Source: an uncultured Clostridium sp. (GTDB taxonomy: Bacteria; Bacillota; Clostridia; TANB77; CAG-508). Taken from it: a stretch of DNA of 64,000 nucleotides. Below the pieces are notes generated by a model, which was not told where the DNA came from, searched no databases, and worked only from the letters and a program-made list of their open reading frames with translations. The stretch is from NCBI GenBank assembly GCA_946639585.1, contig CAMPBS010000002.1:16994-80993 (forward strand), in the 5' to 3' direction. Shown in pieces: positions 1-64,000 of this stretch. How positions within the stretch are numbered: the first letter of the stretch is position 1; every line of letters starts with the position of its first letter. Both the position numbers and the translations under genes were made by a program.

Positions 1-1
1 A

Positions 2-1693
2 AAATTTAGGAATAGCAATATGAGCCATATTTTAGCAGTGTCAGGAATGCATATTACATATATTGTGCTTGGAATTGTGCTATTTTTAAGCAAATTATCT
101 GGTAAAAAAATAGCTAAAATTTTAAGTATTATTGTATTAGTTTTTTATATTACAATAACTGGTTTTTCTCCATCTATTATACGTGCTTGTAGCACAGCAA
201 TAATAATGCTTGTTGGAGGGATAATAAATAGAAAATCAGATGTATGGACATCAATGTCTATATCTTTATTTATTATTCTAATTCACAATCCATTTTTAAT
301 AACTAATATTGGATTACAATTCTCTTATATGGGGACACTAGGAATTATTATTTTAAATAAAAATGTTATGAAAATTTTAACATCTAAAAAGAATACTGAT
401 AAACACAAAATAAGAAAGTTTAAAATACACAAAACAAAATTTAATGAAAAGTTTATTTCTAAGTTTAAGGAGATAATAGCTGTTTCAATTTCTGCGCAAA
501 TCTTTATATTACCATTAACAATATTTCATTTTAATACAATTGGTTTGTATTTTCTAATAACTAATTTACTATTAAGTTTAATCATTGGGCCTGTAATAAT
601 TTTAGGATTTCTGTTTTTAACAATGCTAATTTTAAATTTATCGATTTTAAATATTTTTGCATTTCCTATAAAATGGGGAATAAAAATTATTTTATTTATA
701 ACTCAAATAGGAAATTTTCCATATTCAAAAATCTATGTTGCAACTCCCAAAGTATTTGTATTAATAATATATTTTGTATTTGTAATGGTTCTAAATCATA
801 TTTATACTGCTTGTACGAATAAAAGTCCAACAAATTCAAATTTACGAGTTAAATATATGCTTCAGCTTTTAAAATATAACATTAGGAAATATAGCAAAAA
901 AATTATTTCATTTGTAATTCTTATAATTTTTTTATCCATTTTTGTTGTTTTATTCATTCCAAAATCCTTAAAAATCCATTTTGTAGATGTAGGCCAAGGA
1001 GATTGTTGCTTTATAGAAACACCTGGAAATAAAACCATTTTAATAGATGGTGGAGGTAGCGAATTTGGGAGTTATGATGTTGGTAAAAATACATTATTAC
1101 CATATATTTTAGACAGAGGTTATACAAAAATAGATTATATATTTATAAGTCATTTTGATACGGACCATGTGCAAGGTTTATTAACAATACTAAAGGAATT
1201 GCAAGTTGAAAATGTAATAATTGCAAAGCAAAAAGAAGAAAGTCAAAACTATAAAAAATTCATAGAAATAGTAAATTCAGGAAAATTAAAAGTTGATATT
1301 GTTAAAAAGGGGGATAGAGTAAAAATAGAAGATGATTTGTATTTTGATATTATCTGGCCCAATACTCAAAATTTAATAAATGAAAATGCTTTAAACAATA
1401 ATTCAATGATGTGCAAGTTGATCTATAAGGATTTTTCAATGGTATTTACAGGAGATATAGAAGAAATCGCTGAAAAGAAGATACTACAAGAATATAAGAA
1501 TAATTTGAGAATGCTGAATTCTACTATTTTAAAAATTGCGCATCATGGGTCAAAAACATCATCAATGCAAGAATTTCTAGAAGCGGTAAAACCTAAAATA
1601 GTTTTAATTGGCGTTGGAGAAAGTAATAAATTTGGTCATCCGAATAAGGAAGTATTAGAAAGGCTTGAATTATTGCGGTTCAAAAATTTATAG
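2..1693 (+). CDS. comEC: DNA internalization competence protein ComEC/Rec2, 5'-partial (frame open to the window edge)
   Basis: The competence domain (ILAVSGMHI) is followed by a metallo-beta-lactamase domain (HFVDVGQGDCCFIE...HFDTDH...HHGS). About 200 aa of the N-terminus lie upstream of the window. Confidence 0.8.
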   Translation, partial: KFRNSNMSHILAVSGMHITYIVLGIVLFLSKLSGKKIAKILSIIVLVFYITITGFSPSIIRACSTAIIMLVGGIINRKSDVWTSMSISLFIILIHNPFLITNIGLQFSYMGTLGIIILNKNVMKILTSKKNTDKHKIRKFKIHKTKFNEKFISKFKEIIAVSISAQIFILPLTIFHFNTIGLYFLITNLLLSLIIGPVIILGFLFLTMLILNLSILNIFAFPIKWGIKIILFITQIGNFPYSKIYVATPKVFVLIIYFVFVMVLNHIYTACTNKSPTNSNLRVKYMLQLLKYNIRKYSKKIISFVILIIFLSIFVVLFIPKSLKIHFVDVGQGDCCFIETPGNKTILIDGGGSEFGSYDVGKNTLLPYILDRGYTKIDYIFISHFDTDHVQGLLTILKELQVENVIIAKQKEESQNYKKFIEIVNSGKLKVDIVKKGDRVKIEDDLYFDIIWPNTQNLINENALNNNSMMCKLIYKDFSMVFTGDIEEIAEKKILQEYKNNLRMLNSTILKIAHHGSKTSSMQEFLEAVKPKIVLIGVGESNKFGHPNKEVLERLELLRFKNL

Positions 1694-1836
1694 AACAGAC
1701 CAAAACGGAGAAATAACATTAGTAATAAATCGAAAAGGAAAAATAAAAATAAATAAAAAGCGCAACTAAAAATAGTTGCACGAATAGTATAAAATTTGAA
1801 ATTTTGTAAATAATAACCTTGAAAGAAGGAGATTTT

Positions 1837-2448
1837 ATGGATAAACTTAACAAGGTTATTATTTCAATGCTGGTTATTTCTGCTATACTTATTGCAATAG
1901 TTGCAGCGTTGTTATTAAATCAAAAAAATAACAAAAAAGATGAGGTTGGGGAGAGTGTAAAAACCCAAATTGGAGAAAATATATATGATGAATGTACAGA
2001 TGAATATGAGGAAATGGGAGAAGATGTAATAACAACAAATACTGAGGAAGAGAAGATATCTCCAAATTGTAAAATAACTCTTATAAAATACTATAAAGGT
2101 TGTAAAGATAAAATAAATGATTATATAAGTGTTCCTAAAGAACTTGTAAATTGTACAGAAAAACAACTGCAAGGCAAATATAATGATTGGGAAATAAAAG
2201 AATTTTCAAGTAATCAAATTACATTATATAAAGAGTTTGAAGGGGAATGCGGAGAACATTATTTATTAAAAGATAAAGATGGTAAAATTTATATTTATAA
2301 AATTAATGAAAATGGTAAACAAGAAGAATATGAAAAAACTGATGTTGCAACTGATTACTTACCAGAAAAAGATAAAAGTGCTATAAAAGAAGGCTTAAAA
2401 GTTAATGGAAAAGAAAAATTAAATGAACTAATCGAAAGCTTTGAATAA
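1837..2448 (+). CDS. hypothetical membrane-anchored, Cys-containing protein
   Basis: An AGGAG RBS precedes the ATG at 1837, followed by an N-terminal TM helix. I see no recognisable domain. Confidence 0.45.
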   Translation: MDKLNKVIISMLVISAILIAIVAALLLNQKNNKKDEVGESVKTQIGENIYDECTDEYEEMGEDVITTNTEEEKISPNCKITLIKYYKGCKDKINDYISVPKELVNCTEKQLQGKYNDWEIKEFSSNQITLYKEFEGECGEHYLLKDKDGKIYIYKINENGKQEEYEKTDVATDYLPEKDKSAIKEGLKVNGKEKLNELIESFE

Positions 2449-2490
2449 AAGAAAAAATGCAAAAGATTGTACTTTTGCATTTTTTTTATT
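2449..2490. terminator. bidirectional intrinsic terminator
   Basis: A hairpin (aaaaaatgcaaaagattgtacttttgcatttttttt) sits between convergent genes. Confidence 0.6.
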
Positions 2491-3073
2491 CTTTTTTATT
2501 ATTTACTTTTGTTACATCTTTTTTCAAGTCTTTTTTATCAATAAAACCATTATGATATAATGACCAAACATACATAATTAAAGCAAATAGGGTAGATATT
2601 AATGCTAAAGCGTAGCAAATTAAATCTAGGTTTTTCCAGAAACCTTCAACATTAAATTGCCTGAATATTAATGAAAGAACTATTGCTACATAGAATAATA
2701 CTGTTGCAAGTTTGCCATACCATTTACTATAAACTACAACATCTTTTCCATATAGGAATGAAGCTCCAACTATCATTATAAATTCTTTTACTAAAACTAT
2801 AATTAAAATCCATAGTGGAATTATATTTACTAAAGCTAATGAACCTAATGTACATATTTGTGTTAACTTGTCAGCAAGGGGATCCATTAGTTTTCCAAAG
2901 TTGGAAACCAAATTGAATTTTCTTGCTATAAAACCATCAGCAACATCTGTTATTCCAGATATTGTAAAAAATACGAAGGCTAATATAAATTGTTCTGTAA
3001 ATATGAAATATACTATAAATGGTATTAATAAAAATCTTATTATTGTTAATATATTTGGTACATGTTTAAACAT
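2486..3073 (-). CDS. pgsA: CDP-diacylglycerol--glycerol-3-phosphate 3-phosphatidyltransferase
   Basis: It carries the CDP-alcohol phosphatidyltransferase motif DVADGFIARK...G...DPLADK. The AAGGAG RBS supports the ATG at 3073. Confidence 0.85.
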   Translation of the reverse strand: MFKHVPNILTIIRFLLIPFIVYFIFTEQFILAFVFFTISGITDVADGFIARKFNLVSNFGKLMDPLADKLTQICTLGSLALVNIIPLWILIIVLVKEFIMIVGASFLYGKDVVVYSKWYGKLATVLFYVAIVLSLIFRQFNVEGFWKNLDLICYALALISTLFALIMYVWSLYHNGFIDKKDLKKDVTKVNNKKE

Positions 3074-3100
3074 AATTACTCCTTTTGAGTATTCTATTTT

Positions 3101-3228
3101 AATATAATGATTTTTAATTCCTTGGTGTCGCAATCTCCTTATTTAAAAATACTAGTATGTCGATTGCTCCAGTCGCCCTGCGCTTTGCTCCGGTTGGTCG
3201 CTTACGCGGAATTCAAAATCATTATATT
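3101..3228 (+). repeat. GC-rich structured intergenic repeat element, copy 1 of 3
   Basis: The conserved core (ccttggtgtcgcaa...gctccagtcgccctgcgc...ggttggtcgcttacgcgg) is closed by a 21 bp AT-rich inverted repeat specific to this copy. Confidence 0.8.
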
Positions 3229-3233
3229 AAAAT

Positions 3234-5690
3234 TTAAACTACTCGAAATATTAATTCATTTTCTAAATCTACTACAATATTTTGACCATTTTTTAATTCT
3301 GAGCGAAGGATTTTCTCAGATATTTCATCTTCGAGATACTTTTGAATTGCTCTTCTTAATGGTCTAGCTCCAAATTTTACATTTGTGCCTTTTTCTAAAA
3401 TGTATTTTTTTGCGTTTTCTGTTACTTCCATAGTTATATTTTTTTCTTTTAAAGCTTTTTCAGTATCTTGTAACATTAAATCTACTATTTGAATTAGCTC
3501 TGGTTCTGTAAGTGAGTCAAATACAATTGTTTCATCAATTCTATTTAAGAATTCTGGTCTAAATACATCTTTTAAACTATCTAAAATTTTGTTTTTGTTT
3601 ATTATAGATTTTCCACCAAATCCGATTGAATTATTGTTTAAGTTTGATCCTGCATTTGATGTCATTATAATAATTGTATTTGAAAAATTAACTGTATTTC
3701 CCTGACTATCTGTAAGCTTGCCGTCATCAAGCACTTGTAATAAAATATTAAATACATCAGGATGAGCTTTTTCAATTTCGTCAAATAGAATTATAGAGTA
3801 AGGTTTTCTTTTTACCTTTTCAGTTAATTGACCTGCATCATCATATCCTACATAACCTGGAGGAGATCCAATTAGTTTTGCTGTTGAATGACTTTCCATA
3901 TATTCTGACATGTCAACTCTAATTATTGCATCTTCTGAACCAAACATTTCATAAGCTAATGATTTTGCAAGTTCAGTTTTTCCTACACCAGTAGGACCTA
4001 CAAATATAAATGATGGTGGTCTTTTGGTACTTTGAAGCCCAGCTCTGTTCCTTCTAATTGCTCTAGATACAGCATTTACAGCTTCTTCTTGGCCAATTAC
4101 TCTTTTATGAAGGTTAGTTTCTAAGTTTAATAATTTTTGAGTTTCAGCTTCTGTAATCTTTTTAACAGGTATTTTTGTCCAGTTTTCAATTACATTTGCT
4201 ATATCTTGAACTGTAAGGTTTTTTAATTTCATTTTATTATTTATTGAATCTATTTGTTCAATCAATTGACATTCTTTTGCCTTAAGTTCAGCAGCTTTTT
4301 GATAATCTTCTGTTGAATCAGCTGCAACAACTTCTTCTTTCTCGGCTTGTACTTTTTTTAGTTCTTGACGAAGTAATTCTAATGTGAATAAGTCTTTGTT
4401 TTCTAGATTTATTCTTGAACAAGCTTCATCCAAAATGTCGATTGCTTTATCTGGTAAAAATCTGTCATGTATATATTTTTCAGACATTATTACTGTTTGC
4501 TTAATCACATCAGATGAGATTTTTACTTTGTGATATTCTTCATAATATTTTTTTATTCCATTTAGAATACCAACAGAATCTTCAATGTTTGGCTCTTCGA
4601 CCAATACTTGTTGAAATCTTCTTTCTAAGGCTGTGTCTTTTTCAATGTATTTTCTATATTCTTTTAAAGTTGTAGTTCCAATCAATTGAATTTCACCATT
4701 AGATAAGGCGGGTTTTAAAATATTTGCGGCATTCATAGAATGTTCGCCATCTCCGGCACCTATAATATTGTGAATTTCATCTATAACTAAAATAATATTT
4801 CCGTATTCTCGACATTCATCTATAATGCCTTTCATTCTAGCTTCAAATTGACCTCTAAACTGTGTTCCGGCAATAACTGCTGTCATATCTAAAAGGTAAA
4901 CTTCTTTATTTAAAAGCTTTGCAGGTACATTTTGGTTCGCAATTTTTATTGCTAAACCTTGGGCAATTGCAGTTTTTCCAACTCCAGGTTCACCAATTAA
5001 ACAAGGATTATTTTTAGAACGTCTATTTAAGATTTGTGTAATTCTTTGAATTTCCTTATCTCTACCAATTACAATGTCTAATTCATTGTTTTTGGCTTTA
5101 TTTGTTAGGTTTGTACCATATGTATCTAAATATTTTTTCTTTTTAGATGTTTTTGTTTTTTTCTTTTCAACTTTAACTTTTTTTCTTTCTGAACTATTTG
5201 GATTTCCGTTAGCTTGGGCATGCGCTGCTCCATTATTTCCAAACATATTGAAAATTGAACCTAGGGGAATAGCTGCACCGGCAATTTTTGGAGATTCGTC
5301 ATCTTCTTCATCTTCATCCATTCCATCAGCAGAAGGACCAAAAGTGAAGGCTCCCTCAATATTTTGAATATCTTCCAAATTTATATTTTCGGCCAAATCT
5401 TTAAATATTGTTTCAAATTGTTTAGACATATCTTGCATATTTATATTATTTAAATTATTATTACCATTTGGATTAGTATTGTTTACATTTTGGTTTAAAT
5501 CAGGGTTAGTATCTTGTTTTGTACTATCAATTATGTTTTTTTGCCTGTTTAAAACATCTATTACATCAATGCCTCTTTTTTGAGCGCATTCAGCACATAA
5601 ACCTTCCATAGTGCTTTTTCCATTTTCTTGTTTTTCAAAAAAAAGTATAGCTGCATTTTTATTACAATCAGAACATAACATACTTTTCAT
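3234..5690 (-). CDS. clpE: ATP-dependent Clp protease ATP-binding subunit, ClpE-like (N-terminal zinc finger, two AAA+ modules)
   Basis: It has an N-terminal CxxC...CxxC zinc finger, two Walker A motifs (GEPGVGKT and GPTGVGKT) and an Asn-rich linker. Confidence 0.85.
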   Translation of the reverse strand: MKSMLCSDCNKNAAILFFEKQENGKSTMEGLCAECAQKRGIDVIDVLNRQKNIIDSTKQDTNPDLNQNVNNTNPNGNNNLNNINMQDMSKQFETIFKDLAENINLEDIQNIEGAFTFGPSADGMDEDEEDDESPKIAGAAIPLGSIFNMFGNNGAAHAQANGNPNSSERKKVKVEKKKTKTSKKKKYLDTYGTNLTNKAKNNELDIVIGRDKEIQRITQILNRRSKNNPCLIGEPGVGKTAIAQGLAIKIANQNVPAKLLNKEVYLLDMTAVIAGTQFRGQFEARMKGIIDECREYGNIILVIDEIHNIIGAGDGEHSMNAANILKPALSNGEIQLIGTTTLKEYRKYIEKDTALERRFQQVLVEEPNIEDSVGILNGIKKYYEEYHKVKISSDVIKQTVIMSEKYIHDRFLPDKAIDILDEACSRINLENKDLFTLELLRQELKKVQAEKEEVVAADSTEDYQKAAELKAKECQLIEQIDSINNKMKLKNLTVQDIANVIENWTKIPVKKITEAETQKLLNLETNLHKRVIGQEEAVNAVSRAIRRNRAGLQSTKRPPSFIFVGPTGVGKTELAKSLAYEMFGSEDAIIRVDMSEYMESHSTAKLIGSPPGYVGYDDAGQLTEKVKRKPYSIILFDEIEKAHPDVFNILLQVLDDGKLTDSQGNTVNFSNTIIIMTSNAGSNLNNNSIGFGGKSIINKNKILDSLKDVFRPEFLNRIDETIVFDSLTEPELIQIVDLMLQDTEKALKEKNITMEVTENAKKYILEKGTNVKFGARPLRRAIQKYLEDEISEKILRSELKNGQNIVVDLENELIFRVV

Positions 5691-5775
5691 TTCTCCTTAC
5701 TTTTATATAAAATTACAATATATATATTATCTCAAAAACCTTAATAAGTCAAGCTAAACTTTTGAAATAAGCAAT

Positions 5776-5827
5776 CTGGGGACACTTCCCAAAATGTACA
5801 ATTTTTGAACATTTTGGGAAGTGTCCC
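5776..5827. repeat. palindromic element GGGACACTTCCCAAAATG-N-CATTTTGGGAAGTGTCCC (copy A)
   Basis: It is a 20 bp perfect inverted repeat with a 12 nt spacer, lying in the clpE upstream region. Three related copies occur elsewhere in the window. Confidence 0.75.
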
Positions 5828-5928
5828 TAAAATGTTCAAAATTATTTAAATTTATATTGCAATAAAATTTGGTAAATGTTATAATATACTTAGTAAAAAA
5901 AGATTTACAAAAGAAAGAGGGCGAAAGA

Positions 5929-6771
5929 ATGAATGTAACACTGCCAGACAATAAATTGGATAAAAAGACTATAATGGTGTATGCAATAATCATTTTCATA
6001 TGTATTGCATCTATTTTTGCTGTTGTTTGGATGCAATTTTTTGATGGCGAAATTGTTGAAACAGTTGGAACTCTGAAAGGTAAGAGTGACCACGATTATA
6101 ATAATTTAAAAGCGGAATTCAATGAATTACTTACAAATGATATACAGAATTATGATGAAAAATATAATAACAAAAAAGAAAGCTTGACAAATGATATAGT
6201 ATATACTGTTTGTGAGGAAAATGCTTCATCAGGAGATGATTACAATATTCAAGTTAAAATTCCATATATAAATATAAAGAGTAAAACAGTTAAAGAGTAT
6301 AATAATGAAATTAAAAAGACTTTTATTGATAAAGTAGAATCAATTAAAAATACTAAAAATAAACATTCAACATATTCGGTTCAATATGGGGGATATGTAC
6401 AAGATGGAGTTTTATCAGTAGTGATAAAAGCAGAAATACAAGAAGGAACAAAAGCTCAAAGAACAGTAATAAAAACATTTAATTATGATTTAGAAAATAA
6501 CAGTGAAATTTCTTTTAATAAATTACTTCAAACAAAAAAAGTAAGTTTGGAATATGCTCAGGACAGAATCAACAAAGAAGCACAAATAGGTGCCAAAAAA
6601 TCTGAGGATATTAAAGCTATGGGATATGAAATTTATGAAAGAAATCTTGAAGATTCTATGTATAAAGTTGAAAATATTAAAGAATTTTATTTCCATGATG
6701 GAACAATATATGTAATGTTTGCGTACGGAAATACTAAATATACAAATGAATTAGATATAGCTGTAATATAA
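5929..6771 (+). CDS. membrane-anchored protein, DUF4163/DUF3298-like (RsiV/PdaC N-terminal-like)
   Basis: An RBS (agaaagaggg) precedes the ATG at 5929, followed by an N-terminal TM helix. The family assignment rests on overall composition and pattern only. Confidence 0.45.
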   Translation: MNVTLPDNKLDKKTIMVYAIIIFICIASIFAVVWMQFFDGEIVETVGTLKGKSDHDYNNLKAEFNELLTNDIQNYDEKYNNKKESLTNDIVYTVCEENASSGDDYNIQVKIPYINIKSKTVKEYNNEIKKTFIDKVESIKNTKNKHSTYSVQYGGYVQDGVLSVVIKAEIQEGTKAQRTVIKTFNYDLENNSEISFNKLLQTKKVSLEYAQDRINKEAQIGAKKSEDIKAMGYEIYERNLEDSMYKVENIKEFYFHDGTIYVMFAYGNTKYTNELDIAVI

Positions 6772-6790
6772 AAATAAAATTAAAAACCTG

Positions 6791-6822
6791 CAAGTTTAAC
6801 TTGCAGGTTTTTAAAAATAAAA
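6791..6822. terminator. intrinsic terminator
   Basis: Hairpin aaacctgcaagtttaacttgcaggttttt. Confidence 0.7.
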
Positions 6823-6968
6823 GGGGATGTTTTCTTAATTTTTAGTTAGGTTCTCATTCCTAACTTGTTTATATTATATATTTTGTTTTTGTCCATTGTG
6901 TGAACTCAGGGTGAAAAAACGGAAAAATAAAAATCGCATTGCGATTTTTATTTTTATGATTTTTAAAA

Positions 6969-8288
6969 TTATGGTTGTTCTCCTAAAATAACAGTAATTT
7001 CTTCTTCTTTGTTATTTCTATTAATTTTTAATTTTAGTTCATCACCAATATTTTTGGAATTTTTTATTTCATTTAATTCGTCCATTTTAGTGATTTTTTT
7101 GCCATCAACTTCTATAATTACATCACCAACTTTTATGCCAGATTTTTCAGCAGCTGAGAAGTCTTCTATAGTTTTTACATAAATACCAACAACTAAATTA
7201 TGGGCTTTGGCAGTTTTTTCATCTAAATCAACTCCACCAATTCCAATAAACGGTCTTTTAACCTTACTGTATTGAATTAATTGCTCTGTTATATTTGATG
7301 TTGAATTAATTGGAATAGCAAATCCCATTCCTTCAACGCCTGTTCCTGAAAGTTTTAAAGTATTTACACCAATTACCTTTCCTTCACTATTTACTAAAGC
7401 TCCACCACTATTACCAGAGTTTATAGCAGCATCTGTTTGAATTAGTTTGAAAGATTTTCCTTCAGTATCTGTAACTTCTCTGTTTACAGCACTTACAACA
7501 CCACATGTTATACTACTTTGCATTCCAAGTGGATTTCCTACAGCCATAGCAAATTCACCAACTTTAATAGAATCGGAATCAGCAAATTCTGCTTTTGTTA
7601 GTCCTGTTTTATCAATTTTTATAACAGCTAAATCTGTTTGCTCATCTTTTCCAATTATTTTGGCATCATATTCAGTTTCATCATCATAAAGAGTAACTGT
7701 AACTTTATTTGCTTCTGAAACTTGATAGAATGAATCAGATGATGATGAAGCAACAATGTGGTTATTTGTTAAAATGTAACCGTCATCACTAATTATAATT
7801 CCAGACCCTGAAGCTGTTGCAGATGAGGTTTGAGGTCTACTAGACAAACCAAACATACTATAATAATTTGAACTTACTGTATAATCTACTTTAATTCCTA
7901 CAATTGATGGTAATATTTTATTTGCAGCATATATAGAAGTATTTGAATATTTATCTAAATCAACTTGTTTTACAGTACCATTAGAACTTGTATTAGTGCT
8001 TGGAGCAGTACTAATAACATTGCTTGTAGGAAATACTGCTTTTTTGATTTCTGGAACGAATAGGATAGTTCCCATTACAGTGGCACAGCCTATAATACCG
8101 CTTACAAAAGGTATTATAACGCTTTTTCCAAAAGAATATGTTTTAGGAGATTTCTCTTTTTTTGTTTTCTCCTTTTTTATTTTAGGTTGTTTTAAATTAT
8201 TGGCAGTATTTGGTACTGCTTTGAAATTGTGATTAATCTCAGAAGTATTATTTTGAGTTGCATTATTATCATTTTTTATTTCATTCAT
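6969..8288 (-). CDS. htrA: serine protease HtrA/DegP (trypsin-like domain plus PDZ)
   Basis: The catalytic triad context is present (TNNHIV, DLAVIKI, GNSGGALVN) with a C-terminal PDZ domain. The RBS supports the ATG at 8288. Confidence 0.85.
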   Translation of the reverse strand: MNEIKNDNNATQNNTSEINHNFKAVPNTANNLKQPKIKKEKTKKEKSPKTYSFGKSVIIPFVSGIIGCATVMGTILFVPEIKKAVFPTSNVISTAPSTNTSSNGTVKQVDLDKYSNTSIYAANKILPSIVGIKVDYTVSSNYYSMFGLSSRPQTSSATASGSGIIISDDGYILTNNHIVASSSSDSFYQVSEANKVTVTLYDDETEYDAKIIGKDEQTDLAVIKIDKTGLTKAEFADSDSIKVGEFAMAVGNPLGMQSSITCGVVSAVNREVTDTEGKSFKLIQTDAAINSGNSGGALVNSEGKVIGVNTLKLSGTGVEGMGFAIPINSTSNITEQLIQYSKVKRPFIGIGGVDLDEKTAKAHNLVVGIYVKTIEDFSAAEKSGIKVGDVIIEVDGKKITKMDELNEIKNSKNIGDELKLKINRNNKEEEITVILGEQP

Positions 8289-8479
8289 AATAAAATCCTT
8301 CCTTTCATTTAGTATAAAAATACCATATAATATATAATATCTCAAAACAATATGATTTTACAATAGTATTGTGAATTTTTTGTGAAAAAATAAAAATATT
8401 TTTAAATTTAAGATTTATATTGAAATAATTATCAATAAAAGATATAATGTAGAAAATATGTTAAAAGAGAGGTAAAAAA

Positions 8480-9040
8480 ATGGACATAAAAGATAATAAA
8501 GGTATAACATTAGTAGTACTAGTTGTAACTATAATAGTTTTGATAATAATTGCAGGAGTAACAATTACAGCAGGAACTGAGTCCATAAAAAAAGCTAAGC
8601 TAGAAACTTTAAGAACCAATATGCTTTTAATAAAAGCCAAAGGAAAAGAATATTGTGAAGAGGCTAATTTTAGAGCGGGAATTATAAATGAAAATGATAC
8701 TGCAGAAGCGAAAGCAGAAAAAATTGAAAAAGGGAAAAATTATATAAAAAATCCTGGAGAAAAAGTAAAGGGACTTTTAAATGAAGCGACAGCAGCAGAT
8801 TTGACATCTGTTAATGCGAGTCTAGGAGATGATGCAGCAAATAAATATGCTGTTAAATTAACTACTCAAGATTTAAAAGATATGGGACTAAATGAAGTGG
8901 CAAATACCCAAAATGAAGGAGAATATATAATCATATTTGATATAAAAAATAATATAGTTGAAGTTTTTAATACACAAGGTTATCAGGATAAAAATCAAAC
9001 AAAATATTCTTTAACAGAAATAGAAGCAATAGAAGATTAG
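8480..9040 (+). CDS. pilin-like / prepilin-type N-terminal hydrophobic segment protein
   Basis: The N-terminus (NKGITLVVLVVTIIVLIIIAGVTITAG) resembles a class III signal/pseudopilin segment and is paralogous to the N-terminus of the gene at 42817. Confidence 0.5.
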   Translation: MDIKDNKGITLVVLVVTIIVLIIIAGVTITAGTESIKKAKLETLRTNMLLIKAKGKEYCEEANFRAGIINENDTAEAKAEKIEKGKNYIKNPGEKVKGLLNEATAADLTSVNASLGDDAANKYAVKLTTQDLKDMGLNEVANTQNEGEYIIIFDIKNNIVEVFNTQGYQDKNQTKYSLTEIEAIED

Positions 9041-9093
9041 ATTTTTTAAATTTAGGAAGCAATTTATCGATCGATAAGAAGAAGGTACAAAAA

Positions 9094-9729
9094 GTGAAAG
9101 AAAAAGAATTAGAAAGATTAACAAAATTAAAAGAAATAGAAAAAGAATTTCATGAAAAAGGAATAAAGTATATATGTGGAATAGATGAAGCGGGTCGTGG
9201 CCCTTTGGCAGGGCCTGTTTGCGTTGCAAGTGTAATAATGCCAGAAAATTCTATGATAGAGGGGGTAAATGATTCAAAAAAAGTATCTGAAAAGAAAAGA
9301 GAAATGTTGTATGACAAAATAATAGAAGAAGCTATTAGCTATTCAGTTGCAATAATCTCAGAAAAAGAAATAGATGAAATAAACATTCTAAATGCAACTA
9401 AAAAGGGGCTCACCCAATCGATAGCAGGTTTAGACGTAAAACCTGAACTGATACTAGTAGATGCATTAGATAAAATTGATACATTAGGCATTCCATATAA
9501 ACCAATAATTAAAGGAGATGCACTTGCTTATTCAATTTCAGCAGCTTCAATTTTAGCTAAGGTTACCAGGGATAGGATAATGAGGCAAATGGATGAAATA
9601 TATCCAGAGTATGGCTTTGCTGGACATAAAGGATATGGAACTGCTAAACATATTGCAGCAATAAAAGAATTTGGACTTTGCGATATACATAGAAGGAGCT
9701 TTACAAAAAATTTTATCAATATTAAATAA
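9094..9729 (+). CDS. rnhB: ribonuclease HII
   Basis: It carries the GIDEAGRGPLAGPV motif. The start is a GTG. Confidence 0.85.
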   Translation: MKEKELERLTKLKEIEKEFHEKGIKYICGIDEAGRGPLAGPVCVASVIMPENSMIEGVNDSKKVSEKKREMLYDKIIEEAISYSVAIISEKEIDEINILNATKKGLTQSIAGLDVKPELILVDALDKIDTLGIPYKPIIKGDALAYSISAASILAKVTRDRIMRQMDEIYPEYGFAGHKGYGTAKHIAAIKEFGLCDIHRRSFTKNFINIK

Positions 9730-9862
9730 ATACGTTTACTTAATATTTAATATTGAAATTTGTTAAAATTAGCTAGTAAAAAAATGTTGAATTTTATAAT
9801 AAATGTGTTATAATTAATATGGTACTAAAGAATTTTTAGTAAACATATGGAAGGAGAAGAGA

Positions 9863-19833: not shown

Positions 19834-20700
19834 ATGAAATTAGCAAATGAATGGAAAGAATATAAAATTTTAGATATGGCTGACGGGCAAAAGCTAGAAA
19901 GATGGGGAGATGTTGTGCTTTCTAGACCTGACCCACAGATCATTTGGAAAAATAAAAGTTTTCCAAATAAATGGAAAGAAATAAACGCTACTTATCATAG
20001 AAGCAAAACTGGTGGAGGTTCTTGGGAATATAATAAAAAAATGCCATCACAATGGCAAGTACATTATAAAAATTTAACTTTCAATATAAAGCCGATGGGA
20101 TTCAAACATACAGGATTATTTCCAGAGCAAGCTGTTAACTGGGATTGGATGATAAATAAAATAAAATCATCTAAAAGAGAAATAAAAGTATTGAACTTGT
20201 TTGCATATACAGGTGGTGCAACAGTTGCATGTTTATCAGCAGGTGCATCAGTTTGCCATGTAGATAGTTCAAAGGGAATGACAACATGGGCAAAAGAAAA
20301 TGTTGAAGCTTCAGGTTTAAGAGAAAGACCAGTTAGATTTATAGTTGATGATGTTGTTAAATTTGTAAATAGAGAAATAAGAAGAGGCAACAAATATGAT
20401 GCAATAATAATGGACCCTCCATCTTATGGAAGAGGTGCGAATGGTGAAGTTTGGCAGTTTGAAAACAATATATATGACTTAGTTGAATTATGTTCAAAAG
20501 TATTATCAGACAACCCATTATTCTTCTTAATAAATTCTTATACAACAGGAATTTCTAGCAAAGTTTTAGAAGATATTTTGAGTTTAACAATTTGCAAAAA
20601 ACATAAAGGAAAGCTAGAATCTGGAGAAATAGGGCTTCCAATGGAGAATTCAAATTTGGTTTTACCTTGCGGAATTTATGGCCGTTGGGAAGAAATATAA
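19834..20700 (+). CDS. class I SAM-dependent rRNA methyltransferase (RlmI/YwbD-like)
   Basis: It carries a Rossmann SAM-binding motif (VLNLFAYTGGATVA) and a DPPSYG catalytic motif. Confidence 0.7.
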   Translation: MKLANEWKEYKILDMADGQKLERWGDVVLSRPDPQIIWKNKSFPNKWKEINATYHRSKTGGGSWEYNKKMPSQWQVHYKNLTFNIKPMGFKHTGLFPEQAVNWDWMINKIKSSKREIKVLNLFAYTGGATVACLSAGASVCHVDSSKGMTTWAKENVEASGLRERPVRFIVDDVVKFVNREIRRGNKYDAIIMDPPSYGRGANGEVWQFENNIYDLVELCSKVLSDNPLFFLINSYTTGISSKVLEDILSLTICKKHKGKLESGEIGLPMENSNLVLPCGIYGRWEEI

Positions 20701-20717
20701 TTAGGAATGAGATAAAA

Positions 20718-21395
20718 ATGAATAAAATAAAAGTTATTTACGAAGATAATCACATAATTGTGGTAGAAAAAACACCAAACATTCCATCACAAGCAGATAA
20801 AACAGGTGATATAGACATGCTGAGTTTGGTAAAAGATTATATAAAAGAAAAATATAATAAACCAGGAAATGTTTATTTAGGTTTAGTTCATAGGCTAGAT
20901 AGACCAGTTGGTGGAATTATGGTATTTGCTAAAACTTCTAAAGCAGCATCAAGACTAAGCGAAGAAGTTAGAAACAAAACATTTCAAAAGAAGTATTTAG
21001 CAGTTGTAGATGGAAAAATTGAGCAAGACGCGGGAACATTAGAAGATTACTTATATAAAGATGAAAGAAATAATATGAGTAAAGTAGTAAGTGCTACAAA
21101 GAAAAATGCAAAACTTGCCAAATTAGATTACAAAGTTTTAAAATATGATGAAGTGAAAAAATTAAGTTTAGTAGAAATAGATTTACATACAGGAAGACAT
21201 CATCAAATAAGAGTACAGCTAAGCCATTTTGGACATAGCATATTTGGTGATCAAAAGTATGGAACAAGAGGACAAGGAAAACAAATTGCACTTTGGGCAT
21301 ACAAATTAAAAATTGTGCATCCCACAACAAAAGAAGAAATGGAATTTGAAGATTTGCCAGAATCAGTTGGAACATGGTGCATATTGAAGAAATAA
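20718..21395 (+). CDS. RluA-family pseudouridine synthase
   Basis: It has the HRLDRPVGGIMVFAKT catalytic Asp motif. The ATG sits at 20718. Confidence 0.8.
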   Translation: MNKIKVIYEDNHIIVVEKTPNIPSQADKTGDIDMLSLVKDYIKEKYNKPGNVYLGLVHRLDRPVGGIMVFAKTSKAASRLSEEVRNKTFQKKYLAVVDGKIEQDAGTLEDYLYKDERNNMSKVVSATKKNAKLAKLDYKVLKYDEVKKLSLVEIDLHTGRHHQIRVQLSHFGHSIFGDQKYGTRGQGKQIALWAYKLKIVHPTTKEEMEFEDLPESVGTWCILKK

Positions 21396-21403
21396 AAAAG
21401 AAG

Positions 21404-21444
21404 GCTGGCGAGCAATCTGGGGACACTTCCCAAATTGCTCGCCA
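21404..21444. repeat. hairpin carrying the CTGGGGACACTTCCCAAA core (copy C)
   Basis: The stem ctggcgagcaat / attgctcgccag encloses the conserved core. It lies downstream of the rluA-family gene. Confidence 0.65.
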
Positions 21445-21468
21445 GTCTTCTCTTCATCTTTATGTCAA

Positions 21469-21497
21469 TTTTACAAAGCGTAAAATAGTTTTACAAA
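21469..21497 (+). promoter_or_regulatory. LytTR-type direct repeats (TTTTACAAA-N11-TTTTACAAA) upstream of agrB
   Basis: It is a 9 bp direct repeat with a 20 bp period, typical of AgrA-like binding sites. Confidence 0.5.
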
Positions 21498-21609
21498 AAT
21501 AGCATTTTAAACTTTTCATAAAACAAAAATACCATCTTATAAACGAAATGAAAAATGTCGAAAATTAAGTGATAAACTCACCCTAACAACACAAAAGAGG
21601 GGTGAGGAA

Positions 21610-22221
21610 ATGATAGATAAAATCTGTGAATTTCTAACCAATAAGATACGAAAGGAAATGCCAGAAATTGATGACGAGAGGGCAGAAATAATAAATTATG
21701 GACTACAAAATATTATAGGAGAAATTCCTAAAATATTTATAACATTGGGAATCGCATTGATATTTGGAATTTTTGATTTAACATTTTACACATTTTTAAT
21801 ATTACTACCATATAAAGCATTTTCAGGAGGATTCCATTTGAAAACACATATTGGTTGTATAATTTGCACAACTGCAATGTATTGTGGAATAGCACTTTTG
21901 AGTAAATACATTATTTTAACTGAAATTGCAAAATACATTTTAATAGCCTTGATTTGGGTATTTGGAATGTGGATGGTAAAATTATATGCGCCAGCAGATA
22001 CAGAAAATGTGCCAATACTAAGGAAAAAAGATAGAAGAAAAAAGCAAATATTATCATACATTGCTTTAACAATTGGGCTTGTTATAGCATTGCTTATCCC
22101 TTATGGAGAAATTGCAAATATATTGATATTTGGCAGTTTCATTCAAACACTTTGTACAACAAAATTTGTTTATAAAATTACAAACAACAAATATGGTTAT
22201 GAAGTGTATGGAAATAGTTAA
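21610..22221 (+). CDS. agrB: accessory gene regulator B (AgrD-processing membrane peptidase)
   Basis: It is a multi-TM protein with the conserved His/Cys motif SGGFHLKTHIGCIICT. Confidence 0.75.
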   Translation: MIDKICEFLTNKIRKEMPEIDDERAEIINYGLQNIIGEIPKIFITLGIALIFGIFDLTFYTFLILLPYKAFSGGFHLKTHIGCIICTTAMYCGIALLSKYIILTEIAKYILIALIWVFGMWMVKLYAPADTENVPILRKKDRRKKQILSYIALTIGLVIALLIPYGEIANILIFGSFIQTLCTTKFVYKITNNKYGYEVYGNS

Positions 22222-22281
22222 AGGATAATAACGACATGAAATGTCGTAATTATAAAAATTATTTTCAAAGGAGGGATTTAT

Positions 22282-22401
22282 ATGTTTAAATTTCTAGCAA
22301 AGGCAGCTGAAAAATATGCAAAGGCAACAAATACTGCATGTTTAGTATTATGGGTGTTACATCAACCTAAAATGCCTACAAGCTTAATAAAAAAAGATTA
22401 A
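22282..22401 (+). CDS. agrD: autoinducing peptide precursor AgrD (39 aa), too short for the ORF track
   Basis: A GGAGGG RBS precedes MFKFLAKAAEKYAKATNTACLVLWVLHQPKMPTSLIKKD. The core motif C-L-V-L-W...HQPxxPxSL matches clostridial AgrD precursors. Confidence 0.7.
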   Translation: MFKFLAKAAEKYAKATNTACLVLWVLHQPKMPTSLIKKD

Positions 22402-22517
22402 TTATAAACATTTAACATAGTTATTAAATTTCCTAGCATTTCGTCAACTATGCTAGGAGATCCTTAAATAAATTTCGACATCCAAAAAGGAAGTGCATAG
22501 CACTTCCTTTTTGGTAT

Positions 22518-23864
22518 CTAATTATAAATTTCAAATTGTTGTGAAAAATACTTATCATCCTTTGTTGTATGTAAATTAAGGTTATTATTGGCTTGTAGTA
22601 TTTTACGAATTTCCCACAAGCCCAATCCAGTATGATTTTCTTTGCTTGTTTTACCTTTTTCAAATATAGCATCGATATCTACATTTTTATCTTTATAAGA
22701 ATTTTCTATTTTTAGATATTGCATATTATTTTTTTCATCATCCTTAAAAGTAACATTTATTATTTTTTCTTCACTTTCTTTTGCAGCATCGATTGCATTA
22801 TCTATTAAGATACCAAATATCTTGGTGAATTCATATATTTTCATATTTATTTTAGATAAATCCCATAATACTGTAATATTCATTTTAATATTTAGTTCTT
22901 CAGCTTCATTATATTTTGTTGTTAATAAACTATATATTCCAGGATTATTTATAATATTTGGATTTAACATATACATTCTATTAACCTTTAAACATTCATC
23001 TTCAAGCTGTGAATAGTATTGTTTCAAGCCTTCCATATCATTTGTTCTTATATATCCGCCAATTGCAGCAACAGTATTATCATAATCATGTTTAAATCCT
23101 CTAATATTATCATGCAAAATTTGTAGTGTTTTATTATATTCTTCAGCATTTTCTAGTCGTTTGGCAGTTAAATATAGTTGATTAGTTTTAGTTAAACTAT
23201 ATATATTTATAGAAAAATATGCCAAAAGGGAAATAAAACTTAATAGAGTTATTATTATTGGCAATGATTCTACATAATATAATGTTATTATAAATTGGAT
23301 TGCTAAAACAACAAAGCCTAATATTAAATTTGTAATTAAAAGTTTTTTAGATTTTTTATCTAAATCTTCCAAGACTCTTATATATAAATTTTTATGTTTT
23401 AATACTTTTATAACTCCAAATGTACATATATAAGAAATAAATAAGTATCCGACTCTATATATAGGTATGCTATGTATTATTTCATAATCAACATTTAAGA
23501 TTTTCATAAAAGGATTTAATACAAGTGTTCCAATTAAAGCATATATTATTGTAGGCAATATAATTGCTAAAATACTTTTCAATATTGAAATTTTAAAAAC
23601 AAATTTTATTGCTAAAAACAAAATAATATAGTTAATAAAAGAATTGAATGGGGCTGGCAAATAAAGAAGCGATATCATTGATGTTAATGATGAGATTAAC
23701 AAATACATTCCTTTTTGTTTTTTACTACCCTTAATATTTAATAAATATAAGAATAAGTATAAAATCAATGCATTTTCGACAATAAATAATGGTAATGCAA
23801 TTAGATTTACTACCCCCTCATTAGGCGTACTTATCGCCGTCCAAATATTACCCCATAAATCCAT
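22518..23864 (-). CDS. agrC: AgrC-like sensor histidine kinase (multi-TM sensor plus HATPase_c)
   Basis: It has 6-7 TM helices, a conserved His region and a GHKL ATPase motif (ILIDNAIDAA...GLGL). It overlaps the agrA stop. Confidence 0.75.
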   Translation of the reverse strand: MDLWGNIWTAISTPNEGVVNLIALPLFIVENALILYLFLYLLNIKGSKKQKGMYLLISSLTSMISLLYLPAPFNSFINYIILFLAIKFVFKISILKSILAIILPTIIYALIGTLVLNPFMKILNVDYEIIHSIPIYRVGYLFISYICTFGVIKVLKHKNLYIRVLEDLDKKSKKLLITNLILGFVVLAIQFIITLYYVESLPIIITLLSFISLLAYFSINIYSLTKTNQLYLTAKRLENAEEYNKTLQILHDNIRGFKHDYDNTVAAIGGYIRTNDMEGLKQYYSQLEDECLKVNRMYMLNPNIINNPGIYSLLTTKYNEAEELNIKMNITVLWDLSKINMKIYEFTKIFGILIDNAIDAAKESEEKIINVTFKDDEKNNMQYLKIENSYKDKNVDIDAIFEKGKTSKENHTGLGLWEIRKILQANNNLNLHTTKDDKYFSQQFEIYN

Positions 23865-24564
23865 AATTATTCAAAACCTCCAACAAATTACTTTTATACT
23901 TAGGACCAATATCGCAACTAAAATTACTATTATTAAAAATAAGTCTATTTTCAACAGGTTCTAAATTACTAATTTTATTTATATTGGCAATATAAGATTT
24001 GTGACATCTAACAAAGTTTTCAGGCAACGTATCTTTTACTTTATTGAATGAACTATAGATTTCATAATCTCTGCTATCAGTGCAAAATACTAGTTTCATA
24101 CCATCTCTTTTAATATAATTGATTTCATTTTCATCAATAATTGTATTTTTATTATCAATTTTTAAATATTTCTTTGGTTTACTATAAATATCATCATATA
24201 ACCTAGTAATAGTTTCTTCTAATCTTTCTTGAGTGATAGGTTTTGAAATATAATCAAAAGTCTTAAATTTATAGGCAACCATGGCATATTCCAAATGACC
24301 TGTTATAAAAATTATATATGTACTTTTATTTTTCGCTCTAATTTCTTGTGCTAATTCAAGACCAGTTTTCTTAGCTTTTAAATTGATATCTAAAAAAACA
24401 ACATCTATATTGTTTGCACAAACATAATTAATAATATTGTCTGGATTGTCAGTTGCAAGTTCAACTTTGGCATCATAATTATATTTTACAAAAATGTTTT
24501 CCATCAAGTTAGAAAGCTTGTTTAAAATATTTAAATTGTCCTCACATATTACAAAACGTAGCAT
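23848..24564 (-). CDS. agrA: AgrA-like LytTR-family response regulator
   Basis: It has a REC domain (VVFLDINL) and a C-terminal LytTR domain. Confidence 0.8.
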   Translation of the reverse strand: MLRFVICEDNLNILNKLSNLMENIFVKYNYDAKVELATDNPDNIINYVCANNIDVVFLDINLKAKKTGLELAQEIRAKNKSTYIIFITGHLEYAMVAYKFKTFDYISKPITQERLEETITRLYDDIYSKPKKYLKIDNKNTIIDENEINYIKRDGMKLVFCTDSRDYEIYSSFNKVKDTLPENFVRCHKSYIANINKISNLEPVENRLIFNNSNFSCDIGPKYKSNLLEVLNNYGFMG

Positions 24565-24802
24565 TTTAAAATCCCCCTAAATTCATATAAAAAAATCCAA
24601 TTTTTACCAAAAAAATCCAATTTTTCAGTAGCCATATAAATATAATTCAAAAATTTTATATTGTCAAGAATAATTGACAAAATTTTACAGCTACATAATA
24701 TGTGTAGTATGTAAAAACGTTACAATACTGAGTGATATCACAAAAAATTTATTGACCAAAGTTTATTATTATGATATATTGTGTAAGAGGAGAAATAAAA
24801 AA

Positions 24803-25579
24803 ATGGAATTTATGGTTATGTTATTTTTGGCACCAATAATAGGTGGAATTATAGGACTAATTGTAAGAAAAAAAGTATTAAAAAAACTTAATCCTGAAGT
24901 GGAAGGATTTTTAAATAAAAGGGGAACTACATTAGAAAGTGAATTACAAAAATTTATAGATTCACAAAACTTAAATGAAAAAGTTTTAACTGCGCGTATG
25001 AGCAGCATTTATAAATATAAAAATAATGAATGTACATGTATTATTGTTAAATTTAAAATAGAAGGAAAAAGTGATTGGTATGCCGGAATTGTAAGCGATT
25101 CAGGAACATATACTGACCTGAAAAAGTTTAACCTAATGACATCAATTCAAGATACTAATATATTATTACAAAAAATTTATAAACAACCTACAAGAGAAAT
25201 CAATGAGGATTGTTTAATATATTTGCCTAAATTAGAAAACATATATCATTTTAGAATTCAACCTGATGAAAAAGTTATATTCAATTCGAAAATAAATAAT
25301 GTTAGAATAGACAATAATTTATCAATAGGAAGAAATGCCAAACTTACTATGACTGATAAGAGGATATTCATATTTAATGGAGTTGGATTATGGACAATTG
25401 AGCTTTATAATGACATATCAGATTATAAAAGAGAAGAATCATATTTAGAGATAGCACTTTCAGAAATATGTATTTTCGGACAAGCTGGAGAAAGAATTTG
25501 TACTGGATTTAAATTCTTTTTTGATAATACTGAGGAATTAGATAAATTTGAAAATATTTTGAATAATATAATACAATAA
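24803..25579 (+). CDS. hypothetical membrane-anchored protein (PH-domain-like C-terminal region)
   Basis: An RBS (agaggag) precedes the ATG at 24803, followed by an N-terminal TM helix. Confidence 0.45.
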   Translation: MEFMVMLFLAPIIGGIIGLIVRKKVLKKLNPEVEGFLNKRGTTLESELQKFIDSQNLNEKVLTARMSSIYKYKNNECTCIIVKFKIEGKSDWYAGIVSDSGTYTDLKKFNLMTSIQDTNILLQKIYKQPTREINEDCLIYLPKLENIYHFRIQPDEKVIFNSKINNVRIDNNLSIGRNAKLTMTDKRIFIFNGVGLWTIELYNDISDYKREESYLEIALSEICIFGQAGERICTGFKFFFDNTEELDKFENILNNIIQ

Positions 25580-25601
25580 AGGGCCGAATAAAGGAGATGT
25601 T

Positions 25602-26459
25602 ATGGTGGTTGATTTAGAATTATATAGAATATTTAAAATCGTTGCTGATGAAGAAAACTTAACAAGAGCAAGTGAAATATTAAATATTTCACAACCAGCA
25701 GTAACAAAACACATTCACAATTTAGAAGATGAATTAGAAATAAAATTATTTGATAGAACAAAATATGGAATGAAACTAACTATAGATGGAAAACAAATAT
25801 ACAATCAAATAAAAGATGCTATAAACGCATTAATGAGTGTAGAAAATAATTTAAAACAAAATAAAATATTAAATTTGGGAATTCATACAAATATACCAAA
25901 GGAATTATATAGGAATATAATAGCAAAAATAAAGCGAAATAATCTTAATATAGAAGTAAATATTGAAAAAGCACCTACAGAGGATATGTTTTCAATGTTA
26001 GAAAAACAGAAAATTGATGCATATTTATCAAAAAAACAACCAGAAGATATACATAGTGAATTTATAAAATTTATAGAATTAGGAGCTTTTCATGATGATT
26101 TCTTTGTAAATATTAATTCAAAATATTTAGATAAAAGTATTTTGAAAGATGATGAAAAAATTACTATATACACTTTAAGAAATATATCAAGTACAAGTAG
26201 AAATTTGGAAAATATATTAAAAGAAAAGAATTTAAAAAATATAGAAATAAAGAATGCAACATTTAATACAATTATTGAAGAAATGCAGAACAATGATATA
26301 GTTGCATATATAACAGAAGAATATATACAAGAAGAACTTGAAAGTGGTAAATTAAGCAAATTGGAATTAGGAATTGAATCTCCAGCTCTAGAGTATGGAA
26401 TTTATTATAATTCTAATAACAAGATCAAGAATGTTAAGAATTTATTTAAAGATATTTAA
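25602..26459 (+). CDS. LysR-family transcriptional regulator
   Basis: The N-terminal HTH (LTRASEILNISQPAVTKHIHNLEDEL) is followed by a substrate-binding domain. Confidence 0.8.
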   Translation: MVVDLELYRIFKIVADEENLTRASEILNISQPAVTKHIHNLEDELEIKLFDRTKYGMKLTIDGKQIYNQIKDAINALMSVENNLKQNKILNLGIHTNIPKELYRNIIAKIKRNNLNIEVNIEKAPTEDMFSMLEKQKIDAYLSKKQPEDIHSEFIKFIELGAFHDDFFVNINSKYLDKSILKDDEKITIYTLRNISSTSRNLENILKEKNLKNIEIKNATFNTIIEEMQNNDIVAYITEEYIQEELESGKLSKLELGIESPALEYGIYYNSNNKIKNVKNLFKDI

Positions 26460-26593
26460 TAATGAGAATGAGTGCGAGATATAACTTTAAGTTATATCTC
26501 GCACTCATATTTCTATTTTACATAACATAAAGATGTTGCTACAATAAAAGTAATAACAAGGTAGATACCTAATGTGAAATAGGAGGAATTATT

Positions 26594-27670
26594 ATGATTA
26601 ATTATACACTGAATGACCCTACACAGCAAATGCTGATTCCTCATCTTAAGACTACAGAGGAATTGCTATCACGGGTCGCAACCAAACTTTCTGGTGTAAA
26701 GAAGTATGCAGAAATAACGGCTATGCCTGATCTTGGCATTGCACATAACTGCACCCGCATGATGGGTGGATTTTTCACTGGTGCACGATATGTGTGGGAT
26801 TCGACCGTTCCGTTTGTTCCTGTTGATGCAACTGTTAATGTATGTGGCACTGCTGTATTTAAACTTAACAATGAAATTTCCGTCCAGGAATTTCTAGAGA
26901 GAGTTGAAACTGTACTTGCAGACAGAACTCGATATACGTGGAATTACACAAACGGAAATCACTTCATTAGTCTGTGCCGTTCTAACGGTGAATATGGCAC
27001 AGAATCCGGATATTATATGGTGGTTCACGCATCAGCCAACGAGTTTAAGAATGGTCCAAATGGATTGTATCCGAACTTAGACGTTTGGTATTCTAACACT
27101 ATACAGACAGAGTATTTAGAGGGAACGTCAAGATATCTGCGGTATATTGCGGGAGCACCAGCAGAACGTTTTTATGAAATTGCAAAGCGGCTTATCTTGT
27201 TCAACGAAGAGCGCAATCGTTATTTTATTAGAAATGTTCTTAAGGAATATCTGGATAAGGAAGTTCTTAGTGTTCAGCATTATGGAATGCCAAATGACCA
27301 TACTGTTTGTATTGGTATGCACTGGGAGCCAACAACATATACGCTGTTAACTGCACCTGGACGTCCAATTTTCCTTGTAGAGCCTGGCAAAAATTATGAT
27401 GGTTCGCCACATGGTTTTGGTCTGGCAGTTAGGCACACGAATATCGAATTTTCAAGTGACTCAATCACAATTGGAAACAAGACCTTTTATCATGGAGAAA
27501 GCATTAATATAGGCAGTGACGCACTTAATCGTTGTTCTTCTCCAAAAGACAATCTTGATGATTATGTTGGTGAGATTCTTAGTATTTGTCCTGGCAAAAT
27601 TATTGGCAAGCTATATCAGATTGTTTCTATTTCAAAGGATGGAACTAAAATCTGGAAAGATGTAATTTAG
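26594..27670 (+). CDS. hypothetical protein of unknown family, encoded in a higher-G+C islet
   Basis: It is a 358 aa ORF with a strong RBS (aggagg). Its codon and base composition are visibly GC-richer than the flanks, and I see no recognisable motif. Confidence 0.6.
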   Translation: MINYTLNDPTQQMLIPHLKTTEELLSRVATKLSGVKKYAEITAMPDLGIAHNCTRMMGGFFTGARYVWDSTVPFVPVDATVNVCGTAVFKLNNEISVQEFLERVETVLADRTRYTWNYTNGNHFISLCRSNGEYGTESGYYMVVHASANEFKNGPNGLYPNLDVWYSNTIQTEYLEGTSRYLRYIAGAPAERFYEIAKRLILFNEERNRYFIRNVLKEYLDKEVLSVQHYGMPNDHTVCIGMHWEPTTYTLLTAPGRPIFLVEPGKNYDGSPHGFGLAVRHTNIEFSSDSITIGNKTFYHGESINIGSDALNRCSSPKDNLDDYVGEILSICPGKIIGKLYQIVSISKDGTKIWKDVI

Positions 27671-27729
27671 AAAAGATTGAGGAGTGTTTATTGAATGCTC
27701 CTCAGTGTTATTTATGAGGGAGGTTTTTT

Positions 27730-28269
27730 ATGAAAATTGTACTTATGAGGCATGCCGAAACAACGTTTAATAATTCTGGAAGGTTTTGTGGCAGAACTGA
27801 TTGTGACATAACAGAAAACGGAAGAATTACTACAGCTAAATTAGCAAGTATTGAGCCATTCTTATCGGGTTTTACTGCTATGTATGTTTCACCTCTTAAG
27901 CGGACCGTACAAACTTTGATTGCAATTTATCCTAGTTGCAACTACATTGTAGATGAACGTCTGACCGAGATTTCCATTGGCATATGGGAAGGACTTGAGA
28001 AAGCATCTGTCAATCAAAGTGATAGGAAAGCTTTTCTGAAAGGATTATATACTCCGCCTAATGCAGAAGAAAACCACGAAGGCGTAGTTAACCGCATTAT
28101 GAGTCTTTTTAAGGAACTTGACAATTCTTATGATGACTCGGACATTATTCTTTTAGTAACACATAATGGTGTAATACGGACTGTTAAGCAGTTACTTAAA
28201 ATGGATGAGCTTAAGACAAAAAACTCAGATTTTATTATAATTGATTCTAAAGATGTATTTGATTTGTGA
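27730..28269 (+). CDS. histidine phosphatase family protein (phosphoglycerate mutase / CobC-like)
   Basis: It carries an RHAET...G...R catalytic His motif (LMRHAETTFN) and shares the higher-G+C composition of the preceding ORF. Confidence 0.75.
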   Translation: MKIVLMRHAETTFNNSGRFCGRTDCDITENGRITTAKLASIEPFLSGFTAMYVSPLKRTVQTLIAIYPSCNYIVDERLTEISIGIWEGLEKASVNQSDRKAFLKGLYTPPNAEENHEGVVNRIMSLFKELDNSYDDSDIILLVTHNGVIRTVKQLLKMDELKTKNSDFIIIDSKDVFDL

Positions 28270-28330
28270 AAATAAAAGAGCAGATGTTGCTCTTTTGTTT
28301 TTATATGTTTGGTAAGGAGGAAAAGTAAAA

Positions 28331-28924
28331 ATGAATAATGTAACTAATATCTTTTATATACCAGGTACTTCCGGTAATATTTGGGCAACTTATGAGAACT
28401 ATTTAAAAGATGCATGTGAAAAAATGAATATAGATATTACCTTTGTTAATTTCCCATTACAAGAAAAGTGCAAATATAGTGAGTGGGAAAAGGTAATGAA
28501 AGAATATCTTAAACCTAATACAATAAATGAGCATACGTTAATTGTATCTAGATGTGTTGGAAGTAGATTTATAATTAAATATGTATCAGATAATAATATA
28601 AAAGTAAATGGAATTATAGGTATTGCAACTTCATTTAACAACAAACTACTTGTTGAAAGAGAATATGTACAAAGGGTATTACCATTATTTCCAATTACGG
28701 AAGATGTTATAGCTAAAGCCATTGCTAATATTGAAAATAGAATCTTTATATATGGAGATCAAGATCATTTATTTGCAGAAGAATGGTTGAAAGAAACGGC
28801 TGAAATAATGAAGGCTGAAAAAATTTTTATACCAGGACTAAATCACTGTGGAAATAAGTCTGGGATAAAAGAATTTCCAGAATTGATTGACGCGATTAAA
28901 AAGCTGGGAAAATTTGTTATGTAA
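28331..28924 (+). CDS. alpha/beta hydrolase, YdeN/RBBP9-like (putative)
   Basis: The size (~190 aa) and pattern fit the family, but the assignment is tentative. Confidence 0.4.
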   Translation: MNNVTNIFYIPGTSGNIWATYENYLKDACEKMNIDITFVNFPLQEKCKYSEWEKVMKEYLKPNTINEHTLIVSRCVGSRFIIKYVSDNNIKVNGIIGIATSFNNKLLVEREYVQRVLPLFPITEDVIAKAIANIENRIFIYGDQDHLFAEEWLKETAEIMKAEKIFIPGLNHCGNKSGIKEFPELIDAIKKLGKFVM

Positions 28925-28994
28925 AAATACAAAAGTAATAATTCTATTTTCTCTTCATAAAATTAAAAGAATAATTTTATGGAGGTTTTTTTAT

Positions 28995-29801
28995 ATGAAA
29001 AAATATTTAAATAAAAATATCATAATGGGAATTTTAGCAGTTCTAATATTTTCTTTAAGCATGACAATGCTAAATTCTAGTAAAACACAGGAGACATCAA
29101 GTTCAGCATTAAGCAATGAACTAATAGGTTGGGGAATAAAAAGGGCAAACAATCATGAGCAGCCAGATGTAGGAAAGAAAAACAAAAAATTATTAGACGA
29201 AGCAGATGGAATATGTTTAGGAAACAAAGATAAAAAAATAATATATTTAACATTTGATAACGGCTACGAAGCGGGCTACACAAGCAAAATCCTAGAGGCA
29301 CTTAAGAATAATAATGTTCAAGCAACATTTTTCATAACAGCACATTATTTAAATACACAACCAGAATTAGTAAAGCAAATGATAGACGATGGGCATATTG
29401 TAGGCAACCATACTGTTAATCACAAGAGTATGCCAAGTTTAAGTGATGATCAAATTAAAAAGGAAGTAATGGATTTACATCAAGCAATAAAATCAAAACT
29501 TAATTATGAAATGAAATACATTAGACCGCCAAAAGGAGAATACAGTGAACGAACTCTAAGCGTGTGTAACTCTTTAGGTTACAAATCTGTAATGTGGTCA
29601 TTTGCTTATGCAGATTGGGAAGAGAATAAACAGCCAGAAGAAAACAAAGCAAAAGAAATGATTTTGAATAATCTTCATAATGGAGAAATAATGCTACTAC
29701 ATGGTACCTCCAAAACAAATGCAAATATTTTAGATAGTGTAATAAAAGAAATAAAGGCACAAGGTTATGAGATAAAAGCCATTAGCGAATTTGAAAAATA
29801 A
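28995..29801 (+). CDS. pdaA: polysaccharide deacetylase family protein (PdaA-like, sporulation-associated)
   Basis: It has NodB-domain motifs (TFDNGY...HTVNH). The GGAGG RBS supports the ATG at 28995. Confidence 0.75.
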   Translation: MKKYLNKNIIMGILAVLIFSLSMTMLNSSKTQETSSSALSNELIGWGIKRANNHEQPDVGKKNKKLLDEADGICLGNKDKKIIYLTFDNGYEAGYTSKILEALKNNNVQATFFITAHYLNTQPELVKQMIDDGHIVGNHTVNHKSMPSLSDDQIKKEVMDLHQAIKSKLNYEMKYIRPPKGEYSERTLSVCNSLGYKSVMWSFAYADWEENKQPEENKAKEMILNNLHNGEIMLLHGTSKTNANILDSVIKEIKAQGYEIKAISEFEK

Positions 29802-29843
29802 TTGGAGAGTTTCGGTGTTAAAATGCAAATGGAAGGGGAAAAA

Positions 29844-30122
29844 ATGAAGAAAAAAGGAATGAAAAAGCTTAATAGAATGTTAGAAATGCCGCAAGAAGTT
29901 TATACCAATGTACCCAAGTTTACAATCACAGGGTTTCAAGAGCTTGTAATAGAAAATTACAAAGGAATTTTAGAATATGAAAACTTCTTCGTAAGAATAA
30001 GCACACATATTGGAATTGTAAATATAAATGGTTTGAACTTGAATTTAGAAACAATGACAAATGATGACATTAGAGTAACAGGGAAAATTGAAAGCGTTGA
30101 ACTTGAAAGAGTCATAGACTAA
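29844..30122 (+). CDS. yqfC: sporulation protein YqfC (YabP family)
   Basis: It is about 92 aa with a YabP-like pattern and is followed by yqfD as in Bacillus. Confidence 0.65.
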   Translation: MKKKGMKKLNRMLEMPQEVYTNVPKFTITGFQELVIENYKGILEYENFFVRISTHIGIVNINGLNLNLETMTNDDIRVTGKIESVELERVID

Positions 30123-30130
30123 AAACTTTT

Positions 30131-30190
30131 TAGGACACTCCCCAAAAACCAGGTTTTAAGTCTGAACCTTGCTTTTAGGGAGCGTCCCCC
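30131..30190. repeat. palindromic element AGGACACTCCCCAAAAA-N-TTTTAGGGAGCGTCCC (copy D)
   Basis: It is related to copy B and lies between yqfC and yqfD. Confidence 0.6.
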
Positions 30191-30228
30191 CAATGCGCCC
30201 CAATGCGTTAAAGTTAGGAGAGAAAATT

Positions 30229-31413
30229 ATGTTTTTTAGAATATTGATAAACTTTATAATTGGATATGTTCGAGTTGCAGTTGAAGGATATTATATTGAA
30301 AGATTTATTAATATTTGTAAAAATGAAAAAATAGCAGTATGGAATTTAAAAAGAAATAATGACGTGAAATTGTTCTTGAATGTAGGATTGAAAGATTATA
30401 GAAGAATACTAAAAGTTGCTAAAAAAACAAAATGTAAAGTGAAAATTCAAAGAAAAAGAGGAGTTCCATTTGTACTAAATAGATATAAAAAAAGAAAGAT
30501 ATTTGGAATTCTTTTGATGCTCTTAATTGCAACAACAATTTTTAGCTCTAATTTTATTTGGAATATAGAAGTACGAGTTGAGAATGATGAAAAAGTTGAT
30601 AACATTGTTCAAGATTTAGAAGAAATGGGATTAAAAACAGGAGAATGGAAAAGCAAGGTTAATATAAAAGATGTAATAAGCAAAGTAAGATTAAAAAGAC
30701 AAGATATTGCATGGATGGGAATTGAATTAAAAGGTACAAATGCAATTGTAAAAATTGCTAAAGCAAAGGAAAAACCACAAATTTTAGATGAGAACGAATA
30801 TTGTAATATTGTTTCTGATAAAACTGGAGTTATTACAAAAATAAGTGCTCAAAATGGAACAGCTGTGGTAAAAGTAGGTGATACAATTACAAAAGGAACT
30901 CCATTAATAAATGGTTGGTTAGAAGGAAAATATACAGGGTTAAGATATGTTCATGCAAAAGGTGAGATTGAGGCGAAAGTATGGCATACTAGAAGTACTA
31001 AAGTGGAGTGTAACCAAGTGATAAAAGAAGGTACTGGAAACGAGGAAAATAAATATTCAATAAAATTTAATAATTTTAAAATAAATTTACAAAAAAAGCT
31101 TTCCAAATTTGAAATTTATGATACAATAACATCAGAAAACAAATTAAAAATATTTTCAGATTTCTATTTACCAATCGCGATTGAAAAAACAACATATAAA
31201 GAACAAAAAGAAAAAAATATTACATACACCCCAGAAGAAGCTAAAAACATAGGGATTGTACAATTGCAAAAAGAATTAGACGGGGAAATAGAAAATAAGG
31301 AAAATATAGTGAATAAAAATATAAATTTCTATGAAAGGCCAGAAGCCGTAGAGGTTTATGTTACATATGAAGTACTTGAAAATGTTGGCACAGAGGAAAA
31401 AATTGTATTTTAG
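30229..31413 (+). CDS. yqfD: sporulation protein YqfD
   Basis: The size, a central TM helix and its position after yqfC fit YqfD. The AGGAGAG RBS supports the ATG at 30229. Confidence 0.7.
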   Translation: MFFRILINFIIGYVRVAVEGYYIERFINICKNEKIAVWNLKRNNDVKLFLNVGLKDYRRILKVAKKTKCKVKIQRKRGVPFVLNRYKKRKIFGILLMLLIATTIFSSNFIWNIEVRVENDEKVDNIVQDLEEMGLKTGEWKSKVNIKDVISKVRLKRQDIAWMGIELKGTNAIVKIAKAKEKPQILDENEYCNIVSDKTGVITKISAQNGTAVVKVGDTITKGTPLINGWLEGKYTGLRYVHAKGEIEAKVWHTRSTKVECNQVIKEGTGNEENKYSIKFNNFKINLQKKLSKFEIYDTITSENKLKIFSDFYLPIAIEKTTYKEQKEKNITYTPEEAKNIGIVQLQKELDGEIENKENIVNKNINFYERPEAVEVYVTYEVLENVGTEEKIVF

Positions 31414-31418
31414 AGAGG

Positions 31419-32648
31419 ATGATGCAAATGGAAGAAAGAAGCTTGAGAATTACAGGAACAGATAAAAATTTTTTCGGAAGAATATCAACAAAATTATCTG
31501 CAATGTTAATCCCAACAAAAGTGGGAATTAACAGCATGCTTATTTCAATGAAAAGAACATCAGTCATGAAAGCTTTTGAGAATTATTCAAAAGATAATAA
31601 GGACTATGATTCAGAAGAACAAGAGAAAAAATTTGAAAATTCTTATACACTATATTTAGAGGCATTAGACAAATATGTTATGGATTCAATCTACAAAAAA
31701 GTCAGAAATGGTTCAGCCACAGAATTTGAAAAAAATGCATTATCAAAATATTATGAAGTTACAAGTTTAAAAGAAAATGAATACATGGAATATAAATATA
31801 GAAAACAAAAATATCTATTAGACTTGGATTATGAAAGTGTTAAAACGAATGGAAAAGAGAAACTAAAGAAAAGATATAATGACTTTTATGTGAGCAAAAT
31901 GGATTCAATATATAAAGCAATTTTAAAAAACTATTCTATAAAACTTGCAAATACAAGTAGTATATATGATTCAAACAAAGAATGGATATATAATAAAATC
32001 TTTTATACTTTAGAAGACTATATTCAAAACATCTTATCAATAAAAATTCAAAATAATATAGACAACAAACAAGATATGAAAGAAGAATATGAGAGATATG
32101 AAAACTACGCAATAGGAAAGCTAGATTCTAGAGATAATATAGAAAAGAATAAAGTTGTTTTAGGAATAAGTAGAAAACTATTTACTCATAGTTTACCACT
32201 AGTTGTTGCAGAACAATGTTACGAAAAACTATTAAAAGATGCAAGAAGTTTAGTACAAGATACAAAAATAGCCACAAAAAGGGAAAAAGCTTTTATTACA
32301 TTAATAAATTTAATCGAAGATTATAATGTGAAATTGCTATCAACAAAAGTATATTGGGATGACCCAGCAAAAAGAGATAGCTTTAAAGCATTTTGGGACA
32401 AGTATAAAGTAATTTCAAAGCTTAGAGAAACTAAACCAAAAGAATATAAAAAGCAAAAGGAAATACTATTCTTAAGAAGAGATTTGAAAAGCATTGAGAA
32501 TACTCCTATAGACTATTCTCAAATAACAAAATATTATAAAAGAAAATTGGTTGATTACGGGGCAATAAGAGAAATACAAAACAAATGCAAAACATTAAAT
32601 GGAAAATTCTTAAAAATAAGGAGCAATGAAATAGAATGTTTGAACTAA
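31419..32648 (+). CDS. hypothetical Lys/Tyr-rich protein
   Basis: It is a long ORF with a consistent codon bias and no recognisable domain. Confidence 0.5.
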   Translation: MMQMEERSLRITGTDKNFFGRISTKLSAMLIPTKVGINSMLISMKRTSVMKAFENYSKDNKDYDSEEQEKKFENSYTLYLEALDKYVMDSIYKKVRNGSATEFEKNALSKYYEVTSLKENEYMEYKYRKQKYLLDLDYESVKTNGKEKLKKRYNDFYVSKMDSIYKAILKNYSIKLANTSSIYDSNKEWIYNKIFYTLEDYIQNILSIKIQNNIDNKQDMKEEYERYENYAIGKLDSRDNIEKNKVVLGISRKLFTHSLPLVVAEQCYEKLLKDARSLVQDTKIATKREKAFITLINLIEDYNVKLLSTKVYWDDPAKRDSFKAFWDKYKVISKLRETKPKEYKKQKEILFLRRDLKSIENTPIDYSQITKYYKRKLVDYGAIREIQNKCKTLNGKFLKIRSNEIECLN

Positions 32649-33109
32649 CATACTTGGATTTAGAAGAAAACAAAGAATATTTAGAAATAATAGACGAAGT
32701 TCTAAAAGAATGTTATAGGGAAGAAAAACTAGAAAATTCAAAGTTAACAATACAAATTACTTTGACAACACCTGAAAACATTAGAAAGCTAAACAAAGAA
32801 TATAGGAATATAGATAAAGAAACTGATGTGCTTTCATTCCCAATGTTTGAAAAAGAGGAAATAGACTTAAAAGTTAAAAATCAAGATTTTCCTTATGAAG
32901 ATATCCTTGGAGATATGGTTATTTCAATCCCAAGAGTTGAAGAACAAGCAAAAGAATATGGACATAGCTTTAAAAGAGAACTTAGTTACATGGTAGTACA
33001 TAGTTTTTATCACTTGATGGGGTATGATCATATGGAAGAAAATGACAAAAAACTTATGAGACAAAAAGAAGATGTTATTTTAAACAGACTAAATATAACT
33101 AGAGATTAA
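32636..33109 (+). CDS. ybeY: rRNA maturation RNase YbeY
   Basis: It carries the zinc-binding motif HSFYHLMGYDH. Confidence 0.85.
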   Translation: MFELTYLDLEENKEYLEIIDEVLKECYREEKLENSKLTIQITLTTPENIRKLNKEYRNIDKETDVLSFPMFEKEEIDLKVKNQDFPYEDILGDMVISIPRVEEQAKEYGHSFKRELSYMVVHSFYHLMGYDHMEENDKKLMRQKEDVILNRLNITRD

Positions 33110-33130
33110 TGAAGGGAGATTGAAAGTTAT

Positions 33131-34213
33131 ATGAGTAAAGGAAAAAGAACAAAAGCAAAGAAAAAAATGAAAAATAGTACAAAGTTTATAATATTACTTT
33201 TACTAATAATTGCAATTGCAGGGGGAATTTTGGCATATCAAATATTCACAGGAAATAATTCAACTTTAAACAATGAAGAAAATAAAGAAGTTGCAAGCGA
33301 GCCAGAGCCTGAACCAGAGCCAGAGCCAGCTAAACAAGTTCAAATATATAAAGGAAATGATAGACCAATAGCAGTTATGATAGACAACCATAATGGAGCA
33401 TGGCCACAAGCTGGTCTAAACAATGCATACATGGTTTATGAAATTATAGTTGAAGGCGGAGAAACAAGACTAATGGCATTATTTAAAGGACAAAACTTAG
33501 CTACAATAGGCCCAGTTAGAAGTTCAAGACATTATTTCTTAGATTATGCAATGGAAAATGATGCAATGTATGTTCATTATGGATGGAGCCCACAAGCTCA
33601 AAGTGATATTTCAAAATTTGGGATAAACAATATAAATGGTATAACAGAAAGTTCTGATATATTCTGGCGTTCCAAAGAAAAATCATCTCCACATAATGCA
33701 GTAACAAGTACAGAAAAAATTCTAAAAAGTGCAAATGCAAAAAAATATAGAACAACATCAACAAAAGAAAGTGTTTTAAATTATACAACAGACGAAGTTG
33801 AATTAACAAGTGAAACAGTTGCAAATAAAGTTGTAATACCACATTCTGATTTACAAAAAGTATCTTATGAATATGATGCAGAAAACAAAGTATATAAAAG
33901 ATATGCAAGAAATAAAGCACAAAACGATTGGACAACAGGAGAGGCAGTAAAAACAAAAAATATAATTATTACATTATGTGATAATTATACATTAAGCGAT
34001 GGAGAAAATAAAGGAAGACAAGGCTTAAAAAATATTGGTACATTTAATGGATATTATATTACAAATGGAAAGGCAATTAAAATACAATGTACAAAAAGCG
34101 ACAGAAGTAGTCAAACAGTTTATAAAGATTTAGATGGCAATATAATTAATGTAAATGATGGTAATACTTTCGTTCACATATGTCCAACTAGTGCTAAAAT
34201 ATCTTTTGAATAA
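33131..34213 (+). CDS. DUF3048 domain lipoprotein (YerB-like)
   Basis: A signal anchor and an EPEPEPEPEP linker are followed by the AVMIDNHNGAWPQAGL...YEIIVEGGETRLMALF pattern. Confidence 0.6.
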   Translation: MSKGKRTKAKKKMKNSTKFIILLLLIIAIAGGILAYQIFTGNNSTLNNEENKEVASEPEPEPEPEPAKQVQIYKGNDRPIAVMIDNHNGAWPQAGLNNAYMVYEIIVEGGETRLMALFKGQNLATIGPVRSSRHYFLDYAMENDAMYVHYGWSPQAQSDISKFGINNINGITESSDIFWRSKEKSSPHNAVTSTEKILKSANAKKYRTTSTKESVLNYTTDEVELTSETVANKVVIPHSDLQKVSYEYDAENKVYKRYARNKAQNDWTTGEAVKTKNIIITLCDNYTLSDGENKGRQGLKNIGTFNGYYITNGKAIKIQCTKSDRSSQTVYKDLDGNIINVNDGNTFVHICPTSAKISFE

Positions 34214-34234
34214 AAGGAAGGGAAATAAGTTAAA

Positions 34235-34570
34235 ATGAACGTTTATGATACAGCAAACAGATTAGCACAAGAGATAAAAACATCAGAAGAATATAATAAT
34301 TTTAAATTGGCAAAACAAGCTATTAACTTAAATAGCGCACTAAAAGCTCAAATAGATGAATTTGAAAAGGCAAGATATGAAGTTCAAATTACAGCTATGC
34401 AAACAGGAAAAAATGATGAAGAAGGCTTTAAAAAAGTTCAAGATATGTATGCAAAACTAATGGAAAATAATGATGCAAAAAAATTTTTCGAAGCAGAAAC
34501 AAAGTTTAACATTTTATTTGCAGATGTAAATAAAATAATTGGAGAAAGTGTTAGAGATTTAATGCAATAA
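34235..34570 (+). CDS. YlbF/YmcA-family regulator (UPF0342)
   Basis: It is a 111 aa helical protein with a characteristic N-terminal pattern. Confidence 0.65.
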   Translation: MNVYDTANRLAQEIKTSEEYNNFKLAKQAINLNSALKAQIDEFEKARYEVQITAMQTGKNDEEGFKKVQDMYAKLMENNDAKKFFEAETKFNILFADVNKIIGESVRDLMQ

Positions 34571-34633
34571 AAAATGTCGAAGTTTATCTAAGGTTTTTAA
34601 GTTTTTTAAATTTAGAAATTGGAGAGATAAACC

Positions 34634-35332
34634 ATGGAATTTATAATTATTGCAATAATTGTAGTTTTATTTTTAGGAATAGTAAAATCAATATTTGGAT
34701 TTGATTTAAAAGAAATAAAAAGTTTAGTTGAAAGCGAAAAAAGTAAAAAGCTAGATGAATTAACAAAAAAATATCCAGATAATAAAGAAATTTGTAAATG
34801 GTATTTGAAAAAATTAAATAATGAAAAAGTTGAGATTGAAGAAAATCAAGGCAAAGAAAACTGCCTATATATTGCAGTTACAAATAAAATATTAATTGCA
34901 AATGTAAGAGATAGCTATACAAGGATTCAAACTATAGCTCATGAGTGTTTACATTCTATACAAGGTAAGAAAATCTTGATGTCAAATTTCATCTTTTCAA
35001 ATATTTATTTACTTTATTTTGTAGTGATTTCTATACTCGCAATATTTAAGCTATTGCCATATAAAATGCTTTTTTTAGGAATTCTAATTTTTCTAAGCAT
35101 GGTCTATTTAGTGATTAGAAACTATTTAGAAAATGATGCAATGACAAAAGCAAGATATCTAGCAAAAGATTATATGGAAGAAGTTCAAATATCTACAAAA
35201 GAAGAAATAGAGGAGATAGTTTCAGAATTTGATAAAATAAACTTAATTGGAATAAGAGCAACAAATTTTCAATTATTTTTAAATACTTGCATTAAAATAG
35301 TTTTATTTTGCATTGTATGCGCATTATTCTAA
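34634..35332 (+). CDS. membrane protein with HExxH zinc-metallopeptidase-like motif
   Basis: TM helices flank an HECLH motif. Confidence 0.45.
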   Translation: MEFIIIAIIVVLFLGIVKSIFGFDLKEIKSLVESEKSKKLDELTKKYPDNKEICKWYLKKLNNEKVEIEENQGKENCLYIAVTNKILIANVRDSYTRIQTIAHECLHSIQGKKILMSNFIFSNIYLLYFVVISILAIFKLLPYKMLFLGILIFLSMVYLVIRNYLENDAMTKARYLAKDYMEEVQISTKEEIEEIVSEFDKINLIGIRATNFQLFLNTCIKIVLFCIVCALF

Positions 35333-35412
35333 AATATTTACAAAAAACAAAAAATGTGTTATAAATAAGTAAGGTTATTTATAACACATTTTTTAAAATT
35401 AGAGGTGAGAAG

Positions 35413-35997
35413 ATGCAAGTAAAAAATCCGCAATTTGAAGTATCAGCAGTTAGTCCAAAGCAATATCCTAAAAATAATCTTCCAGAAATAGTTTTGGTAG
35501 GTAAATCAAATGTTGGAAAATCAAGCTTTGTAAATACGATGATAAATAGAAAAAAGTTAGCAAGAACAAGTAGTGAACCAGGAAAAACACGTCAAATTAA
35601 CTTTTATAACATAGATGAAAAATTTTATTTTGTTGATTTACCAGGCTATGGTTATAGCAAAATGAGCAAAAAAGAACAAGAACAAGTAGGAAAATTTATC
35701 GAGGAATACTTATTTAATAGGAAAGAAATTTCTTTAATAATTTTTTTAGTAGATATAAGACATAATCCAACTGCAAATGATAAACTAATGTATAATTACA
35801 TAATTTCTGCAGGTTTGCCATTTATGATTCTAACAAACAAAGCAGATAAAATTGCAATTACAAAAGTTGAAGGAGAAGTAAAGAAAATTCAAAAAGAACT
35901 AAATCCAATAGGAGATGTGCCTACATTTGCATTTTCATCAGAAAGAAAAATATATAAAGATCAAGTGTGGGAAGAAATAGAAAAATATATAAATTAA
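35413..35997 (+). CDS. engB: ribosome biogenesis GTP-binding protein YsxC/EngB
   Basis: It has G1 (GKSNVGKSS) and G4 (NKAD) motifs. Confidence 0.9.
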   Translation: MQVKNPQFEVSAVSPKQYPKNNLPEIVLVGKSNVGKSSFVNTMINRKKLARTSSEPGKTRQINFYNIDEKFYFVDLPGYGYSKMSKKEQEQVGKFIEEYLFNRKEISLIIFLVDIRHNPTANDKLMYNYIISAGLPFMILTNKADKIAITKVEGEVKKIQKELNPIGDVPTFAFSSERKIYKDQVWEEIEKYIN

Positions 35998-36010
35998 GGG
36001 AGATTTTATT

Positions 36011-36406
36011 ATGGTAGAATTAAAAATAGTTTGGAAAGACACAAGAAGACCAATATTTGGGTTACCATTATCATTTACCAAATATAGATTATTAGAGGAT
36101 AAATTGTTAATAGATACAGGTTTTTTATCTACAAAGCAGGAAGAAATAAAACTATATAGAATAATGGACGTAACATTAAATCGTACATTTATACAAAGAA
36201 TATTTGGAGTGGGAACAATTCATTGCTGTTCAGCAGACAAAACAACTCCTGAATTCGATATAAAAGATATTAAAAAATCTTTTGAGGTTAAAGAAATGTT
36301 ATCAAAAATGGTAGAAGAACAAAGAGACAAAAAAAGAGTTTCTGGAAGAGAATTCTTTGCAAACCATGATGATGACGATGATTTAGATGATGATGATATA
36401 CATTAA
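36011..36406 (+). CDS. bacterial PH-domain (YdbS/YdbT-like) protein with poly-Asp tail
   Basis: The pattern and size fit the family, and the C-terminus is DDDDDLDDDD. Confidence 0.45.
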   Translation: MVELKIVWKDTRRPIFGLPLSFTKYRLLEDKLLIDTGFLSTKQEEIKLYRIMDVTLNRTFIQRIFGVGTIHCCSADKTTPEFDIKDIKKSFEVKEMLSKMVEEQRDKKRVSGREFFANHDDDDDLDDDDIH

Positions 36407-36518
36407 AAAAACAAGCACTTATAACAAAGTGCTTGTTTTTTTAAATTCACAAAAAATTCACAATTATTTTAGCAGATTAACTTGACAAGTGCTAAAAATG
36501 GGTATAATATATAACAAG

Positions 36519-36545
36519 TTAGCAGTCAAATTAAAAGAGTGCTAA
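36519..36545 (+). promoter_or_regulatory. CIRCE operator (HrcA binding site) upstream of hrcA
   Basis: TTAGCAGTC-N9-GAGTGCTAA matches the CIRCE consensus TTAGCACTC-N9-GAGTGCTAA. A TTGACA/TATAAT-like promoter lies upstream at about 36482-36508. Confidence 0.85.
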
Positions 36546-36569
36546 AAACGTACTGAAAGAGGTGAAATA

Positions 36570-37577
36570 ATGCTAGATGATAGAAAAAAGAGAGTTTTGC
36601 AAGCTATTGTAGAGGAATACATAAACACTGCAGAACCAGTAAGTTCAAATGCTTTAACCAAAAGCAATGGTTTAAATTATAGTAGTGCTACAATAAGAAA
36701 CGAGATGGCAGACCTAGAAAAGAAAGGCTATCTAGACAAAACACATACATCATCAGGTAGAATTCCATCTGAAAAAGGTTATAGGTACTATGTAGATGAA
36801 CTTATAAATGATAATGACATAAGTGTAGAAGAAATAAAATACATAAGTTCAAAATTAGAAACAAAAGTAAATGAAATTGAAGATTTAACAAAACTTACGG
36901 CAACAACAATTTCAGAAATAACACATTACACAACATTATCAATTGGACCTAAAAATGATGAGCAATTAATTGAAGAAATTAAATTTGTTCAATTAGGTAC
37001 AAGAATGTTAATGGCAGTAATTTTAACAGATAATGGTTTGGTAAAAGAAACAATTATAAAATTTGATGAAGACATTACAGCAAAACAAGTAGAAACAGTA
37101 AATTATATGTTTAATCAAAAGTTGAAGGGAAAGCCATTAGAAACAATAAAAGGTCCATTAGAAGAATACTTATTTGACGAAATGCAATATAGCGTAAATG
37201 TTATAAAACCTATAATTGAACAGATTAAAAAGGTATTGGCAGAAGATGAAAAAATCTATTTAGAAGGTGCAAATAAGTCTTTCGATTTGCCAGAATTTAA
37301 TAGTTTAGAAGTAGCCAAAAACTTCGTAAATGTGCTAGACACAAAAGAGCTTATGGAAGATATGCTAAACTCAGGATTTGCTCAAGACATAAATGTATAT
37401 ATCGGGCAAGAAAATGAAAAAGATGAGTTAAAAGATTTTAGTGTAGTTACATTTAAACATAAGGTGGGTAACAAAGATTTAGGAACAATAGGAATAATAG
37501 GACCCAAGAGAATGGATTATTCAAAGGTTATTTCTGTAATGAAATACATTAGTAAAAAACTAAATGATAATAACTAA
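36570..37577 (+). CDS. hrcA: heat-inducible transcription repressor HrcA
   Basis: It has the HrcA N-terminal wHTH and lies in the operon context. Confidence 0.9.
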   Translation: MLDDRKKRVLQAIVEEYINTAEPVSSNALTKSNGLNYSSATIRNEMADLEKKGYLDKTHTSSGRIPSEKGYRYYVDELINDNDISVEEIKYISSKLETKVNEIEDLTKLTATTISEITHYTTLSIGPKNDEQLIEEIKFVQLGTRMLMAVILTDNGLVKETIIKFDEDITAKQVETVNYMFNQKLKGKPLETIKGPLEEYLFDEMQYSVNVIKPIIEQIKKVLAEDEKIYLEGANKSFDLPEFNSLEVAKNFVNVLDTKELMEDMLNSGFAQDINVYIGQENEKDELKDFSVVTFKHKVGNKDLGTIGIIGPKRMDYSKVISVMKYISKKLNDNN

Positions 37578-37719
37578 TTTGATATATATTATTTTTTAAA
37601 TCCTTGGTGTCGCAACTTCCAGATTTTAAAATTGACTTATCTGTAAGTTGCTCCAGTCGCCCTGCGCTTCGCTTCGGTTGGTCGCTTACGCGGATTTTAA
37701 AAATAATATATATCAAATT
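37576..37719 (+). repeat. GC-rich structured intergenic repeat element, copy 2 of 3 (between hrcA and grpE)
   Basis: It has the same conserved core as copy 1, closed by a different, perfect 28 bp AT-rich inverted repeat. Confidence 0.8.
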
Positions 37720-37750
37720 ATCAATATAATTTATAGAAAAGGAGAAGAAG

Positions 37751-38251
37751 ATGTCAGAGAATAAAGAAGAAGTTAAAGAAGAAATGAAACAAGAAGAAGT
37801 ACAAACTGAAAAATCAGAGCTAGAGCTTAAACAAGAAGAACTAGACGATATAACAGATAGATATAAAAGAGTGCTAGCAGAGTTTGAAAATTTCAAGAAA
37901 AGAAGTAGCAAGGAAAGAGAAAGTTTATACAGTTCAATCCTTGGAGATGTAGTAGAAGCAATGCTTCCAGTAGTTGATAACTTAGAAAATGCAGCTAAAG
38001 TGGAAACACAAGATGAAAACTACAAAAAAGGTGTTGAAATGGTTTTAAAACAATTTAAAGATGTGCTTCAATCAAAAGGTGTTGAAGAAATCAAAACTGT
38101 TGGAGAAACATTCGACCCAAGCTTACACGAAGCAGTAAGCAGTATTCAAGATGAAAACTTAGGAGAAAAAGAAATTGCACAAGAATACAGAAAGGGCTAC
38201 AAGATTGGTAGTAAAGTTATTAGACATTCTATGGTAGTAGTAGCAAATTAA
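37751..38251 (+). CDS. grpE: nucleotide exchange factor GrpE
   Basis: It shows GrpE family similarity and lies in the operon context. Confidence 0.9.
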   Translation: MSENKEEVKEEMKQEEVQTEKSELELKQEELDDITDRYKRVLAEFENFKKRSSKERESLYSSILGDVVEAMLPVVDNLENAAKVETQDENYKKGVEMVLKQFKDVLQSKGVEEIKTVGETFDPSLHEAVSSIQDENLGEKEIAQEYRKGYKIGSKVIRHSMVVVAN

Positions 38252-38309
38252 AATAGTTATTAAATTTAAAAATATAAATTCGAGGTAACCCCTCAAAGAA
38301 AGGAAGTAA

Positions 38310-40160
<1,851 letters not shown>

Positions 40161-40162
40161 AA

Positions 40163-40200
40163 AAATGCCAAAAGGGCGTGGCCCTTTTGGCAGATTTTTG
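40163..40200 (+). terminator. intrinsic terminator after dnaK (probably attenuating)
   Basis: Hairpin gccaaaagggcgtggcccttttggc followed by a T-run. Confidence 0.6.
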
Positions 40201-40210
40201 GAGGAAGGAA

Positions 40211-41374
40211 ATGGCAGGAAAAAAAGATTATTACGAAATATTGGGTGTTAATAAATCTGCAACAGACGATGAGCTAAAAAAAGCATATCGTAAACTTGCA
40301 AAAAAATATCACCCAGATGCTAATCCAGATAATAAAGCAGAAGCGGAAGCAAAATTCAAAGAAGTAAATGAAGCTTATGAAGTGCTTTCTGATTCTCAAA
40401 AAAGAAAAATGTATGACCAATTTGGAACTGCAGACCCATCAGGATTTGGCGGAGGTCAAGGACCATTTGGCCAAGGTGGATATTATTCATATACAGGTGG
40501 TTCTGGATTTGATGGTTTTGGCGACTTTGGAGATTTAGGAGACATCTTTTCTTCATTCTTTGGTGGAGGATTTGGTTCAAGAGCAAGAAAACAAAGTAAT
40601 GGCCCACGCAAGGGTTCAGACATAAATTTACGTATGGATATCACTTTTGAAGAAGCATTTTTAGGAGTTGAAAAAGAAGTAGTTGTATCTAGAAATGAAC
40701 AATGTCCTAATTGCCATGGAACAGGTGCAAAACCAGGAACAAATCCTATGAAATGCCCTGAATGTAATGGAACAGGCCAAGTTCGTCAAGTTCAAAATAC
40801 AATATTAGGCCAAATGCAAACAACAAGAACATGTTCTGCATGTCATGGAACTGGAGAAATAATAAAAGAACCTTGCGAGACTTGTAAAGGCAAAGGAACA
40901 ATAAGAAAACAAGCAAAAATAAAAGTCAAAATTCCAGCTGGAATTGATGATGGCCAAACAGTAGTATTAAGAGGAGAAGGTGAGCCTGGTACTAAAGGTG
41001 GACCAAAAGGTGATTTATACATAACTGTAGGTGTTAAAAAACATAGCATATTCACAAGAAAAGGAAACAATGTGTTGTGTGAAATTCCAATAACAATAAC
41101 ACAAGCAACATTAGGTGCTGAGCTTGAAATTCCAATGGTAGATGGAAGCAAAGAAAAATACAAAATTGCAGAAGCAACACAAACAGGAAGTAAATTTACA
41201 ATAAGAAACAAAGGCTTCAAATATGTAAATTCAAATATGCAAGGAGATTTTGTATTCACAGTAGTAGTACAAACACCAAAAAAACTAACAAAAGAACAAA
41301 GGGACTTATTAACACAATTAGCGAAAACAATGAACGAACAACCACCGGTAAAGAAAAGGGGATTGTTTGGGTAA
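40211..41374 (+). CDS. dnaJ: molecular chaperone DnaJ
   Basis: It has a J domain (HPD), a G/F region and four CxxCxGxG zinc-finger repeats. Confidence 0.95.
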
Positions 41375-41381
41375 AATAAAA

Positions 41382-41412
41382 ACTCTGTATTTAAGCAAAA
41401 TACAGAGTTTTT
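41382..41412 (+). terminator. intrinsic terminator, member of the repeated AAAACTCTGTAT...ATACAGAGTTTTT hairpin family
   Basis: A near-identical hairpin recurs at 47114-47145 and a related one at 44322-44350. Confidence 0.65.
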
Positions 41413-41527
41413 GCTTATTTGAAAAAATTTTTAAATAACTACTTGACAGCGACCCCCAATTTATATATAATGCAAACATGCAAACATCAATTTGCAAAAC
41501 AAATATTTTTAAAAAGGATGTGGATAT

Positions 41528-42304
41528 ATGGAAACAAACAAATTAAAAACAATCTCAAATTTATTTGAAGGAAAAGAAATTAGGAGTGTGTGGGATTCAG
41601 AAAAAGAGGAATATTATTTTAGCGTTGTAGATGTAATAAGTGCTTTAACGGACAGTAATAATCCAAGACATTATTGGGCAGTTTTAAAATCTAGGTTAAA
41701 AATAGAGGGAAGTGAAGTGGTCACAAATTGTGACCAGTTGAAAATGTTAGCTCCAGATGGGAAAATAAGATTAAGAGATGCAATGATTACCAAAGACATT
41801 TTAAGATTAATTGAATCAGTTCCTAGTCCCAAAGCAGAGCCATTTAAATTATGGTTAGCACAAATGGGAAGTGAAAGGATTGACGAAATATTTGATCCAG
41901 AAAAAGCTATAAAAAGAGCAATAGATTATTACAGAAATAGAGGGTATTCAGATGACTGGATTGAAAGAAGATTAAAAGGAATATTAGATAGAAATAAATT
42001 AACAGATGTATGGAAAGAAAATGGAATTAAAGAGAATTACGAATTTGCAGTTTTAACAAATGAGATTTACAAAACCTGGTCTGGAATGAAAGCATCAGAG
42101 TATAAGGCTTTTAAAGGAATAAGAAAAGAATCTTTAAGAGATAATATGTCAGATATAGAAGTTGCACTTACAGATTTAGGCGAAATAGCTACAAGAGAGT
42201 TAGCTAAAAAGCACAAACCACAAGGCTTAAAAGAAAATAAAAAGATAGCAAAAGAAGGTGGGGAAGTGGCTAAAACTGCAAGAAATGATTTAGAAAAAAA
42301 TTAG
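41528..42304 (+). CDS. Bro-N domain protein (phage antirepressor / DinD-like)
   Basis: It has a Bro-N-like N-terminal region (SVWDSEKEEYYFSVVDVISAL...FKLWLAQMG). Confidence 0.6.
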   Translation: METNKLKTISNLFEGKEIRSVWDSEKEEYYFSVVDVISALTDSNNPRHYWAVLKSRLKIEGSEVVTNCDQLKMLAPDGKIRLRDAMITKDILRLIESVPSPKAEPFKLWLAQMGSERIDEIFDPEKAIKRAIDYYRNRGYSDDWIERRLKGILDRNKLTDVWKENGIKENYEFAVLTNEIYKTWSGMKASEYKAFKGIRKESLRDNMSDIEVALTDLGEIATRELAKKHKPQGLKENKKIAKEGGEVAKTARNDLEKN

Positions 42305-42464
42305 GAGAAACAGTTATAAGTAAAGAAAACGCATTAAATTATAAATATTCAGATAACAATAAATTAAACAAAGAAAACCAAAAGACTATAAAAAAAGCAG
42401 AAAAAAGGAAAGAGATTAAGTAAAAAAATACAGATGTTGAAGAAATCTTATATTCTATTTTATT

Positions 42465-42692
42465 TTATTTTTTCTTTGGATATGGTTTTATTTCATCGGT
42501 TAAACCTAAAATATAATCAGTAGATGTTTTATAAAATGAGGCTAGTTTTATTAAATGGTCAATTTGAATTGTATTTTTTTCATTTTCGATTTGAGAATAA
42601 CTATTTTGTTGAATTCCTAAAAACTTTGCTATTTCAGCTTGTTTTATATCATTATCTTCTCTAAGTTCTTTAATTCTTAACATCGCACTCAC
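42465..42692 (-). CDS. XRE-family HTH transcriptional regulator (Cro/CI-type)
   Basis: The HTH region is QAEIAKFLGIQQNSYSQIENEK. Confidence 0.8.
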   Translation of the reverse strand: MSAMLRIKELREDNDIKQAEIAKFLGIQQNSYSQIENEKNTIQIDHLIKLASFYKTSTDYILGLTDEIKPYPKKK

Positions 42693-42816
42693 CTCAAAAA
42701 TAATTCTATAATATCTTTGAAAATGATATTGACAATTATCTTTGATAATGATATAAAAGAATTATCTTTACTAAAGATAATTGCAAAATTAGAACTAATA
42801 AAAAGGGGGACGAAAG

Positions 42817-44311
42817 ATGAAGAAAGAAGAAAAAAGAAACAAAGGAATTACGCTTATAGCATTAATAATCACAATTATAGTATTATTAATTTTGGCTCGG
42901 AATAACAATAAATGCACTAACAGGAAGTGATTCAGCACCTGCCAAAGCAAATGAAGCAGAGCAAAAAAATGATATAGGTTCAGCAAAAGACCAAATCAGC
43001 TTAACAGCAATAAATGCCAAAACTGATGCATATGATACAGCATATGTAGGAAATGGAGTATCAAGTTCAGAAGCAGCAACAACAATAGGACAAGCAGTAA
43101 TAGATGCTGTATTACCAATGAATGGAACAAATACGGGAAAGGCTTCAATATCAGTAGTGCAAGAAGAAAATGCAGGAGTAAAAGGAAATGCACTAATTAC
43201 AATATCAACAAGAGATTTTGAAATAGAAGGAAAAATAACTTTGCAAGATGGGATATTAACATGGGGAGAAATAGAAGATAATGTTCCTAGAATAAAAGGA
43301 ATTCCAACAAGTTTAATATTAAAATCAGGAGAAAAGAAAGACTTTAATGCAACTTTAAAAGGAATAACAGGAACAATAAATTGGAAAGTAGAAGAAGGTA
43401 GTGCTAAATTTATATTAGCAGATGAAAGCAAAGCAACAGAAACAACAGGAGAAAATGTAAAATTAGAAATATTAGATATAGCAAATAATAATGAAACTGT
43501 AATAATAACAGCAAAAGTAGAAGACAAATGCACAGCAACTTGCGAAATAACAGTAGAAAAAATCCTAAGAGCAAAAGATGTTTTAATTCCAAATCCATCT
43601 GGAACAACCGAAGCAGAAAAAAGTCCTTATGTATATTACACAATGAATGGACAAACAGAACCAACATTATGTAGGGTGCTGTATAATGAAGGAACTCCAG
43701 AAGATAACGGATATGGAATACAAATAATAACTGTCGGTACTGTAGGAAGTGTGGCATTAGGATTAGACGATGAAAATGTTGATGGAACATATTTGGCAAA
43801 AGTAAAAAAATCATATAATAATTCAGTTGCAAATTTAAATAAAAAAGCTTATGATCTTAGAAATTCTAATTTATCAGATTATGCTAGATGTGTTGGATGC
43901 TATCCAATGGGTATTCCTATTATTAATCCAAATGAGGATACTACAGGTAATATAACATTATCTGGTTCAAATGCTAGTATAACCGATTTAAAAATGCCTG
44001 ATGAAAACTATGAATATGATATTTCAAGAATGAATTCACTTGGAATTGCTGGTGCAGGAAATACATATTGGTTTGCATCTAGATATTGTAAAAATGATGG
44101 TAGTAGTGGAAATCAAATAGGTTTATGGTTTGGTTCATCAGTGGCGTTAAATGAAGGAAATGGTCTAGGTCGCATTAATGTTGGATATTATGTTAATTGT
44201 TATAGTATAACTTTGTATTTTAGACCAATATTTTATATAAATCCTAATATAAAAATAGATAGCGGCTCAGGAACATCAGCAGACCCGTACATACTAAAAG
44301 CAGGAAATTAA
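42817..44311 (+). pseudogene. pilin-like N-terminal segment fused to a large secreted domain, interrupted by a +1 frameshift near 42898
   Basis: The ATG at 42817 encodes MKKEEKRNKGITLIALIITIIVLLILA and then hits a stop. Shifting frame continues GITINALTGS... into the long ORF 43118-44311. The N-terminus is paralogous to the gene at 8480. Confidence 0.55.
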
Positions 44312-44427
44312 ATAAAATCAAACTCTGTATTATTTCAATACGGAGTTTTAATTTGTACAAATCTCTTGCTACTCACAGCAACTTATGATACAATTCAAAA
44401 TGAAAAAACAAAAGCGGGGGATTACAA

Positions 44428-45183
44428 ATGAGTGCAAGGAAAAGTTACAAAAGTAGCAAAAAAATGAGCAAAGAACAAATAATAACATCAATTATTTTAT
44501 TTATAATAGTTGTTGCGTTTAACTATTTTTATGAGATAATGAGTAAATCACATGAAAGTGAAGCAAACTCAAATATCTTTGGTAAAACATCATATTCAAA
44601 TTTAGTTGATGTACCAGATTATTCAGGCGAAATATGCGTAATGTTAAATGATAACAAGCCATACTTCAAAGAAGAAGAGTATACCACAAAAGCATTTGAA
44701 AACTATAGCGAACTAGACGCTTTAGGAAGATGTGGAGTAGCTTATGCAAATATCTGTAAAGAAACAATGCCACCAAAAGGTGATGAAAGAGGAGACATCA
44801 GCTCAGTTCGTCCAACAGGATGGAAACAAACTAAATGTAATGGGGAATATTTATATAATAGATGCCATTTAATTGCTTATTGTCTTTCTGATGAAGATGC
44901 TAATAAACAAAATTTAATAACTGGAACAAGATATTTTAATACAGAAGGAATGTTGCCAATAGAAAAGCTTGTTTTAGAATATATGAACAATAATAAAGAT
45001 AATCATGTGTTATACAGAGTAACGCCGGTTTTTAAGGACAAGAATCTTTTAGCAAGTGGAGTAGAGATGGAAGCTTATTCAGTGGAAGACAATGGAAAAC
45101 TATCTTTCAATGTATTTGTTTATAATGTTCAACCAGGAGCAAACTTAAATTATGCAACAGGAGAATTAATCAAAAACAATTGA
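44428..45183 (+). CDS. EndA-family membrane-anchored DNA-entry/non-specific nuclease
   Basis: An N-terminal TM anchor is followed by motifs TGWKQ, NRCHLIAY, VLYRVTPVF and LSFNVFVYNVQPGANLNYATGEL. These parallel pneumococcal EndA (PGWHQ, [40 protein letters not shown]). Confidence 0.7.
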   Translation: MSARKSYKSSKKMSKEQIITSIILFIIVVAFNYFYEIMSKSHESEANSNIFGKTSYSNLVDVPDYSGEICVMLNDNKPYFKEEEYTTKAFENYSELDALGRCGVAYANICKETMPPKGDERGDISSVRPTGWKQTKCNGEYLYNRCHLIAYCLSDEDANKQNLITGTRYFNTEGMLPIEKLVLEYMNNNKDNHVLYRVTPVFKDKNLLASGVEMEAYSVEDNGKLSFNVFVYNVQPGANLNYATGELIKNN

Positions 45184-45288
45184 CAAATTATGTAAAAGTA
45201 TATATAATCACTCTATATTTAAATCTTATTGCTATATTTCAATAGTAAAATTTCCCAAAAACAAATTTAAATAGGAGAGTGATTTTTA

Positions 45289-45978
45289 TTGAATTTAGAT
45301 ATATTCAATGATTTAGTTAATGATGTAAAAAACAGCAATGAAATTCAAAATCTTATAAAAGAAGTAAAAAAATATTTAGAAAACAATATAATAAAGAATG
45401 ATGTAAAGGAGGAAATAACATTGGTTAATCCTACTTATGATAGTGAAAGAATAATCACAAAATATAGAGATGAAATGCTAACAAAGAGGTTAGAGATTTT
45501 AAACAACTATGCCCAAAATACTAAATATAAAGGAGAAATGTACTACATCTATAGTAAAAATTCTGAAAATGAAAACAATTATAATCTTTGCATTTGTGAA
45601 GAAGATAAAAGCCATATCGTTATAGAAAAAAGCCAAGAAGAACTACCTTCAGGTGCAATAGTAGGTAGTGTCTTGAGAAAAAATAATGATAGATTTATTA
45701 TAGATGAAAAAGCAACTAAAACTATTTCTGAAAAATTAGATAACATGAAATCTCAATTATTAGAAGAACAAAGAGAATTTTTAGCTAGTCAAAGAATAGA
45801 AGGACATATGTATGAGATGGCTGAAAAAAGTGAAGATAGAGTATTGCTATTCGATATAACAGCAGGAAACGATGAAGGCTTTGAAGAAATAGATTTTCCT
45901 TTGGAATTACTAAATGAAAGCAAAGAGGGAGAGTTATTTGTTTTTGAAGATGGAGAATATATAAAAGTTGACGATTAG
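45289..45978 (+). CDS. hypothetical protein (possible nuclease partner/immunity protein), TTG start
   Basis: An AGGAGAG RBS precedes the start, the ORF lies immediately downstream of the nuclease, and the protein is acidic. Confidence 0.4.
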   Translation: MNLDIFNDLVNDVKNSNEIQNLIKEVKKYLENNIIKNDVKEEITLVNPTYDSERIITKYRDEMLTKRLEILNNYAQNTKYKGEMYYIYSKNSENENNYNLCICEEDKSHIVIEKSQEELPSGAIVGSVLRKNNDRFIIDEKATKTISEKLDNMKSQLLEEQREFLASQRIEGHMYEMAEKSEDRVLLFDITAGNDEGFEEIDFPLELLNESKEGELFVFEDGEYIKVDD

Positions 45979-46022
45979 AAAATATTATGTTAATATGTAA
46001 TTAGTTTTAATTATAAAAGCTT

Positions 46023-46096
46023 GCGAACGTAGCCAAATTGGGAAGGCAACTGCTAGGAGTAGTAGAGATGAGAAGGTTCGAATCCTTCCGTTCGCA
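46023..46096 (+). tRNA. tRNA-like sequence with a defective anticodon arm (probable pseudo-tRNA or integration scar)
   Basis: It has an acceptor stem (GCGAACG/CGTTCGC), a canonical T-arm (GAAGG-TTCGAAT-CCTTC) and a D-arm. The anticodon stem (CTGCT/AGTAG) closes only a 6 nt loop. A terminator hairpin follows at 46101-46130. Confidence 0.4.
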
Positions 46097-46278
46097 TAAA
46101 AATAGAGACTTTGTGTCTCTATTTTTTTATTCTATTATTTTTGTGTTTTAAAAAATATAAAAAATACTTGACAGTCAATATAAATCTATATATAATACAA
46201 ACAAGAATTTGAATACCAATATATATAAATGGAAAATAATGGATGCAAAAATACAATTAAAAGAAAGGAAAACTTAAA

Positions 46279-47115
46279 ATGGATGAAAAAAAGTTAATTA
46301 ATATTACAGAGGAAAATTTTGAAAGTATAAAACATATGGATGAAGATGGAATTGAATTTTGGTATGGAAGAGAATTGATGAAGGTATTAGATTATTCAAG
46401 TTGGGATAAATTTAAAAAAATTATAAAAAAAGCAATGATAGCGTGCGAAAATAGCCAAGTATCAATAAAGCAATGTTTTTCCCAATTGGGAAAAACATCA
46501 AAAATGCCTAATGGTGGAGAAAAGTATGTTGAAGATTTTGATTATAAATTAAATAGATATGCATGTTATTTAGTTGCTCAAAATGGAAGTTCAAAGAAAA
46601 AAACTATTGCACTTGCTCAAACTTATTTTGCAGTACAAACAAGAAAACAGGAATTGACAAGAAAAGAATATGAACAACTAAGTGAAGATGAAAAGAGATT
46701 ATATACAAGAAAGAATGTAAGAGATAAAAATAAATATTTATTTGATACAGCAAAAATAGCAGGTGTACGAAATTATGGGAAATTTAATAATTATGGTTAT
46801 AGAGGATTATACAATGGTGAAACAGCAAAAGATATTGCAAATAGAAAAGGTATATCAGAAAAAGAAGATATTTTAGATTACATGAGTAGTACAGAATTAG
46901 CTGCAAACCTATTTAGAATTACTCAAACAGACGAGGTTCTTAAAAATAAGAATATAAATAATGAAGATGAGGCTTGCAATACTCATCATAAAGTAGGACA
47001 AGCAGTTAGGCAAACTATAAAAAGAATTGGTGGTACAATGCCAGAAGATTTACCAACACCAGCCAAAAGTACAAAACAAATTGAAAAAGAGAAACAAAAG
47101 AAATTAAAAGCATAA
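46279..47115 (+). CDS. DNA-damage-inducible protein D (DinD)-like, Bro-N family
   Basis: It has a DinD-like pattern (FWYGRELMKVLDY...RYACYLVAQNG...IALAQTYFA). Confidence 0.6.
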   Translation: MDEKKLINITEENFESIKHMDEDGIEFWYGRELMKVLDYSSWDKFKKIIKKAMIACENSQVSIKQCFSQLGKTSKMPNGGEKYVEDFDYKLNRYACYLVAQNGSSKKKTIALAQTYFAVQTRKQELTRKEYEQLSEDEKRLYTRKNVRDKNKYLFDTAKIAGVRNYGKFNNYGYRGLYNGETAKDIANRKGISEKEDILDYMSSTELAANLFRITQTDEVLKNKNINNEDEACNTHHKVGQAVRQTIKRIGGTMPEDLPTPAKSTKQIEKEKQKKLKA

Positions 47116-47267
47116 AAATAAAAACTCTGTATATAAAAAATACAGAGTTTTTGCATATAAAGAAAAATTTTTCAAAAGCCTCTTGACATCGAACATAATT
47201 TCATATATAATATAAACACACAAACAATAATTCGTAAAACAAATATTTTAAAAGGATGTGATTGTAT

Positions 47268-47579
47268 ATGAGAAAAGTAAATGGAAAAAGAAAAACAAAA
47301 TTAAATGTAAAAACAATATTGTTAATAGTTTTAGCTATAATATCAATTAGTTTAATAACATCTGCAAACAAGTCATATTCAAAAGTAGAGATACAATACA
47401 AAACAGAGTATGCTAGTTCAGGAGATACATTGTGGTCAATAGCGGAGCGTGAAAGTGAAAACAACAATTATTATAAAGATAAAGATGTAAGAGAAATAAT
47501 CTATGATTTAAAGAAAATAAATAATCTTTCAAACTCAAATTTGGCAGAAGGACAAGAAATAAAGATACCAAAGATTTAA
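47268..47579 (+). CDS. LysM-domain membrane protein, YneA-like (candidate SOS cell-division inhibitor)
   Basis: It is about 103 aa with an N-terminal TM helix and a C-terminal LysM domain (YASSGDTLWSIAE...LAEGQEIKIP). Confidence 0.55.
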   Translation: MRKVNGKRKTKLNVKTILLIVLAIISISLITSANKSYSKVEIQYKTEYASSGDTLWSIAERESENNNYYKDKDVREIIYDLKKINNLSNSNLAEGQEIKIPKI

Positions 47580-47628
47580 TAAAAAACTAGTTTTAGGTTA
47601 AACTAATCCCAAGGAATGGGAGGCAAAA

Positions 47629-48627
47629 ATGTTTAAACCTAAAACTATTTTTTTTGAAAAAGAAATTGTAAATTATAAGCTTGGAAAAGAGCTAATGGAA
47701 AAATACAAAGAAATTCCTAAAATAGAAATAGCTAATCACAACAACATAGAAGAACTGCGAAAAAGTGAGAACAAAGAGTTCCTAAATCTAAAAAACAACT
47801 TAATAATAGGAGTTAGGAAAACACACAAATTTGTAGAAAATCATAAAGTATCAGATTATTTGGTGCCATACACATCTTCAGGTTGTAGTGCTGCATGTAT
47901 GTATTGCTATTTGGTTTGCAATTATAACAAATGTAGCTATTTAAGACTATTTGTAAACAGAGAGCAAATGTTAGATAAAATAATAAAAACTTCAGAAAAA
48001 TCCGAAAGAGAATTAACCTTTGAAATTGGTAGTAATAGTGATTTAATTTTAGAAAATACTATAACAGGAAACTTGCCATGGACAATAGAAAATTTCAAAA
48101 ATACTAAAAAAGGAATGCTTACATTTCCTACAAAATTTGATATGGTAGATGATATTCTAAATGTTGCCCATCAAGGAAAAGTAATTACAAGAATGAGTGT
48201 AAACCCAGATGAAATAATAAAACAAGTAGAGCTTGGTACATCAAGGCTAAAAGGTAGAATAGAAGCGATAAACAAGCTAAAAGAAGCGGGGTACAAAGTT
48301 GGAATTCTTATTGCACCTGTAATAATGGTAGACAACTGGAAAGAACTTTATTCAGAGCTTATAAAACAATTAGAAAGAAATCTGAGTGAACAAGTAAAAA
48401 AAGAATTATTCTTTGAAGTGATTTTTATGACATACAGCTATGTGCACACAAAAATAAATGAAGAAGCATTTCCCAATGCCATCAATTTATACAATAAAGA
48501 ACAAATGACAGGGAGAGGTAGAGGAAAATATATGTACAAAAATGAACTTAGAAAAGATGGAGAAGTGTTTATGCGCGAGCAACTTGGAAAGTGTTTTCCT
48601 AATAATAAAATCTTATATGTAGTGTGA
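47629..48627 (+). CDS. splB: spore photoproduct lyase (radical SAM)
   Basis: It has a CxxxCxxC motif (CSAACMYC) and the size and pattern of SplB. Confidence 0.7.
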   Translation: MFKPKTIFFEKEIVNYKLGKELMEKYKEIPKIEIANHNNIEELRKSENKEFLNLKNNLIIGVRKTHKFVENHKVSDYLVPYTSSGCSAACMYCYLVCNYNKCSYLRLFVNREQMLDKIIKTSEKSERELTFEIGSNSDLILENTITGNLPWTIENFKNTKKGMLTFPTKFDMVDDILNVAHQGKVITRMSVNPDEIIKQVELGTSRLKGRIEAINKLKEAGYKVGILIAPVIMVDNWKELYSELIKQLERNLSEQVKKELFFEVIFMTYSYVHTKINEEAFPNAINLYNKEQMTGRGRGKYMYKNELRKDGEVFMREQLGKCFPNNKILYVV

Positions 48628-48644
48628 TTTTTTGCGTTAAAATG

Positions 48645-48673
48645 TTGACAAATAAGCCATATTAACATATAAT
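48645..48673 (+). promoter_or_regulatory. sigma-A-type promoter, TTGACA-17-TATAAT, of the cysS leader
   Basis: ttgacaaataagccatattaacatataat is a perfect consensus with 17 nt spacing. Confidence 0.7.
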
Positions 48674-48701
48674 ATTACTAAGTTTAAAAGGAGAAAATAA
48701 A

Positions 48702-48743
48702 ATGAGTAATAAAAATATAATCTTTAATTGTTGTTGTAGATAA
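48702..48743 (+). CDS. candidate leader peptide MSNKNIIFNCCCR with three tandem Cys codons
   Basis: An AAAGGAG RBS sits 8 nt before the ATG. The ORF carries TGT TGT TGT and is followed by alternative hairpins and a terminator. Confidence 0.5.
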   Translation: MSNKNIIFNCCCR

Positions 48744-48817
48744 AATACTCTATCTATTGTAGATAAGAGTATTAATTAGTGTACCCTACAATAGAGATTA
48801 TATTTATAATAAAGTAT

Positions 48818-48852
48818 AAGAACTATGTGGGGAAAACACATAGTTCTTTTGA
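48818..48852 (+). terminator. intrinsic terminator / attenuator immediately upstream of cysS
   Basis: The 12 bp stem aagaactatgtg / cacatagttctt has a gggaaaa loop and is followed by TTTT. Confidence 0.65.
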
Positions 48853-48870
48853 ATATTAGGAGGTATTATA

Positions 48871-50340
48871 ATGAAAATTCACAATTCAATAACAGGAAAA
48901 AAAGAAGAATTTATTCCAATAGACGGAAAAAATGTTAGAATGTACGCATGCGGTGTAACAGTATATGATCTAAGCCATATAGGCCATGCAAGGCAAGCAA
49001 TAGTATATGCAATGATGGCAGATTATTTAAGATATAGAGGCTATAACGTAAAATACGTTAGAAATTACACAGATGTAGATGATAAAATAATAAAGAGAGC
49101 AAATGAACGAGGAAAAGATGCATTAGACTTTTCAAAAGAGCAAATTGCTGAAACTGAAAAAGATATGGAAGCTTTGCATGTAACAGAAGCAGATGAAAAA
49201 CCAAAAGCATCAGAATACATTGGGAAAATAATTGAGTTCGTTCAAGGTTTAATTGAAAAAGGATATGCATACCCAGCTCCAAATGGTGATGTATATTATA
49301 GAGTAAGAAAATTCAATGGTTATGGTAAATTGTCACATAGAAATGTTGATGAATTATTAAATGGAGTTCGTAAAGAACTAGAAGAAGGAAAAGAAGATCC
49401 ATTAGACTTTGCACTTTGGAAATCAGCAAAACCAGGAGAAATTTCTTGGGATTCTCCATGGGGCAAAGGTAGGCCAGGCTGGCATATAGAATGCTCTGTA
49501 ATGGCAAAAGATACATTGGGCGAATCAATAGACATTCATGGTGGAGGAAGAGATTTGGTATTCCCACATCATGAAAATGAAATTGCACAAAGTGAAGCTT
49601 TAACAGGAAAGCCATTTGCAAAATATTGGTCACATTGTGGACTAATAAAAATAAATGGTGAAAAAATGAGTAAGTCTTTAGGAAATTCTGTAACTATTAG
49701 AGATGCATTAAAAATGTATAATTACGAAGTTTTAAAATATGTATTTTTTGAAAAACACTATGCATCAGATGTAGACATTTACGATAAAGATTATAAACAA
49801 GCAGAAAATCACATGTATTATTTTTATAACTCAATCAAAAACATGGAAAAATATATTAAAGAAAACAACGGAAATAAAGAAGGACAAAAAGTAGAAGATG
49901 ACATTTCAAATACAATTAAAGAAAAATTTATAGAAGTAATGGATGACGATTTCAACACATCAGCTGCAATAGCACAATTACATGTAATTTTTAAATATGT
50001 AAATAATTTAATGAAAACAGCAAAAAAATCAAATAAGATTTTAGCAGCAAATACAGTTGCAAATATATTAGATGAAGTAAAAGAAGTATATGGAATTTTA
50101 GGGTTTTTCAAACAAGAACCAGATACATTCATCAAAGAAATTCAAGAAAAATATTTAAAACAAATGGAATTAAATGTAGAATACATAAATGACGAAATCG
50201 AAAAAAGAACGGAAGCAAAGAAAAATAAAGATTACGAACTTGCTGATAAAATCAGAAGTGAACTAGATGAAAAAGGTATAATTTTAAATGACACAATAGA
50301 AGGAACAACATGGGACATCAAGTCACTATATCAAATCTAA
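48871..50340 (+). CDS. cysS: cysteine--tRNA ligase
   Basis: It has the HIGH motif (HIGHARQ) and the KMSKS motif. Confidence 0.95.
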   Translation: MKIHNSITGKKEEFIPIDGKNVRMYACGVTVYDLSHIGHARQAIVYAMMADYLRYRGYNVKYVRNYTDVDDKIIKRANERGKDALDFSKEQIAETEKDMEALHVTEADEKPKASEYIGKIIEFVQGLIEKGYAYPAPNGDVYYRVRKFNGYGKLSHRNVDELLNGVRKELEEGKEDPLDFALWKSAKPGEISWDSPWGKGRPGWHIECSVMAKDTLGESIDIHGGGRDLVFPHHENEIAQSEALTGKPFAKYWSHCGLIKINGEKMSKSLGNSVTIRDALKMYNYEVLKYVFFEKHYASDVDIYDKDYKQAENHMYYFYNSIKNMEKYIKENNGNKEGQKVEDDISNTIKEKFIEVMDDDFNTSAAIAQLHVIFKYVNNLMKTAKKSNKILAANTVANILDEVKEVYGILGFFKQEPDTFIKEIQEKYLKQMELNVEYINDEIEKRTEAKKNKDYELADKIRSELDEKGIILNDTIEGTTWDIKSLYQI

Positions 50341-50444
50341 CAAGATAATTAAAATGGAATAATTTTGACAAATTCGAAATTATTCCATTTCACTTTATTT
50401 TTTTTTATATATATGATAAAATATGCAAAAAGGAAACAAAAAAT

Positions 50445-51317
50445 ATGGTAAAAAGAATAATATTAGAGATAATTTTAATTGTAATAACTGTACTTGTGGT
50501 TGTATGTGGATATTTTTTAATATTAGATATTGAAAGCAATGCGCCACAAGAATTACAAGATAAAGTGGAAATTACTACAAAAGAATTTATGGAAAGAAAA
50601 TTGTTTGAAATAGCACCTAAAAATAAAGACAAAAAAAACAATAAAACAATTCTATATTTCCATGGTGGAGCTTATGTGGCAGAAGCAACTGAAGAACATT
50701 GGGATTTTTTGGCCAAACTAGTAAATGACACAAAGGCAACAGTAATAATGCCAGATTATCCATTAACACCTAAATACACATATAAAGATGTGCTAAAAAT
50801 GATAGAACCTGTATATAAAGAAACTATTACAAAAGTAGGAGCTGAAAATCTAATAGTAATGGGAGATTCAGCAGGTGGTGGAATGGCACTTGGCTTATTA
50901 GAAAAACTAAGCCAAAACAATGTAGAAATGCCTGCAAAAACATTCCTAATTTCACCATGGCTAGATACGACAATGTCAAATCCTAAAATATATGAAGTTC
51001 AAAAAAAAGACAAAGACTTGAATAAAGAAAAACTATATTTAGCAGGAGTATCTTATTCAAGAGATTTAAAACAAGAAGAAGACTACTTCGTAAATCCAAT
51101 AAATGGAAAATTTTCTAAATTAAAAAATATAGTTATCTATACTGGAACTTATGATATTCTAAATCCGGATTGCCATTTGCTAAAAGAAAAGGCTGAAAAA
51201 GAAGGTGTAAATATTGAAATTAAAGAATATGAAACTGCTCCACATATTTGGATTGTAAATAATCAAGACGAATTGGCCATTTCGGCTTACAATGATCTAA
51301 TTTCATCATTTAATTAA
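50445..51317 (+). CDS. alpha/beta hydrolase fold-3 esterase/lipase (HSL family)
   Basis: It has an HGGA oxyanion motif and a GDSAGG nucleophile elbow. Confidence 0.75.
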   Translation: MVKRIILEIILIVITVLVVVCGYFLILDIESNAPQELQDKVEITTKEFMERKLFEIAPKNKDKKNNKTILYFHGGAYVAEATEEHWDFLAKLVNDTKATVIMPDYPLTPKYTYKDVLKMIEPVYKETITKVGAENLIVMGDSAGGGMALGLLEKLSQNNVEMPAKTFLISPWLDTTMSNPKIYEVQKKDKDLNKEKLYLAGVSYSRDLKQEEDYFVNPINGKFSKLKNIVIYTGTYDILNPDCHLLKEKAEKEGVNIEIKEYETAPHIWIVNNQDELAISAYNDLISSFN

Positions 51318-51323
51318 AACTAA

Positions 51324-51466
51324 CTATAAATTTATATTATTTTTTATGCCTTGGTGTCGCAACTTCCGGATTTTAAAATACTAGTCTGTAAGTTGCTCCA
51401 GTCGCCCTTCGCTACGCTACGGTTGGTCGCTTATGCGGCATTTCAAAATAATATAAATTTATATAG
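51324..51466 (+). repeat. GC-rich structured intergenic repeat element, copy 3 of 3 (between esterase gene and rlmN)
   Basis: The conserved core carries compensatory changes and is closed by a different AT-rich inverted repeat. Confidence 0.8.
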
Positions 51467-51492
51467 AATAATGAATAGGAGTAATATAAAAA

Positions 51493-52518
51493 ATGAAAAA
51501 TATAAAAGACTATAACTTAGATGCACTAAAGGAAGAAATGAAAAATATAGGTGAAAAGCCATTTAGGGCAGAGCAAATCTTCAAATGGCTATACCAAGAT
51601 AAAGTTACTTCATTTGACGAAATGCTAAATCTTTCTATAGAACTAAGAGAAAAATTAAAACAAAACTATACAATTTGTAATTTTGAAATAATAAGAAAAC
51701 AAGAGTCAGCAGATGGAACAATAAAATATCTATTTGATGTGTTAGATGGAAATGCAATAGAAACAGTTTTAATGAGTTATCATCATGGATATAGCGTATG
51801 TGTATCGACACAAATCGGATGTAAAATGGGATGTAAATTCTGTGCATCAACAGGTATAAAATTTATTAGAAGTTTATCTTCTGGGGAAATTGTTGAACAA
51901 ATAATAAAAATTGAACAAGATACAGGAGTAAGAGTTTCAAATGTAGTATTTATGGGAATTGGAGAACCATTAGATAATTACGAAAATGTTGTCAATGCTA
52001 TAAGAATATTAAATAATCCAAAAGGAATTAATATTGGAGCAAGACACATAAGCGTTTCAACAAGTGGTTTAGTGCCAATGATATATAAATTGGCAGAAGA
52101 AAATATTCAATGTACACTTTCAATATCACTTCATGCAACAACAGATGAAAAGCGTAGTTCAATGATGCCAGTAAACAAGCTTTACAATATAGAACAATTA
52201 TTGCAAGCATGTAAAGATTATATAAAAGTTACAAATAGAAGAGTGTCTTTTGAATATGCTTTGGCAAAAGATAATAATGATAATTTAGAAGATGCTGCAA
52301 GACTAGTAAAATTACTAAAAGGAATGAATTGCCATGTTAATTTAATTCCAATTAACAAAATAGAAAATGGTAAATTTGACAAAAGTACCAATGAAAATAT
52401 AATGAAATTTAGGGATTACCTAAATGACCATGGAATTGTTGCTACAATTAGACGTGAGCTAGGTTCAGATATAGAGGCAGCTTGTGGTCAATTACGTAGG
52501 AAAAATTTAAAAGATTAA
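51493..52518 (+). CDS. rlmN: 23S rRNA (adenine2503-C2)-methyltransferase RlmN (radical SAM)
   Basis: It carries the CKMGCKFCAS cluster. Confidence 0.9.
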   Translation: MKNIKDYNLDALKEEMKNIGEKPFRAEQIFKWLYQDKVTSFDEMLNLSIELREKLKQNYTICNFEIIRKQESADGTIKYLFDVLDGNAIETVLMSYHHGYSVCVSTQIGCKMGCKFCASTGIKFIRSLSSGEIVEQIIKIEQDTGVRVSNVVFMGIGEPLDNYENVVNAIRILNNPKGINIGARHISVSTSGLVPMIYKLAEENIQCTLSISLHATTDEKRSSMMPVNKLYNIEQLLQACKDYIKVTNRRVSFEYALAKDNNDNLEDAARLVKLLKGMNCHVNLIPINKIENGKFDKSTNENIMKFRDYLNDHGIVATIRRELGSDIEAACGQLRRKNLKD

Positions 52519-52536
52519 AAATAAAAAGGTGAAAAA

Positions 52537-53832
52537 ATGAAAAGAGAAAGTAGATTATATTGGAGAAGATTAGATAATTCTGCAAAAATATTTCCAATTC
52601 AAGCTGGAAAGAGATATAGCACAGTTTTTAGATTTTCTGCTGTAATGAAAGAAGATATAGATCCGGAGAGCTTGAAACAAGCTGTAATTCTAGCTTTAAA
52701 AAAATACAAATCTTTTAGAGTGAGAATGAAACAAGGTGTATTTTGGAACTATTTTGAGCATAATCCTAAAGAACCAATAATAGAAGAAGAAAAGGATTAT
52801 CCATGTAAATATATAGATTACAAAAGAAATAATAATTATCTTTTTAAAGTAACATATTTTGACCAAAAGATAAACATAGATATATTTCATTCATTAACAG
52901 ATGGAAATAATGGAAATTTATTTTTTAGAGAAATAATTTATTCATATATTGAATTAACACATCCAAAAGAATTCGAAGATGAGTTAAGAACTACAAGAAA
53001 AGTTGAATATACAACAGAAGATGGCTATATGAAAAATTATGATAAAACAGCAAAATCAAACAATTCATCCAAAAAAGCATTTGTTTTAAAAGGTAAAAAA
53101 ATAAAACTTGGAGCTGTATCTGCAATTCATGAAATTATAGATACAAACGAATTAAAAGCTATATGTAAATTAAAAGATTGTACAGTAACACAGTATTTAA
53201 CGGCTGTTTTAATATATTCAATTTATGAAGAAAATTACAAGAAAAATAATGGGGAAAAACCTATTAAAGTATGTATTCCAGTTAACTTAAAGAAATATTT
53301 TCCTAATTCTCAAACAATTTCAAACTTTTTTACATATATCACATTAGAAGCAGAAATGAAGAAAGACAATTTAAATACATTTGAAAAAATATTAGAGTTT
53401 GTAAAAAAAGATTTCAAAAAAAGACTGACAGAGGAAGAAATAATAAAAACAATGTCTGGAAATGTAAAACTCGGAAACAATCCATTTATAAAGGTTGTAC
53501 CACTTTTCTTGAAAAAAGCATTGGTTAGATTAAGCTATATAGAAATTAGAAAATATACAACAATAACATTTTCAAATGTAGGAAGAATAGGTATAATAGG
53601 AAAATATAAGCCATATATAGAAAGCTTTTTAATGTTAATTGCACCTGAACCAGTTGAAAAAATAAAATGTTCAGCATGTACATTTGAAGATAAAATGGTA
53701 TTTACATTTACATCAATCTTAAATGATAATAGCATTGAAAAAAGATTTTATAAGTTTTTAACAGAACAAGGAATAAAAGTTGAAATAGAAAGTAATGGGG
53801 TTTTAGATGATGTTATATCCACAAAAAATTAA
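52537..53832 (+). CDS. HxxxDG-motif acyltransferase (condensation-domain / WS-DGAT / PapA5-like), putative
   Basis: It has the motif FHSLTDGNNG, and the ~430 aa size fits. The family assignment is tentative. Confidence 0.4.
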   Translation: MKRESRLYWRRLDNSAKIFPIQAGKRYSTVFRFSAVMKEDIDPESLKQAVILALKKYKSFRVRMKQGVFWNYFEHNPKEPIIEEEKDYPCKYIDYKRNNNYLFKVTYFDQKINIDIFHSLTDGNNGNLFFREIIYSYIELTHPKEFEDELRTTRKVEYTTEDGYMKNYDKTAKSNNSSKKAFVLKGKKIKLGAVSAIHEIIDTNELKAICKLKDCTVTQYLTAVLIYSIYEENYKKNNGEKPIKVCIPVNLKKYFPNSQTISNFFTYITLEAEMKKDNLNTFEKILEFVKKDFKKRLTEEEIIKTMSGNVKLGNNPFIKVVPLFLKKALVRLSYIEIRKYTTITFSNVGRIGIIGKYKPYIESFLMLIAPEPVEKIKCSACTFEDKMVFTFTSILNDNSIEKRFYKFLTEQGIKVEIESNGVLDDVISTKN

Positions 53833-54373
53833 CGCAAGAAAAACAAATTTTATAATAAGGATGGCAATACTGATTTCATTTGCTGTAGGAATAGGTCTGG
53901 TTTTTATAAATAGATTTACAACGCCAGATATCAAATGGGCGGGATATTGTAATGCAGGAATTGTATATGTTTGGGTAACAGTTTTGTATGCATTAAACAA
54001 AAATGTAAATATTGCAAGTCATTTATTTATTCAAATGGTTGCATTATCAGCTTTATGCGTATACTTTGATATAAGGCTAGGTTTCCAGGCGTGGTCAATT
54101 AACCTTGCGATTCCAATGATTGTAATAATTATAAATATTACAATGATGATATTATCAATAGCAAGTTATAAAAACTACATGAGATATGCTTTTTTTCAAT
54201 TACTAATAGTTTTAGTAAGTTTGGTACCAATATTTTTGGTTTATGAACATTTGGTAAATGATAAAACACTAAGCATAGTAGCATCAGGGATTTCAGGTTT
54301 TAACCTTTTGATGAGTTTAATATTTCATTTTAAAGATATAAAAGAAGAAGTAATAAGAAAATTTCATATCTAA
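53807..54373 (+). CDS. hypothetical multi-pass membrane protein
   Basis: It has about 5 TM helices and overlaps the acyltransferase stop, so it is probably co-transcribed. Confidence 0.45.
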   Translation: MMLYPQKINARKTNFIIRMAILISFAVGIGLVFINRFTTPDIKWAGYCNAGIVYVWVTVLYALNKNVNIASHLFIQMVALSALCVYFDIRLGFQAWSINLAIPMIVIIINITMMILSIASYKNYMRYAFFQLLIVLVSLVPIFLVYEHLVNDKTLSIVASGISGFNLLMSLIFHFKDIKEEVIRKFHI

Positions 54374-54450
54374 AAGATATGAAATTTTTTTTGACATTTT
54401 TAAAAAAGATGTATATAATAAATTTGAAATTTTTATAAGGAGGGGAAAAT

Positions 54451-55128
54451 ATGAAAAAGTATGTATGCGAATTTTTAGGTACATTCATTTTGGTACTTTT
54501 AGGATGTGGAAGTGCAGTTTTAGCAGGAGGATACATAGGAGTTGTAGGAGTAGCATTAGCTTTTGGTTTATCAATAGTTGCAATAGCTTACTCAGTAGGT
54601 AGAATATCTGGTGGGCATGTTAATCCAGCTGTATCACTTGCTATGTTAATTAATGGAAAAATATCAGTAAAAGACTTTTGCGGTTATGTAGTAGCACAAA
54701 TTGCTGGTGCTTTTGCAGGAAGTGGAATATTAGCACTAATTGTTAGTATGACAGAATTAAGAAATGCAGGATTAGGGGCAAATGGATTTGGAGATGCATC
54801 TGCTGTAGGATTAACAATGGTAGGAGCATTAATAGTTGAAATAATAGCTACATGTATATTTGTATTAGCTATATTAGGAGTAACACATAATGATAAACTT
54901 TCTTCAAAAGCAGGTATTGTTATAGGATTAGTACTTGCATTAGTTCATTTAGTATGTATTCCATTAACAGGAACTTCTGTAAATCCAGCAAGAAGCTTAG
55001 CTCCAGCAGTTATACTTGGAGGAGAAGCTTTATCACAAGTTTGGGTATTTATAGTTGGACCACTTGTTGGTGCAGTAATTGCAGGTTTATTATGGAAATT
55101 CCTAGCAAAGAACGAAGAAGAGATATAA
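54451..55128 (+). CDS. aqpZ: aquaporin (MIP family)
   Basis: It has two NPA boxes (SGGHVNPAVS and NPARS). Confidence 0.9.
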   Translation: MKKYVCEFLGTFILVLLGCGSAVLAGGYIGVVGVALAFGLSIVAIAYSVGRISGGHVNPAVSLAMLINGKISVKDFCGYVVAQIAGAFAGSGILALIVSMTELRNAGLGANGFGDASAVGLTMVGALIVEIIATCIFVLAILGVTHNDKLSSKAGIVIGLVLALVHLVCIPLTGTSVNPARSLAPAVILGGEALSQVWVFIVGPLVGAVIAGLLWKFLAKNEEEI

Positions 55129-55188
55129 TAAACAAATCAAATGAAAATATTTAAAAAGTTAAAATGTTTAAACATTTTAACTTTTTTT
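54983..55188 (+). repeat. 206 bp direct repeat, left copy (aqpZ 3' end plus terminator)
   Basis: It is identical to 57732-57937. Confidence 0.9.
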
Positions 55189-55290
55189 AGTTAGTATAAA
55201 CTTTTTTGTAGAAAAATTCAAAAAAATGACAAGTACACTTGACAAAAAACATAATATATGATATTTATAAAATATAGAAGAGGTGGTTTT

Positions 55291-55626
55291 ATGGATAAAA
55301 AAGATATTTTATCTAAAGCTAAAGAAGAACCAGATGAGATGGAATTTGATATACAGGCAAAATCATTAGGAATTAGTACAATTATTATTCCATTGTTATG
55401 TTTATTTTATGTAATTATTAGAATTAGTACTAATTATTACATAATTAGTGATTTAATAGTGTTGGTATTATCGCAAATATTAATCCAACAAATATACCAG
55501 TATGTAAAGATGAAAAATAAAAAATATTTATTATTCATTATACTAACATTTATACTCACATGCATATTTTTTATTAATTTTTTAAATGAGGTGGGTTATG
55601 AGAGATTCATTAATTTTAAAAAATAA
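55291..55626 (+). CDS. hypothetical membrane protein (partner of the downstream XRE regulator)
   Basis: A GAGGTGG RBS precedes 3-4 TM helices. Its end overlaps the XRE gene. Confidence 0.45.
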   Translation: MDKKDILSKAKEEPDEMEFDIQAKSLGISTIIIPLLCLFYVIIRISTNYYIISDLIVLVLSQILIQQIYQYVKMKNKKYLLFIILTFILTCIFFINFLNEVGYERFINFKK

Positions 55627-55807
55627 ATTAAAAGAAATTAGAAAAGAATGCAATATATCACAGGAAGAGCTTGCAAAAGAGGTTGGAGTTTCAAGACAAA
55701 CTATTAGTTCTATCGAAACTTATACTTATTTTCCTAGTGCTAAATTATCCTATTTACTTTGTATTGCATTAGATAAAAAATTTGAGGATATATTTTATTT
55801 TGATTAG
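55598..55807 (+). CDS. XRE-family HTH transcriptional regulator
   Basis: The HTH region is QEELAKEVGVSRQTISSIE, preceded by a GAGGTGGG RBS. Confidence 0.75.
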   Translation: MRDSLILKNKLKEIRKECNISQEELAKEVGVSRQTISSIETYTYFPSAKLSYLLCIALDKKFEDIFYFD

Positions 55808-55819
55808 GATGGGAATACG

Positions 55820-56482
55820 ATGAAAAAATTTTTGAATATAAGAAATCTTTTAATTATATTAATTGTTTTAATAGTGTGTGTATATATTATTTTTATGAGA
55901 TCCCCAAATCCTGGTGATTCAAAAACATCAGAATTGTTTTATAATTTGATTAACAAAGATATAATTACAATGAGATTAAGTTATGATGGAGAAGATAGAA
56001 AAGAAAATATTATATTTAGTACAAATAAGAATATTGGTAAAACTATTAAAATTATTGAATTGTGTGATTTTAGTAAAGAAGCTAAAGAATTAAATGTCTC
56101 ACATATTAAAAATATAACAATTATAGAAAATAATAAATCACATACTTTTCAACTTAATTATGATTTAAATAATTATATAGATTTTGAAGAGGAAGCATAT
56201 GGCGAGGAACTTACAGAATGGATTGAAAATATAAATAATATAGTTAGCAAAAGTAAGTATTATGTGAAAGGCTATAAAAACATAAATAATACTGAATTGT
56301 TCACTGAAACCTTTCCTGAACAAGACTATATGTTTGGTTATGTTAGTAATGAGTTAAAATATATTAAATCAAAAGATAGTTTTTCTGGAAATGGAAATAC
56401 TATGTATGAAGTCGAATTAGATGATGATTTTATTAATAATTCATTACTAGAAATTCCAAATTATTTTAATTTAAATAATTAA
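55820..56482 (+). CDS. hypothetical membrane-anchored protein
   Basis: It has an N-terminal TM helix and is Asn/Ile-rich. Confidence 0.45.
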   Translation: MKKFLNIRNLLIILIVLIVCVYIIFMRSPNPGDSKTSELFYNLINKDIITMRLSYDGEDRKENIIFSTNKNIGKTIKIIELCDFSKEAKELNVSHIKNITIIENNKSHTFQLNYDLNNYIDFEEEAYGEELTEWIENINNIVSKSKYYVKGYKNINNTELFTETFPEQDYMFGYVSNELKYIKSKDSFSGNGNTMYEVELDDDFINNSLLEIPNYFNLNN

Positions 56483-56502
56483 ATGATAGAAAGGAGGAAA
56501 AC

Positions 56503-56733
56503 ATGAATAAATTGTCTAAGATACTAATATGTATAATTATTTTGTTAGTTATAGCTTTAGGCTATTTAATATATAAAGTTAATTATTTTAAAGATGGATA
56601 TTTACAAGCATCAAATACTTTATATGACCAAACTAAATTACTTGAAGATTCAGGAGTAGAGATCATTAGTAATGAAAATAATAAGACAGAAATACATATT
56701 AAACAATCTGGTAAAGTAATTATAGATAGATAA
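56503..56733 (+). CDS. hypothetical small membrane protein
   Basis: A GGAGGAAAA RBS precedes a single TM helix. Confidence 0.4.
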   Translation: MNKLSKILICIIILLVIALGYLIYKVNYFKDGYLQASNTLYDQTKLLEDSGVEIISNENNKTEIHIKQSGKVIIDR

Positions 56734-57139
56734 AATGTAAACTATATACAACCAATAGTTTGATGAAATTATTAAATAATACTCTTGAAAAACATGATAT
56801 TCTTGAGTCATTCCACTTATTGATGTGGGAGACTCAAGATTTTTTATATTCATAAGATTTCTAAAAATTCCACCTTTTGGGTTTTATTTGATATTCTACT
56901 ATTTTTGACTAAAAATCATAAATTTTATATATTTAAGGGTGAAATATTTAATGTGGTCTTATCACAAGTTATTCATAGATTTTTAATTAGCTACTTGACG
57001 TTAGCATAAAATTGTGTTATAGTAATTGGGTCTTTAATCAAAGTTATCTACTCTTAATAACTTATAATAAAGTTATTAATATGTAGATTGTTTTATTTTG
57101 AGTTGCCATACAATAAAAAAGAAAGAAGGACCTTTTATT

Positions 57140-57565
57140 ATGAAAAAAATTTTCTCTATGATGTTAGCATGTGGTATGGCTTCTGTTATGGCACTTAGTA
57201 ATGCTAGTGTTGTATCGTACGCTGCAAACTATAATACACCGATGGCTAATGGAGTCGTTAAGGCTGATACCTATAATAACGGCACAATAATTAATACAAC
57301 ATGGAAGACGATTGCAACATCTTCTTCTGGATTTAATTGCAATGTATATGTAAAATGTATGAATACAACGTTTGTACCGAATACATTGACAGTTTCTCCG
57401 ACAGATATTAGAATGCTTGACAGAAATGGCAATGTGGTTTGGGAAGAATGGGGGGCTGTTGCTGGATTAGGAAACAGAACTTTTTGGTGCGGAAAAAATG
57501 TTTGTAAAATCCAGGCAAGGTGTAAGGTTGGAAATGGAACTATTTATGTTCGCAGAGCAAACTAA
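57140..57565 (+). CDS. secreted Cys-rich small protein (signal peptide plus 7 Cys), possible bacteriocin/toxin-like
   Basis: A signal peptide (MKKIFSMMLACGMASVMALSNA) is followed by a Cys-rich mature region. Its G+C is somewhat higher than neighbouring sequence. Confidence 0.5.
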   Translation: MKKIFSMMLACGMASVMALSNASVVSYAANYNTPMANGVVKADTYNNGTIINTTWKTIATSSSGFNCNVYVKCMNTTFVPNTLTVSPTDIRMLDRNGNVVWEEWGAVAGLGNRTFWCGKNVCKIQARCKVGNGTIYVRRAN

Positions 57566-57731
57566 TTATAAATAACTATTTAAAATATATTGGGCAACTT
57601 AAAAGACACAAAGCAGTAGAAGAATGGATTCTTTTACTGCTTTTTATGTGTGATAGGCATGTCGTTTGGCTTATCGGTGAAAGCCCGTAGAGGTAGGTAT
57701 ATATTGCTAACCCCATAGAGAAGCATAAGCT

Positions 57732-57937
57732 ATCCAGCAAGAAGCTTAGCTCCAGCAGTTATACTTGGAGGAGAAGCTTTATCACAAGTTTGGGTATTTA
57801 TAGTTGGACCACTTGTTGGTGCAGTAATTGCAGGTTTATTATGGAAATTCCTAGCAAAGAACGAAGAAGAGATATAATAAACAAATCAAATGAAAATATT
57901 TAAAAAGTTAAAATGTTTAAACATTTTAACTTTTTTT
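57732..57937 (+). repeat. 206 bp direct repeat, right copy (orphan aqpZ 3' fragment plus terminator)
   Basis: It is identical to 54983-55188. Confidence 0.9.
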
Positions 57938-58004
57938 TATTATATCTTTATTTTTCTTTGAAAATATGGTAAAATATACAAGATTTTTAAAAATGGAGAA
58001 GAAA

Positions 58005-58862
58005 ATGGAAAGATATCAAGAAATAGAAAGAAGTCTTATAACTAAATATAGAAAAACAATATGGACAAAATTCATAAAAGGAATCCAAGAATACGACATG
58101 ATACAAGATGGGGACAAAATTGCAGTATGTATATCAGGTGGTAAAGATTCAATGCTACTTGCAAAATGTTTTCAAGAACTTTTAAAACATGGCAAAATGA
58201 ACTTTGAATTAGTATTCATGTGCATGAATCCAGGGTATAATGAAGAAAATAAACAAAAAATAATCGAAAATGCTAAAATATTAAATATTCCTTTAACAAT
58301 GTTTGAAACAAAAATATTTGATACAGTTGTTAATATAGATGACCATCCATGTTATATATGTGCTAGAATGAGAAGAGGGCATTTATACAAAAAGGCAAGA
58401 GAATTGGGATGCAATAAAATTGCACTTGGACACCATTTTGACGATGTAATAGAAACAATATTAATGGGAATGATTTATGGTGCGCAAATGCAAACAATGA
58501 TGCCAAAATTACACAGTTCATTTCATGAAGGGATGGAACTGATTAGACCATTATGTTTTGTTAAAGAACAAGATATAATAAATTGGAGAGATAGAAATGG
58601 TCTTGAATTTATCCAATGCGCTTGTAGATTTACTGAAAATGAAGCAAAAGCAAATGATGATGAAATAGGCAAAAGGGAAGAGATGAAAAGGCTTATAAGA
58701 GAGCTTAGAAAAAAATATAAAAACGCAGATATGAATATATACAGAAGTGCACAAAATGTGAATTTAAATACTCTTTTATCATATACTAAAAATGGGGAAA
58801 CACATACATTTTTAGAAGATTTTAATAAAAGAAAAAAAGAAATTCAAGATAAGGCCCAATAA
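58005..58862 (+). CDS. ttcA: tRNA 2-thiocytidine(32) synthetase TtcA
   Basis: It has the PP-loop SGGKDS and Cys motifs (CYIC ... CAC). A GGAGAAG RBS precedes the ATG at 58005. Confidence 0.8.
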   Translation: MERYQEIERSLITKYRKTIWTKFIKGIQEYDMIQDGDKIAVCISGGKDSMLLAKCFQELLKHGKMNFELVFMCMNPGYNEENKQKIIENAKILNIPLTMFETKIFDTVVNIDDHPCYICARMRRGHLYKKARELGCNKIALGHHFDDVIETILMGMIYGAQMQTMMPKLHSSFHEGMELIRPLCFVKEQDIINWRDRNGLEFIQCACRFTENEAKANDDEIGKREEMKRLIRELRKKYKNADMNIYRSAQNVNLNTLLSYTKNGETHTFLEDFNKRKKEIQDKAQ

Positions 58863-58933
58863 TATATATTGTTTTTAAACAATATATATTATTGACATAT
58901 TTGGCATTTAAATATTATAATATAAATAGAAAC

Positions 58934-59007
58934 GCGGGTATAGTTTAATGGTAGAATCCCATGCTTCCGACCTGGTGGTGAGGGTTCGATTCCCTCTACC
59001 CGCTCCA
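58934..59007 (+). tRNA. tRNA-Gly (anticodon UCC) with encoded CCA
   Basis: GCGGGUA acceptor stem, GUUUAAUGGUAGAAU D-arm, CUUCCGA anticodon loop (UCC), GAGGG-UUCGAUU-CCCUC T-arm and 3' CCA are all present. Confidence 0.85.
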
Positions 59008-59973
59008 TTTGAAGACAACTTACGGACTAATTAAAGTTCGTAAGTTTTTATTTTGCCCGTAGTTAGGCTTGGAAAGGCTTGTTCTACCAAATATAAAGAT
59101 AATGTTCTCTTTCTAGGAAGAAGGACGTTTAGAAGTAGAACTTATTGAAGCACAAGTTGTAAAAAAATACTACAAGAGCAAATCTAGAAAAGAATAAACA
59201 TTCCAATTATGGAGAGCATATAACTAGAGATGATAACTACAATATTGAGATTAAAAATATCAAATTCACAGAAGAATTTATCTCAAAAAGTACAAAAGAT
59301 TATATTGATTATTTAAACGAATTATTAACTGATAATAATATTGGTATAACTTATAAAGAACAAATTAATAAAGAAAAATTATTAGAATTAGAAAAAGATT
59401 ATACCATTATGTAATTAGTAAAAATGGAAAATAATCTATATTCTGAAGAAGAATTAAATAACTATATTGATTTAATGAAAGAACATTTCTATGTAGATGG
59501 AATTATAAATTGCCCTTATATTGAAGGTAATAATATAGTTGATACTTTAATTCTAATACCAAAAACTGAACTAATAAATGTTTAAAAATTAAGAAAGGAA
59601 TGATAAAAATATGGAAATAAAATATACAAGACCAGGGGATTATATTAAAAATGATGAAAGACTGTCTGAAAAAAGTAAAGAATTAAATCTTATAGAATGG
59701 ACAAAGTTAATGAATAATTACAAGAATATGGCAGAAGAAATTGTCTTAAATGAATATGTTTTTGTATAAATAATCTTAAAAAAAGAGGAAAAAATTATCA
59801 AAATAATTTAATCCTCTTTTTATATTTTTTTCTAATATGGGAGTAAAATTCGTGTCTAGCCAGCACTGAATTTATACTCCCGTATAAATTCTTCTATGGG
59901 AATTCCCATACCATTTAATGGAAATAAGATTATTAATTTACAAATAATTCCAATTATAAATTATAATTTATAG

Positions 59974-61356
59974 TTATCTATATTGTTTTTTTAATAGATA
60001 ACCTATTTTATATATTCCAGTTGAAAGCATTAATATAGAATTTATAATTAAAATTAAAGCTAAATCTTTTACAAAATCCCATATAACCCAAAATGGAACA
60101 CTTATAATTGTTGGTATTAAAATTAATACTATTGGCAATAGTAAATGTCTTGCAATATCTATAATATATAGTTTCTTTGTTTTATTTTTATTCTTCCAAC
60201 TCTTAATAGTTATAATTGGATACAAAGCAATAATAGTAATAACTATATATATAGCATCAATTAGTAAATGATTTATTATATATAAGTTATTTGATACTTC
60301 TGTTTTTTCTTCTCCCAAAAGGGGTTTTACAGTATCTTCTAGTAAATTATTTGTAACTAAATAATCATTCATATTAACAAGAACAACTACTCCTATATTA
60401 CTTTCTGGAATAATGAACATTTTAGAAGTATAATTCTCAACCAATCCGGAATGTGTCAAAATTGGTTTACTATAATATTTGGTATATTCCCATCCCATTC
60501 CATAGTAAGCTCTATCTATATCATCTTGAGGTATATTATCGTAAAACATTTGATGAATACTATCTTCACTTATAATATTCACACCATTATTTAGATACAT
60601 TTGTAAATATTTGCCCATATCGCTAGCACTAGAACTAATATAACCAGCAGGCACTTGTGACCAAGAATTTTTGGTAGGATAATTTGGTTTCTCTGCAATA
60701 GGAAAGCCAAAATAATTTTGATAACCTTTTATTAATCCATTCTTATTGCTTCCTTCTAAGGTTGCCGAAGTATGATTCATTTCAAGTGGTTCAAATATAT
60801 TTTTAGTAACATAATCAGAATAACTCTCATTACTTACTGATTCAATAATTTTTCCTAATAGATTATAATTAGCATTTGCATATTCATACTTACCATAGTT
60901 TTTTGTTATTTCTATACTTCCTAACTTTTGATAAGTTCCAATTCCACTATTTTGATTTAATAATTGCTTTATTGTAATCTTATCTCCATCTTCTTTATTT
61001 TTGAAATAAAGTGATGTATCAATGTAAGTAGAAATCGGTTTATTTATATCTATTCTTCCTTCTTCTACTAATTTCATAATAGATAAAGCTGTAAATGATT
61101 TACTCAATGAACCTATTATAAAGGGTGTATCAATACTTTTACAATTACCATAAGTTTTTGAAAACACTACCTCATTTGAATTTACAACTACTACAGACAT
61201 ACCAGGAATATGATTCTTTTTAATTTTGGTTTCTAATTCTTTACTTACGGCTTCATAATCAATATTATCACTTTTAGCATACACATTATAATTTCTACCC
61301 AAAAAATATACAAAGATACAACACATTATAATTAAAATTTTATATATCTTTTTCAT
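59974..61356 (-). CDS. serine hydrolase, beta-lactamase-family (PBP4*-like) with C-terminal TM region
   Basis: It has a signal peptide, an SxxK motif (SLSKS) and C-terminal TM helices. Confidence 0.7.
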   Translation of the reverse strand: MKKIYKILIIMCCIFVYFLGRNYNVYAKSDNIDYEAVSKELETKIKKNHIPGMSVVVVNSNEVVFSKTYGNCKSIDTPFIIGSLSKSFTALSIMKLVEEGRIDINKPISTYIDTSLYFKNKEDGDKITIKQLLNQNSGIGTYQKLGSIEITKNYGKYEYANANYNLLGKIIESVSNESYSDYVTKNIFEPLEMNHTSATLEGSNKNGLIKGYQNYFGFPIAEKPNYPTKNSWSQVPAGYISSSASDMGKYLQMYLNNGVNIISEDSIHQMFYDNIPQDDIDRAYYGMGWEYTKYYSKPILTHSGLVENYTSKMFIIPESNIGVVVLVNMNDYLVTNNLLEDTVKPLLGEEKTEVSNNLYIINHLLIDAIYIVITIIALYPIITIKSWKNKNKTKKLYIIDIARHLLLPIVLILIPTIISVPFWVIWDFVKDLALILIINSILMLSTGIYKIGYLLKKQYR

Positions 61357-61407
61357 TAGATCATCTCACTTTCAAATTACTATTTAGCGATTTTTAATTC
61401 GCCATAA

Positions 61408-62439
61408 TTAATTTTCTTCATTTAATTCAAAGTTTTTCTTTTCTTCTTCAACAGCACTAATTAATTCTTGTTCTGTTGGCATATGTAATTTATACTCAGA
61501 AGAGAATATCGTTTTATTATCTTCTGGTAAAGTATATTTTACAACTGTTTCATTTTTATTTGTTGAAAGTAATATTCCAACAGTTGGATTTTCATCATCT
61601 TGTTTAATTTCTCTATCATAATAATTAACATACATTTGCATTTGTCCTATATCTTGATGAGATACTTTTCCAATTTTTAAATCAATAATTACAAAACATT
61701 TTAAAAGCCTATTATAAAAAACTAAATCTGGATAAAAATGATCTTCTTCTAATGTTAACCTTACTTGGTTTCCAACATAACTAAATCCTTTTCCTAGTTC
61801 TAATAAAAAATCTTTTAAATGTTCTATAATATTCTTTTCTAAATCAGATTCTAAATAATCTGTATTTTCCTTTATATCTAAAAATTCCAATACAAAGGGG
61901 TCTTTAACTAAATCTTTACTTGTTTTTAATATTTGTCCTTTTTCAGATAATTCTAATATTTTATCTTTATCAGCAGATAAAGTTAATCTTTCATATAATA
62001 ATGAATCTCTTTGCCTTTGAAGCTCTCTAACACTCCATTTAGAGTTGATACATTCATTTAAATAAAAATTTCTTTTTGGTTCTTCATCTATTTTAATTAA
62101 CTCTAAATAATGCGACCAACTCAATTTGGCAGACACTGTCTTCCAAATTGGATACATTAGATAAAATTTTCTCATAGTTCTTAAATTTCTTGATGAAAAG
62201 CCTTTACCAAATTCAGTAGTTAATTTTTGAGATAATTTATCAAGTACAGCATCACCATAACTTGCTCTTTCATCACCTTGTTGTATTTCCATAATTGCTT
62301 TTCCTATATTCCAGTATAAATTAAGCATTTCAGTATTGACGGTTTGATATACTTTATTTCTACTATTTATAACTAAATCTTTGATATTATCAAAAATATT
62401 ATTTATTTCATTATCGCTTTTTATTAATTCATTACTCAT
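61408..62439 (-). CDS. PDDEXK nuclease domain protein, YhcG/DUF1016 family
   Basis: It has an N-terminal DUF1016-like region and a C-terminal restriction-endonuclease-like fold pattern (IIDLKIGK...Q). Confidence 0.6.
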   Translation of the reverse strand: MSNELIKSDNEINNIFDNIKDLVINSRNKVYQTVNTEMLNLYWNIGKAIMEIQQGDERASYGDAVLDKLSQKLTTEFGKGFSSRNLRTMRKFYLMYPIWKTVSAKLSWSHYLELIKIDEEPKRNFYLNECINSKWSVRELQRQRDSLLYERLTLSADKDKILELSEKGQILKTSKDLVKDPFVLEFLDIKENTDYLESDLEKNIIEHLKDFLLELGKGFSYVGNQVRLTLEEDHFYPDLVFYNRLLKCFVIIDLKIGKVSHQDIGQMQMYVNYYDREIKQDDENPTVGILLSTNKNETVVKYTLPEDNKTIFSSEYKLHMPTEQELISAVEEEKKNFELNEEN

Positions 62440-62606
62440 TAGCTTCCTCCAATCATTTATATATTAAAGACTTCATATGTATAAATTATACAATAAATAT
62501 GGGAATATTTCCATACTCCCATTGAAATTTAATAAGAATTCATATATAATATTTTTAGAAAGAGAACGTTATAGTTCGTAAGCTGTAGCTTAATCGCTCC
62601 AAAAAT

Positions 62607-62648
62607 AAAAACTTGTAAGTCCTAATAAAGTGGGCTTACAAGTTTTTT
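62607..62648 (-). terminator. intrinsic terminator
   Basis: Hairpin aaaaacttgtaagtcc...ggcttacaagttttttt. Confidence 0.6.
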
Positions 62649-62897
62649 TATATAATATAAAATTCTAATTATTATTTTTAAGTCCATATCCCTATAATAT
62701 TTCTCTTCAAATATAAAAAATAATAAAAAAATCCTGAAAACCATTGACAAATTTACTTTTTTGTAATAAAATAGTTCAGACAAATTAGCATATGAATTAA
62801 ATTTAAAACTTCTCCCCGGTAGTTTTGAATTTAAATACATATATATTAAAATTTTAAAATTAAAAATTCAATAAACGAAGAAAGGAAGTTAGTTACA

Positions 62898-63338
62898 ATG
62901 AACAACGTAACATATAGCGCTAAAAAAGGCGAAGTAGAAAGCAAATGGTATATAATTGATGCAGCTAACAAACAATTAGGTAGAGTTGCAACAGAAGCTG
63001 CAAAATTATTAAGAGGAAAACACAAACCAACATTTACACCTAATATTGATACAGGTGATCATGTTATTATTATCAATGCAAAAGATGTTATTTTAACAGG
63101 AAATAAAATGGACCAAAAAGTTTATAGACATCATTCAGGATACATTGGAGGAATGAAAGAAGTTTCTGCAAGAGTAATGATTGAAAACAATCCAGAAAAA
63201 GCTATTACATTAGCAGTTAAAGGAATGTTACCACACAATTCTTTAGGTAGACAAAGTCTTAAAAAATTAAGAGTTTATGCAGGTAGCGAACATGAAAATG
63301 CAGCACAAAAACCAGAAGTTTGGGAGGTAAGTAAATAA
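62898..63338 (+). CDS. rplM: 50S ribosomal protein L13
   Basis: It shows L13 family similarity, with an AAAGGAAG RBS. Confidence 0.95.
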
Positions 63339-63739
63339 TGGCTAATAAAGAAAATATAGTTTATTATGGTACAGGTAGAAGAAAATCTTCTATCGCTAGA
63401 GTTAGAATAGTAGAAGGTTCAGGAAAAATTACAATCAATGGAAAAGATATTGATGAATTTTTCGGATTAGAAACTTTAAAAGTTATAGTTAGACAACCAC
63501 TAGCAGTTACAAATACTGCAGCTAAATATGATGTTATAGCTAATGTTAAAGGTGGCGGAATTACAGGTCAAGCAGGAGCTGTAAGACACGGATTAGCTAG
63601 AGCTTTAAATGAAGCAAATGCTGAATTTAGACCAGCTTTAAAAACAAACGGATTCTTAACAAGAGATCCTCGTATGAAAGAAAGAAAGAAATATGGTCTT
63701 AAAAAAGCAAGAAAAGCTCCACAATTCTCAAAGAGATAA
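63338..63739 (+). CDS. rpsI: 30S ribosomal protein S9
   Basis: It shows S9 family similarity and has a C-terminal KR. Confidence 0.95.
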
Positions 63740-63844
63740 TATTTTATACATACAAAACTCTTCGGATTTAAATCTGAAGAGTTTATTTTTTGCATATTTT
63801 ACATATCATCTTTATATTTATTAAATATAAGAGTAGGTGAAAAG

Positions 63845-64000
63845 GTGATAAAAAAGAATATAAATACTAAAAGCAAAAAGGAAAGTTTTAGCCAAGCAGT
63901 TATAATGCTAGTATTTTCACAAGTACTAATAAAAATGCTTGGGCTTGTTTATACATTATACTTAACTAATAGAGATAGTTTTGGAGATAGAGGGAATGGA
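63845..64000 (+). CDS. MurJ/Wzx-family polysaccharide biosynthesis/flippase protein, 3'-partial (GTG start)
   Basis: An AGGTGA RBS precedes an N-terminus (SFSQAVIMLVFSQVLIKMLGLVYTLYL) typical of MurJ/SpoVB-family proteins. Confidence 0.4.
   Translation, partial: MIKKNINTKSKKESFSQAVIMLVFSQVLIKMLGLVYTLYLTNRDSFGDRGNG

Follow-up and report, generated by a model that had tools for sequence, protein, structure and literature searches.

Classical MITEs carry conserved terminal repeats that match those of a parent IS, and are bordered by a target-site duplication of fixed length. The closest described entity to the elements analyzed herein is the REPIN, for which compensatory changes on both sides of the hairpin are common (PMC3116915). 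For Clostridium operons, two reports describe selective RNA processing and stabilization through intergenic stem-loops (PMC4423207, PMC10311766). In a stretch of 64,000 nucleotides from an uncultured Clostridium sp. (the whole stretch is referred to as the window), three GC-rich intergenic copies of an element were noted in a first-pass annotation, which took compensatory changes in two helices as an argument for a selected secondary structure. We found that the three loci belong to a hitherto undescribed family of DNA repeats, small, non-coding and able to form hairpins, in uncultured rumen Clostridia. The elements probably constitute a new MITE/REPIN-like family of non-autonomous palindromic DNA repeats, the stems of which would be explained by copying between arms at the DNA level and not by selection on RNA.

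Members of the family in the window and in related genomes

All three copies in the window lie on the same strand, and each consists of a 25-29 bp AT-rich inverted repeat around a CpG-rich core of about 90 nt, within surroundings of 24-34% GC. Copy 1 (type A; 3096-3233, plus strand) is composed of a 5' arm at 3096-3121, a core at 3120-3209 and a 3' arm at 3208-3233, the arms being 26 nt in length and 96% complementary. In copy 2 (type A; 37575-37720, plus strand), arms of 29 nt with 97% complementarity (37575-37603 and 37692-37720) enclose the core at 37602-37693. Copy 3 (51324-51466, plus strand) represents a variant of type A, with CCCTTCGCTACGCTACGG and TTATGCGGC; its arms are located at approximately 51324-51350 and 51438-51466 and its core at 51349-51439, the pairing involving 51325-51343 with 51445-51463 plus inner pairs, and complementarity over the arms of the three copies ranges from 96 to 100%. 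The core includes seven CpG within 44 nt together with direct repeats of GTCGC. The sequences CCTTGGTGTCGCAA, GCTCCAGTCGCCCTGCGCT and CGGTTGGTCGCTTACGCGG each occur exactly 3 times in the window against about 0 expected from shuffles, and a scan of the window with the family profile yielded no fourth copy. The three copies with a conserved core are a genuine repeat family, present on the plus strand at the places first noted. The arms, described as perfect and 21-28 bp long, are real but slightly longer (26-29 nt) and 96-97% complementary at copies 1 and 2, and their reported difference in sequence between copies holds for the outermost 5-10 bp, whereas the arms as a whole are related and share the motif ATATATT(A/G)TTTTT.

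Copy 1 is situated between a clpC-like gene (3234-5690, minus strand) and a pgsA-like gene (2486-3073, minus strand), and since both flanking genes are on the minus strand, it is antisense to local transcription. Copy 2 occupies the hrcA|grpE spacer of the hrcA-grpE-dnaK-dnaJ cluster and copy 3 the esterase|rlmN spacer, each following the stop codon of a plus-strand gene. All three copies abut a stop codon, in accordance with the initial description of copies placed right after stop codons in operon spacers, but that description does not fit the antisense location of copy 1 between minus-strand genes.

A different repeat of the window is a direct repeat of 211 nt with 99% identity (54983-55193 and 57732-57942), of which the first copy comprises the 3' end of an open reading frame (54451-55128) and a downstream hairpin, and the second copy appears to be a duplicated fragment.

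Outside the window, about 100 further copies overall were found in low-GC rumen Clostridia MAGs and metagenomes. In a scan of species-representative genomes with an exact pattern, 19 copies were located in four MAGs of rumen Clostridia, besides one chance match, and a metagenome scan gave about 85 true loci, all of 21-31% GC; a total of 94 complete copies was recovered, 82 of them distinct, and one comparator sequence (L031) carries a copy identical to copy 1. The comparators are all MAG or metagenome assemblies, and many metagenome contigs terminate inside the element, as is expected for a repeat. The family is confined to one clade of uncultured, spore-forming rumen Clostridia of about 27% GC, and no match to it was detected in any of three collections, of plasmids, phages and viral contigs.

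The element, short (about 130-230 bp), non-coding and dispersed in many copies, has a stem of typically 25-31 bp, formed by AT-rich arms that are homologous between copies through the motif given above and in which, about 7 bp away from the core, a mismatch or bulge is conserved in the form of T·C, CT·TC or a bulged A. The core is asymmetric, CpG-rich and modular: it comprises a 5' block, TTGGTGTCG(C/A)AA, P2, a hairpin of variable length, a 3' block, CTCCAGTCGCCCT(G)CGCT..CGGTT..CTTACGCGG, and, as an option, a hairpin of 51-53 nt. Five types were distinguished. Type A, the type of the window, is also found in RGIG2630 and RGIG8360; type B, in which P2 starts with GTCGAAATC, in UBA9784 and L071; type C, a B or A element with the 51-53-nt hairpin after CGGTT, in UBA9784, bin.48 and L035; type D, with a long perfect P2 and GAGCGGC in its 3' block, in bin.48, L035 and L071; and type E, with TTGTCGTCGCAA and a different 3' block, in L001 and L125. 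Types A and E occur in one genome group, and B, C and D in another. The third of the three GTCGC motifs pointed out in the core is not conserved in the other subfamilies, which have GTTCGCC, GAGCGGC or other sequences in its place. The type B 5' block, GGTGTCGAAATC (for example L004:4444-4460), contains TGTCGAA where type A has TGTCGCA; TGTCGAA corresponds to what we take to be the Spo0A-box consensus, and this resemblance is probably a coincidence.

A match to a known RNA family was also looked for. Rfam gave none for the element at gathering threshold, and the best entries at E up to 10 were plant miRNA hairpins, with scores of 23 bits where 100-140 would be required. Elsewhere in the window, a glmS ribozyme/riboswitch was recognized at 17353-17506 on the minus strand (Rfam RF00234, 83 bits).

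Hairpins consisting of arms only, with the arm motif of the family, were found in the window (58857-58894) and in L014, L020, L133 and L078. Since the hairpin at L078:14366-14405 retains ACGCG, the final bases of the core, at least some of them are deletion products. The hairpin in the window is a perfect 18-bp AT-rich palindrome, CAATAATATATATTGTTT/AAACAATATATATTATTG, devoid of a core and located just upstream of a tRNA gene (58934-59004), and may be such an arms-only relic. A second family combines similar arms with an unrelated core (CTCTCCCAACT..hairpin..GTCGGTCCCCACAGCGTT), and is represented in the window at 12426-12523 and in L030, L036, L047 and L080. The window copy has AT-rich arms of 26 nt (TGAAATCAAGATATATTATTTTTGCT / AGCAAAAATAATATGTCTTGATTTCA) and a 46-nt core ending in GGTCCCCACAGCGTT, and its relatives in the other four sequences have a longer central hairpin. 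The existence of a second family with the same kind of arms suggests that the arms are the common working part.

Orthologous sites and the placement of the element

The sites of the window were compared with those of relatives through contigs carrying GrpE and PgsA homologues. At hrcA|grpE the element is present in the window and in L131 (GrpE 95%), and the site is empty, with a spacer of 16-21 nt, in L125, L126 and L132 (94-95%), L127 (87%) and L129 (81%). The esterase|rlmN site has arms and a type A core in the window; in L125 (17815-17985) these same arms, specific to the locus (TTATGCC / GGCATT), surround a type E core, and in L127 the site is empty. At clpC|pgsA the window has arms and core, L133, which belongs to the L125 genome (PgsA 96%), has the arms alone, joined at GAATT, and L134, L135 (94%) and L136 (85%) have neither, with spacers of 10-12 nt. 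The L125/L133 genome is from ERZ27256909 (k141_375247), and L127, from GCA_017511085.1, is an example of an element-free relative. From the comparison of the window with L125/L133, it turned out that neighboring proteins are 94-96% identical and yet the two genomes differ at all three sites, at each in a different way. Some intergenic sites with an inserted element are empty in close relatives, and the element is placed beside the 3' ends of genes, pointing either way. Whether a change was insertion or deletion, and an arms-only hairpin a relic or a precursor, is read from a few sites in an unrooted comparison. The decisive junctions, those of an arm with the type-specific ends of the core and that of the arms-only hairpin, are known from assemblies and are short enough to be covered by single reads.

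As to the gene order around copy 3, cysS-esterase-rlmN follow directly after the dnaJ/SPL genes in L125, and the window has several extra kilobases and a tRNA gene (46023-46096) between them (about 41000-48800), which may be an insertion. Within that interval lies a direct repeat of 140 nt (41374-41513 and 47114-47253; 74% identical) that carries a promoter-like TTGACA..TATAAT segment.

The first-pass annotation had proposed a search for target-site duplications as a check of mobility, and the outcome was mixed, with presence/absence polymorphism among close relatives but no clean duplication. At hrcA|grpE, one of the two or three filled/empty pairs available overall, TAATTT stands at either side, the right side having 12 additional bases, and no duplication was visible at clpC|pgsA. 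The sequence AATTC at the core of copy 1 was considered as a target duplication of 4-5 bp and rejected, as it has no counterpart in copies 2 and 3 and results from the self-complementary center AATT.

The element also persists at orthologous sites. It is retained in pairs with flanks of 85-94% identity, and even of about 75%, and the core is 94-99% identical between orthologs against 86-93% for the flanks, both comparisons being biased in so far as most orthologous pairs were ascertained through the element itself. What occupies a shared site can nevertheless change. The 53-nt hairpin module is present in L055 and absent from L076, of which the flanks are 97% identical and the elements otherwise identical, and L046 and L092 again differ in presence of this module; some orthologous sites are occupied by type A in one genome and by types B, C or D in the other. 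Between L011 and L080, arms and flanks are collinear and the core is reversed, and L035 and L018 form a second inverted pair. Such differences in whole core or module between orthologs with the same arms are probably produced by ectopic gene conversion between copies, core reversal by recombination between the element's own arms, and the arms-only hairpins by decay through internal deletion.

The inverted orthologs bear on the possibility that a protein of the host or of a mobile element uses the element as a DNA site, with the (T)CGC/GTCGC repeats as a binding array, in recombination, inversion or nucleoid organization, or, in one version, as an invertible switch flipped by a recombinase. The core is indeed conserved as primary sequence rather than as structure, its seven CpG in 44 nt and direct GTCGC repeats would suit an array, and function at such a site would not depend on orientation relative to genes. 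Inversion, however, was observed only between diverged orthologs (2 of about 30 pairs) and never between near-identical strains, all 14 or more near-identical pairs having the same orientation; the core contains no promoter-like site above chance, no recombinase gene is consistently near the element, and the sites are dispensable in close relatives. We thus consider this explanation quite improbable.

Of 82 copies, 67 have the 3' end of a gene no more than 40 nt from one of their own ends, and relative to this adjacent gene the element has the same orientation in 38 cases and the opposite in 29. A coarser comparison, with gene direction and GC skew, counted 12 same and 8 opposite, and a strand bias relative to replication or transcription was not found. 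The frequent location at gene 3' ends, the AAAAG..CTTTT outer ends of some copies, and an ordinary GC-stem, T-tract terminator in L047 at the site orthologous to the filled L083 site would be expected if the elements were unusually large intrinsic (Rho-independent) terminators, possibly bidirectional, that replace ordinary terminators at gene ends. Against this stands the lack of T-tract enrichment after the stem, the T fraction in the next 9 nt being 0.38, equal to background, and only 7 of 71 copies having six or more T in these 9 nt. The terminator scan made no call at the element, and copy 2 is situated between hrcA and grpE, which in a close relative are separated by a spacer of 16 nt, so that a strong terminator at this position would cut off grpE-dnaK. 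Such a terminator role is highly improbable, and both the terminator and the invertible-switch readings have little support.

For the more probable MITE/REPIN-like family, we searched for a partner that might move the element. Neither an arm pair of this kind 0.4-6 kb apart nor one enclosing a gene-sized segment, as expected of an autonomous parent, was found in 1.05 Mb of related sequence, and no transposase or other partner gene was found in the sequence compared. A gene for a 283-aa Y1/RAYT-like protein is located next to hrcA in L131 (637-1485; Pfam Y1_Tnp, 1e-11; NCBIfam REP_Tyr_transpos, 65 bits, below the cut-off of 80). It was rejected as the mobilizer, being flanked by a different repeat, GGGACAC(T)TTC, and absent from the window and all other loci. 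REP/REPIN-like sequence of the same kind, arranged as inverted repeats, flanks this gene (L131:560-640 and 1480-1540) and occurs in the window at 5772-5840 and 17634-17671 as an inverted doublet of GGGACACTTCCC units (TTTTGGGAAGTGTCCCTAAAA).

Pairing, folding and the origin of the stems

On both strands, the whole element is much more stably folded than shuffles (z -3.7 to -8.0), and the core alone folds no better than shuffled sequence on either strand (z -0.3 to -2.2); the signal of the whole element thus comes from the arms. Covariation was analyzed with RNAalifold and by pair counting on 66 diverse members, among which strong covariation was detected solely in the outer stem and P2, all other proposed pairs being invariant. 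Paired cells amount to 94.6% against 79% in shuffles, and 341 cells are changed on both sides. The hairpin arms do remain complementary while their sequence changes, and the internal helix first seen as GCAATC..GATTGC versus GCAACTT..AAGTTGC is real and holds in the 66 members (C-G/A-U, U-A/C-G). One-sided changes, including one-sided G·U states, are almost absent, swaps from A-U to U-A are many, G·T (20) is no commoner than A·C (34) over all stems, and nearly all stem changes lead from one Watson-Crick pair to another. This pattern indicates Watson-Crick complementarity on both strands and not selection acting on a single strand of RNA. For the 3' domain, a conserved fold (CCAGUCG/CGGUUGG, with UNCG or GNRA loops) was considered as well and discarded, as it showed no covariation and an energy no better than that of shuffles, and the proposed pairings are not retained in types B, D and E.

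The origin of the copy-specific outer stem could be traced at two sites of the window. The outermost pairs of copy 2 are TAATTTG/CAAATTA. Their left half includes the stop codon of hrcA, the position of which is constant among all relatives, as well as bases present in the empty site of L127 (TAATTTAAAG); the right half is absent from all empty sites. At copy 1, an outward extension of the palindrome at 3083-3095, TTTTGAGTATTCT, is an imperfect (10/13) inverted copy of the 3' coding end of clpC, AAACTACTCGAAA (3236-3248); the extension is also present in L133 and absent from the empty sites L134-L136. Because coding sequence and a stop codon cannot have come with a mobile element, the complements on the opposite side are inverted duplications of host flank. 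Insertion of the element into pre-existing terminator hairpins is contradicted at both hrcA|grpE and clpC|pgsA, where the empty sites have no palindrome. One diverged pair points the opposite way: the element of L083 stands between TCTAAA and TTTAGA, and at precisely this position L047 has a palindrome, TCTAAA|TTTAGA, so that some copies may have been inserted into a palindromic target.

We propose that one arm, or its flank, is copied into the other when intrastrand template switching or fold-back synthesis occurs on the long hairpin, by which arm mismatches would be corrected to compensated pairs and the palindrome extended outward into host sequence. Conversion of a one-arm mismatch into a compensated pair by template switching would explain the covariation of the stem. 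Judging from the sequence patterns, the perfect and copy-specific complementarity of the arms would then be a DNA-level product of arm-to-arm copying. That the covariation reveals a selected RNA structure, one of the two options given in the first-pass annotation, was not supported. The covariation is confined to two plain hairpins, the outer stem and P2, the rest of the core being invariant and folding no better than shuffles, there is no excess of G·U, the orientation to genes is mixed and orthologous copies can be inverted, and two sites of the window have a copy-specific outer stem that duplicates ancestral host flank in inverted form. Covariation beyond simple hairpins, tolerance of G·U and a single functional strand, by which a generic structured ncRNA is recognized, were not found.

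These data also bear on a role of the element as cis-acting structured RNA in operon spacers, in which the 25-30 bp duplex would be a signal for RNase III, other processing or stabilization. Selection for pairing in the RNA would maintain this duplex, by which polycistronic mRNAs would be split or protected and a core RNA of about 100 nt might be released. In agreement with such a role, the spacers occupied by the copies all look transcribed, and in each the element adjoins a stop codon without covering the next ribosome-binding site. The stem can form on either strand, the GC-rich core is conspicuous in a genome of 27% GC, cores are more conserved than flanks, and copy 2, within the hrcA-grpE-dnaK cluster, has no obvious terminator tail; for Clostridia, control of operon stoichiometry by intergenic stem-loops has been documented (PMC4423207, PMC10311766). 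The element is, however, found in both orientations relative to transcription and inverted between orthologs, so that a sequence-specific core RNA cannot be its common function. In addition, there is neither G·U enrichment nor an Rfam match, folding of the core is not significant, relatives with 94-96% identical neighboring proteins differ in having the element, its arms alone or neither, and the outer stem is copied from host flank. A cis-acting RNA role, unlikely as the general explanation, cannot explain mixed orientation, inversions and flank-derived stems, but it might exist as a side effect. By analogy with the Clostridium stem-loops (PMC4423207), such a side effect might take the form of an RNase III-type processing site in operon transcripts.

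Orthologous cores are more conserved than neighboring coding DNA, which fits a host function as well as gene conversion. Most likely, conservation of the core sequence reflects recognition by a putative trans-acting protein, such as a transposase or recombinase, the alternative being a host-level role. A further proposal, rather unlikely in our estimate, is that the core is a cassette of about 90 nt that moves into and out of the tips of AT-rich hairpins and flips within them, or else that RNase III excises it from the transcripts of operons, giving a stable small RNA of a new kind. The cassette would account for same arms with different cores, arms-only sites and the second family of similar arms and unrelated core; its driver would be a putative hairpin-recognizing enzyme, with the insertion chemistry or repair copying the host flank in inverted form. 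To our knowledge, such inverted copying of host flank at insertion is a mode of transposition not described for bacterial MITEs.

Implications and comparison with known systems

The family of palindromic DNA repeats proposed herein calls for caution in covariation-based RNA discovery, as perfect "compensatory" stems can arise in DNA palindromes without RNA selection, and here the stem even includes a host stop codon and coding bases. It also offers a compact system for the study of dispersed repeats in an abundant uncultured rumen lineage, in which insertion, inversion, core exchange and hairpin decay, processes that shape intergenic DNA and break metagenome assemblies, are readable from natural variation. 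If the core is recognized by a dedicated enzyme or affects processing of operon mRNA, the element would be of a new type in the genome biology of Firmicutes, and the operon with copy 2 between hrcA and grpE provides a natural test case for an effect on expression.

The intergenic stem-loops of Clostridium operons resemble the present element as stable hairpins located directly after stop codons; they are simple, gene-specific and of one orientation, with no dispersed family sharing a conserved core (PMC4423207, PMC10311766). An inverton has a promoter, an invertase and both orientations within a population; in the present family, the orthologs L011/L080 and L035/L018 are inverted, the near-identical pairs all agree in orientation, and there is no promoter above chance.

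Quasipalindrome correction, or fold-back (template-switch) mutagenesis, is known to us as a process that explains perfect Watson-Crick arms, swaps of A-T to T-A without intermediates, and inverted duplication of an adjacent flank that lengthens a palindrome. It is, however, a mutational process and not an element family, and its action here is deduced from the patterns in the sequences. The bacterial MITEs known to us, such as Correia/NEMIS, RUP, ERIC and bcr1, are likewise 100-200 bp in length and intergenic, with inverted-repeat ends, subtypes formed as mosaics of modules, insertion polymorphism between strains and likely co-transcription with neighbors. In contrast to classical MITEs, the present element has copy-specific termini, no parent IS within 1.05 Mb and no consistent duplication, and the first-pass annotation was correct in setting its arms apart from the identical terminal repeats of a classical MITE, their outer 5-10 bp differing between copies.

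REPINs are similar in being short, non-coding, intergenic, multi-copy and non-autonomous, in forming a long hairpin in single-stranded DNA or RNA that is kept by compensatory changes, and in persisting vertically at their loci for long periods. They are, however, mobilized by RAYT Y1 transposases, and no RAYT is linked to the present element. Moreover, a REPIN is symmetric, with conserved 16-mers and REP palindromes at its two ends and a variable middle, whereas the ends of the present element vary and its asymmetric center of about 90 nt is conserved, so that the pattern of conservation is reversed. Unlike both classical MITEs and REPINs, the element of the rumen Clostridia is least conserved at its termini and most conserved at its center.

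Follow-up and report, generated by a model that had tools for sequence, protein, structure and literature searches.

The four imperfect palindromes in intergenic regions of the 64-kb stretch of DNA analysed here (the window) are, with a probability that we put at roughly 80%, repetitive extragenic palindromes. They would be TIR units of a RAYT-like Y1 (HUH) transposase of the TIRYT/TIRtron kind, dispersed as a singlet (copy C) and as inverted, REPIN-like doublets (copies A, B, and D). An earlier note on this DNA had offered two readings of them, a site for a regulator shared by the stress genes clpE and uvrC, or a REP-like genome-wide element. Our results support the second reading, since dispersed copies occur in related MAGs with a placement that roughly follows availability, and go against the first.

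Using the arm pattern GGGACACTYCCCAAAA with at most 3 mismatches, we found seven matches in the 64-kb window, where 0.34 were expected by chance and none of 100 shuffles reached seven. The two-arm pattern matched copies A, B, and D (0 expected). These matches bear out the four intergenic palindromes described before, and no further copy was found elsewhere in the window or in the next 10 kb of the contig. The copies, with the GGGACACTYCCCAAAA arms found by the pattern search, are as follows.

Copy A, 5771-5841: inverted doublet, REPIN-like, with left unit 5771-5801 and right unit 5803-5841; arms at 5779-5794 (plus strand) and 5812-5827 (minus strand).
Copy B, 17603-17682: inverted doublet of the GGGACACTC(T/C)CC subfamily; arms at 17611-17626 (plus strand) and 17643-17658 (minus strand).
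Copy C, 21404-21449, plus strand: single unit, REP-like singlet; arm at 21420-21435 (plus strand).
Copy D, 30124-30207: degenerate inverted doublet in the yqfC-yqfD intercistronic gap; arms at 30132-30147 (plus strand) and 30173-30188 (minus strand).

As had been described, copies A and C share their left half (a 23-nt identity, GCAATCTGGGGACACTTCCCAAA), copies B and D share AACTTTTTRGGACACTCYCCAAAA, and the spacers of A and B contain ATTTTTGAAC. Units of the A/C type carry GGGGACACTTCCC and those of the B/D type GGGACACTCYCC; arm by arm, the core reads GGGGACAC in the left arm of A and in C, while the remaining arms of A and B have AGGGACAC or TGGGACAC and that of D is degenerate. The cores of copy A lie at 5778-5790 on the plus strand (left unit, GGGGACACTTCCC) and at 5816-5828 on the minus strand (right unit). 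The right unit forms a hairpin by itself (TTTTGAACATTTT/AAAATGTTCAAAA), reading TTTTGAACATTTT-GGGAAGTGTCCCT-AAAATGTTCAAAA with the conserved core at the tip. The extra 12-bp stem reported around copy C was found at 21405-21416/21434-21445 (CTGGCGAGCAAT/ATTGCTCGCCAG), capped by the single arm, with the core GGGGACACTTCCC at 21419-21431 at its tip. The outer tail of copy B (TAAATTCC/TAAAATTCC) is reiterated at 17659-17676, and the tail repeat CCCCAATGCG of copy D occurs twice at 30187-30206. All four copies were predicted to fold strongly as single strands, with -38.7 kcal/mol for A (z -9.1), -40.7 for C (z -9.2), -24 to -30 for B, and -27.9 for D.

The gene context given earlier was right in substance. 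Copy A lies between diverging neighbours, a Clp-family ATPase gene on the minus strand and an esterase-like gene on the plus strand, and is flanked by divergent promoter-like sites (minus strand 5752-5724, plus strand 5857-5885). Copy B sits between uvrC and the divergent glmS ribozyme leader (17353-17506, minus strand), which, as had been assumed, lies upstream of glmS and is canonical (83 bits). Copy C lies 9 nt past the stop codon of the RluA-family gene, and copy D separates yqfC from yqfD. A search against Rfam at the gathering score gave no match at the four sites; the only matches in the window were the glmS ribozyme and two tRNAs.

The copies belong to a repeat family with hairpin covariation and a conserved tip. 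From the hairpins of the right arm of A and the singlet C, the unit was defined as a stretch of about 35 nt. In it, a word W that varies is followed by a T-run, then by the core GGGGACAC with 4 further nucleotides specific to the lineage, then by an A-run, and last by W', which is complementary to W. A single strand of the unit can form a hairpin whose tip is the conserved core, and a doublet, being two inverted units, can fold as one long hairpin or two short ones. We then analysed covariation in 50 distinct arms from the window and related genomes. The results showed that 77.5% of cells in the helix between W/T-run and A-run/W' were paired, compared to 64.0 +/- 1.3 in shuffles, with 112 double-sided changes against 54. 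The covariation score was 0.373 against 0.165 in shuffles, a value that 0 of 500 shuffles reached; kinship among copies inflates these statistics, and the slid-register control was clean (0.06-0.17). The consensus of the 50 arms was TTnnnGnnnnTTTTnGGGACACTTnCAAAAAGnnnCAT, in which neither GGGAC-C nor the T and A runs beside it vary, and no conserved GTAG or GTGG (GT[AG]G) was found at the 5' foot of the palindrome.

Mean complementarity dropped to near background about 12-18 nt outside the core, and a subset of copies caps longer, copy-specific palindromes. We considered whether every doublet lies inside such a longer palindrome, as after insertion into terminator loops, and found this to be true only of a subset (L009, L054, L088, L075, and window copy C). 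In two loci (L090 and L012), one doublet is exactly centred in another. The outer half-unit (W, T-run, GGGACAC, or its complement tail CCC, A-run, W') is tandemly reiterated beside some copies, for example as CTGTTTTTAGGGACAC three times at L116 5833-5900 and as GTCCCCAAAAGTTC twice at L012 1630-1730. Such reiteration affects about 9% of tails compared to 0.8% of control positions, in counts that contain duplicates. It may mark a point where an enzyme cuts or joins, or may reflect slippage; taken together, the nested palindromes and the reiterated tails hint at the place of cutting or joining by the enzyme.

To see where else the family occurs, 185,579 species-representative genomes were scanned once with the strict two-arm pattern; chance alone should give about 4 hits. 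The scan returned 91 eight-kilobase blocks, over half of them from five uncultured rumen or gut "Clostridia bacterium" MAGs of low G+C content, which together hold at least 54 strict doublets.

RGIG4938: at least 25 strict doublets; unit GGAAC-TTTT-GGGGACACTGAC-AAAAA-GTTTC.
RGIG6952: at least 14 strict doublets; unit GGTGC-TTTTTT-GGGACACTTAC.
RGIG8360: at least 12 strict doublets; unit GTTAAC-ATTTT-GGGACACTTTC.
RGIG2630: at least 2 strict doublets; core GGGGACACTTCCC (locus L090), a near copy of window copy A.
RGIG2387: at least 1 strict doublet.

Both the 4 bases after GGGGACAC and the preferred W are specific to the lineage. Units like those of B and D, with the word CAAGG, were found in L065 and L067; together with the near copy of A in L090, they indicate that both subfamilies of the window are common to its relatives. 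Local copy number reaches 12 in 20 kb of L095 and 8 in 20 kb of L104. The 34-39-bp hairpins of Lachnospiraceae and Eubacterium and, with exceptions given below, the other single hits of the scan are probably unrelated, sharing merely GGACACT with the family.

An identical 37-bp hairpin, GGACACTCTCAAAAGATTTCTCTTTTAGAAAGTGTCC, with identical flanks and a T-run, was seen by the same scan in many Lachnospiraceae genera (Blautia, Oribacterium, Acetitomaculum, and Lacrimispora) at L003, L014, L017-L019, L022, L023, L025-L027, L030, L031, L044-L046, L048, L049, L051, L068, L074, and L087. It has the look of a terminator from a widely transferred mobile element and is probably unrelated to the family of the window.

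The repeat forms both inverted ends of a single-locus Y1_Tnp gene in nine of nine related genomes, with matching lineage-specific cores. The loci examined were L058, L092, L095, L097, L102, L103, L104, L116, and L124. In all nine, a unit reading GGGGACAC on the gene strand lies 60-230 nt before the start codon and a reversed unit lies 12-110 nt past the stop codon, and GGGGACAC or GGGACAC is present in the flanking repeats. In L092 (GCA_017511085.1, 27.8% G+C), the bracketing repeat is TTTTGGGGACACTTCCCAAAA, which is also the arm of copies A and C in the window. The earlier note had named just such agreement with the terminal inverted repeats of a transposon as speaking against a regulator. 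In RGIG4938, the GGGGACACTGAC unit stands both at the ends of the gene and in 25 strict doublets elsewhere, and the bracketing unit also recurs nearby in the same genome in L095 and L104.

The gene was characterised in L058, a contig of RGIG4938 with many copies of the repeat, where the ORF at 1113-1886 (minus strand) encodes a 257-aa protein. A singlet precedes the gene by 94 nt, and a doublet follows it at a distance of 12 nt. The protein matched PF01797 Y1_Tnp (IS200-like) with 43 bits against a cut-off of 23. Its best NCBIfam model was the REP-associated tyrosine transposase, at 64.9 bits and thus below the 80-bit equivalog cut-off. Its sole match in PDB was 4ER8, the E. coli TnpA-REP (E 0.005), and the TnpA proteins of IS608 and ISDra2 were not matched in that search. 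At least 295 homologues with about 50% identity were found, nearly all from Clostridia MAGs and metagenomes, each on few contigs. Proteins of the family are about 253 aa long; in 10 homologues, the HxH, Y-I-H-x-N-P (Y-x3-NP), and YSSY serine motifs were invariant, and the C-terminal part of about 110 residues showed weak similarity to HTH_23 (E 0.09).

Within the 64-kb window, tblastn with the L058 protein found no Y1_Tnp gene, and none was found in the 10 kb beyond, so that the cognate enzyme of the window genome was not seen. The only match, at 57233-57361, was at chance level (E 0.38), and its ORF has no Pfam family. The window was matched to NODE_224 of ENA assembly ERZ12302818, with 100% identity over 21.8 kb. 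A TIRYT gene was also sought through shared samples, and none was recovered from this assembly.

At orthologous sites, the repeat can be found in one species and missing from another, whereas it is stable from strain to strain. Positions 5-4482 of the window are syntenic with RGIG8360 (75-90% identity); the convergent gap at 2449-2485 of the window holds a plain bidirectional terminator, while its RGIG8360 ortholog (L075) holds a full doublet inside a longer palindrome. Comparing this filled site with the empty one, we found no direct target duplication, and flanks tend toward complementary, not direct, repeats. Copies A, B, and C occur at the same sites in three other strains of the species, where only substitutions and no presence/absence polymorphism were found, which gives no sign of recent movement within the species. 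The substitutions cluster in the elements (in copy B, 4 in about 75 nt compared to 3 in about 425 nt of flank), and copy A of strain L112 carries one compensatory change from A:T to C:G. Long residence, slow turnover, and a single-locus enzyme are the pattern of REPINs, which this family resembles.

These observations also bear on whether the elements are classical MITEs, that is, deletion derivatives of a DDE-type insertion sequence that moved by cut and paste and left target-site duplications. Doublets are indeed short and non-coding with inverted ends. In L058, moreover, a gene at 1989-2843 (minus strand) for a PD-(D/E)XK protein of the Rpn family ('recombination-promoting nuclease/putative transposase') adjoins the RAYT-like gene between repeat copies. 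However, the Rpn gene stands beside the repeat in one of the nine loci only, with none found in the remaining eight; the Y1 gene is bracketed in all nine. No DDE gene bounded by the arms was found in about 0.6 Mb of related loci, and the filled and empty sites lack the direct duplication that cut and paste would leave. Singlet hairpins of the same design are common in related genomes and, in several of them, as frequent as doublets. A search of a plasmid collection gave no match to the repeat, and one of viral contigs gave only one short match, probably unrelated. We therefore regard a MITE origin as very improbable.

The repeat is extragenic and not tied to one class of intergenic region. Among 108 copies in about 0.6 Mb of related loci, 101 (about 93%) were extragenic and 7 intragenic; 15 lay at block edges, and 86 could be classified by the orientation of the neighbouring genes.

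Tandem gaps: 59 of 86 copies; 333 background gaps.
Convergent gaps: 16 of 86 copies; 53 background gaps.
Divergent gaps: 11 of 86 copies; 47 background gaps (433 in total).

The gap classes are thus used about in proportion to their availability, with no preference for promoters and a slight excess in convergent gaps.

If the sites were operators of a transcription factor co-regulating stress and repair genes, copies A and B, in the divergent promoter regions of the Clp-family gene and uvrC, would be well placed, and a palindromic site with a conserved core could suit binding by a dimer. However, both copies fall between the predicted -35 boxes of the back-to-back promoters and overlap neither of them, copy C lies at the 3' end of a gene, and copy D lies inside the yqfC-yqfD operon. 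Related genomes carry dozens of copies each, beside unrelated genes and in all intergenic classes, and divergent gaps hold no more than their share (11 of 86 against 47 of 433). The core, moreover, shifts from lineage to lineage in step with the ends of the transposase-like gene. A shared site for regulating clpE and uvrC is therefore almost certainly the wrong explanation.

We also weighed whether the copies are ordinary host hairpins, intrinsic terminators or mRNA stabilisers that have come to look alike through convergent or concerted evolution, with no mobile origin. The earlier statement that no T-run follows the palindromes holds for copy D, an intercistronic stem, and needs qualifying for A and C. 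A simple scan rates the right half of A (5803-5841, tail TTATTTAAAT) as terminator-like, and likewise copy C when read on the minus strand; on the plus strand, C is followed by a T-rich tail. Some related copies are likewise followed by a T-run (L055:7402), the L075 doublet occupies the place of a plain bidirectional terminator, and the copies at the tips of longer copy-specific palindromes could be understood in the same way. On the other hand, what is conserved is the apical core and not the stem, and termination does not need such a core. Some copies, moreover, are found between divergent promoters, which is not a place for transcripts to end, and in each lineage examined a transposase-like gene is enclosed by the identical unit. 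An origin as host hairpins is, in our view, unlikely, and the units of a RAYT-like transposase remain the preferred reading.

Among known systems, the closest description is that of Di Nocera, De Gregorio & Rocco 2013, who named RAYT-like genes with flanking inverted repeats "TIRtrons" and their proteins "TIRYTs"; many of the repeats share GGGGWSAS, and some of them make up families of moderate abundance, in which copies are single, dimeric, or grouped (PMC3733652). The core GGGGACAC fits GGGGWSAS as defined there, which places the window elements with the TIRtron/TIRYT kind, and the absence of a GT[AG]G foot indicates that they are not GTAG REPs. Quentin et al. 2018 assigned most TIRYTs to the TnpA-REP-like subclass 2.1, with long proteins, a C-terminal HTH, and Y-x3-NP, and reported no REP-like secondary structures beside subclass 2.1 genes (PMC6006769). 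Bertels et al. 2017 equated subclass 2.1 with RAYT Group 1, found in 21 bacterial classes including Clostridia, whose flanking 16-mers number about 12 in each replicon, far fewer than in Groups 2 and 3, which form REPINs (PMC5581495). TIRtron/TIRYT, TnpA-REP-like subclass 2.1, and RAYT Group 1 probably correspond to one another.

The related loci resemble this kind in having a RAYT-like Y1 HUH gene bracketed by GGGGWSAS-type inverted repeats (here GGGGACAC), which are also dispersed as single, dimeric, and grouped copies. By description, the protein would fit subclass 2.1/Group 1 in its length of about 253 aa, its Y-x3-NP motif, the serine motif after the catalytic Tyr, and the C-terminal extension with weak HTH_23 similarity. 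They differ in that published examples come mostly from Proteobacteria and Acidobacteria and ours from uncultured rumen Clostridia. Every TIR here is a clear covarying hairpin, whereas Quentin et al. saw no REP-like structures (PMC6006769). Local density is also high, at about one copy per 2 kb in L095, and inverted doublets dominate some lineages.

Two further palindromes were noted in distant phyla of high G+C content. Arms of GGGGACACTTCCCAAATTC occur in two copies in the Aminicenantes MAG PFL34 (52-56% G+C; L033 5229-5266 and L040 728-765), and arms of GGGGACACTGACAAAATAA in a Pseudomonadales MAG (L004 7560-7615). Both are consistent with the cross-phylum GGGGWSAS motif of TIRYT repeats.

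The REP/BIME/REPIN-RAYT systems of Enterobacteria and Pseudomonas, reportedly the subject of Nunvar 2010, Bertels & Rainey 2011, and Ton-Hoang 2012, share with the window family short extragenic imperfect palindromes, inverted doublets that give long hairpins, and a single-locus Y1 transposase gene flanked by repeats. Their sites, too, are constant among strains and different between species, often intergenic and next to terminators. The family described here differs in lacking GT[AG]G at the hairpin foot and in conserving the apical core and the A/T runs instead of the stem, and its enzyme would belong to another RAYT group. With IS200/IS605 elements, it shares the Y1 HUH catalytic core (PF01797), hairpin ends, and a presumed chemistry on single-stranded DNA. 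Its gene, however, appears to be single-locus in each genome and not multi-copy, its ends are inverted repeats of each other and are amplified without the gene, and its Tyr motif is Y-x3-NP (class 2), not of the class 1 type.

By analogy with the TnpA of IS200/IS605 (IS608) and with E. coli TnpA-REP, an enzyme encoded elsewhere in the window genome would bind the single-stranded hairpin form of the unit, probably at the replication fork. As in IS608 and TnpA-REP, it might then cut beside the core and copy or move singlets and doublets in trans. Going by the half-unit reiterations, the cut would be expected near GGGGAC^AC or GGGACAC^. To our knowledge, cleavage, binding, or transposition has been shown for no TIRYT. 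The window copies would be passive passengers, whose only likely local effects are those of RNA or DNA hairpins. Copies A and B may be inert spacers between back-to-back promoters, most simply tolerated insertions. Copy C is probably the terminator of the RluA-family gene or a reinforcement of it, or could stabilise the 3' end of that gene. REPs in E. coli operons affect mRNA processing or stability, and copy D, as an intercistronic stem, could by analogy do the same.

A more specific form of this reading is that the family is a true REPIN-RAYT-type system run by a Group 1/subclass 2.1 (TIRYT) enzyme, which would recognise the hairpin through its apical core GGGGACAC, with new copies entering the tips of existing hairpins. 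We propose this tentatively, at somewhat less than even odds. Entry at hairpin tips would explain the nested palindromes (L090 and L012), the half-unit reiterations (threefold in L116, and the tails of window copies B and D), and the doublets found on top of a terminator or in its place (window copy C, L009, and L075).

The analysis removes a false lead, in that the window palindromes are not the operator of a stress regulon. For uncultured rumen Firmicutes of low G+C content, it also records densely placed REP/REPIN-like elements linked with a tyrosine transposase of the TIRYT type. Work on REP-RAYT systems has, as far as we know, dealt almost entirely with Proteobacteria. In the literature, Group 1 RAYTs appear as single-copy genes largely without amplified repeats, with no REPIN populations and no hairpin ends. 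Ends with a hairpin structure and dense populations rich in doublets are somewhat more than this literature reports, and they are the modestly new part of the work. Among REP-RAYT systems, the window element would thus be a new addition to the TIRtron/TIRYT branch, with its cognate gene seen in relatives and its mobilisation suggested by analogy. The variation of 4 nt between lineages beside the invariant GGGGACAC, mirrored at the gene ends, is a natural series for how the enzyme reads its substrate. For annotation, such units explain many strong intergenic hairpins in MAGs of this kind, which should not be labelled terminators or regulatory sites by default.

Other repeats were also noticed in the window. 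A second, unrelated repeat of about 100-125 nt, relatively rich in G+C and with the consensus TCCTTGGTGTCGCAACTTCC...GTAAGTTGCTCCAGTCGCCC...GGTTGGTCGCTTACGCGGA, occurs at the following positions.

Window: 3101-3235, 37584-37711, and 51333-51460.
Related MAGs (77-91% identity): L035 5803-5929, L055 6815-6940, L090 7303-7395, L092 18170-18329, and L111 about 2680-2880.

In strain L111, an extra stretch of about 210 bp after uvrC (window about 19520-19830) contains a copy of this repeat, which is therefore polymorphic between strains; it is probably an active MITE or a small-RNA-like element. In addition, a perfect 34-bp palindrome, AAAAAGTTAAAATGTTTAAACATTTTAACTTTTT, occurs twice in the window (55153-55186 and 57902-57935) and brackets about 2.7 kb, which contains unknown ORFs and codes for DUF6442 and a small HTH protein. 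The PP-loop ATPase gene directly follows the MIP gene in strains L107 and L108, and the bracketed segment therefore looks like a strain-specific insertion.

Follow-up and report, generated by a model that had tools for sequence, protein, structure and literature searches.

A complete agr-type quorum-sensing locus with a variable AgrD signal cassette in an uncultured Clostridium

Agr quorum sensing is textbook knowledge and large-scale mining of gut autoinducing peptides (AIPs) has already been published, therefore one more locus adds little by itself. The agr system of C. acetobutylicum has separate agrBD and agrCA-type operons, and its AgrD reads CVLVTL|YEPKMP behind a leader of about 32 residues; the six-residue AIP was detected by MS. 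In C. perfringens (CLWFT) and C. difficile (CPWII, with AgrD reading CPWII|HQPK), the nucleophile is Cys, HQP(K) starts the follower peptide, the C-X4-HQP arrangement gives a five-residue ring, and agrBD is found without adjacent agrCA (C. difficile agr1). The S. aureus agrBDCA system combines four components, a tripartite AgrD, an AgrB His/Cys pair seven residues apart, a hypervariable AgrD core and AgrC sensor that define specificity groups, and two repeat pairs before a weak agr promoter. The fsr system of Enterococcus faecalis offers, in the nine-residue lactone GBAP, a precedent for an agr-type macrocycle of more than six residues.

The locus described here was compared with each of these systems. 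Like that of C. acetobutylicum, it has two separate operons, a nearly identical AgrD tail (HQPKMP against YEPKMP), a predicted ring of more than five residues and an AIP whose probable lack of an N-terminal tail allows rearrangement to a lactam. In contrast to C. acetobutylicum, the operons are convergent with the regulator before the kinase, the cassette after Cys has six rather than five residues (predicted ring of 7 against 6), and the AgrD leader is only 19 residues long. The agrA neighbours are a 258-aa protein without Pfam match and then a LysR-type regulator, and no LanM-like gene was found among the scanned neighbours, unlike in C. acetobutylicum; the locus falls outside the clostridial six-membered-ring Agr subgroup (C-X5 plus [YH][EQ]PK plus a LanM-like neighbour). 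With C. perfringens and C. difficile it shares the Cys nucleophile and the HQP(K) start of the follower peptide, but it carries C-X6-HQP and an adjoining cognate AgrA/AgrC pair. The four-component logic, tripartite AgrD, spacing of the AgrB pair, hypervariable core and sensor, and paired repeats before a weak promoter are as in S. aureus. It differs from S. aureus in having neither a divergent RNAIII-type transcript nor room for one, in the sequence and orientation of the boxes, in the strong promoter that the kinase and regulator have of their own, and in an AgrB that is 99% identical between pherotypes, whereas staphylococcal AgrB is hypervariable and co-varies with the peptide. GBAP, a Ser lactone carrying a tail of two residues, is made from FsrD and has no sequence relationship to the leader or tail found here.

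Gene content and the AgrD precursor

The window (the whole 64,000-nucleotide stretch analysed, with a G+C content of 28%) comes from an uncultured member of the Clostridia with low G+C that lives in gut or rumen; ERZ12302818 is one example of a sample that contains the contig. Profile searches gave protein family matches for all four genes of an agr-type locus, an ordinary member of a well-known system, with agrB-agrD on the plus strand facing agrA-agrC on the minus strand. The first-pass annotation had proposed a complete locus with this convergent arrangement, and all the coordinates that it gave were confirmed.

The agrB gene (21610..22221, plus strand) encodes a membrane peptidase-cyclase of family PF04647 (E=4e-39, 134 bits against a cut-off of 23). 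Its G73-G74-x-H76 motif and C83 were at least 97% conserved among 79 sequences, and we take H76 and C83 to be the counterparts of S. aureus H77 and C84. A PDB sequence search with AgrB returned no solved relative. On the minus strand, agrA (23848..24564) comes first, and its end overlaps the start of agrC by 17 nt. It encodes a response regulator with REC and LytTR domains (PF00072, 5e-18; PF04397, 1.3e-17), the LytTR domain covering roughly residues 140-238, with D9, D59, T88 and K108 conserved across related loci; ComE (4cbv) was its closest full-length LytTR relative in the PDB. The agrC-like gene (22518..23864) encodes a sensor histidine kinase (HATPase_c_5, 1.8e-15) whose sensor part is polytopic and about 235 aa long and which also has an H-box and a GHKL domain; H259, N356 and G413/G415 were conserved across related loci. 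A cognate kinase of the HPK10 type is in this way paired with a LytTR regulator. The best-scoring models for AgrC and AgrA were the staphylococcal equivalogs NF046015 (1.4e-35, 123 bits against a cut-off of 500) and NF046049 (74.5 bits against 400); both scores were far below the cut-offs, and the two proteins are therefore relatives within the families, not orthologues of the staphylococcal proteins.

The agrD precursor gene (22282..22401, plus strand) starts 60 nt after agrB, is preceded by GGAGGG and encodes the 39-residue peptide MFKFLAKAAEKYAKATNTACLVLWVLHQPKMPTSLIKKD. The assignment as AgrD, made previously by inspection, was confirmed by NCBIfam TIGR04223 (27 bits against a cut-off of 19, E=3.7e-6), so that a profile-matching precursor lies beside agrB; moreover, the ORF was found behind agrB in 80/80 related loci, with an ATG and a strong ribosome-binding site. 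The peptide is tripartite, with an amphipathic leader (residues 1-19), a variable core that begins with Cys20 (22339-22341) and continues through a cassette of residues 21-26 (22342-22359), and a charged, Pro-containing tail that starts with HQPKMP (22360-22398). The hydrophobic moment of the leader was 0.51 compared to 0.21 in shuffles (p=0.004), and HQPKMP was invariant (entropy 0) in 192 distinct sequences, in agreement with the amphipathic N-terminus and recognition tail proposed earlier. The ORF had also been called unannotated. It is indeed missing from the ORF track because of a length cut-off, but public gene callers already report it: assemblies from ENA, JGI and Logan list the identical 39-codon ORF among their genes, and NCBI names AgrD relatives "cyclic lactone autoinducer peptide". 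The "unannotated" AgrD is no discovery.

The variable cassette, the AgrC sensor and the predicted ring size

The variation of AgrD was sharply partitioned among the 192 distinct sequences. Entropy was at most about 0.5 bits at 14 of the 19 leader positions and 2.2-3.0 bits at the six residues after position 20, which was Cys in 189/192 and Ser in 3/192. A search with a 16-sequence alignment as query found 3380 AgrD homologues, and the best 120 clusters carried 114 distinct cores.

The sensor half of AgrC was likewise hypervariable. In 13 closely related pairs of loci, the AgrC sensors were 47-85% identical compared to 91-99% for the kinase halves, the AgrD cores differed, and variation was seen at all six cassette positions. 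Between L020 and L022, AgrB was 99%, AgrA 100% and the AgrC kinase about 100% identical, while the sensors were 30-70% identical and 5 of the 6 cassette residues differed, the cores reading CMVLWAW in L020 and CIAMWVF in L022. The window and its closest relative L001 had sensors 58% identical, with the AgrC kinase, AgrB and AgrA at 92-95%. AgrB, AgrA and the kinase half thus kept 91-100% identity while sensor and cassette diverged. By sequence, peptide core and receptor sensor co-vary, and this co-divergence is the classic signature of pherotypes.

The first-pass annotation had put the signal in a six-residue ring, C-L-V-L-W-V, which has no basis. The cassette comprises exactly six residues after Cys. 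The core was C-X6 in 78/80 loci and C-X5 in only 2 (L017 and L073), and C-X6-HQPKMP was present in all homologues examined, namely the best 120 clusters of the 3380 homologues and those 78 loci. In all mapped AIPs the last ring residue directly precedes the conserved tail. With six residues between Cys and HQP, the mature signal is therefore predicted, by analogy with the mapped clostridial AIPs, to contain an unusually large ring of seven residues, probably CLVLWVL. Rings of 5, 6 and 9 residues have been described, and no seven-residue ring was found in the literature searched.

A canonical five-residue ring, CLVLW, is a possible though doubtful alternative, in which AgrB would cleave between +4 and +5, with the two variable residues next to HQP discarded. 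Five-residue rings are by far the commonest among known AIPs, CVGIW of L. plantarum ends in Trp as CLVLW does, and cassette position +4 was the least diverse by residue identity (Trp in 110/192 and Gly in 27/192), a dominance that leaves room for a ring ending there. However, entropy at +5 and +6 (2.3-2.4 bits) was as high as at other cassette positions and fell to 0 bits exactly at His27. Position +6 differed in 7 of the 13 close pairs, with AgrB 90-99% identical, and the window and L001 share their cassette except for +6, although their sensors are only 58% identical. A ring closing at +4 would also depart from the mapped AIPs, all of which end at the start of the conserved tail. The calculated [M+H]+ is 827.4848 for the seven-residue ring CLVLWVL, 714.4007 for a six-residue ring and 615.3323 for CLVLW, and forms with a tail would appear at 898.5219 or 999.5696. 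Returning to the seven-residue reading, we consider the chances even that this AgrD family, in uncultured gut and rumen Clostridia, makes seven-residue macrocyclic autoinducers in hundreds of pherotypes, with AgrB, leader and tail fixed.

Promoters, boxes and hairpins

Upstream of agrB, the direct repeat TTTTACAAA at 21469-21477 and 21489-21497 (11-nt spacer, period 20) had been offered as a candidate AgrA site. In the window alone neither this repeat nor the one near agrA was compelling, about 21-22 of 100 shuffles matching as often at up to 2 mismatches, and their significance must rest on conservation in related loci. There, the agrB repeats were strongly conserved and the agrA repeats only partially. 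The LytTR-like period of about 20-21 bp stood up as well, but the two repeats proved to be only half of a four-box element.

The boxes were positioned relative to the agrBD extended -10 (TGATAAACT, 21570..21578, plus strand), which lacks a recognisable -35, the sequence at that position being GAAAAA. Since TGnTAnAnT occurred 20-80 nt before the ATG in 58/78 loci, 58 loci are the base of the counts. Box 1 (TTTTACAAAG, 21469..21478) and box 2 (TTTTACAAAA, 21489..21498), which correspond to the two repeats noticed earlier, lie 20 bp apart and follow the family consensus TTTAYRAAA; TTTNNNAAA starts at -101 to -99 for box 1 in 46/58 loci, and box 2 was at -81 to -79 in 41/58. Box 3 (TTTCATAAA, 21514..21522; -57 to -55 in 50/58) and the promoter-proximal box 4 (TCTTATAAA, 21535..21543; -36 to -34 in 57/58), 21 bp further on, have the reverse-complement consensus TTTYRTAAA. 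All four were read on the plus strand, the spacings being 20, 24 and 21 bp and the two pairs opposite in orientation. Box 4 was the best conserved, with all six T3/A3 positions matched in 46/58 loci, and information-content peaks fell at the boxes in 37 non-redundant loci (AgrB identity below 85%). Five box pairs were observed in the window compared to 0.73 expected, two of them at agrB; the pairs at 23480 inside agrC and at 42527 inside a small XRE-like ORF lie in coding sequence, look like chance and were rejected as AgrA targets.

The four boxes are plausible AgrA sites. They do not resemble the staphylococcal AgrA consensus, head-to-head repeat pairs before a single operon are not the textbook LytTR layout, and the literature searched offered no sequence recognised by a clostridial AgrA. 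Phased A-tracts and a high A/T content mark the boxes, in a genome of 28% G+C, and DNA curvature or an UP element could account for some of the signal. It is unlikely, though it deserves weighing, that they are no AgrA sites at all but either a curved UP element rich in A-tracts or DNA to which some other conserved regulator binds. A conserved A-tract follows each box roughly in helical phase, the agrB repeat was not significant in the window alone, and known LytTR sites of the ACAGTTAAG type look different from the boxes. Against this, the central triplet shows a specific preference (Y-R-T or A-Y-R) with a defined orientation and with G or C enriched over the 28% background, the spacing is kept within 1 bp while the spacers diverge among loci with AgrB 53-95% identical, and the missing -35 is like that of activator-dependent promoters.

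The agrAC operon has a near-consensus promoter (24639..24667, minus strand), TTGACA (24667-24662) and TATATT (24644-24639) separated by 17 nt, with 11/12 matches, and a promoter of this score was found in 69/72 loci. The tandem 17-bp repeat reported before was present as two exact copies of AAAAAAATCCAATTTTT with a period of 20 (24589-24605 and 24609-24625, minus strand). Though upstream of the agrA gene, it is downstream of the promoter and belongs to the agrA leader, where it spans about +12 to +50 relative to the -10. Only the promoter-proximal copy (24609-24625) overlaps a conserved element, tGGAAAAnTAAGGtAATTT, which in 55/72 loci follows the -10 at a distance of 9-14 nt, mostly 12. The other copy, specific to the lineage, is degenerate even in L001. 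An AgrA activator site is unlikely here, given the position downstream of the promoter and the conservation of only the proximal copy. That the repeat is nevertheless an AgrA site autoregulating agrAC appears improbable. The perfect tandem, the 20-bp period shared with the agrB boxes and the partial coincidence with the family element speak for it; however, a site downstream of the conserved promoter would permit repression only, the repeat is unlike the agrB boxes and contains no TTTYRTAAA, and nearly all related loci lack the second copy, which is degenerate in L001 although AgrA there is 94-95% identical. The tandem is explained more simply by a recent slippage event of 20 bp that duplicated a leader or operator element.

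Hairpins delimit the two operons. A bidirectional terminator hairpin of the upstream RluA-type gene (21396..21454; 26-nt arms, 88% complementary; terminator-like site 21445..21405) forms the left boundary of the agr regulatory region. Between the convergent operons, two hairpins (22428..22514) folded with an MFE of -38.7 kcal/mol (z=-9.85; 0/200 shuffles folded as well), and the second (22482-22514, A5-stem-U5) is a bidirectional intrinsic terminator. A stem-loop between agrB and agrD (22225..22253, plus strand; MFE -9.8 kcal/mol in the window) was below -5 kcal/mol in 74/80 loci with lineage-specific stem sequences. RNAalifold predicted no pairs on the agrB-agrD spacer alignment because MAFFT left these stems out of register, and conservation of the hairpin therefore depends on the per-sequence folds. 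An Rfam scan of 21300-24900 (E up to 1) detected no known RNA family, with spurious miRNA-type matches on the terminator hairpin only. A divergent RNAIII-like transcript from boxes 1-2 was considered and rejected, as the terminator hairpin takes up the 73 nt on their left in the window and, in some loci (e.g. L067), the upstream gene ends immediately before the boxes. An anti-Shine-Dalgarno hairpin in the agrB leader (CTCACCC/GGGTGAG) was also discarded; its 5' arm overlaps the -10/+1 region and is therefore probably not transcribed, and the hairpin is not general in the family.

The proposed circuit and its significance

That the 39-codon ORF is a chance reading frame, with an orphan agrB beside an unrelated two-component system, might be suggested by the lack of a Pfam match and by the frequency of short ORFs in A+T-rich DNA, but this is effectively refuted by the TIGR04223 score, the 80/80 conservation and the entropy profile (leader and tail under purifying selection, core diversifying), and the co-diverging AgrC sensor and the 3380 database homologues, some named by NCBI, also stand against it.

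The agrB-agrD and agrA-agrC operons very probably form a functional autoinducing-peptide circuit with the following mechanism. The His76/Cys83 pair of AgrB would cut off the invariant HQPKMPTSLIKKD tail of AgrD, and AgrB would then join the new C-terminus to Cys20 to form a thiolactone, after which the amphipathic leader would be removed. The most likely product would be the seven-residue macrocycle CLVLWVL; if it lacks an N-terminal tail, as AIPs of other clostridia do, it would convert into a cyclopeptide closed head-to-tail. AgrC would sense the peptide through its hypervariable membrane domain and phosphorylate AgrA. Expression of agrAC would come from the near-consensus and probably constitutive promoter, and two AgrA dimers would probably bind the four phased 9-bp boxes, giving positive feedback on agrBD.

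Compared across 80 loci, the signal cassette comes out as exactly six residues behind Cys, which predicts a ring size of 7, and the conserved four-box operator is a candidate recognition sequence for a clostridial AgrA. If the seven-residue reading of the family is true, AgrD would represent a natural library in which one AgrB cyclises many heptapeptides and the AgrC sensors track them. Our results predict that pherotypes in these commensal anaerobes diversify with an invariant AgrB, unlike in staphylococci.

Gene content of the locus and its relatives

The region was read directly with its ORFs listed, and all coordinates of the first-pass annotation, which had proposed an agr locus, were found to be correct. 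On the plus strand, agrB (21610-22221; Pfam AgrB PF04647, E=4e-39) was followed by the 39-codon agrD ORF (22282-22401) with a GGAGGG ribosome-binding site in front. On the minus strand, the response-regulator gene agrA (23848-24564; Pfam Response_reg and LytTR) came before the histidine-kinase gene agrC (22518-23864; Pfam HATPase_c_5), with an overlap of 17 nt. The residues expected for function were conserved in AgrB (G73-G74-x-H76 and C83), AgrC (H259, N356, G413/G415) and AgrA (D9, D59, T88, K108). The top NCBIfam models for the kinase and regulator were staphylococcal AgrC and AgrA (123/500 and 74.5/400 bits, far under the equivalog cut-offs), and on their sequences the two proteins are assigned to the AgrC/AgrA families as members, not orthologues. 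The 39-aa peptide gave no match in Pfam and matched NCBIfam TIGR04223 ('AgrD family cyclic lactone autoinducer peptide') with 27 bits, above the curated cut-off of 19, in agreement with the AgrD similarity first claimed for it.

A scan for AgrB in one genome per species revealed 80 loci (AgrB identity 53-95%). All of them belonged to uncultured Clostridia from the gut of goat, buffalo, rabbit, chicken, mouse or human, with Clostridium sp. CAG:440 and CAG:389 among them. A small agrD ORF was detected by tblastn just 3' of agrB in 80/80 loci, with ATG and a strong RBS every time, and the distance from the agrB stop to agrD was 58-88 nt in the 30 spacers inspected. Assemblies in ENA, JGI and Logan already had a gene call for the identical peptide, the gene order of the window was repeated on a 121-kb ENA contig, and a few of the 3380 AgrD homologues obtained by profile search carried the NCBI name 'cyclic lactone autoinducer peptide'. 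Its occurrence in every locus, the assembly gene calls and the NCBI name showed that the agrD ORF is real and already known to standard pipelines. The ORF was indeed missing from the ORF track used at first, which was due only to a length threshold, as public gene calls include it.

The convergent agrA-agrC pair was present in nearly all loci with a long enough contig. About 50 loci shared the genes on the left, a SAM methyltransferase and an RluA-type pseudouridine synthase, in synteny. On its right side the window carried a 258-aa protein (24803-25579, plus strand, divergent from agrA, without a Pfam or NCBIfam match) and then a LysR regulator, neither of which recurred beside agr in the 80 related loci. 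In L001, the closest relative, 2 kb of inserted DNA lay between agrD and agrC, within the stretch where the convergent operons are terminated; it encoded a 425-aa reverse transcriptase/maturase-like protein (L001:6443-7720) whose YADD motif is characteristic of group II introns.

Two strong hairpins were located between the convergent operons (22428-22461 and 22482-22514; z=-9.85), the second of which, composed of an A-run, stem and U-run, would terminate transcription in both directions. Another stem-loop (22225-22253), followed by a conserved TATTATAwA, lay directly after the agrB stop and before agrD. A hairpin below -5 kcal/mol was found after agrB in 74/80 loci with lineage-specific stem sequences; covariation of the stem-loop was not confirmed by RNAalifold on a MAFFT alignment, and no Rfam family matched the locus region. 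By processing, attenuation or an effect on stability, this stem-loop could set the agrB:agrD ratio.

AgrD cassette, ring size and pherotypes

The AgrD entropy profile was determined from 192 distinct sequences. The leader showed about 0.5 bit or less at 14/19 positions and was clearly variable only at positions 2, 4, 8 and 15; it was amphipathic, with a hydrophobic moment of 0.51 vs 0.21 in shuffles (p=0.004). Position 20 was Cys in 189 sequences and Ser in 3, each of the six following cassette residues carried 2.2-3.0 bits, and the follower His27-Gln-Pro-Lys-Met-Pro carried 0 bits. Among the top 120 database clusters, 114 different cassettes were counted. Ser replaced the ring Cys in agrD of L060, L074 and L075 (e.g. 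...NTASFFILIWHQP), which predicts lactone instead of thiolactone signals within one AgrD family.

In several clostridial AIPs with mapped ring boundaries, each ring stops at the start of the conserved follower: C. acetobutylicum AgrD (...CVLVTL|YEPKMPEE...) yields a macrocycle of six residues, as verified by MS, C. difficile AgrD1 has the sequence ...CPWII|HQPK, and the C. perfringens AIP is CLWFT. HQPKMP of the window AgrD aligned with C. acetobutylicum YEPKMP; by this analogy, cleavage at the homologous bond would leave the Cys and the six residues after it (CLVLWVL in the window), and a seven-residue ring is slightly favored. The six-residue ring CLVLWV suggested earlier received no specific support, the cassette boundary predicting CLVLWVL. 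Macrocycles of 5, 6 and 9 residues are listed in a recent primer, and no pairing of AgrD with 'seven-membered' was found in the literature searched. The rival reading is a canonical ring of five residues, which would end at position +4 from the Cys, where Trp is often conserved. Against it, the entropy dropped to zero exactly at His27, and +6 differed in 7/13 close pairs with 90-99% identical AgrB; moreover, the cassettes of the window and L001 differed at +6 only, yet their AgrC sensor domains were just 58% identical. As L017 and L073 had five variable residues between Cys and HQP instead of six, ring size may vary between 6 and 7 within one family with very similar AgrB proteins.

In near-identical backgrounds, only the AgrD cassette and roughly the first 235 residues of AgrC diverged. 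Between L020 and L022, AgrB, AgrA and the AgrC kinase half were 99%, 100% and ~100% identical respectively, the AgrC sensor half was 30-70% identical in 30-residue windows, and 5/6 cassette residues differed. Over 13 close pairs, AgrC sensor identity was 47-85% vs 91-99% for the kinase half. Cassette and sensor divergence thus matched the staphylococcal specificity-group pattern, whereas AgrB, which belongs to the hypervariable block in staphylococci, lay outside it here. This is consistent with recognition by AgrB of the invariant leader and tail alone.

Elements upstream of agrB and agrA

Two repeats were present, TTTTACAAA upstream of agrB (21469-21477 and 21489-21497, period 20 bp) and AAAAAAATCCAATTTTT at agrA (24589-24605 and 24609-24625, 20-bp period). 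As many matches with <=2 mismatches were reached in 21-22/100 shuffles; neither repeat was compelling alone in DNA of 28% G+C, and their assessment therefore depended on comparative evidence.

Upstream regions of agrB were anchored on the extended -10 TGnTAnAnT, present in 58/78 loci. Matches to TTTNNNAAA were concentrated in four sharp peaks that began 100, 80, 56 and 35 nt 5' of the TG. Of the 58 loci, 46, 41, 50 and 57 respectively had a match there, compared with a per-position background of 0-4. The peaks remained in the 37 loci filtered to <85% AgrB identity, and the spacers were not conserved. The consensus was TTTYRTAAA for boxes 3 and 4 and its reverse complement, TTTAYRAAA, for boxes 1 and 2, so the array consists of two direct-repeat pairs placed head to head. 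In the window, boxes 1 to 4 were located at 21469-21478, 21489-21498, 21514-21522 and 21535-21543, and the extended -10 of the agrB promoter (TGATAAACT) at 21570-21578, with no usable -35 hexamer. The agrB repeats of the first-pass annotation, boxes 1 and 2, were thus conserved in related loci and formed only the distal half of a larger candidate operator. A scan of the window for two boxes 19-22 bp apart (<=1 mismatch) gave 5 pairs vs 0.73 expected, two of them at agrB. The 9-bp repeats, the two-helical-turn period and the site just upstream of an activator-needing promoter resembled LytTR-regulator targets, and AgrA probably binds these boxes as a candidate operator, although the box sequence was unlike staphylococcal sites and a phased A-tract followed each box, so that curvature may contribute.

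Directly 5' of box 1, TTATGTnnA (21460-21468) was conserved in many loci and may be a fifth part of the operator; its reverse complement in the window is TTGACA, with no matching -10 on the minus strand. A near-perfect box pair, TTTCATAAT-N13-TTTCATAAA with 22-bp spacing, occurred within agrC on the opposite strand (23480-23510, plus) and may be chance or an internal AgrA site. L062 and L066 carried agrBD without agrA or agrC within 5 kb downstream, and box-like sequences were still found upstream of agrB.

The agrA promoter TTGACA-17-TATATT (minus strand; 11/12 matches) was found in 69/72 loci and lies at 24667-24639 in the window. The coordinates, copies and period of the tandem 17-bp repeat were as first described, but it lay downstream of this promoter, ~12-50 nt past the -10, and either overlapped the start site or fell within the transcribed leader. 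In 55/72 loci the element tGGAAAAnTAAGGtAATTT started 9-14 nt (mostly 12) after the agrA -10, and the promoter-proximal copy (24609-24625) aligned with it. The second copy had no counterpart elsewhere in the family, and even in L001, with an AgrA 94-95% identical, it had degenerated. The simplest reading would be that a conserved leader or operator element was recently duplicated by 20-bp slippage. An AgrA activation site at these repeats is unlikely, since they are downstream of the promoter and without a TTTYRTAAA box; because of that position, AgrA bound there could only repress.

Many agrA leaders contained TGTCGAA (Spo0A-box-like) ~30 nt beyond tGGAAAAnTAAGGtAATTT, and many loci had TTGGATAAnTTTGTAAATT just upstream of the -35; the window contained neither. 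An inverted repeat, TTGTCAA-N6-TTGACAA (24661-24680), overlapped the agrA -35; on the agrA strand its left arm reads as a box with one mismatch, TTTTGTCAA, 5 nt 5' of the -35.

Relation to known agr systems

The locus belongs to the agr family and would work like its other members. Among characterised systems, C. acetobutylicum agr comes nearest to it in organisation and follower motif; the two share separate agrBD and agrCA-type operons, a ring of >5 residues (predicted for the window) and a probably tail-less AIP. Compared to C. acetobutylicum, it differs in the convergent orientation, regulator before kinase, a leader that is much shorter and a cassette longer by one residue. Since large surveys of gut AIPs have been published and relatives are already annotated, the locus adds to known agr systems as a further member. 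Its most interesting features are the predicted seven-residue macrocycle, the very high diversity of pherotypes alongside an invariant AgrB, and the candidate AgrA operator.

Follow-up and report, generated by a model that had tools for sequence, protein, structure and literature searches.

Gene content of the locus

Within the window, the whole 64,000-nucleotide stretch of DNA analyzed here, three consecutive genes form a unit: a LysR-type regulator, a 358-residue protein that we call X358 or mini-RtcB, and a branch-1 histidine phosphatase (Table 1). The earlier note had described a two-gene islet, and that pair is real and conserved; the LysR gene, however, also lies within a block that begins at 25590 and is shared with other genomes. 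Both predicted open reading frames (358 and 179 aa) are present, as is every peptide segment quoted from them, and the terminator that had been put at about 28275 to 28300 corresponds to a terminator-like hairpin with slightly different limits. The module's neighbors in the window are housekeeping, sporulation, and agr genes, with no defense island among them.

Table 1. Features of the mini-RtcB/phosphatase locus, in window coordinates
Feature	Position	Strand	Details
LysR-type transcriptional regulator	25602..26459	+	285 aa; Pfam HTH_1 6.9e-18 plus LysR_substrate
Perfect 41-nt palindrome with T-rich tail 3' of it	26468..26508	+	terminator scan; 7-locus comparison
Sigma-70-type promoter of the mini-RtcB/phosphatase operon	26517..26545	+	10/12 consensus match
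Small dyad AGGTA-GA-TACCT, possible second operator	26559..26570	+	near-invariant in 7-locus alignment
AGGAGG ribosome-binding site	26581-26586	+	3' of the small dyad
X358 ("mini-RtcB")	26594..27670	+	358 aa; diverged RtcB-superfamily enzyme (by modeled fold)
Intergenic 14-bp hairpin between X358 and phosphatase	27676..27706	+	terminator-like scan
Branch-1 histidine phosphatase	27730..28269	+	179 aa; Pfam His_Phos_1 4.3e-32
Terminator-like hairpin with T-tract, operon end	28265..28305	+	terminator scan
197-aa ORF, weakly alpha/beta-hydrolase-like	28331..28924	+	Pfam Ser_hydrolase E 0.055 only

The hairpin between the two enzyme genes may act as an attenuator or affect mRNA stability. Downstream of the operon, the 197-aa ORF has host-like GC content (0.281), adjoins the pair in the window and in loci L006 and L010, and is absent from L007 to L009; it is a separate single-gene insertion or deletion outside the module core.

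Composition and horizontal transfer

In 500-bp windows, GC content is 0.390, 0.400, and 0.360 across positions 26501 to 28000 and 0.21 to 0.31 in the flanks, in agreement with an earlier by-eye estimate of about 40% against less than 30%. The rise begins at about 26560 to 26600, where the earlier note had put it (26590), and fades by about 28100 to 28250, inside the 3' end of the phosphatase gene rather than at 28270. Gene by gene, GC content is 0.396 for X358, 0.354 for the phosphatase, and 0.221 for LysR, against 0.281 for the whole window. At third codon positions, X358 (GC3 0.318; z = 3.75) ranks first among the 60 long ORFs used as reference (mean about 0.17, standard deviation about 0.04), and the phosphatase reaches 0.278 (z = 2.76). 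The codon use of X358 is strongly atypical, as had been noticed for CTG, GGC, and ACC across the islet: CTG makes up 25% of Leu codons (background 1.3%), CGG 18% of Arg codons (0.2%), GGC 25% of Gly codons (8.6%), and ACC 14% of Thr codons (3.7%), and the RSCU distance to the background is 0.246, compared with a gene mean of 0.120 (standard deviation 0.030). By these measures the pair is compositionally foreign.

The first and second codon positions of X358 are also raised (GC1 0.485 and GC2 0.387), so part of the GC excess is compositional. Distant homologs from equally AT-rich hosts have GC3 values of 0.11 to 0.15, which argues that the protein has no need of GC-rich codons. The excess is confined to the clade around the window copy; in lineages where the X358 homolog has host-like GC3, the gene is still about 0.02 to 0.03 richer in GC than its flanks.

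The block from 25590 to 28315 shares 94.7% identity with another species (L005/L006), whereas the flanks share 66 to 73%. Its start in this comparison takes in the low-GC LysR gene, and high identity to L005, L008, and L009 stops at about 28081 to 28315. Together with the GC3 and codon statistics, these identities support horizontal exchange of the module and its acquisition by this genome in that way, as had been proposed. Neighbors at other loci include Mob_Pre, serine recombinase, and RepA_N genes, and the module moves between low-GC gut Firmicutes, often next to relaxases, serine recombinases, or a plasmid replication gene. A metagenome scan for a GC-rich donor recovered close relatives alone. 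One contig (L097) has DNA of 41% GC 3' of the pair, and was set aside as probably chimeric. Its phosphatase gene breaks off at the junction, unrelated housekeeping genes follow, and the contig name gives a coverage of about 3.

Regulatory region

In 32 of 80 loci, distant ones included, the gene directly upstream (position -1, same strand) encodes a LysR regulator, and the adjacency is kept in relatives whose LysR is only 48 to 50% identical. LysR is the predicted dedicated regulator of the module, inside the horizontally shared block despite its low GC content. A STAND-like protein of about 770 aa is encoded divergently in 21 to 25 loci.

The palindrome 3' of the LysR gene is built as 20 + T + 20 and forms a 19-bp stem closed by a 3-nt loop; the stem had been seen before but assigned to 26467 to 26507, with a TTAA loop. 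Across seven related loci, compensatory changes are seen in 8 of its 19 pairs, and none of the inner 7 varies. The core, ATATAAC-N5-GTTATAT, matches a LysR-type T-N11-A box, and TAAC-N5-GTTA is invariant in 6/7 relatives. Its center (26488) is about 64 bp 5' of the predicted start site, where LysR proteins classically have their regulatory site. The promoter consists of TTTACA, a 17-nt spacer with an extended -10 TG, and TACAAT, and both hexamers are kept in all seven aligned relatives.

We infer that the palindrome is the intrinsic terminator of the LysR gene and that it carries a candidate LysR box at the classical position; its role is that of a terminator and/or LysR box in a conserved LysR–mini-RtcB regulatory region. 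With the two LysR domains, the adjacency at 32 loci, and a T-N11-A box near -65, the unit has the makeup of a LysR-type operon. Expression is probably inducible, since the box precedes the operon promoter by about 64 bp. The hairpin does not mark the islet boundary as the earlier note had supposed, because the shared block starts further 5', at 25590, and takes in the LysR gene. An insertion scar or attachment site was likewise considered and rejected: every close relative keeps the hairpin together with the promoter, and the block in common reaches 5' of the hairpin.

Relationship of X358 to RtcB

X358, which the earlier note could not place, was assigned by structure prediction. Its AF2 model (pLDDT 94) returned RtcB chains as the sole significant Foldseek matches, and the predicted structure has the RtcB three-dimensional fold. 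The sequences themselves are only about 11 to 14% identical. X358 gave no match to Pfam PF01139 or NCBIfam RtcB at E <= 0.1, none to PDB in sequence (phmmer) or profile searches at E <= 10, and none in PADLOC or PHROGs; an RtcB profile scanned over the window also found no match. With hhalign, a single E. coli RtcB gave a weak 43-column match. Against an alignment of 12 RtcB sequences, in which profile diversity is limited (the E. coli RtcB homologs retrieved are all at least 71% identical), the local comparison covered 24 columns, GNHF...H only (E 1.6e-4, 50% probability), and the global one (E 2.6e-4) had a mis-registered N-terminus. Because these matches are weak or short and the N-terminus is out of register, we use them as support and not as proof. 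By its modeled fold, X358 is a compact and strongly diverged representative of the RtcB 3'-phosphate/5'-OH ligase superfamily.

In Pyrococcus horikoshii (Pho) RtcB, the binuclear metal ligands are Asp95, Cys98, His203, His234, and His329, GMP is accepted by His404 (His337 in E. coli, motif HGAGR), and guanine-specific contacts are made by Glu206 and Lys480 (PMC9745838). X358 has D78, C84, N122, H123, F124, H145, H229, and H273-G-x-G invariant among 46 homologs. H123, H145, H229, and H273 occur in 72/72 standalone representatives and D78 and C84 in most of them, with Asp at the Cys84 position in 15; these six residues are also kept in nearly all of the 39 fused representatives. Their motif order is that of E. 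coli RtcB (D75/C78, N167-H168, H185, H281, H337). The residue equivalences derive from motif order and a low-confidence global alignment, not from residue-level structural superposition: the N122-H123...H145 segment alone aligns locally (the 24-column match), the pairing of H229 with H281 comes from the weak global alignment, that of D78/C84 comes from motif order only, and H273 aligned to S-H337-G-A-G of E. coli in two independent hhalign runs. We predict a two-metal site made up of D78, C84, H123, H145, and H229 and a nucleotidyl-acceptor at H273 in the motif PHGxG.

Compared with canonical RtcB (PF01139; E. coli, P. horikoshii, and human RTCB), X358 has the same succession of motifs (MPD; D..C-G; GNHF; H-S/A-S; H; HGxG) and a similar C-terminal strand, L-x-Q-V/I...K-G. 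It is, however, 50 to 120 residues shorter, mostly between the Cys motif and GNHF (39 residues, compared with 90 in E. coli), and has the spacing D-x5-C instead of D-x2-C. The guanine-specific contacts are not retained: the Glu206 equivalent (position 126), which is Glu in the RtcB motif GNHFxE, is S, I, T, V, or M. Conservation of K348 reaches 90% or more in close homologs; across representatives the position is K, R, or a gap. The counterpart of RtcB Asn330 is an invariant Tyr, and the Arg following HGAG is absent. Given the lost Glu, the Asn-to-Tyr replacement, and the absent Arg, the nucleotide specificity of X358, or the reaction itself, may differ from that of RtcB. The genetic setting differs as well, RtcB having RtcA or Archease as partner and RtcR as regulator, where X358 has a histidine phosphatase and a LysR or STAND-like regulator.

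The partner phosphatase

The second gene had been called a histidine phosphatase, and it encodes a genuine, catalytically intact one. It scores 111.8 bits against PF00300 (cutoff 21.7), and the branch-1 pattern Arg-His...Arg...Glu...His is complete (R7, H8, R58, E80, H145). Among 65 partner phosphatases, R7, H8, N14, R58, and E80 are found in at least 63 and H145 in 50, the window copy included, and E114 and R122 are subfamily-specific invariants. These invariants, the short length (179 aa), scores under the cutoff of every NCBIfam equivalog, and the RtcB-like neighbor gene distinguish it from the branch-1 enzymes CobC, PspA, SixA, and dPGM, with which it shares the PF00300 match (4e-32) and the catalytic residues. 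The best NCBIfam match is alpha-ribazole phosphatase CobC (TIGR03162), at 79.2 bits, well short of the cutoff of 162.9; a search against PADLOC gave one weak match, to CARF_HEPN (E 0.022).

In about 64 of 80 loci (60 by ORF call and 4 by tblastn), the phosphatase gene follows directly (position +1, same strand); it is wanting in about 10 and present only as a remnant in 3 or 4. It also adjoins every distant relative sampled, that is, long forms with TIR, Metallophos, P-loop, or unknown N-termini and a distant short form, where it frequently overlaps the upstream gene. In L077 and L078 it is fused to a glycerophosphodiester phosphodiesterase (GDPD) domain. Co-occurrence, which the earlier note had pointed to as a check on the pair, is nearly constant, and the phosphatase is the conserved partner of mini-RtcB in one operon, a conserved two-gene module. 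A toxin-antitoxin pair with the phosphatase as antidote is unlikely, because the X358 homolog is intact at three loci where the phosphatase has decayed (L007, L042, and L052).

Family size and long relatives

The X358 family is small, with 331 clusters among 1.84 billion proteins. Its long relatives are all built alike: after a variable N-terminus come a PLD-fold middle domain and the RtcB-like domain, and the phosphatase gene follows. The N-terminus is TIR_2 (PADLOC "TIR-TM," 7e-38), a calcineurin-like metallophosphoesterase (matching PADLOC "Effector/Endonuclease," PDC-S60, and NCBIfam "anti-phage phosphoesterase"), or a STAND/AAA P-loop domain; PADLOC effector models match only these N-termini, which belong to distant long relatives. 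Immediately upstream in L086 are ThsB-type TIR and caspase-like genes, a YobI-like NTPase gene lies downstream in L089, and GAPDH-like and PHP genes lie downstream in L093.

Many loci are on mobile elements. No X358 relative was found among the 2.9 million viral contigs of IMG/VR or among PLSDB plasmids. A single "phage" match, an unverified 7-kb fecal scaffold carrying a relaxase, is more likely a mobilizable element. The sampled neighborhoods contained no cyclase or signal synthase, and biosynthetic or transport genes had no consistent linkage to the pair. In full-text literature searches, we found no description of an RtcB-like/histidine-phosphatase pair or an RtcB-like–TIR fusion and no characterized histidine phosphatase tied genetically to an RtcB-like gene.

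Proposed function and alternatives

The reading that we favor, and think rather probable as an explanation of the whole, is that an RtcB-like enzyme and its phosphatase form a foreign, LysR-controlled module for joining RNA or oligonucleotide ends. The palindrome would end LysR transcription, and the LysR box would make expression of the operon inducible. By motif correspondence, X358 keeps the Mn2+-binding and GMP-accepting residues of RtcB, so it most likely attaches an NMP to its own His273. The NMP would then pass from His273 to the terminal phosphate of a substrate, and attack by a hydroxyl on the activated phosphate would yield a phosphodiester, so that RNA or oligonucleotide ends are joined or circularized. 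Phosphate-end joining of this kind is the most likely chemistry. The phosphatase would remove a phosphate end that competes or is left over, or return the system to its starting state, and candidate triggers are repair of RNA damaged by toxins or phages and immune signaling. Canonical RtcB works without a phosphatase, and some loci lack one or keep a remnant; both points count against this reading, as does the weakness of the sequence matches to RtcB. The LysR regulator, the GDPD-fused phosphatase, and the CobC-like best match are equally compatible with small-molecule metabolism.

The heal-and-seal RNA repair systems, bacterial Pnkp/Hen1 and T4 Pnkp/Rnl, likewise combine an end-remodeling phosphoesterase with a ligase that acts through a covalent enzyme-NMP. 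Bacterial Pnkp has the domain order kinase-metallophosphatase-ligase, which the Metallophos-...-ligase-like order of long relatives P0193 and P0196 recalls. In contrast, the ligases of these repair systems depend on ATP, form lysine-adenylyl intermediates, and join 3'-OH to 5'-phosphate ends. For RtcB-type chemistry the ends must be the other way round, and a 3'-phosphatase would then work against ligation. The module also has neither a kinase nor a Hen1 methyltransferase.

A possible but doubtful alternative is that the RtcB-like protein and the phosphatase form the core of an as yet undescribed conflict or antiphage system. Instead of repairing RNA, the RtcB-like domain would detect or produce a nucleotide or RNA-end signal, one conceivable route being the capping or cyclization of 3'-phosphate oligonucleotides; the phosphatase would turn the signal off, and the short form in the window would be effector-less or regulator-controlled. 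Immune proteins characteristically exchange their N-terminal effector domains, and the uniform layout of the long relatives, with TIR, phosphoesterase, or P-loop N-termini, is consistent with this, as are the ThsB-type TIR and caspase-like genes in L086, the YobI-like NTPase in L089, and carriage on mobile elements. The long relatives resemble immune proteins of the CBASS, Thoeris, and Pycsar type, in which TIR or nuclease domains are fused to sensors, in that their swappable N-termini match PADLOC effector models, but the C-terminus is PLD-like plus RtcB-like with a conserved catalytic site and not SAVED, STING, CARF, or SLOG. Known defense models do not recognize X358 and reach the phosphatase only through the marginal PADLOC match, and the window copy, which has neither an effector nor a PLD-like domain, sits among housekeeping, sporulation, and agr genes. 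The lack of relatives among viral contigs and the resemblance of the metallophosphoesterase-plus-ligase layout to bacterial Pnkp RNA repair weigh against it too. In its broadest form, which we would put forward only tentatively, the RtcB-like domain and an obligate phosphatase would be the engine of an unrecognized immune or conflict family whose signal controls TIR, nuclease, and NTPase effectors. His-NMP phosphate activation followed by ligation, capping, or cyclization may sense RNA damage or make or erase an oligonucleotide signal, and the LysR-controlled short form may be its minimal, mobile version. The suggestion in the earlier note of a defense or nucleotide-modification module appears plausible from the domain fusions and immune-type neighbors of distant relatives.

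Less likely still is a small-molecule enzyme couple under metabolite control, in which an NMP-activated phosphomonoester metabolite is coupled to an alcohol and the phosphatase removes the phosphate. Such a couple would resemble cobamide nucleotide-loop assembly, in which CobU and CobS use GMP-activated chemistry and CobC removes the remaining phosphate. LysR-type and STAND/MalT-like regulators, both found near the module, are typically metabolite sensing. The CobC match, the GDPD fusion, the GAPDH-like and PHP genes in L093, and the loss of the guanine-specific Glu agree with such a couple. Yet the CobC score is far under its cutoff, no biosynthetic or transport genes are consistently linked, and TIR, PLD-like, and nuclease-type fusions with carriage on mobile elements are unlike a metabolic pathway; moreover, every characterized RtcB-fold enzyme works on polynucleotide ends (PMC9745838, PMC8051266).

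Very improbable is the idea that nothing here is foreign and that native genes owe their GC content to amino-acid composition or expression-linked codon choice: the raised GC1 and GC2 and the slight excess over flanks in host-like lineages fit it, but it is largely refuted by the top GC3 rank, the low GC3 of distant homologs, the 20- to 90-fold enrichment of rare codons such as CTG and CGG, and the 94.7% identical block between flanks of about 67%.

Significance

To our knowledge, 3'-phosphate and 5'-OH ends are sealed by RtcB and by no other enzyme class, and RtcB has been regarded as one well-delimited family. The predicted fold of X358 points to a second, very diverged RtcB branch that current family models miss. 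Not described for RtcB are its near-obligatory histidine-phosphatase partner, its dedicated LysR or STAND-like regulators, and its fused versions with TIR, PLD-like, metallophosphoesterase, and P-loop domains. A testable functional hypothesis also follows for several hundred protein clusters currently annotated as "hypothetical." If X358 is active, it would add to the RNA- and oligonucleotide-end chemistry known from gut Firmicutes and may link RNA-end ligation to bacterial immunity.

Predicted fold and active site of X358

Searches of Pfam, NCBIfam, PADLOC, PHROGs, and PDB sequences gave no match for the 358-aa protein X358, either as a single sequence or as a profile. Its 513 homologs in a 5.8-billion-cluster protein collection are all unnamed, and 331 family members were all that an exhaustive profile search found among 1.84 billion representatives. 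An alignment of 46 of the 513 homologs revealed invariant residues in the N-terminal half (D46, R55, G58-G59, D78, T80, N82, and C84-G85), the middle (W116-N117, G121-N122-H123, H145-A-S147, E150, and K152), and the C-terminal half (H229-Y-G231, P233, H273-G-x-G276, R313, and Q342). The AlphaFold2 model built from this alignment is very confident (pLDDT 94, pTM 0.91). Because its significant Foldseek matches in the PDB are RtcB RNA ligases only (zebrafish and human RTCB and Pyrococcus horikoshii RtcB; E 2.5e-7 to 3e-5, probability 1.00), with the best match after the RtcB chains at E 0.2, X358, which an earlier note could not place, is by its predicted structure an RtcB-fold protein (“mini-RtcB”).

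In P. horikoshii RtcB, metal M1 is held by Cys98, His234, and His329 and metal M2 by Asp95, Cys98, and His203; Asn202 touches the GTP phosphates, His404 is the GMP acceptor, and guanine is read by Glu206 and Lys480 (PMC9745838). The E. coli RtcB sequence served as our reference, and P. horikoshii numbering was checked against HMMER alignments. We take the E. coli equivalents to be Asp75, Cys78, His168, His185, and His281, with His337 as the nucleophile. Profile-profile comparison weakly backs the correspondence of motifs proposed below: the local match is limited to residues 120-148 of X358 and 165-188 of E. coli RtcB (E 1.6e-4, probability 50%), and the global alignment matches H229/H281, H273/H337 (also matched in an initial comparison with the single E. 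coli sequence), and both C-terminal strands.

Candidate motif correspondence between X358 and E. coli RtcB
X358	E. coli RtcB	Motif or role in RtcB
A-M-P-D46	V-M-P-D48	Conserved N-terminal motif
D78-ATVNV-C84-G	D75-IG-C78-G	Metal ligands
G-N122-H123-F	G-N167-H168-F	Phosphate contact and metal ligand
V-H145-A-S	L-H185-S-G-S	Metal ligand
Q-H229-Y-G	H-H281-N-Y	Metal ligand
S-P-H273-G-F-G	C-S-H337-G-A-G	Nucleophilic His
L-Y-Q-I-V-S-I-S-K348-D-G	L-R-Q-V-V-C-V-K-G	C-terminal strand with Lys

All 72 standalone representatives keep H123, H145, H229, and H273, and 70 keep D78; C84, the predicted bridging metal ligand, is kept in 57 and replaced by Asp in 15 (among family representatives P0121-P0268). 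Among 39 long fused relatives, nearly all keep the candidate ligands as well. Compared with RtcB, X358 is 50 to 120 residues shorter, with the main deletion between the Cys motif and the GNHF stretch; it has D-x5-C rather than D-x2-C spacing and lacks the Arg after HGxG, and across its family the residue equivalent to Glu206 is S, I, V, or T and that equivalent to Asn330 is an invariant Tyr. Given this conservation and these differences, the catalytic core looks intact, and nucleotide specificity may differ from that of RtcB.

Pairing with a histidine phosphatase

The 179-aa protein encoded downstream clearly belongs to His_Phos_1 (Pfam, 4.3e-32) and falls under the cutoffs of all named NCBIfam equivalogs (best, CobC, 79 bits versus 162.9). 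Its catalytic set (R7, H8, R58, E80, and H145) is complete and conserved among 65 partner phosphatases; 15 of the 65 have Ser in place of the second catalytic His (H145), which may mark one copy of tandem pairs.

With one genome scanned per species, 80 loci were obtained, all on uncultured gut MAGs that carry the label Clostridia, Bacilli, Clostridium, or Tenericutes. ORF calling placed a phosphatase gene directly 3′ of X358 on the same strand at 60 loci, and tblastn added downstream phosphatases at 4; at 3 to 4 the gene is reduced to remnants, and at ∼12 (two on contigs that stop right after X358) it was not detected. Two tandem phosphatases occur at 12 loci. Every distant relative whose context was fetched likewise has His_Phos_1 directly 3′, frequently overlapping: TIR-fused (851 aa, L086), Metallophos-fused (1049 aa, L087 and L088), P-loop/STAND-fused (1062 aa, L089), 866 aa (L090-L092), short (359 aa, L093), and 856 aa on an unverified “phage” scaffold (L094). 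On these counts and relatives, no feature of the family is more conserved than pairing with the phosphatase.

At most other loci the two genes abut or overlap; in the window, a 14-bp hairpin (GAGGAG.../...CTCCTC) that may be an attenuator separates the mini-RtcB stop codon from the phosphatase ribosome-binding site. At L077:4697-6454 and L078:3265-5022, loci that also carry a RepA_N plasmid initiator, the partner is a 585-aa fusion of His_Phos_1, glycerophosphodiester phosphodiesterase (GDPD), and a C-terminal region that has no domain assignment. A metallo-beta-lactamase-fold hydrolase recurs by the pair in unrelated loci (L056, L065, and L066 at −1; L019-L023 at +2), and the one at L093:208-984 matches the anti-Pycsar Apyc1 family.

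Features of the window (whole-window GC, 0.281)
Feature	Coordinates	Strand	GC	GC3	Note
glmS	15414-17252				Ribozyme upstream
glmS ribozyme	17353-17506	−			Rfam RF00234, 83 bits
AgrB	21610-22221	+
ORF, ∼39 aa	∼22282-22401				Probably AgrD
Histidine kinase	22518-23864	−			HATPase_c_5
Response regulator	23848-24564	−			LytTR
LysR	25602-26459		0.221	0.122	HTH_1, LysR_substrate (Pfam)
Palindrome	26468-26508				20 + T + 20
Promoter	26517-26545				TTTACA-17(TG)-TACAAT
Small dyad	3′ of promoter				AGGTA-GA-TACCT
X358	26594-27670	+	0.396	0.318	358 aa
Hairpin	27676-27706				14 bp
Phosphatase	27730-28269	+	0.354	0.278	179 aa
Hairpin	28265-28305				Terminator-like
197-aa ORF	28331-28924		0.281	0.187	Weak alpha/beta-hydrolase match
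tRNA-Pro	46022-46097	+			Anticodon AGG, unusual in bacteria (ARAGORN)
tRNA-Gly	58934-59007				TCC

Regulation

In 32 loci the same-strand gene at −1 encodes a LysR regulator; among them are relatives whose LysR is 48 to 50% identical. In 21 to 25 other loci (among L011-L016 and L034-L076; e.g., L013:3448-5769, minus strand), its place is taken by a divergently oriented gene for a ∼770-aa protein without a Pfam or NCBIfam match, which, from its Walker-A motif (SGKT) and repeat-rich helical C terminus, looks like a STAND-type regulator. Seven relatives share a conserved LysR-X358 intergenic region. The perfect 19-bp stem reported in the earlier note is present, with shifted coordinates, a 3-nt loop, and a T-rich tail; 8 of its 19 pairs show compensatory changes in the seven relatives, and the inner ATATAAC-N5-GTTATAT is unvaried. 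Its center, 26488, is ∼64 bp 5′ of the predicted start site, and its core is a T-N11-A motif; such a distance and such a core are each classical for LysR regulatory sites. Compensatory changes suit a terminator hairpin or an operator alike, so the palindrome could be either or both. A complete agr-like quorum-sensing cassette (21610-24564) lies just 5′ of the LysR-X358-phosphatase module.

Composition, exchange, and mobility

Both ORFs exist as the earlier note described, and its reading of a compositionally foreign islet, GC-richer and with deviant codon usage, is borne out. GC is 0.39, 0.40, and 0.36 across 26501-28000 in 500-bp windows versus 0.21 to 0.31 around; a finer profile peaks at 0.467 (26675-26824) and moves the limits of the span to ∼26560-26600, where GC climbs, and ∼28100-28250, where it drops back below 0.30. 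Among 60 non-overlapping long ORFs, GC3 ranks first for X358 (z 3.75) and third for the phosphatase (z 2.76). Strongly atypical codons include CTG/Leu (25% versus 1.3%), CGG/Arg (18% versus 0.2%), and GGC/Gly (25% versus 8.6%), and the RSCU distance is 0.246 versus a gene mean of 0.120 (sd 0.030).

Horizontal acquisition of the pair, also proposed earlier, agrees with comparisons of related contigs. The block shared with L005 and L006 (25590 to 28081 and 28315, respectively) matches at 94.7% versus 66 to 73% in the flanks; the values are 85% versus 65 to 68% for L008 (25590-28271) and 80% versus 66 to 73% for L009 (25590-28254). As the block begins 12 nt 5′ of the LysR start codon, the exchanged or conserved unit takes in LysR, and the palindrome is not the upstream bound it was thought to be. 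The block ends past the operon terminator, the downstream terminator-like hairpin, whose coordinates in the earlier note needed a minor correction.

In a neighbor-joining tree of 78 X358 proteins, the GC excess over flanks is restricted to two groups, the window's own clade (+0.08 to +0.14) and the clade sister to it (L011-L014/L079; +0.07 to +0.10); in a third group the excess is moderate (+0.04 to +0.07), and most remaining lineages have host-like GC3 (0.11 to 0.15). The sister clade has the STAND-like regulator, not LysR, and its similarity to the window starts at 26581, the X358 ribosome-binding site. Read most simply, a GC-richer X358-phosphatase pair would have replaced, or landed behind, a low-GC LysR.

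In other lineages the pair adjoins Mob_Pre relaxases, serine recombinases, a RepA_N plasmid initiator, and integrases. Contigs of several independent metagenomes encode identical proteins, and the four contigs shown agree in gene arrangement. In the closest relatives, serine recombinase gene pairs are inserted directly right of the cassette (L006:8435-11665, L007:7614-9240, and L008), which suggests an integration hot spot. A separate insertion/deletion of one gene accounts for the 197-aa ORF, which comes after the phosphatase in the window, L006, and L010 and is absent from L007-L009, where the phosphatase region abuts the 50 nt found after this ORF in the window.

A metagenome scan found no donor genome. 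The sole GC-rich flank, L097:3534-8804, has LysR and mini-RtcB followed by 41% GC DNA with ApbE, a PP-loop ATPase, a TPR/PD40 protein, and NfeD; it is probably a chimeric assembly and not a donor element, given that the GC junction truncates the phosphatase and that coverage, per the contig name, is ∼3.

Fused relatives and proposed function

Some 40 representatives are 560 to 1060 aa long, with the RtcB-like domain C-terminal, a common middle domain of ∼250 aa, and an N terminus that is TIR_2, calcineurin-like phosphoesterase, STAND/AAA P-loop, or unassigned. In the AlphaFold2 model of one family representative, P0181, overall pLDDT is 76, and the middle and C-terminal domains are mostly >80. 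The N termini match PADLOC “TIR-TM” (7e-38), “Effector/Endonuclease,” and PDC-S60, and NCBIfam “anti-phage phosphoesterase”; at L086, genes for a ThsB-type TIR and a caspase-like protein lie directly upstream. Swappable effector-like N termini on a constant core, together with carriage on mobile elements, are typical of conflict systems and lend some support, at the family level, to the defense role first suggested. The window copy has neither a TIR, phosphoesterase, or P-loop N terminus nor the middle domain, gave no convincing PADLOC match, and sits between the agr-like locus and sporulation genes; we regard immune signalling or sensing by X358 and the phosphatase as possible but rather unlikely.

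By analogy with RtcB, X358 would bind two divalent metals, form a His273-NMP adduct, and pass the NMP to the terminal phosphate of its substrate, hydroxyl attack then giving a phosphodiester; the phosphatase would remodel a phosphate end or reset the system. RNA or oligonucleotide ends are the most probable substrates, since all RtcB-fold enzymes characterized to our knowledge work on polynucleotide ends. Small-molecule phosphodiester chemistry by the pair, which LysR control, the GDPD-fused phosphatase, and the CobC-like best match would favor, we consider improbable.

Our full-text searches of the literature turned up no description of the X358 family or its phosphatase pairing, and curated models do not detect the family. 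We rate it as a second, cryptic RtcB-superfamily branch whose obligate partner and architectures are new.

Follow-up and report, generated by a model that had tools for sequence, protein, structure and literature searches.

A hairpin at the hrcA-grpE junction of an uncultured Clostridium is probably a copy of a MITE-like repeat family

The heat-shock operon of an uncultured Clostridium sp. carries a 146-nt hairpin between hrcA and grpE, which is probably a copy of a new MITE-like mobile repeat family that inserted into the operon; more tentatively, the operon transcript would read through it and might be processed or stabilized at it. The hairpin lies in a stretch of 64,000 nucleotides of contig CAMPBS010000002.1 (assembly GCA_946639585.1), referred to below as the window, whose positions are used throughout. 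The family consists of small (~140 to 250 bp), non-coding, interspersed hairpin repeats that were previously undescribed. Its MITE features are small size, absence of coding, terminal inverted repeats, dispersed copies, and presence or absence at orthologous sites. The copy at hrcA-grpE, copy 2 of the window, is unlikely to be a heat-shock-specific regulator.

Structure of the hairpin

The whole repeat (37575 to 37720, + strand) was recognized as an inverted repeat that folds, that gives a covariance-model match of 161.5 bits, and that is missing from the relatives L120 and L121. Its 29-nt AT-rich arms, 97% complementary, enclose a GC-rich core of 88 nt, which was used to set the orientation of all repeat copies. 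The left arm (37575 to 37603, +) includes the hrcA stop codon TAA (37575 to 37577), and the right arm (37692 to 37720, +) is the sole portion remaining in the relative L141. At its foot the stem is A-U rich, and TCAATATAATTT comes next. An earlier note on this DNA had described a perfect stem of ~28 bp; the long GC-cored stem is real but not perfect, as it contains one T:T mismatch or bulge. The arm pattern of copy 2 occurred twice in the window, with 0.00 occurrences expected by chance. Folded as RNA, copy 2 reached -46.9 kcal/mol (z = -7.2; 0 of 200 shuffles were as good) and its opposite strand -47.9, and folded as DNA it reached -29.2 (z = -7.1). The reading frames over copy 2 held one shadow ORF only.

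The conserved core (37604 to 37691, +; TTGGTGTCGC...CTTACGC) contains the blocks common to all subtypes of the repeat. Within it lies an inner hairpin, P2 (GCAACTT...AAGTTGC; 37612 to 37651, +), with compensatory changes between U-A and C-G and between G-C and U-A, and with a variable tip whose length differs among subtypes. A putative helix, P3 (CCAGTCG / CGGTTGG, with two G-U pairs; 37653 to 37681, +), was predicted from folding and encloses a 3-bp mini-hairpin. On the 3' side of the hairpin, 14 nt (TCAATATAATTTAT; 37721 to 37734, +) are also missing in empty alleles (L120, L121, L122, and L141 were compared), and it is uncertain whether they may have been part of the insertion event.

Rfam searches of the whole window returned nothing at gathering score and only chance microRNA hairpin matches (E ~1) at a permissive threshold; none of the copies at subtype A, B, and C loci matched an Rfam family. 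BLAST searches of phages and plasmids gave no match to the element, and a full-text literature search for core strings gave none beyond one irrelevant primer. A scan of viral contigs for the 16-base core block gave 56 matches, every one an unrelated high-GC sequence.

The heat-shock operon around copy 2

The genes are ordered hrcA-grpE-dnaK-dnaJ. hrcA (PF01628; 36570 to 37577, +) ends in the TAA that opens the left arm, and the C terminus of HrcA reads ...KLNDNN in the filled allele versus ...KLNDENK in the empty alleles. grpE (PF01025; 37751 to 38251, +) starts 30 nt past the end of the right arm, and its GGAG ribosome-binding site (37741 to 37744) is kept 3' of the hairpin. A CIRCE operator with one mismatch (36519 to 36545, +; none expected by chance) is the single one in the window, and a sigma-70-type operon promoter, TTGACA-17-TAATAT (36482 to 36510, +), lies 5' of it. 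These elements and the gene calls agree with the earlier placement of the repeat inside the HrcA/CIRCE-controlled operon, on the hrcA stop codon and just before grpE.

A search of the window for CIRCE (TTAGCACTC-N9-GAGTGCTAA) found none for grpE-dnaK-dnaJ and no CIRCE similarity in copy 2. Terminator prediction made no call at copy 2, which has no U tract, and promoter prediction found none in the element and none above chance downstream of it for grpE-dnaK-dnaJ. Since U tract, terminator call, downstream CIRCE, and above-chance downstream promoter are all absent, transcription would have to pass through copy 2.

Empty and partial sites in relatives

The earlier note had proposed a comparison of the hrcA-grpE spacer in related genomes, and this comparison revealed empty sites, an outcome that leaves the proposed insertion unrefuted. 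The spacer measures 16 nt in the closest relatives, L120 (HrcA 99%) and L121 (HrcA 98%), and 11 to 55 nt in most of ~80 further relatives. The same hrcA-grpE copy as in the window is carried by L122, and the element is present in every contig that has an identical GrpE and extends into the spacer; several contigs break at it. Judged from these alignments, the hrcA-grpE copy is inserted in one lineage only, and an insertion confined to one lineage would mark copy 2 as a hitchhiker in the operon, not as an element dedicated to heat-shock control. The sister lineage L141, in which only the right arm is left, has lost most of the element, indicating that it is dispensable at hrcA-grpE.

The copy 3 site is empty in L133 to L135, L136, L138, L139, and L109 to L115, including the RGIG2630 lineage (GCA_017430135.1), and the copy 1 site in the sister lineage L221 has arms without a core. 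L141, L096, and L104 are unambiguous deletion derivatives. The L221 allele fits a deletion but also insertion of a core into an older palindrome, the latter a point against the MITE-like explanation.

Copies in the window and the repeat family

The window holds three copies (3096 to 3233, 37575 to 37720, and 51325 to 51463), not the two counted earlier, all in the same + strand orientation. Copy 1 (3096 to 3233, +) is bordered by the stop codon of a clp-type ATPase gene (3234 to 5690, -) and by pgsA (2486 to 3073, -), and copy 3 (51325 to 51463, +) lies between an alpha/beta-hydrolase gene (50445 to 51317) and rlmN (51493 to 52518). Copy 1 had been assigned to the opposite strand, which is incorrect; it is antisense to its neighbors, as had been stated, but solely owing to the - strand position of the clp-type ATPase and pgsA-type genes. 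The three copies are 138 to 146 bp long and non-coding, with indels between their cores and no common reading frame. Their arms are 19 to 29 nt long (as long as 38 nt elsewhere in the family) and 96 to 100% complementary. Subtypes A, B, C, and C2 were distinguished by arm context and share the same core; the window copies are of type A.

A search with a 20-base core pattern returned 52 loci; six MAGs of rumen Clostridia yielded 50 genuine copies, which is a lower bound, and none of the 52 loci contained hrcA, grpE, or other flanking genes. The covariance model gave 70 matches in 765 kb of locus DNA; other hrcA relatives, 289 kb in all, gave 0. So far the family has been found only in a small number of low-GC uncultured rumen Clostridia related to Clostridium sp. 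CAG:440. The other copies stand between unrelated genes (clp/pgsA, hydrolase/rlmN, and ~50 more sites), and there is no sign of a link between the element and heat shock. Of the 48 copies that have a called gene on each side, 43 lie between codirectional genes, 0 to 25 nt past the upstream stop codon. Relative to transcription, 17 copies are sense and 26 antisense, in keeping with the idea of orientation independence put forward earlier; subtypes B and C are ~4:1 antisense.

Conservation of core and arms

Mean pairwise identity among 15 type A copies was 96 to 97% in the 5' junction and 3' domain of the core versus 64 to 68% in the arms. In typical MITEs the arms are more conserved than the core, and the repeat here shows the reverse. 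The arms vary among copies yet stay Watson-Crick paired, including matched indels in both arms, and type A arms of different copies are homologous across ~20 nt. Arms that vary and remain paired are unlike the ordinary decay of terminal inverted repeats, an observation against the MITE-like explanation. Pairing in the arms is 97% Watson-Crick, with 7 G:T and 15 A:C mismatches, so that G:T is not commoner, and a wobble test for the transcribed strand gave no excess in the mRNA sense (8 versus 9). The arms look like DNA inverted repeats rather than a helix selected as RNA.

P2 covaries among copies. No covariation was found in P3, which lacks such support because its sequence is invariant. The mini-hairpin inside P3 shows a compensatory change, GCG/CGC to GCC/GGC, in a divergent copy (L057, 2225 to 2396). 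P2 and P3 also keep G-U pairs, which on the opposite strand would be A-C mismatches.

Copy 2 of the window and of L122 are identical at 144 of 146 positions, and the two genomes differ at 95 of 1005 positions in hrcA, 51 of 498 in grpE, and 9 of 30 in the spacer. The orthologous copies of L062 and L066 are identical at 248 of 250 positions (flanks ~94%), and those of L058 and L090 at 234 of 236 (flanks ~96%). The higher conservation of orthologous copies than of their flanks suggests constraint or recent lateral spread, and strain merging in metagenome assemblies may be a source of the high identity. The difference of ~1% between orthologous copies, compared with ~10% in hrcA and grpE and ~30% in the adjacent non-coding spacer, would speak for purifying selection.

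Ends of the element and search for a transposase

Copies of subtypes B and C have GTTAC...GTAAC termini next to 8-bp direct repeats, which match at 8/8 positions in L081 and at 7/8 in L094, L095, L062, and L086. The target duplication signal overall was weak (mean 5.62 versus 5.30 ± 0.11 in permutations). For type A, target duplications were not demonstrable in direct-repeat searches, the fixed-offset search being confounded by the AT-rich palindromic arms, and TA duplication gave no consistent case.

Matching ends kilobases apart, as of an autonomous element, were not found in the loci examined, nor was a transposase with matching ends in these loci or the window island. The lack of an autonomous element or transposase with matching ends in the sequence examined counts against the MITE-like explanation, and so do the undemonstrated target duplications of type A, the higher conservation of the core than of the arms, and that of orthologous copies than of their flanks. 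The 2.5-kb island at 55.2 to 57.7 kb was considered as a transposase source; its products are DUF6442, an HTH protein, and unknown proteins, with no transposase among them. An ORF beside REP-like hairpins at 5.8 kb is not a Y1 transposase.

Alternative explanations

The core could be a mobile structured module at the apices of AT-rich hairpins, or a functional RNA or DNA structure that strong purifying selection maintains, although this pair of readings has a rather low probability. The two are weighed in turn below.

If the 88-nt core were a separate mobile module that lands at the dyad center of AT-rich palindromes or shell MITEs, sites with the palindrome alone would resemble the copy 1 site of L221, which is a 44-bp arm palindrome without the core and differs from the filled site by exactly CC-core-GG and one AATT. 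Similarly, the RGIG2630 lineage has the 12-bp palindrome TATAAATTTATA once at the copy 3 site, and the window has TATAAATTTATA on both sides of the insert. The identical core in four arm contexts (A, B, C, and C2) also favors such nesting, as do the C2 shells with a different core at L088 (790 to 1040) and without a core in L104, and a second window element (12426 to 12523) with similar arms and another core. However, the bases flanking the core are inverted and not direct repeats in most copies, which leaves no consistent target duplication, and the missing part varies by site (core; core and inner arms; left arm and core), for which deletions that end at different points are simpler. No coreless shells related to type A arms were found beyond L221 in the ~1 Mb examined, and the ~20-nt homology of type A arms between copies likewise speaks against nesting, which is unlikely. 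A model based on the empty copy 3 site, in which the outer arms are duplicated palindromic targets, was not adopted as the main model because the asymmetric remnants (L141) and the homologous arms better fit deletion of a unit element.

There is a similarly small chance that the repeat is foremost a functional structured RNA under selection, either a cis-acting operon module or a small RNA or ribozyme family, with its spread secondary. The GC content of the core (62% in a genome of 28%), its 96 to 97% identity among paralogues while the arms drift, and the conservation of orthologous copies beyond that of neighboring coding DNA fit selection on RNA, and so do the P2 covariation, the compensatory change in the mini-hairpin, and the strand asymmetry of the conserved G-U pairs. 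The P2 covariation could equally reflect upkeep of a DNA palindrome, however, and P3 shows no covariation and the arms no wobble excess. Both orientations are used (17 sense and 26 antisense, with B and C ~4:1 antisense), sister lineages have deleted the element at all three window sites, and neither an Rfam match nor a promoter or terminator signature was found.

It is very unlikely that the repeat is of the REPIN type, that is, a paired REP hairpin moved by a RAYT (Y1) transposase via single-stranded DNA. The long hairpin with arms changing in concert and the strand bias of subtypes B and C would suit this mechanism, and a Y1_Tnp gene (PF01797), the only one seen, adjoins hrcA in L122; this gene is bordered by a different repeat, however (GGGACACTT...CCCAAAA hairpins). 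No GTAG or CGTC tag is conserved in the aligned arms, and conservation is found in the non-palindromic core instead of the arms. Y1 transposition, moreover, does not produce target duplications like the 8-bp ones of subtypes B and C.

Although a very stable stem does separate the repressor gene from the chaperone genes, the attenuator role raised in the earlier note, or that of a dedicated terminator in heat-shock operon regulation, is highly improbable and already contradicted by the empty sites: the element is missing from the operons of nearly all relatives and deleted in L141, identical elements occur in unrelated operons, and there is no U tract, terminator call, second CIRCE, or above-chance promoter for grpE-dnaK-dnaJ.

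Comparison with known repeats

RNase III binds the transcribed hairpin of the Correia elements (CREE/NEMIS) of Neisseria and cuts it, and these elements alter the expression of their neighbors (PMC2649163, PMC10969869). The repeat resembles these non-coding elements of ~100 to 150 bp, in which inverted-repeat ends of ~26 bp enclose a conserved core and which have many dispersed copies, often inside transcription units, and strain-to-strain insertion polymorphism. There is no sequence similarity between the two, and the Correia ends are conserved, whereas the arms here are 64 to 68% identical and the core is the most conserved part. Correia elements duplicate TA, in contrast to 8 bp in subtypes B and C. 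Further features of the Correia elements are IHF sites, promoters, and RNase III cleavage.

REP elements stabilize upstream mRNA and, near a stop codon, affect translation, which is established knowledge. An overview is available (PMC3733652). Like the REP/BIME elements of enterobacteria, the repeat forms extragenic palindromes just past stop codons and between cotranscribed genes, and like the arms of REPINs, its arms evolve in concert. REPs, however, are 20 to 40 bp long, have a GTAG/CGTC tag and no non-palindromic core, and are linked to RAYTs; none of this was found here.

The bcr1 repeat of the Bacillus cereus group is a Gram-positive MITE-like repeat. Pneumococcal RUP, BOX, and SPRITE are small structured interspersed repeats, transcribed with their neighbors and some of them modular (PMC3049150, PMC2229807). 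All four differ from the repeat here in sequence, host, and target duplication (TA in RUP), and none has an architecture of AT-rich arms and a GC-rich core. The repeat adds a structured family for uncultured rumen Clostridia, a group for which the reviews consulted describe no such elements. The concerted arms, the core shared across subtypes, the seemingly swappable cores and shells, and the conserved orthologues could signal unusual copying or maintenance of hairpin DNA.

Proposed insertion and effects on the operon

The sequences show the repeat family, the insertion polymorphism, the hairpin, and the lack of terminator features. Under the favored MITE-like explanation, arms and core would have been inserted together at the extreme end of hrcA in one lineage, the family presumably spreading by a transposase supplied in trans. 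With the insertion, the hrcA-grpE spacer would have grown from 16 to 173 nt, the last HrcA residues would have changed, and the hrcA stop codon would have come to lie at the base of a -47 kcal/mol stem. Later, copies would have decayed through deletions spanning the hairpin. The hairpin of the heat-shock operon would accordingly be an accident of mobile DNA and not conserved regulation, and annotators should avoid the label of attenuator.

The operon transcript is expected to read through the element, and the stem would abolish the tight hrcA-grpE translational coupling of relatives. The stem could also be a site for a double-strand RNase or a barrier to exonucleases, in which case the hrcA and grpE-dnaK-dnaJ mRNA segments may differ in stability. 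This account of copy 2, with read-through, lost coupling, and a site that affects RNA processing or stability, is tentative, and the functional reading draws on the analogy with Correia and REP elements. In Clostridium operons, intergenic stem-loops set the ratios of upstream to downstream transcripts (PMC4423207). The repeat is likewise a stable intergenic hairpin inside an operon, but those stem-loops are local, unrepeated, and immobile. By analogy, selective RNA processing and stabilization would be the most likely way in which the element matters to its host. Close strains with filled and empty sites provide a natural experiment on the effect of a 146-nt stem on translational coupling and on the stability of mRNA segments.

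Copy 2 in the heat-shock operon

Copy 2, the hairpin repeat between hrcA and grpE, is a 146-nt inverted-repeat structure (37575-37720) whose 29-nt AT-rich arms (left, 37575-37603; right, 37692-37720) are 97% complementary and lie 88 nt apart. A pattern search located the arm sequence in the window at these two places only, versus none expected by chance. Compared with shuffled controls, copy 2 folded strongly as plus-strand RNA (-46.9 kcal/mol, z = -7.2) and as DNA (-29.2 kcal/mol, z = -7.1); the minus-strand RNA reached -47.9 kcal/mol, with shuffled controls far weaker. Pfam identified hrcA (36570-37577) and grpE (37751-38251), with dnaK and dnaJ among the neighbouring ORFs. The left arm opens with the hrcA stop codon as its first triplet, and the right arm ends 30 nt before the grpE start, with the GGAG before grpE kept. 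A CIRCE operator (36519-36545), the only one in the window, and a TTGACA-17-TAATAT promoter are located upstream of hrcA. The inverted repeat, the four ORFs and CIRCE bear out the earlier note's description of an element inside the heat-shock operon. That note counted two copies, but the window has three (copy 1, 3096-3233; copy 2, 37575-37720; copy 3, 51325-51463), and copy 1, which it had placed on the opposite strand, has the same DNA orientation as the other two.

Copies, subtypes and distribution

The GC-rich core, the ~88 nt between the arms, is near-identical in the three window copies (TTGGTGTCGCAAY, a hairpin, then RTTGCTCCAGTCGCCCTNCGCT..CGGTTGGTCGCTTACGC), and the arms are unlike one another. 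A 20-base core pattern was found at 52 places in bacterial and archaeal contigs (one genome per species). Fifty are genuine copies, all from uncultured rumen Clostridia (six MAGs); the other two, in a Bradyrhizobium and a UASB bacterium, are chance matches. A covariance model built on 15 copies of type A, the window's subtype, gave 70 matches in the 765 kb examined and 0 in 289 kb of other hrcA relatives, human-gut lineages included. RlmN encoded in the window shares 85% identity with its counterpart in Clostridium sp. CAG:440. Arm length and the tip of the inner hairpin set the subtypes apart: type A measures ~140 nt (window and the rumen MAGs RGIG2630 and RGIG8360), and types B, C and C2 span 170-250 nt. 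The Rfam search returned no family for any subtype, and the element had no match in phage or plasmid collections, in viral contigs or, searched by sequence, in the published literature. Genes were called to either side of 48 copies, and in 43 of these the flanking genes are co-directional. Relative to genes, 17 copies are sense and 26 antisense (type A ~2:1 sense, types B/C ~4:1 antisense), and the hairpin usually starts 0-25 nt past the upstream stop codon.

More divergent members, detected by BLAST or the covariance model only, occur in comparison loci L118 8663-8828 (and L119 1-151), L079 1141-1311, L057 2225-2396 and L073 4216-4435. One of them sits two genes upstream of hrcA; the 105-nt hrcA-grpE spacer of that lineage is without the core. 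Some subtype-B copies (L058, L062, L066, L077, L085 and L090) carry in the 3' domain an extra ~50-nt hairpin (TGCTGCCCATTGTTAAGGCTCTGCCTGTTACAATGGCAGTATGCAG...) between CGGTT and the last core block, which is another layer of nesting.

Filled, empty and eroded sites

The closest HrcA relatives, L120 (HrcA 99%) and L121 (98%), have a 16-nt hrcA-grpE spacer (AGAAAGGAAGAAAAAA) and an HrcA C-terminus (…DENK*) unlike the window's. In relatives at 90-96% the spacer is 17-21 nt or an unrelated 105 nt, and among 80 metagenome loci it is mostly 11-55 nt. The same copy with the same arms is present at this site in L122 (97%). Every contig with identical GrpE that extends into the spacer contains the element, and several identical-GrpE contigs terminate at it, as a repeat would predict. 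In L141 (98.8%) the stop-codon context is of the filled type and the right arm alone comes directly after it; L141 has clearly lost the left arm and core. At the copy-3 site, the RGIG2630 lineage has no copy and a single 12-bp palindrome, TATAAATTTATA, which makes up the outer arms of copy 3 in the window; the flanking genes abut in more distant relatives. In the sister lineage L221, both arms are present at the copy-1 site as a 44-bp palindrome, and the core is not. Empty or partial sites thus occur at all three window copies, and the 16-nt spacers of L120 and L121 support the insertion of copy 2 proposed earlier, against which a lack of empty sites would have counted. These alignments indicate that the element came into one lineage and that erosion is under way in others. 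Deletion derivatives are common (L141, L096, L104), the L221 and RGIG2630 states are probably also of this kind, and deletion end points lie at short repeats within the arms.

A different 151-nt hairpin element (arms ATTTGAAAAATAATC.../...GATTTTTTTCAAAAT, core unlike the family's) occupies the hrcA-grpE spacer of the more distant L158 (1776-1928; HrcA 83%), indicating that hairpin repeats landed in this spacer more than once. The grpE-dnaK spacer is variable too: some strains (L124 3556-4038, L127, L129, L131; L116 11534-12130; L121 4364-4819) have an additional ORF there (151-198 aa, no Pfam match) that is absent from the window, and in some of these strains GrpE is identical to the window's.

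Nature of the element

Types B, C and C2 have the termini GTTAC...GTAAC, and on either side of their best-preserved copies lie 8-bp direct repeats, matched 8/8 in L081 (ATCTAGTA) and 7/8 in L094, L095, L062 and L086. Overall, permuted flanks are exceeded by a modest margin (mean 5.62 versus 5.30 +/- 0.11; nine copies with at least 7/8 matched versus 4.5). Such ends and repeats would be the signature of a transposase-mobilised MITE. In type A a target duplication was sought and none was demonstrable, and the sequence examined yielded no pair of ends enclosing a transposase gene. The best classification is a new MITE-like family of hairpin repeats, with some atypical properties that merit specialist attention.

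Mean pairwise identity among the 15 type-A copies is 64-68% in the arms, 88% in the stem of P2, the inner hairpin of the core, and 96-97% in the core 5' junction and 3' domain. Despite the arm divergence, pairing holds in 95.6% of arm and P2 cells. Both sides changed in 17 pairs (58 cells), matched by 0/500 shuffles; for 63 distinct sequences of all subtypes the number of such cells is 374, and matched indels are present in both arms. Selection on an RNA helix seems an unlikely cause of the arm pairing: the pairing is 97% Watson-Crick, G:T mismatches are not commoner than A:C (7 versus 15), and wobble pairs show no excess in the mRNA sense (8 versus 9). With near-pure Watson-Crick pairing of this kind, the arms look like the product of concerted maintenance of a DNA palindrome, e.g., through templated correction inside the hairpin. 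Helix P3 (CCAGUCG/CGGUUGG, with two G-U pairs) is invariant, which leaves this prediction unproven. Compensatory changes were seen in a 3-bp mini-hairpin of the divergent L057 copy and in one P2 pair of L073.

Orthologous copies are far more conserved than their surroundings in the three pairs compared. Between the window and L122 the element is identical at 144/146 positions, with differences at 95/1005 positions in hrcA, 51/498 in grpE and 9/30 in the spacer; the values are 248/250 for L062 and L066 (surroundings ~94% identical) and 234/236 for L058 and L090 (~96%). This could reflect purifying selection, a lateral spread of filled alleles in recent time, or the merging of strains in metagenome assembly.

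Cores and arms look interchangeable, one core being found in four arm contexts. The C2 outer 'shell' (GTTAC..CACAGC...GTGATTAATATATA) holds a wholly different core in L088 790-1040, a truncated core in L096 6700-6930 and no core in L104 6805-6860. This interchangeability, the arm/core divergence, the pairing and the orthologue conservation keep alive two minority readings beside the MITE-like one: that the core is a module in its own right, which lands in the centres of hairpins, or that it is a structured nucleic acid under selection. The window contains more occurrences of the arm motif GATATATTATTTTT than expected (12 versus 2.1). This motif is common to copy 2 and a second, different hairpin (12426-12523) with 26-nt AT-rich arms, 96% complementary, and an unrelated 46-nt core (CTCTCCCAACTATTAGGC...CACAGCGTT).

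Probable effect on the operon

In or after the element, the terminator scan made no call and the promoter scan none beyond chance, and no CIRCE lies downstream, so transcription has to cross the element to reach the essential chaperone genes. Of the earlier interpretation, the insertion and empty sites stand, and an attenuator is unlikely given no terminator call at the element. The distance from the hrcA stop to the grpE start is 16 nt in empty alleles, an arrangement typical of translational coupling, and 173 nt after insertion. The insertion also brings the end of hrcA, with its stop codon, into the base of a 28-bp stem, and the element could uncouple hrcA from grpE-dnaK-dnaJ in translation and in mRNA segment stability. 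Analogies for this predicted effect are REP sequences, Correia elements, which are bound and cleaved by RNase III (PMC2649163, PMC10969869), and intergenic stem-loops of Clostridium cellulolyticum, which determine transcript ratios (PMC4423207). A role in regulation is unproven, and the loss in L141 indicates that the element is dispensable.

Other features of the window

Hairpins of a REP-like repeat family (GGGACACTTCCC...GGGAAGTGTCCC) occur at 5772-5834, 17634-17671 and 21396-21454; the ORF beside one of them (5869-6771) is not a Y1 transposase. In L122, similar sequences (560-640 and 1490-1540) lie on either side of an IS200-like Y1_Tnp gene (283 aa), possibly a RAYT, which is inserted a short way before hrcA. 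Two direct repeats of 211 bp (54983-55193 and 57732-57942; 99% identity) consist of the 3' end of an aquaporin-type MIP gene and a palindromic terminator-like site. The 2.5-kb island between them, missing in relatives such as L136, encodes three unknown proteins besides DUF6442 and an HTH_3 protein; neither an integrase nor a transposase was found. Two tRNAs are located at 46023-46096 and 58934-59004. The only structured cis-regulatory RNA in the window according to Rfam is a glmS ribozyme/riboswitch (17353-17506, minus strand, 83 bits).
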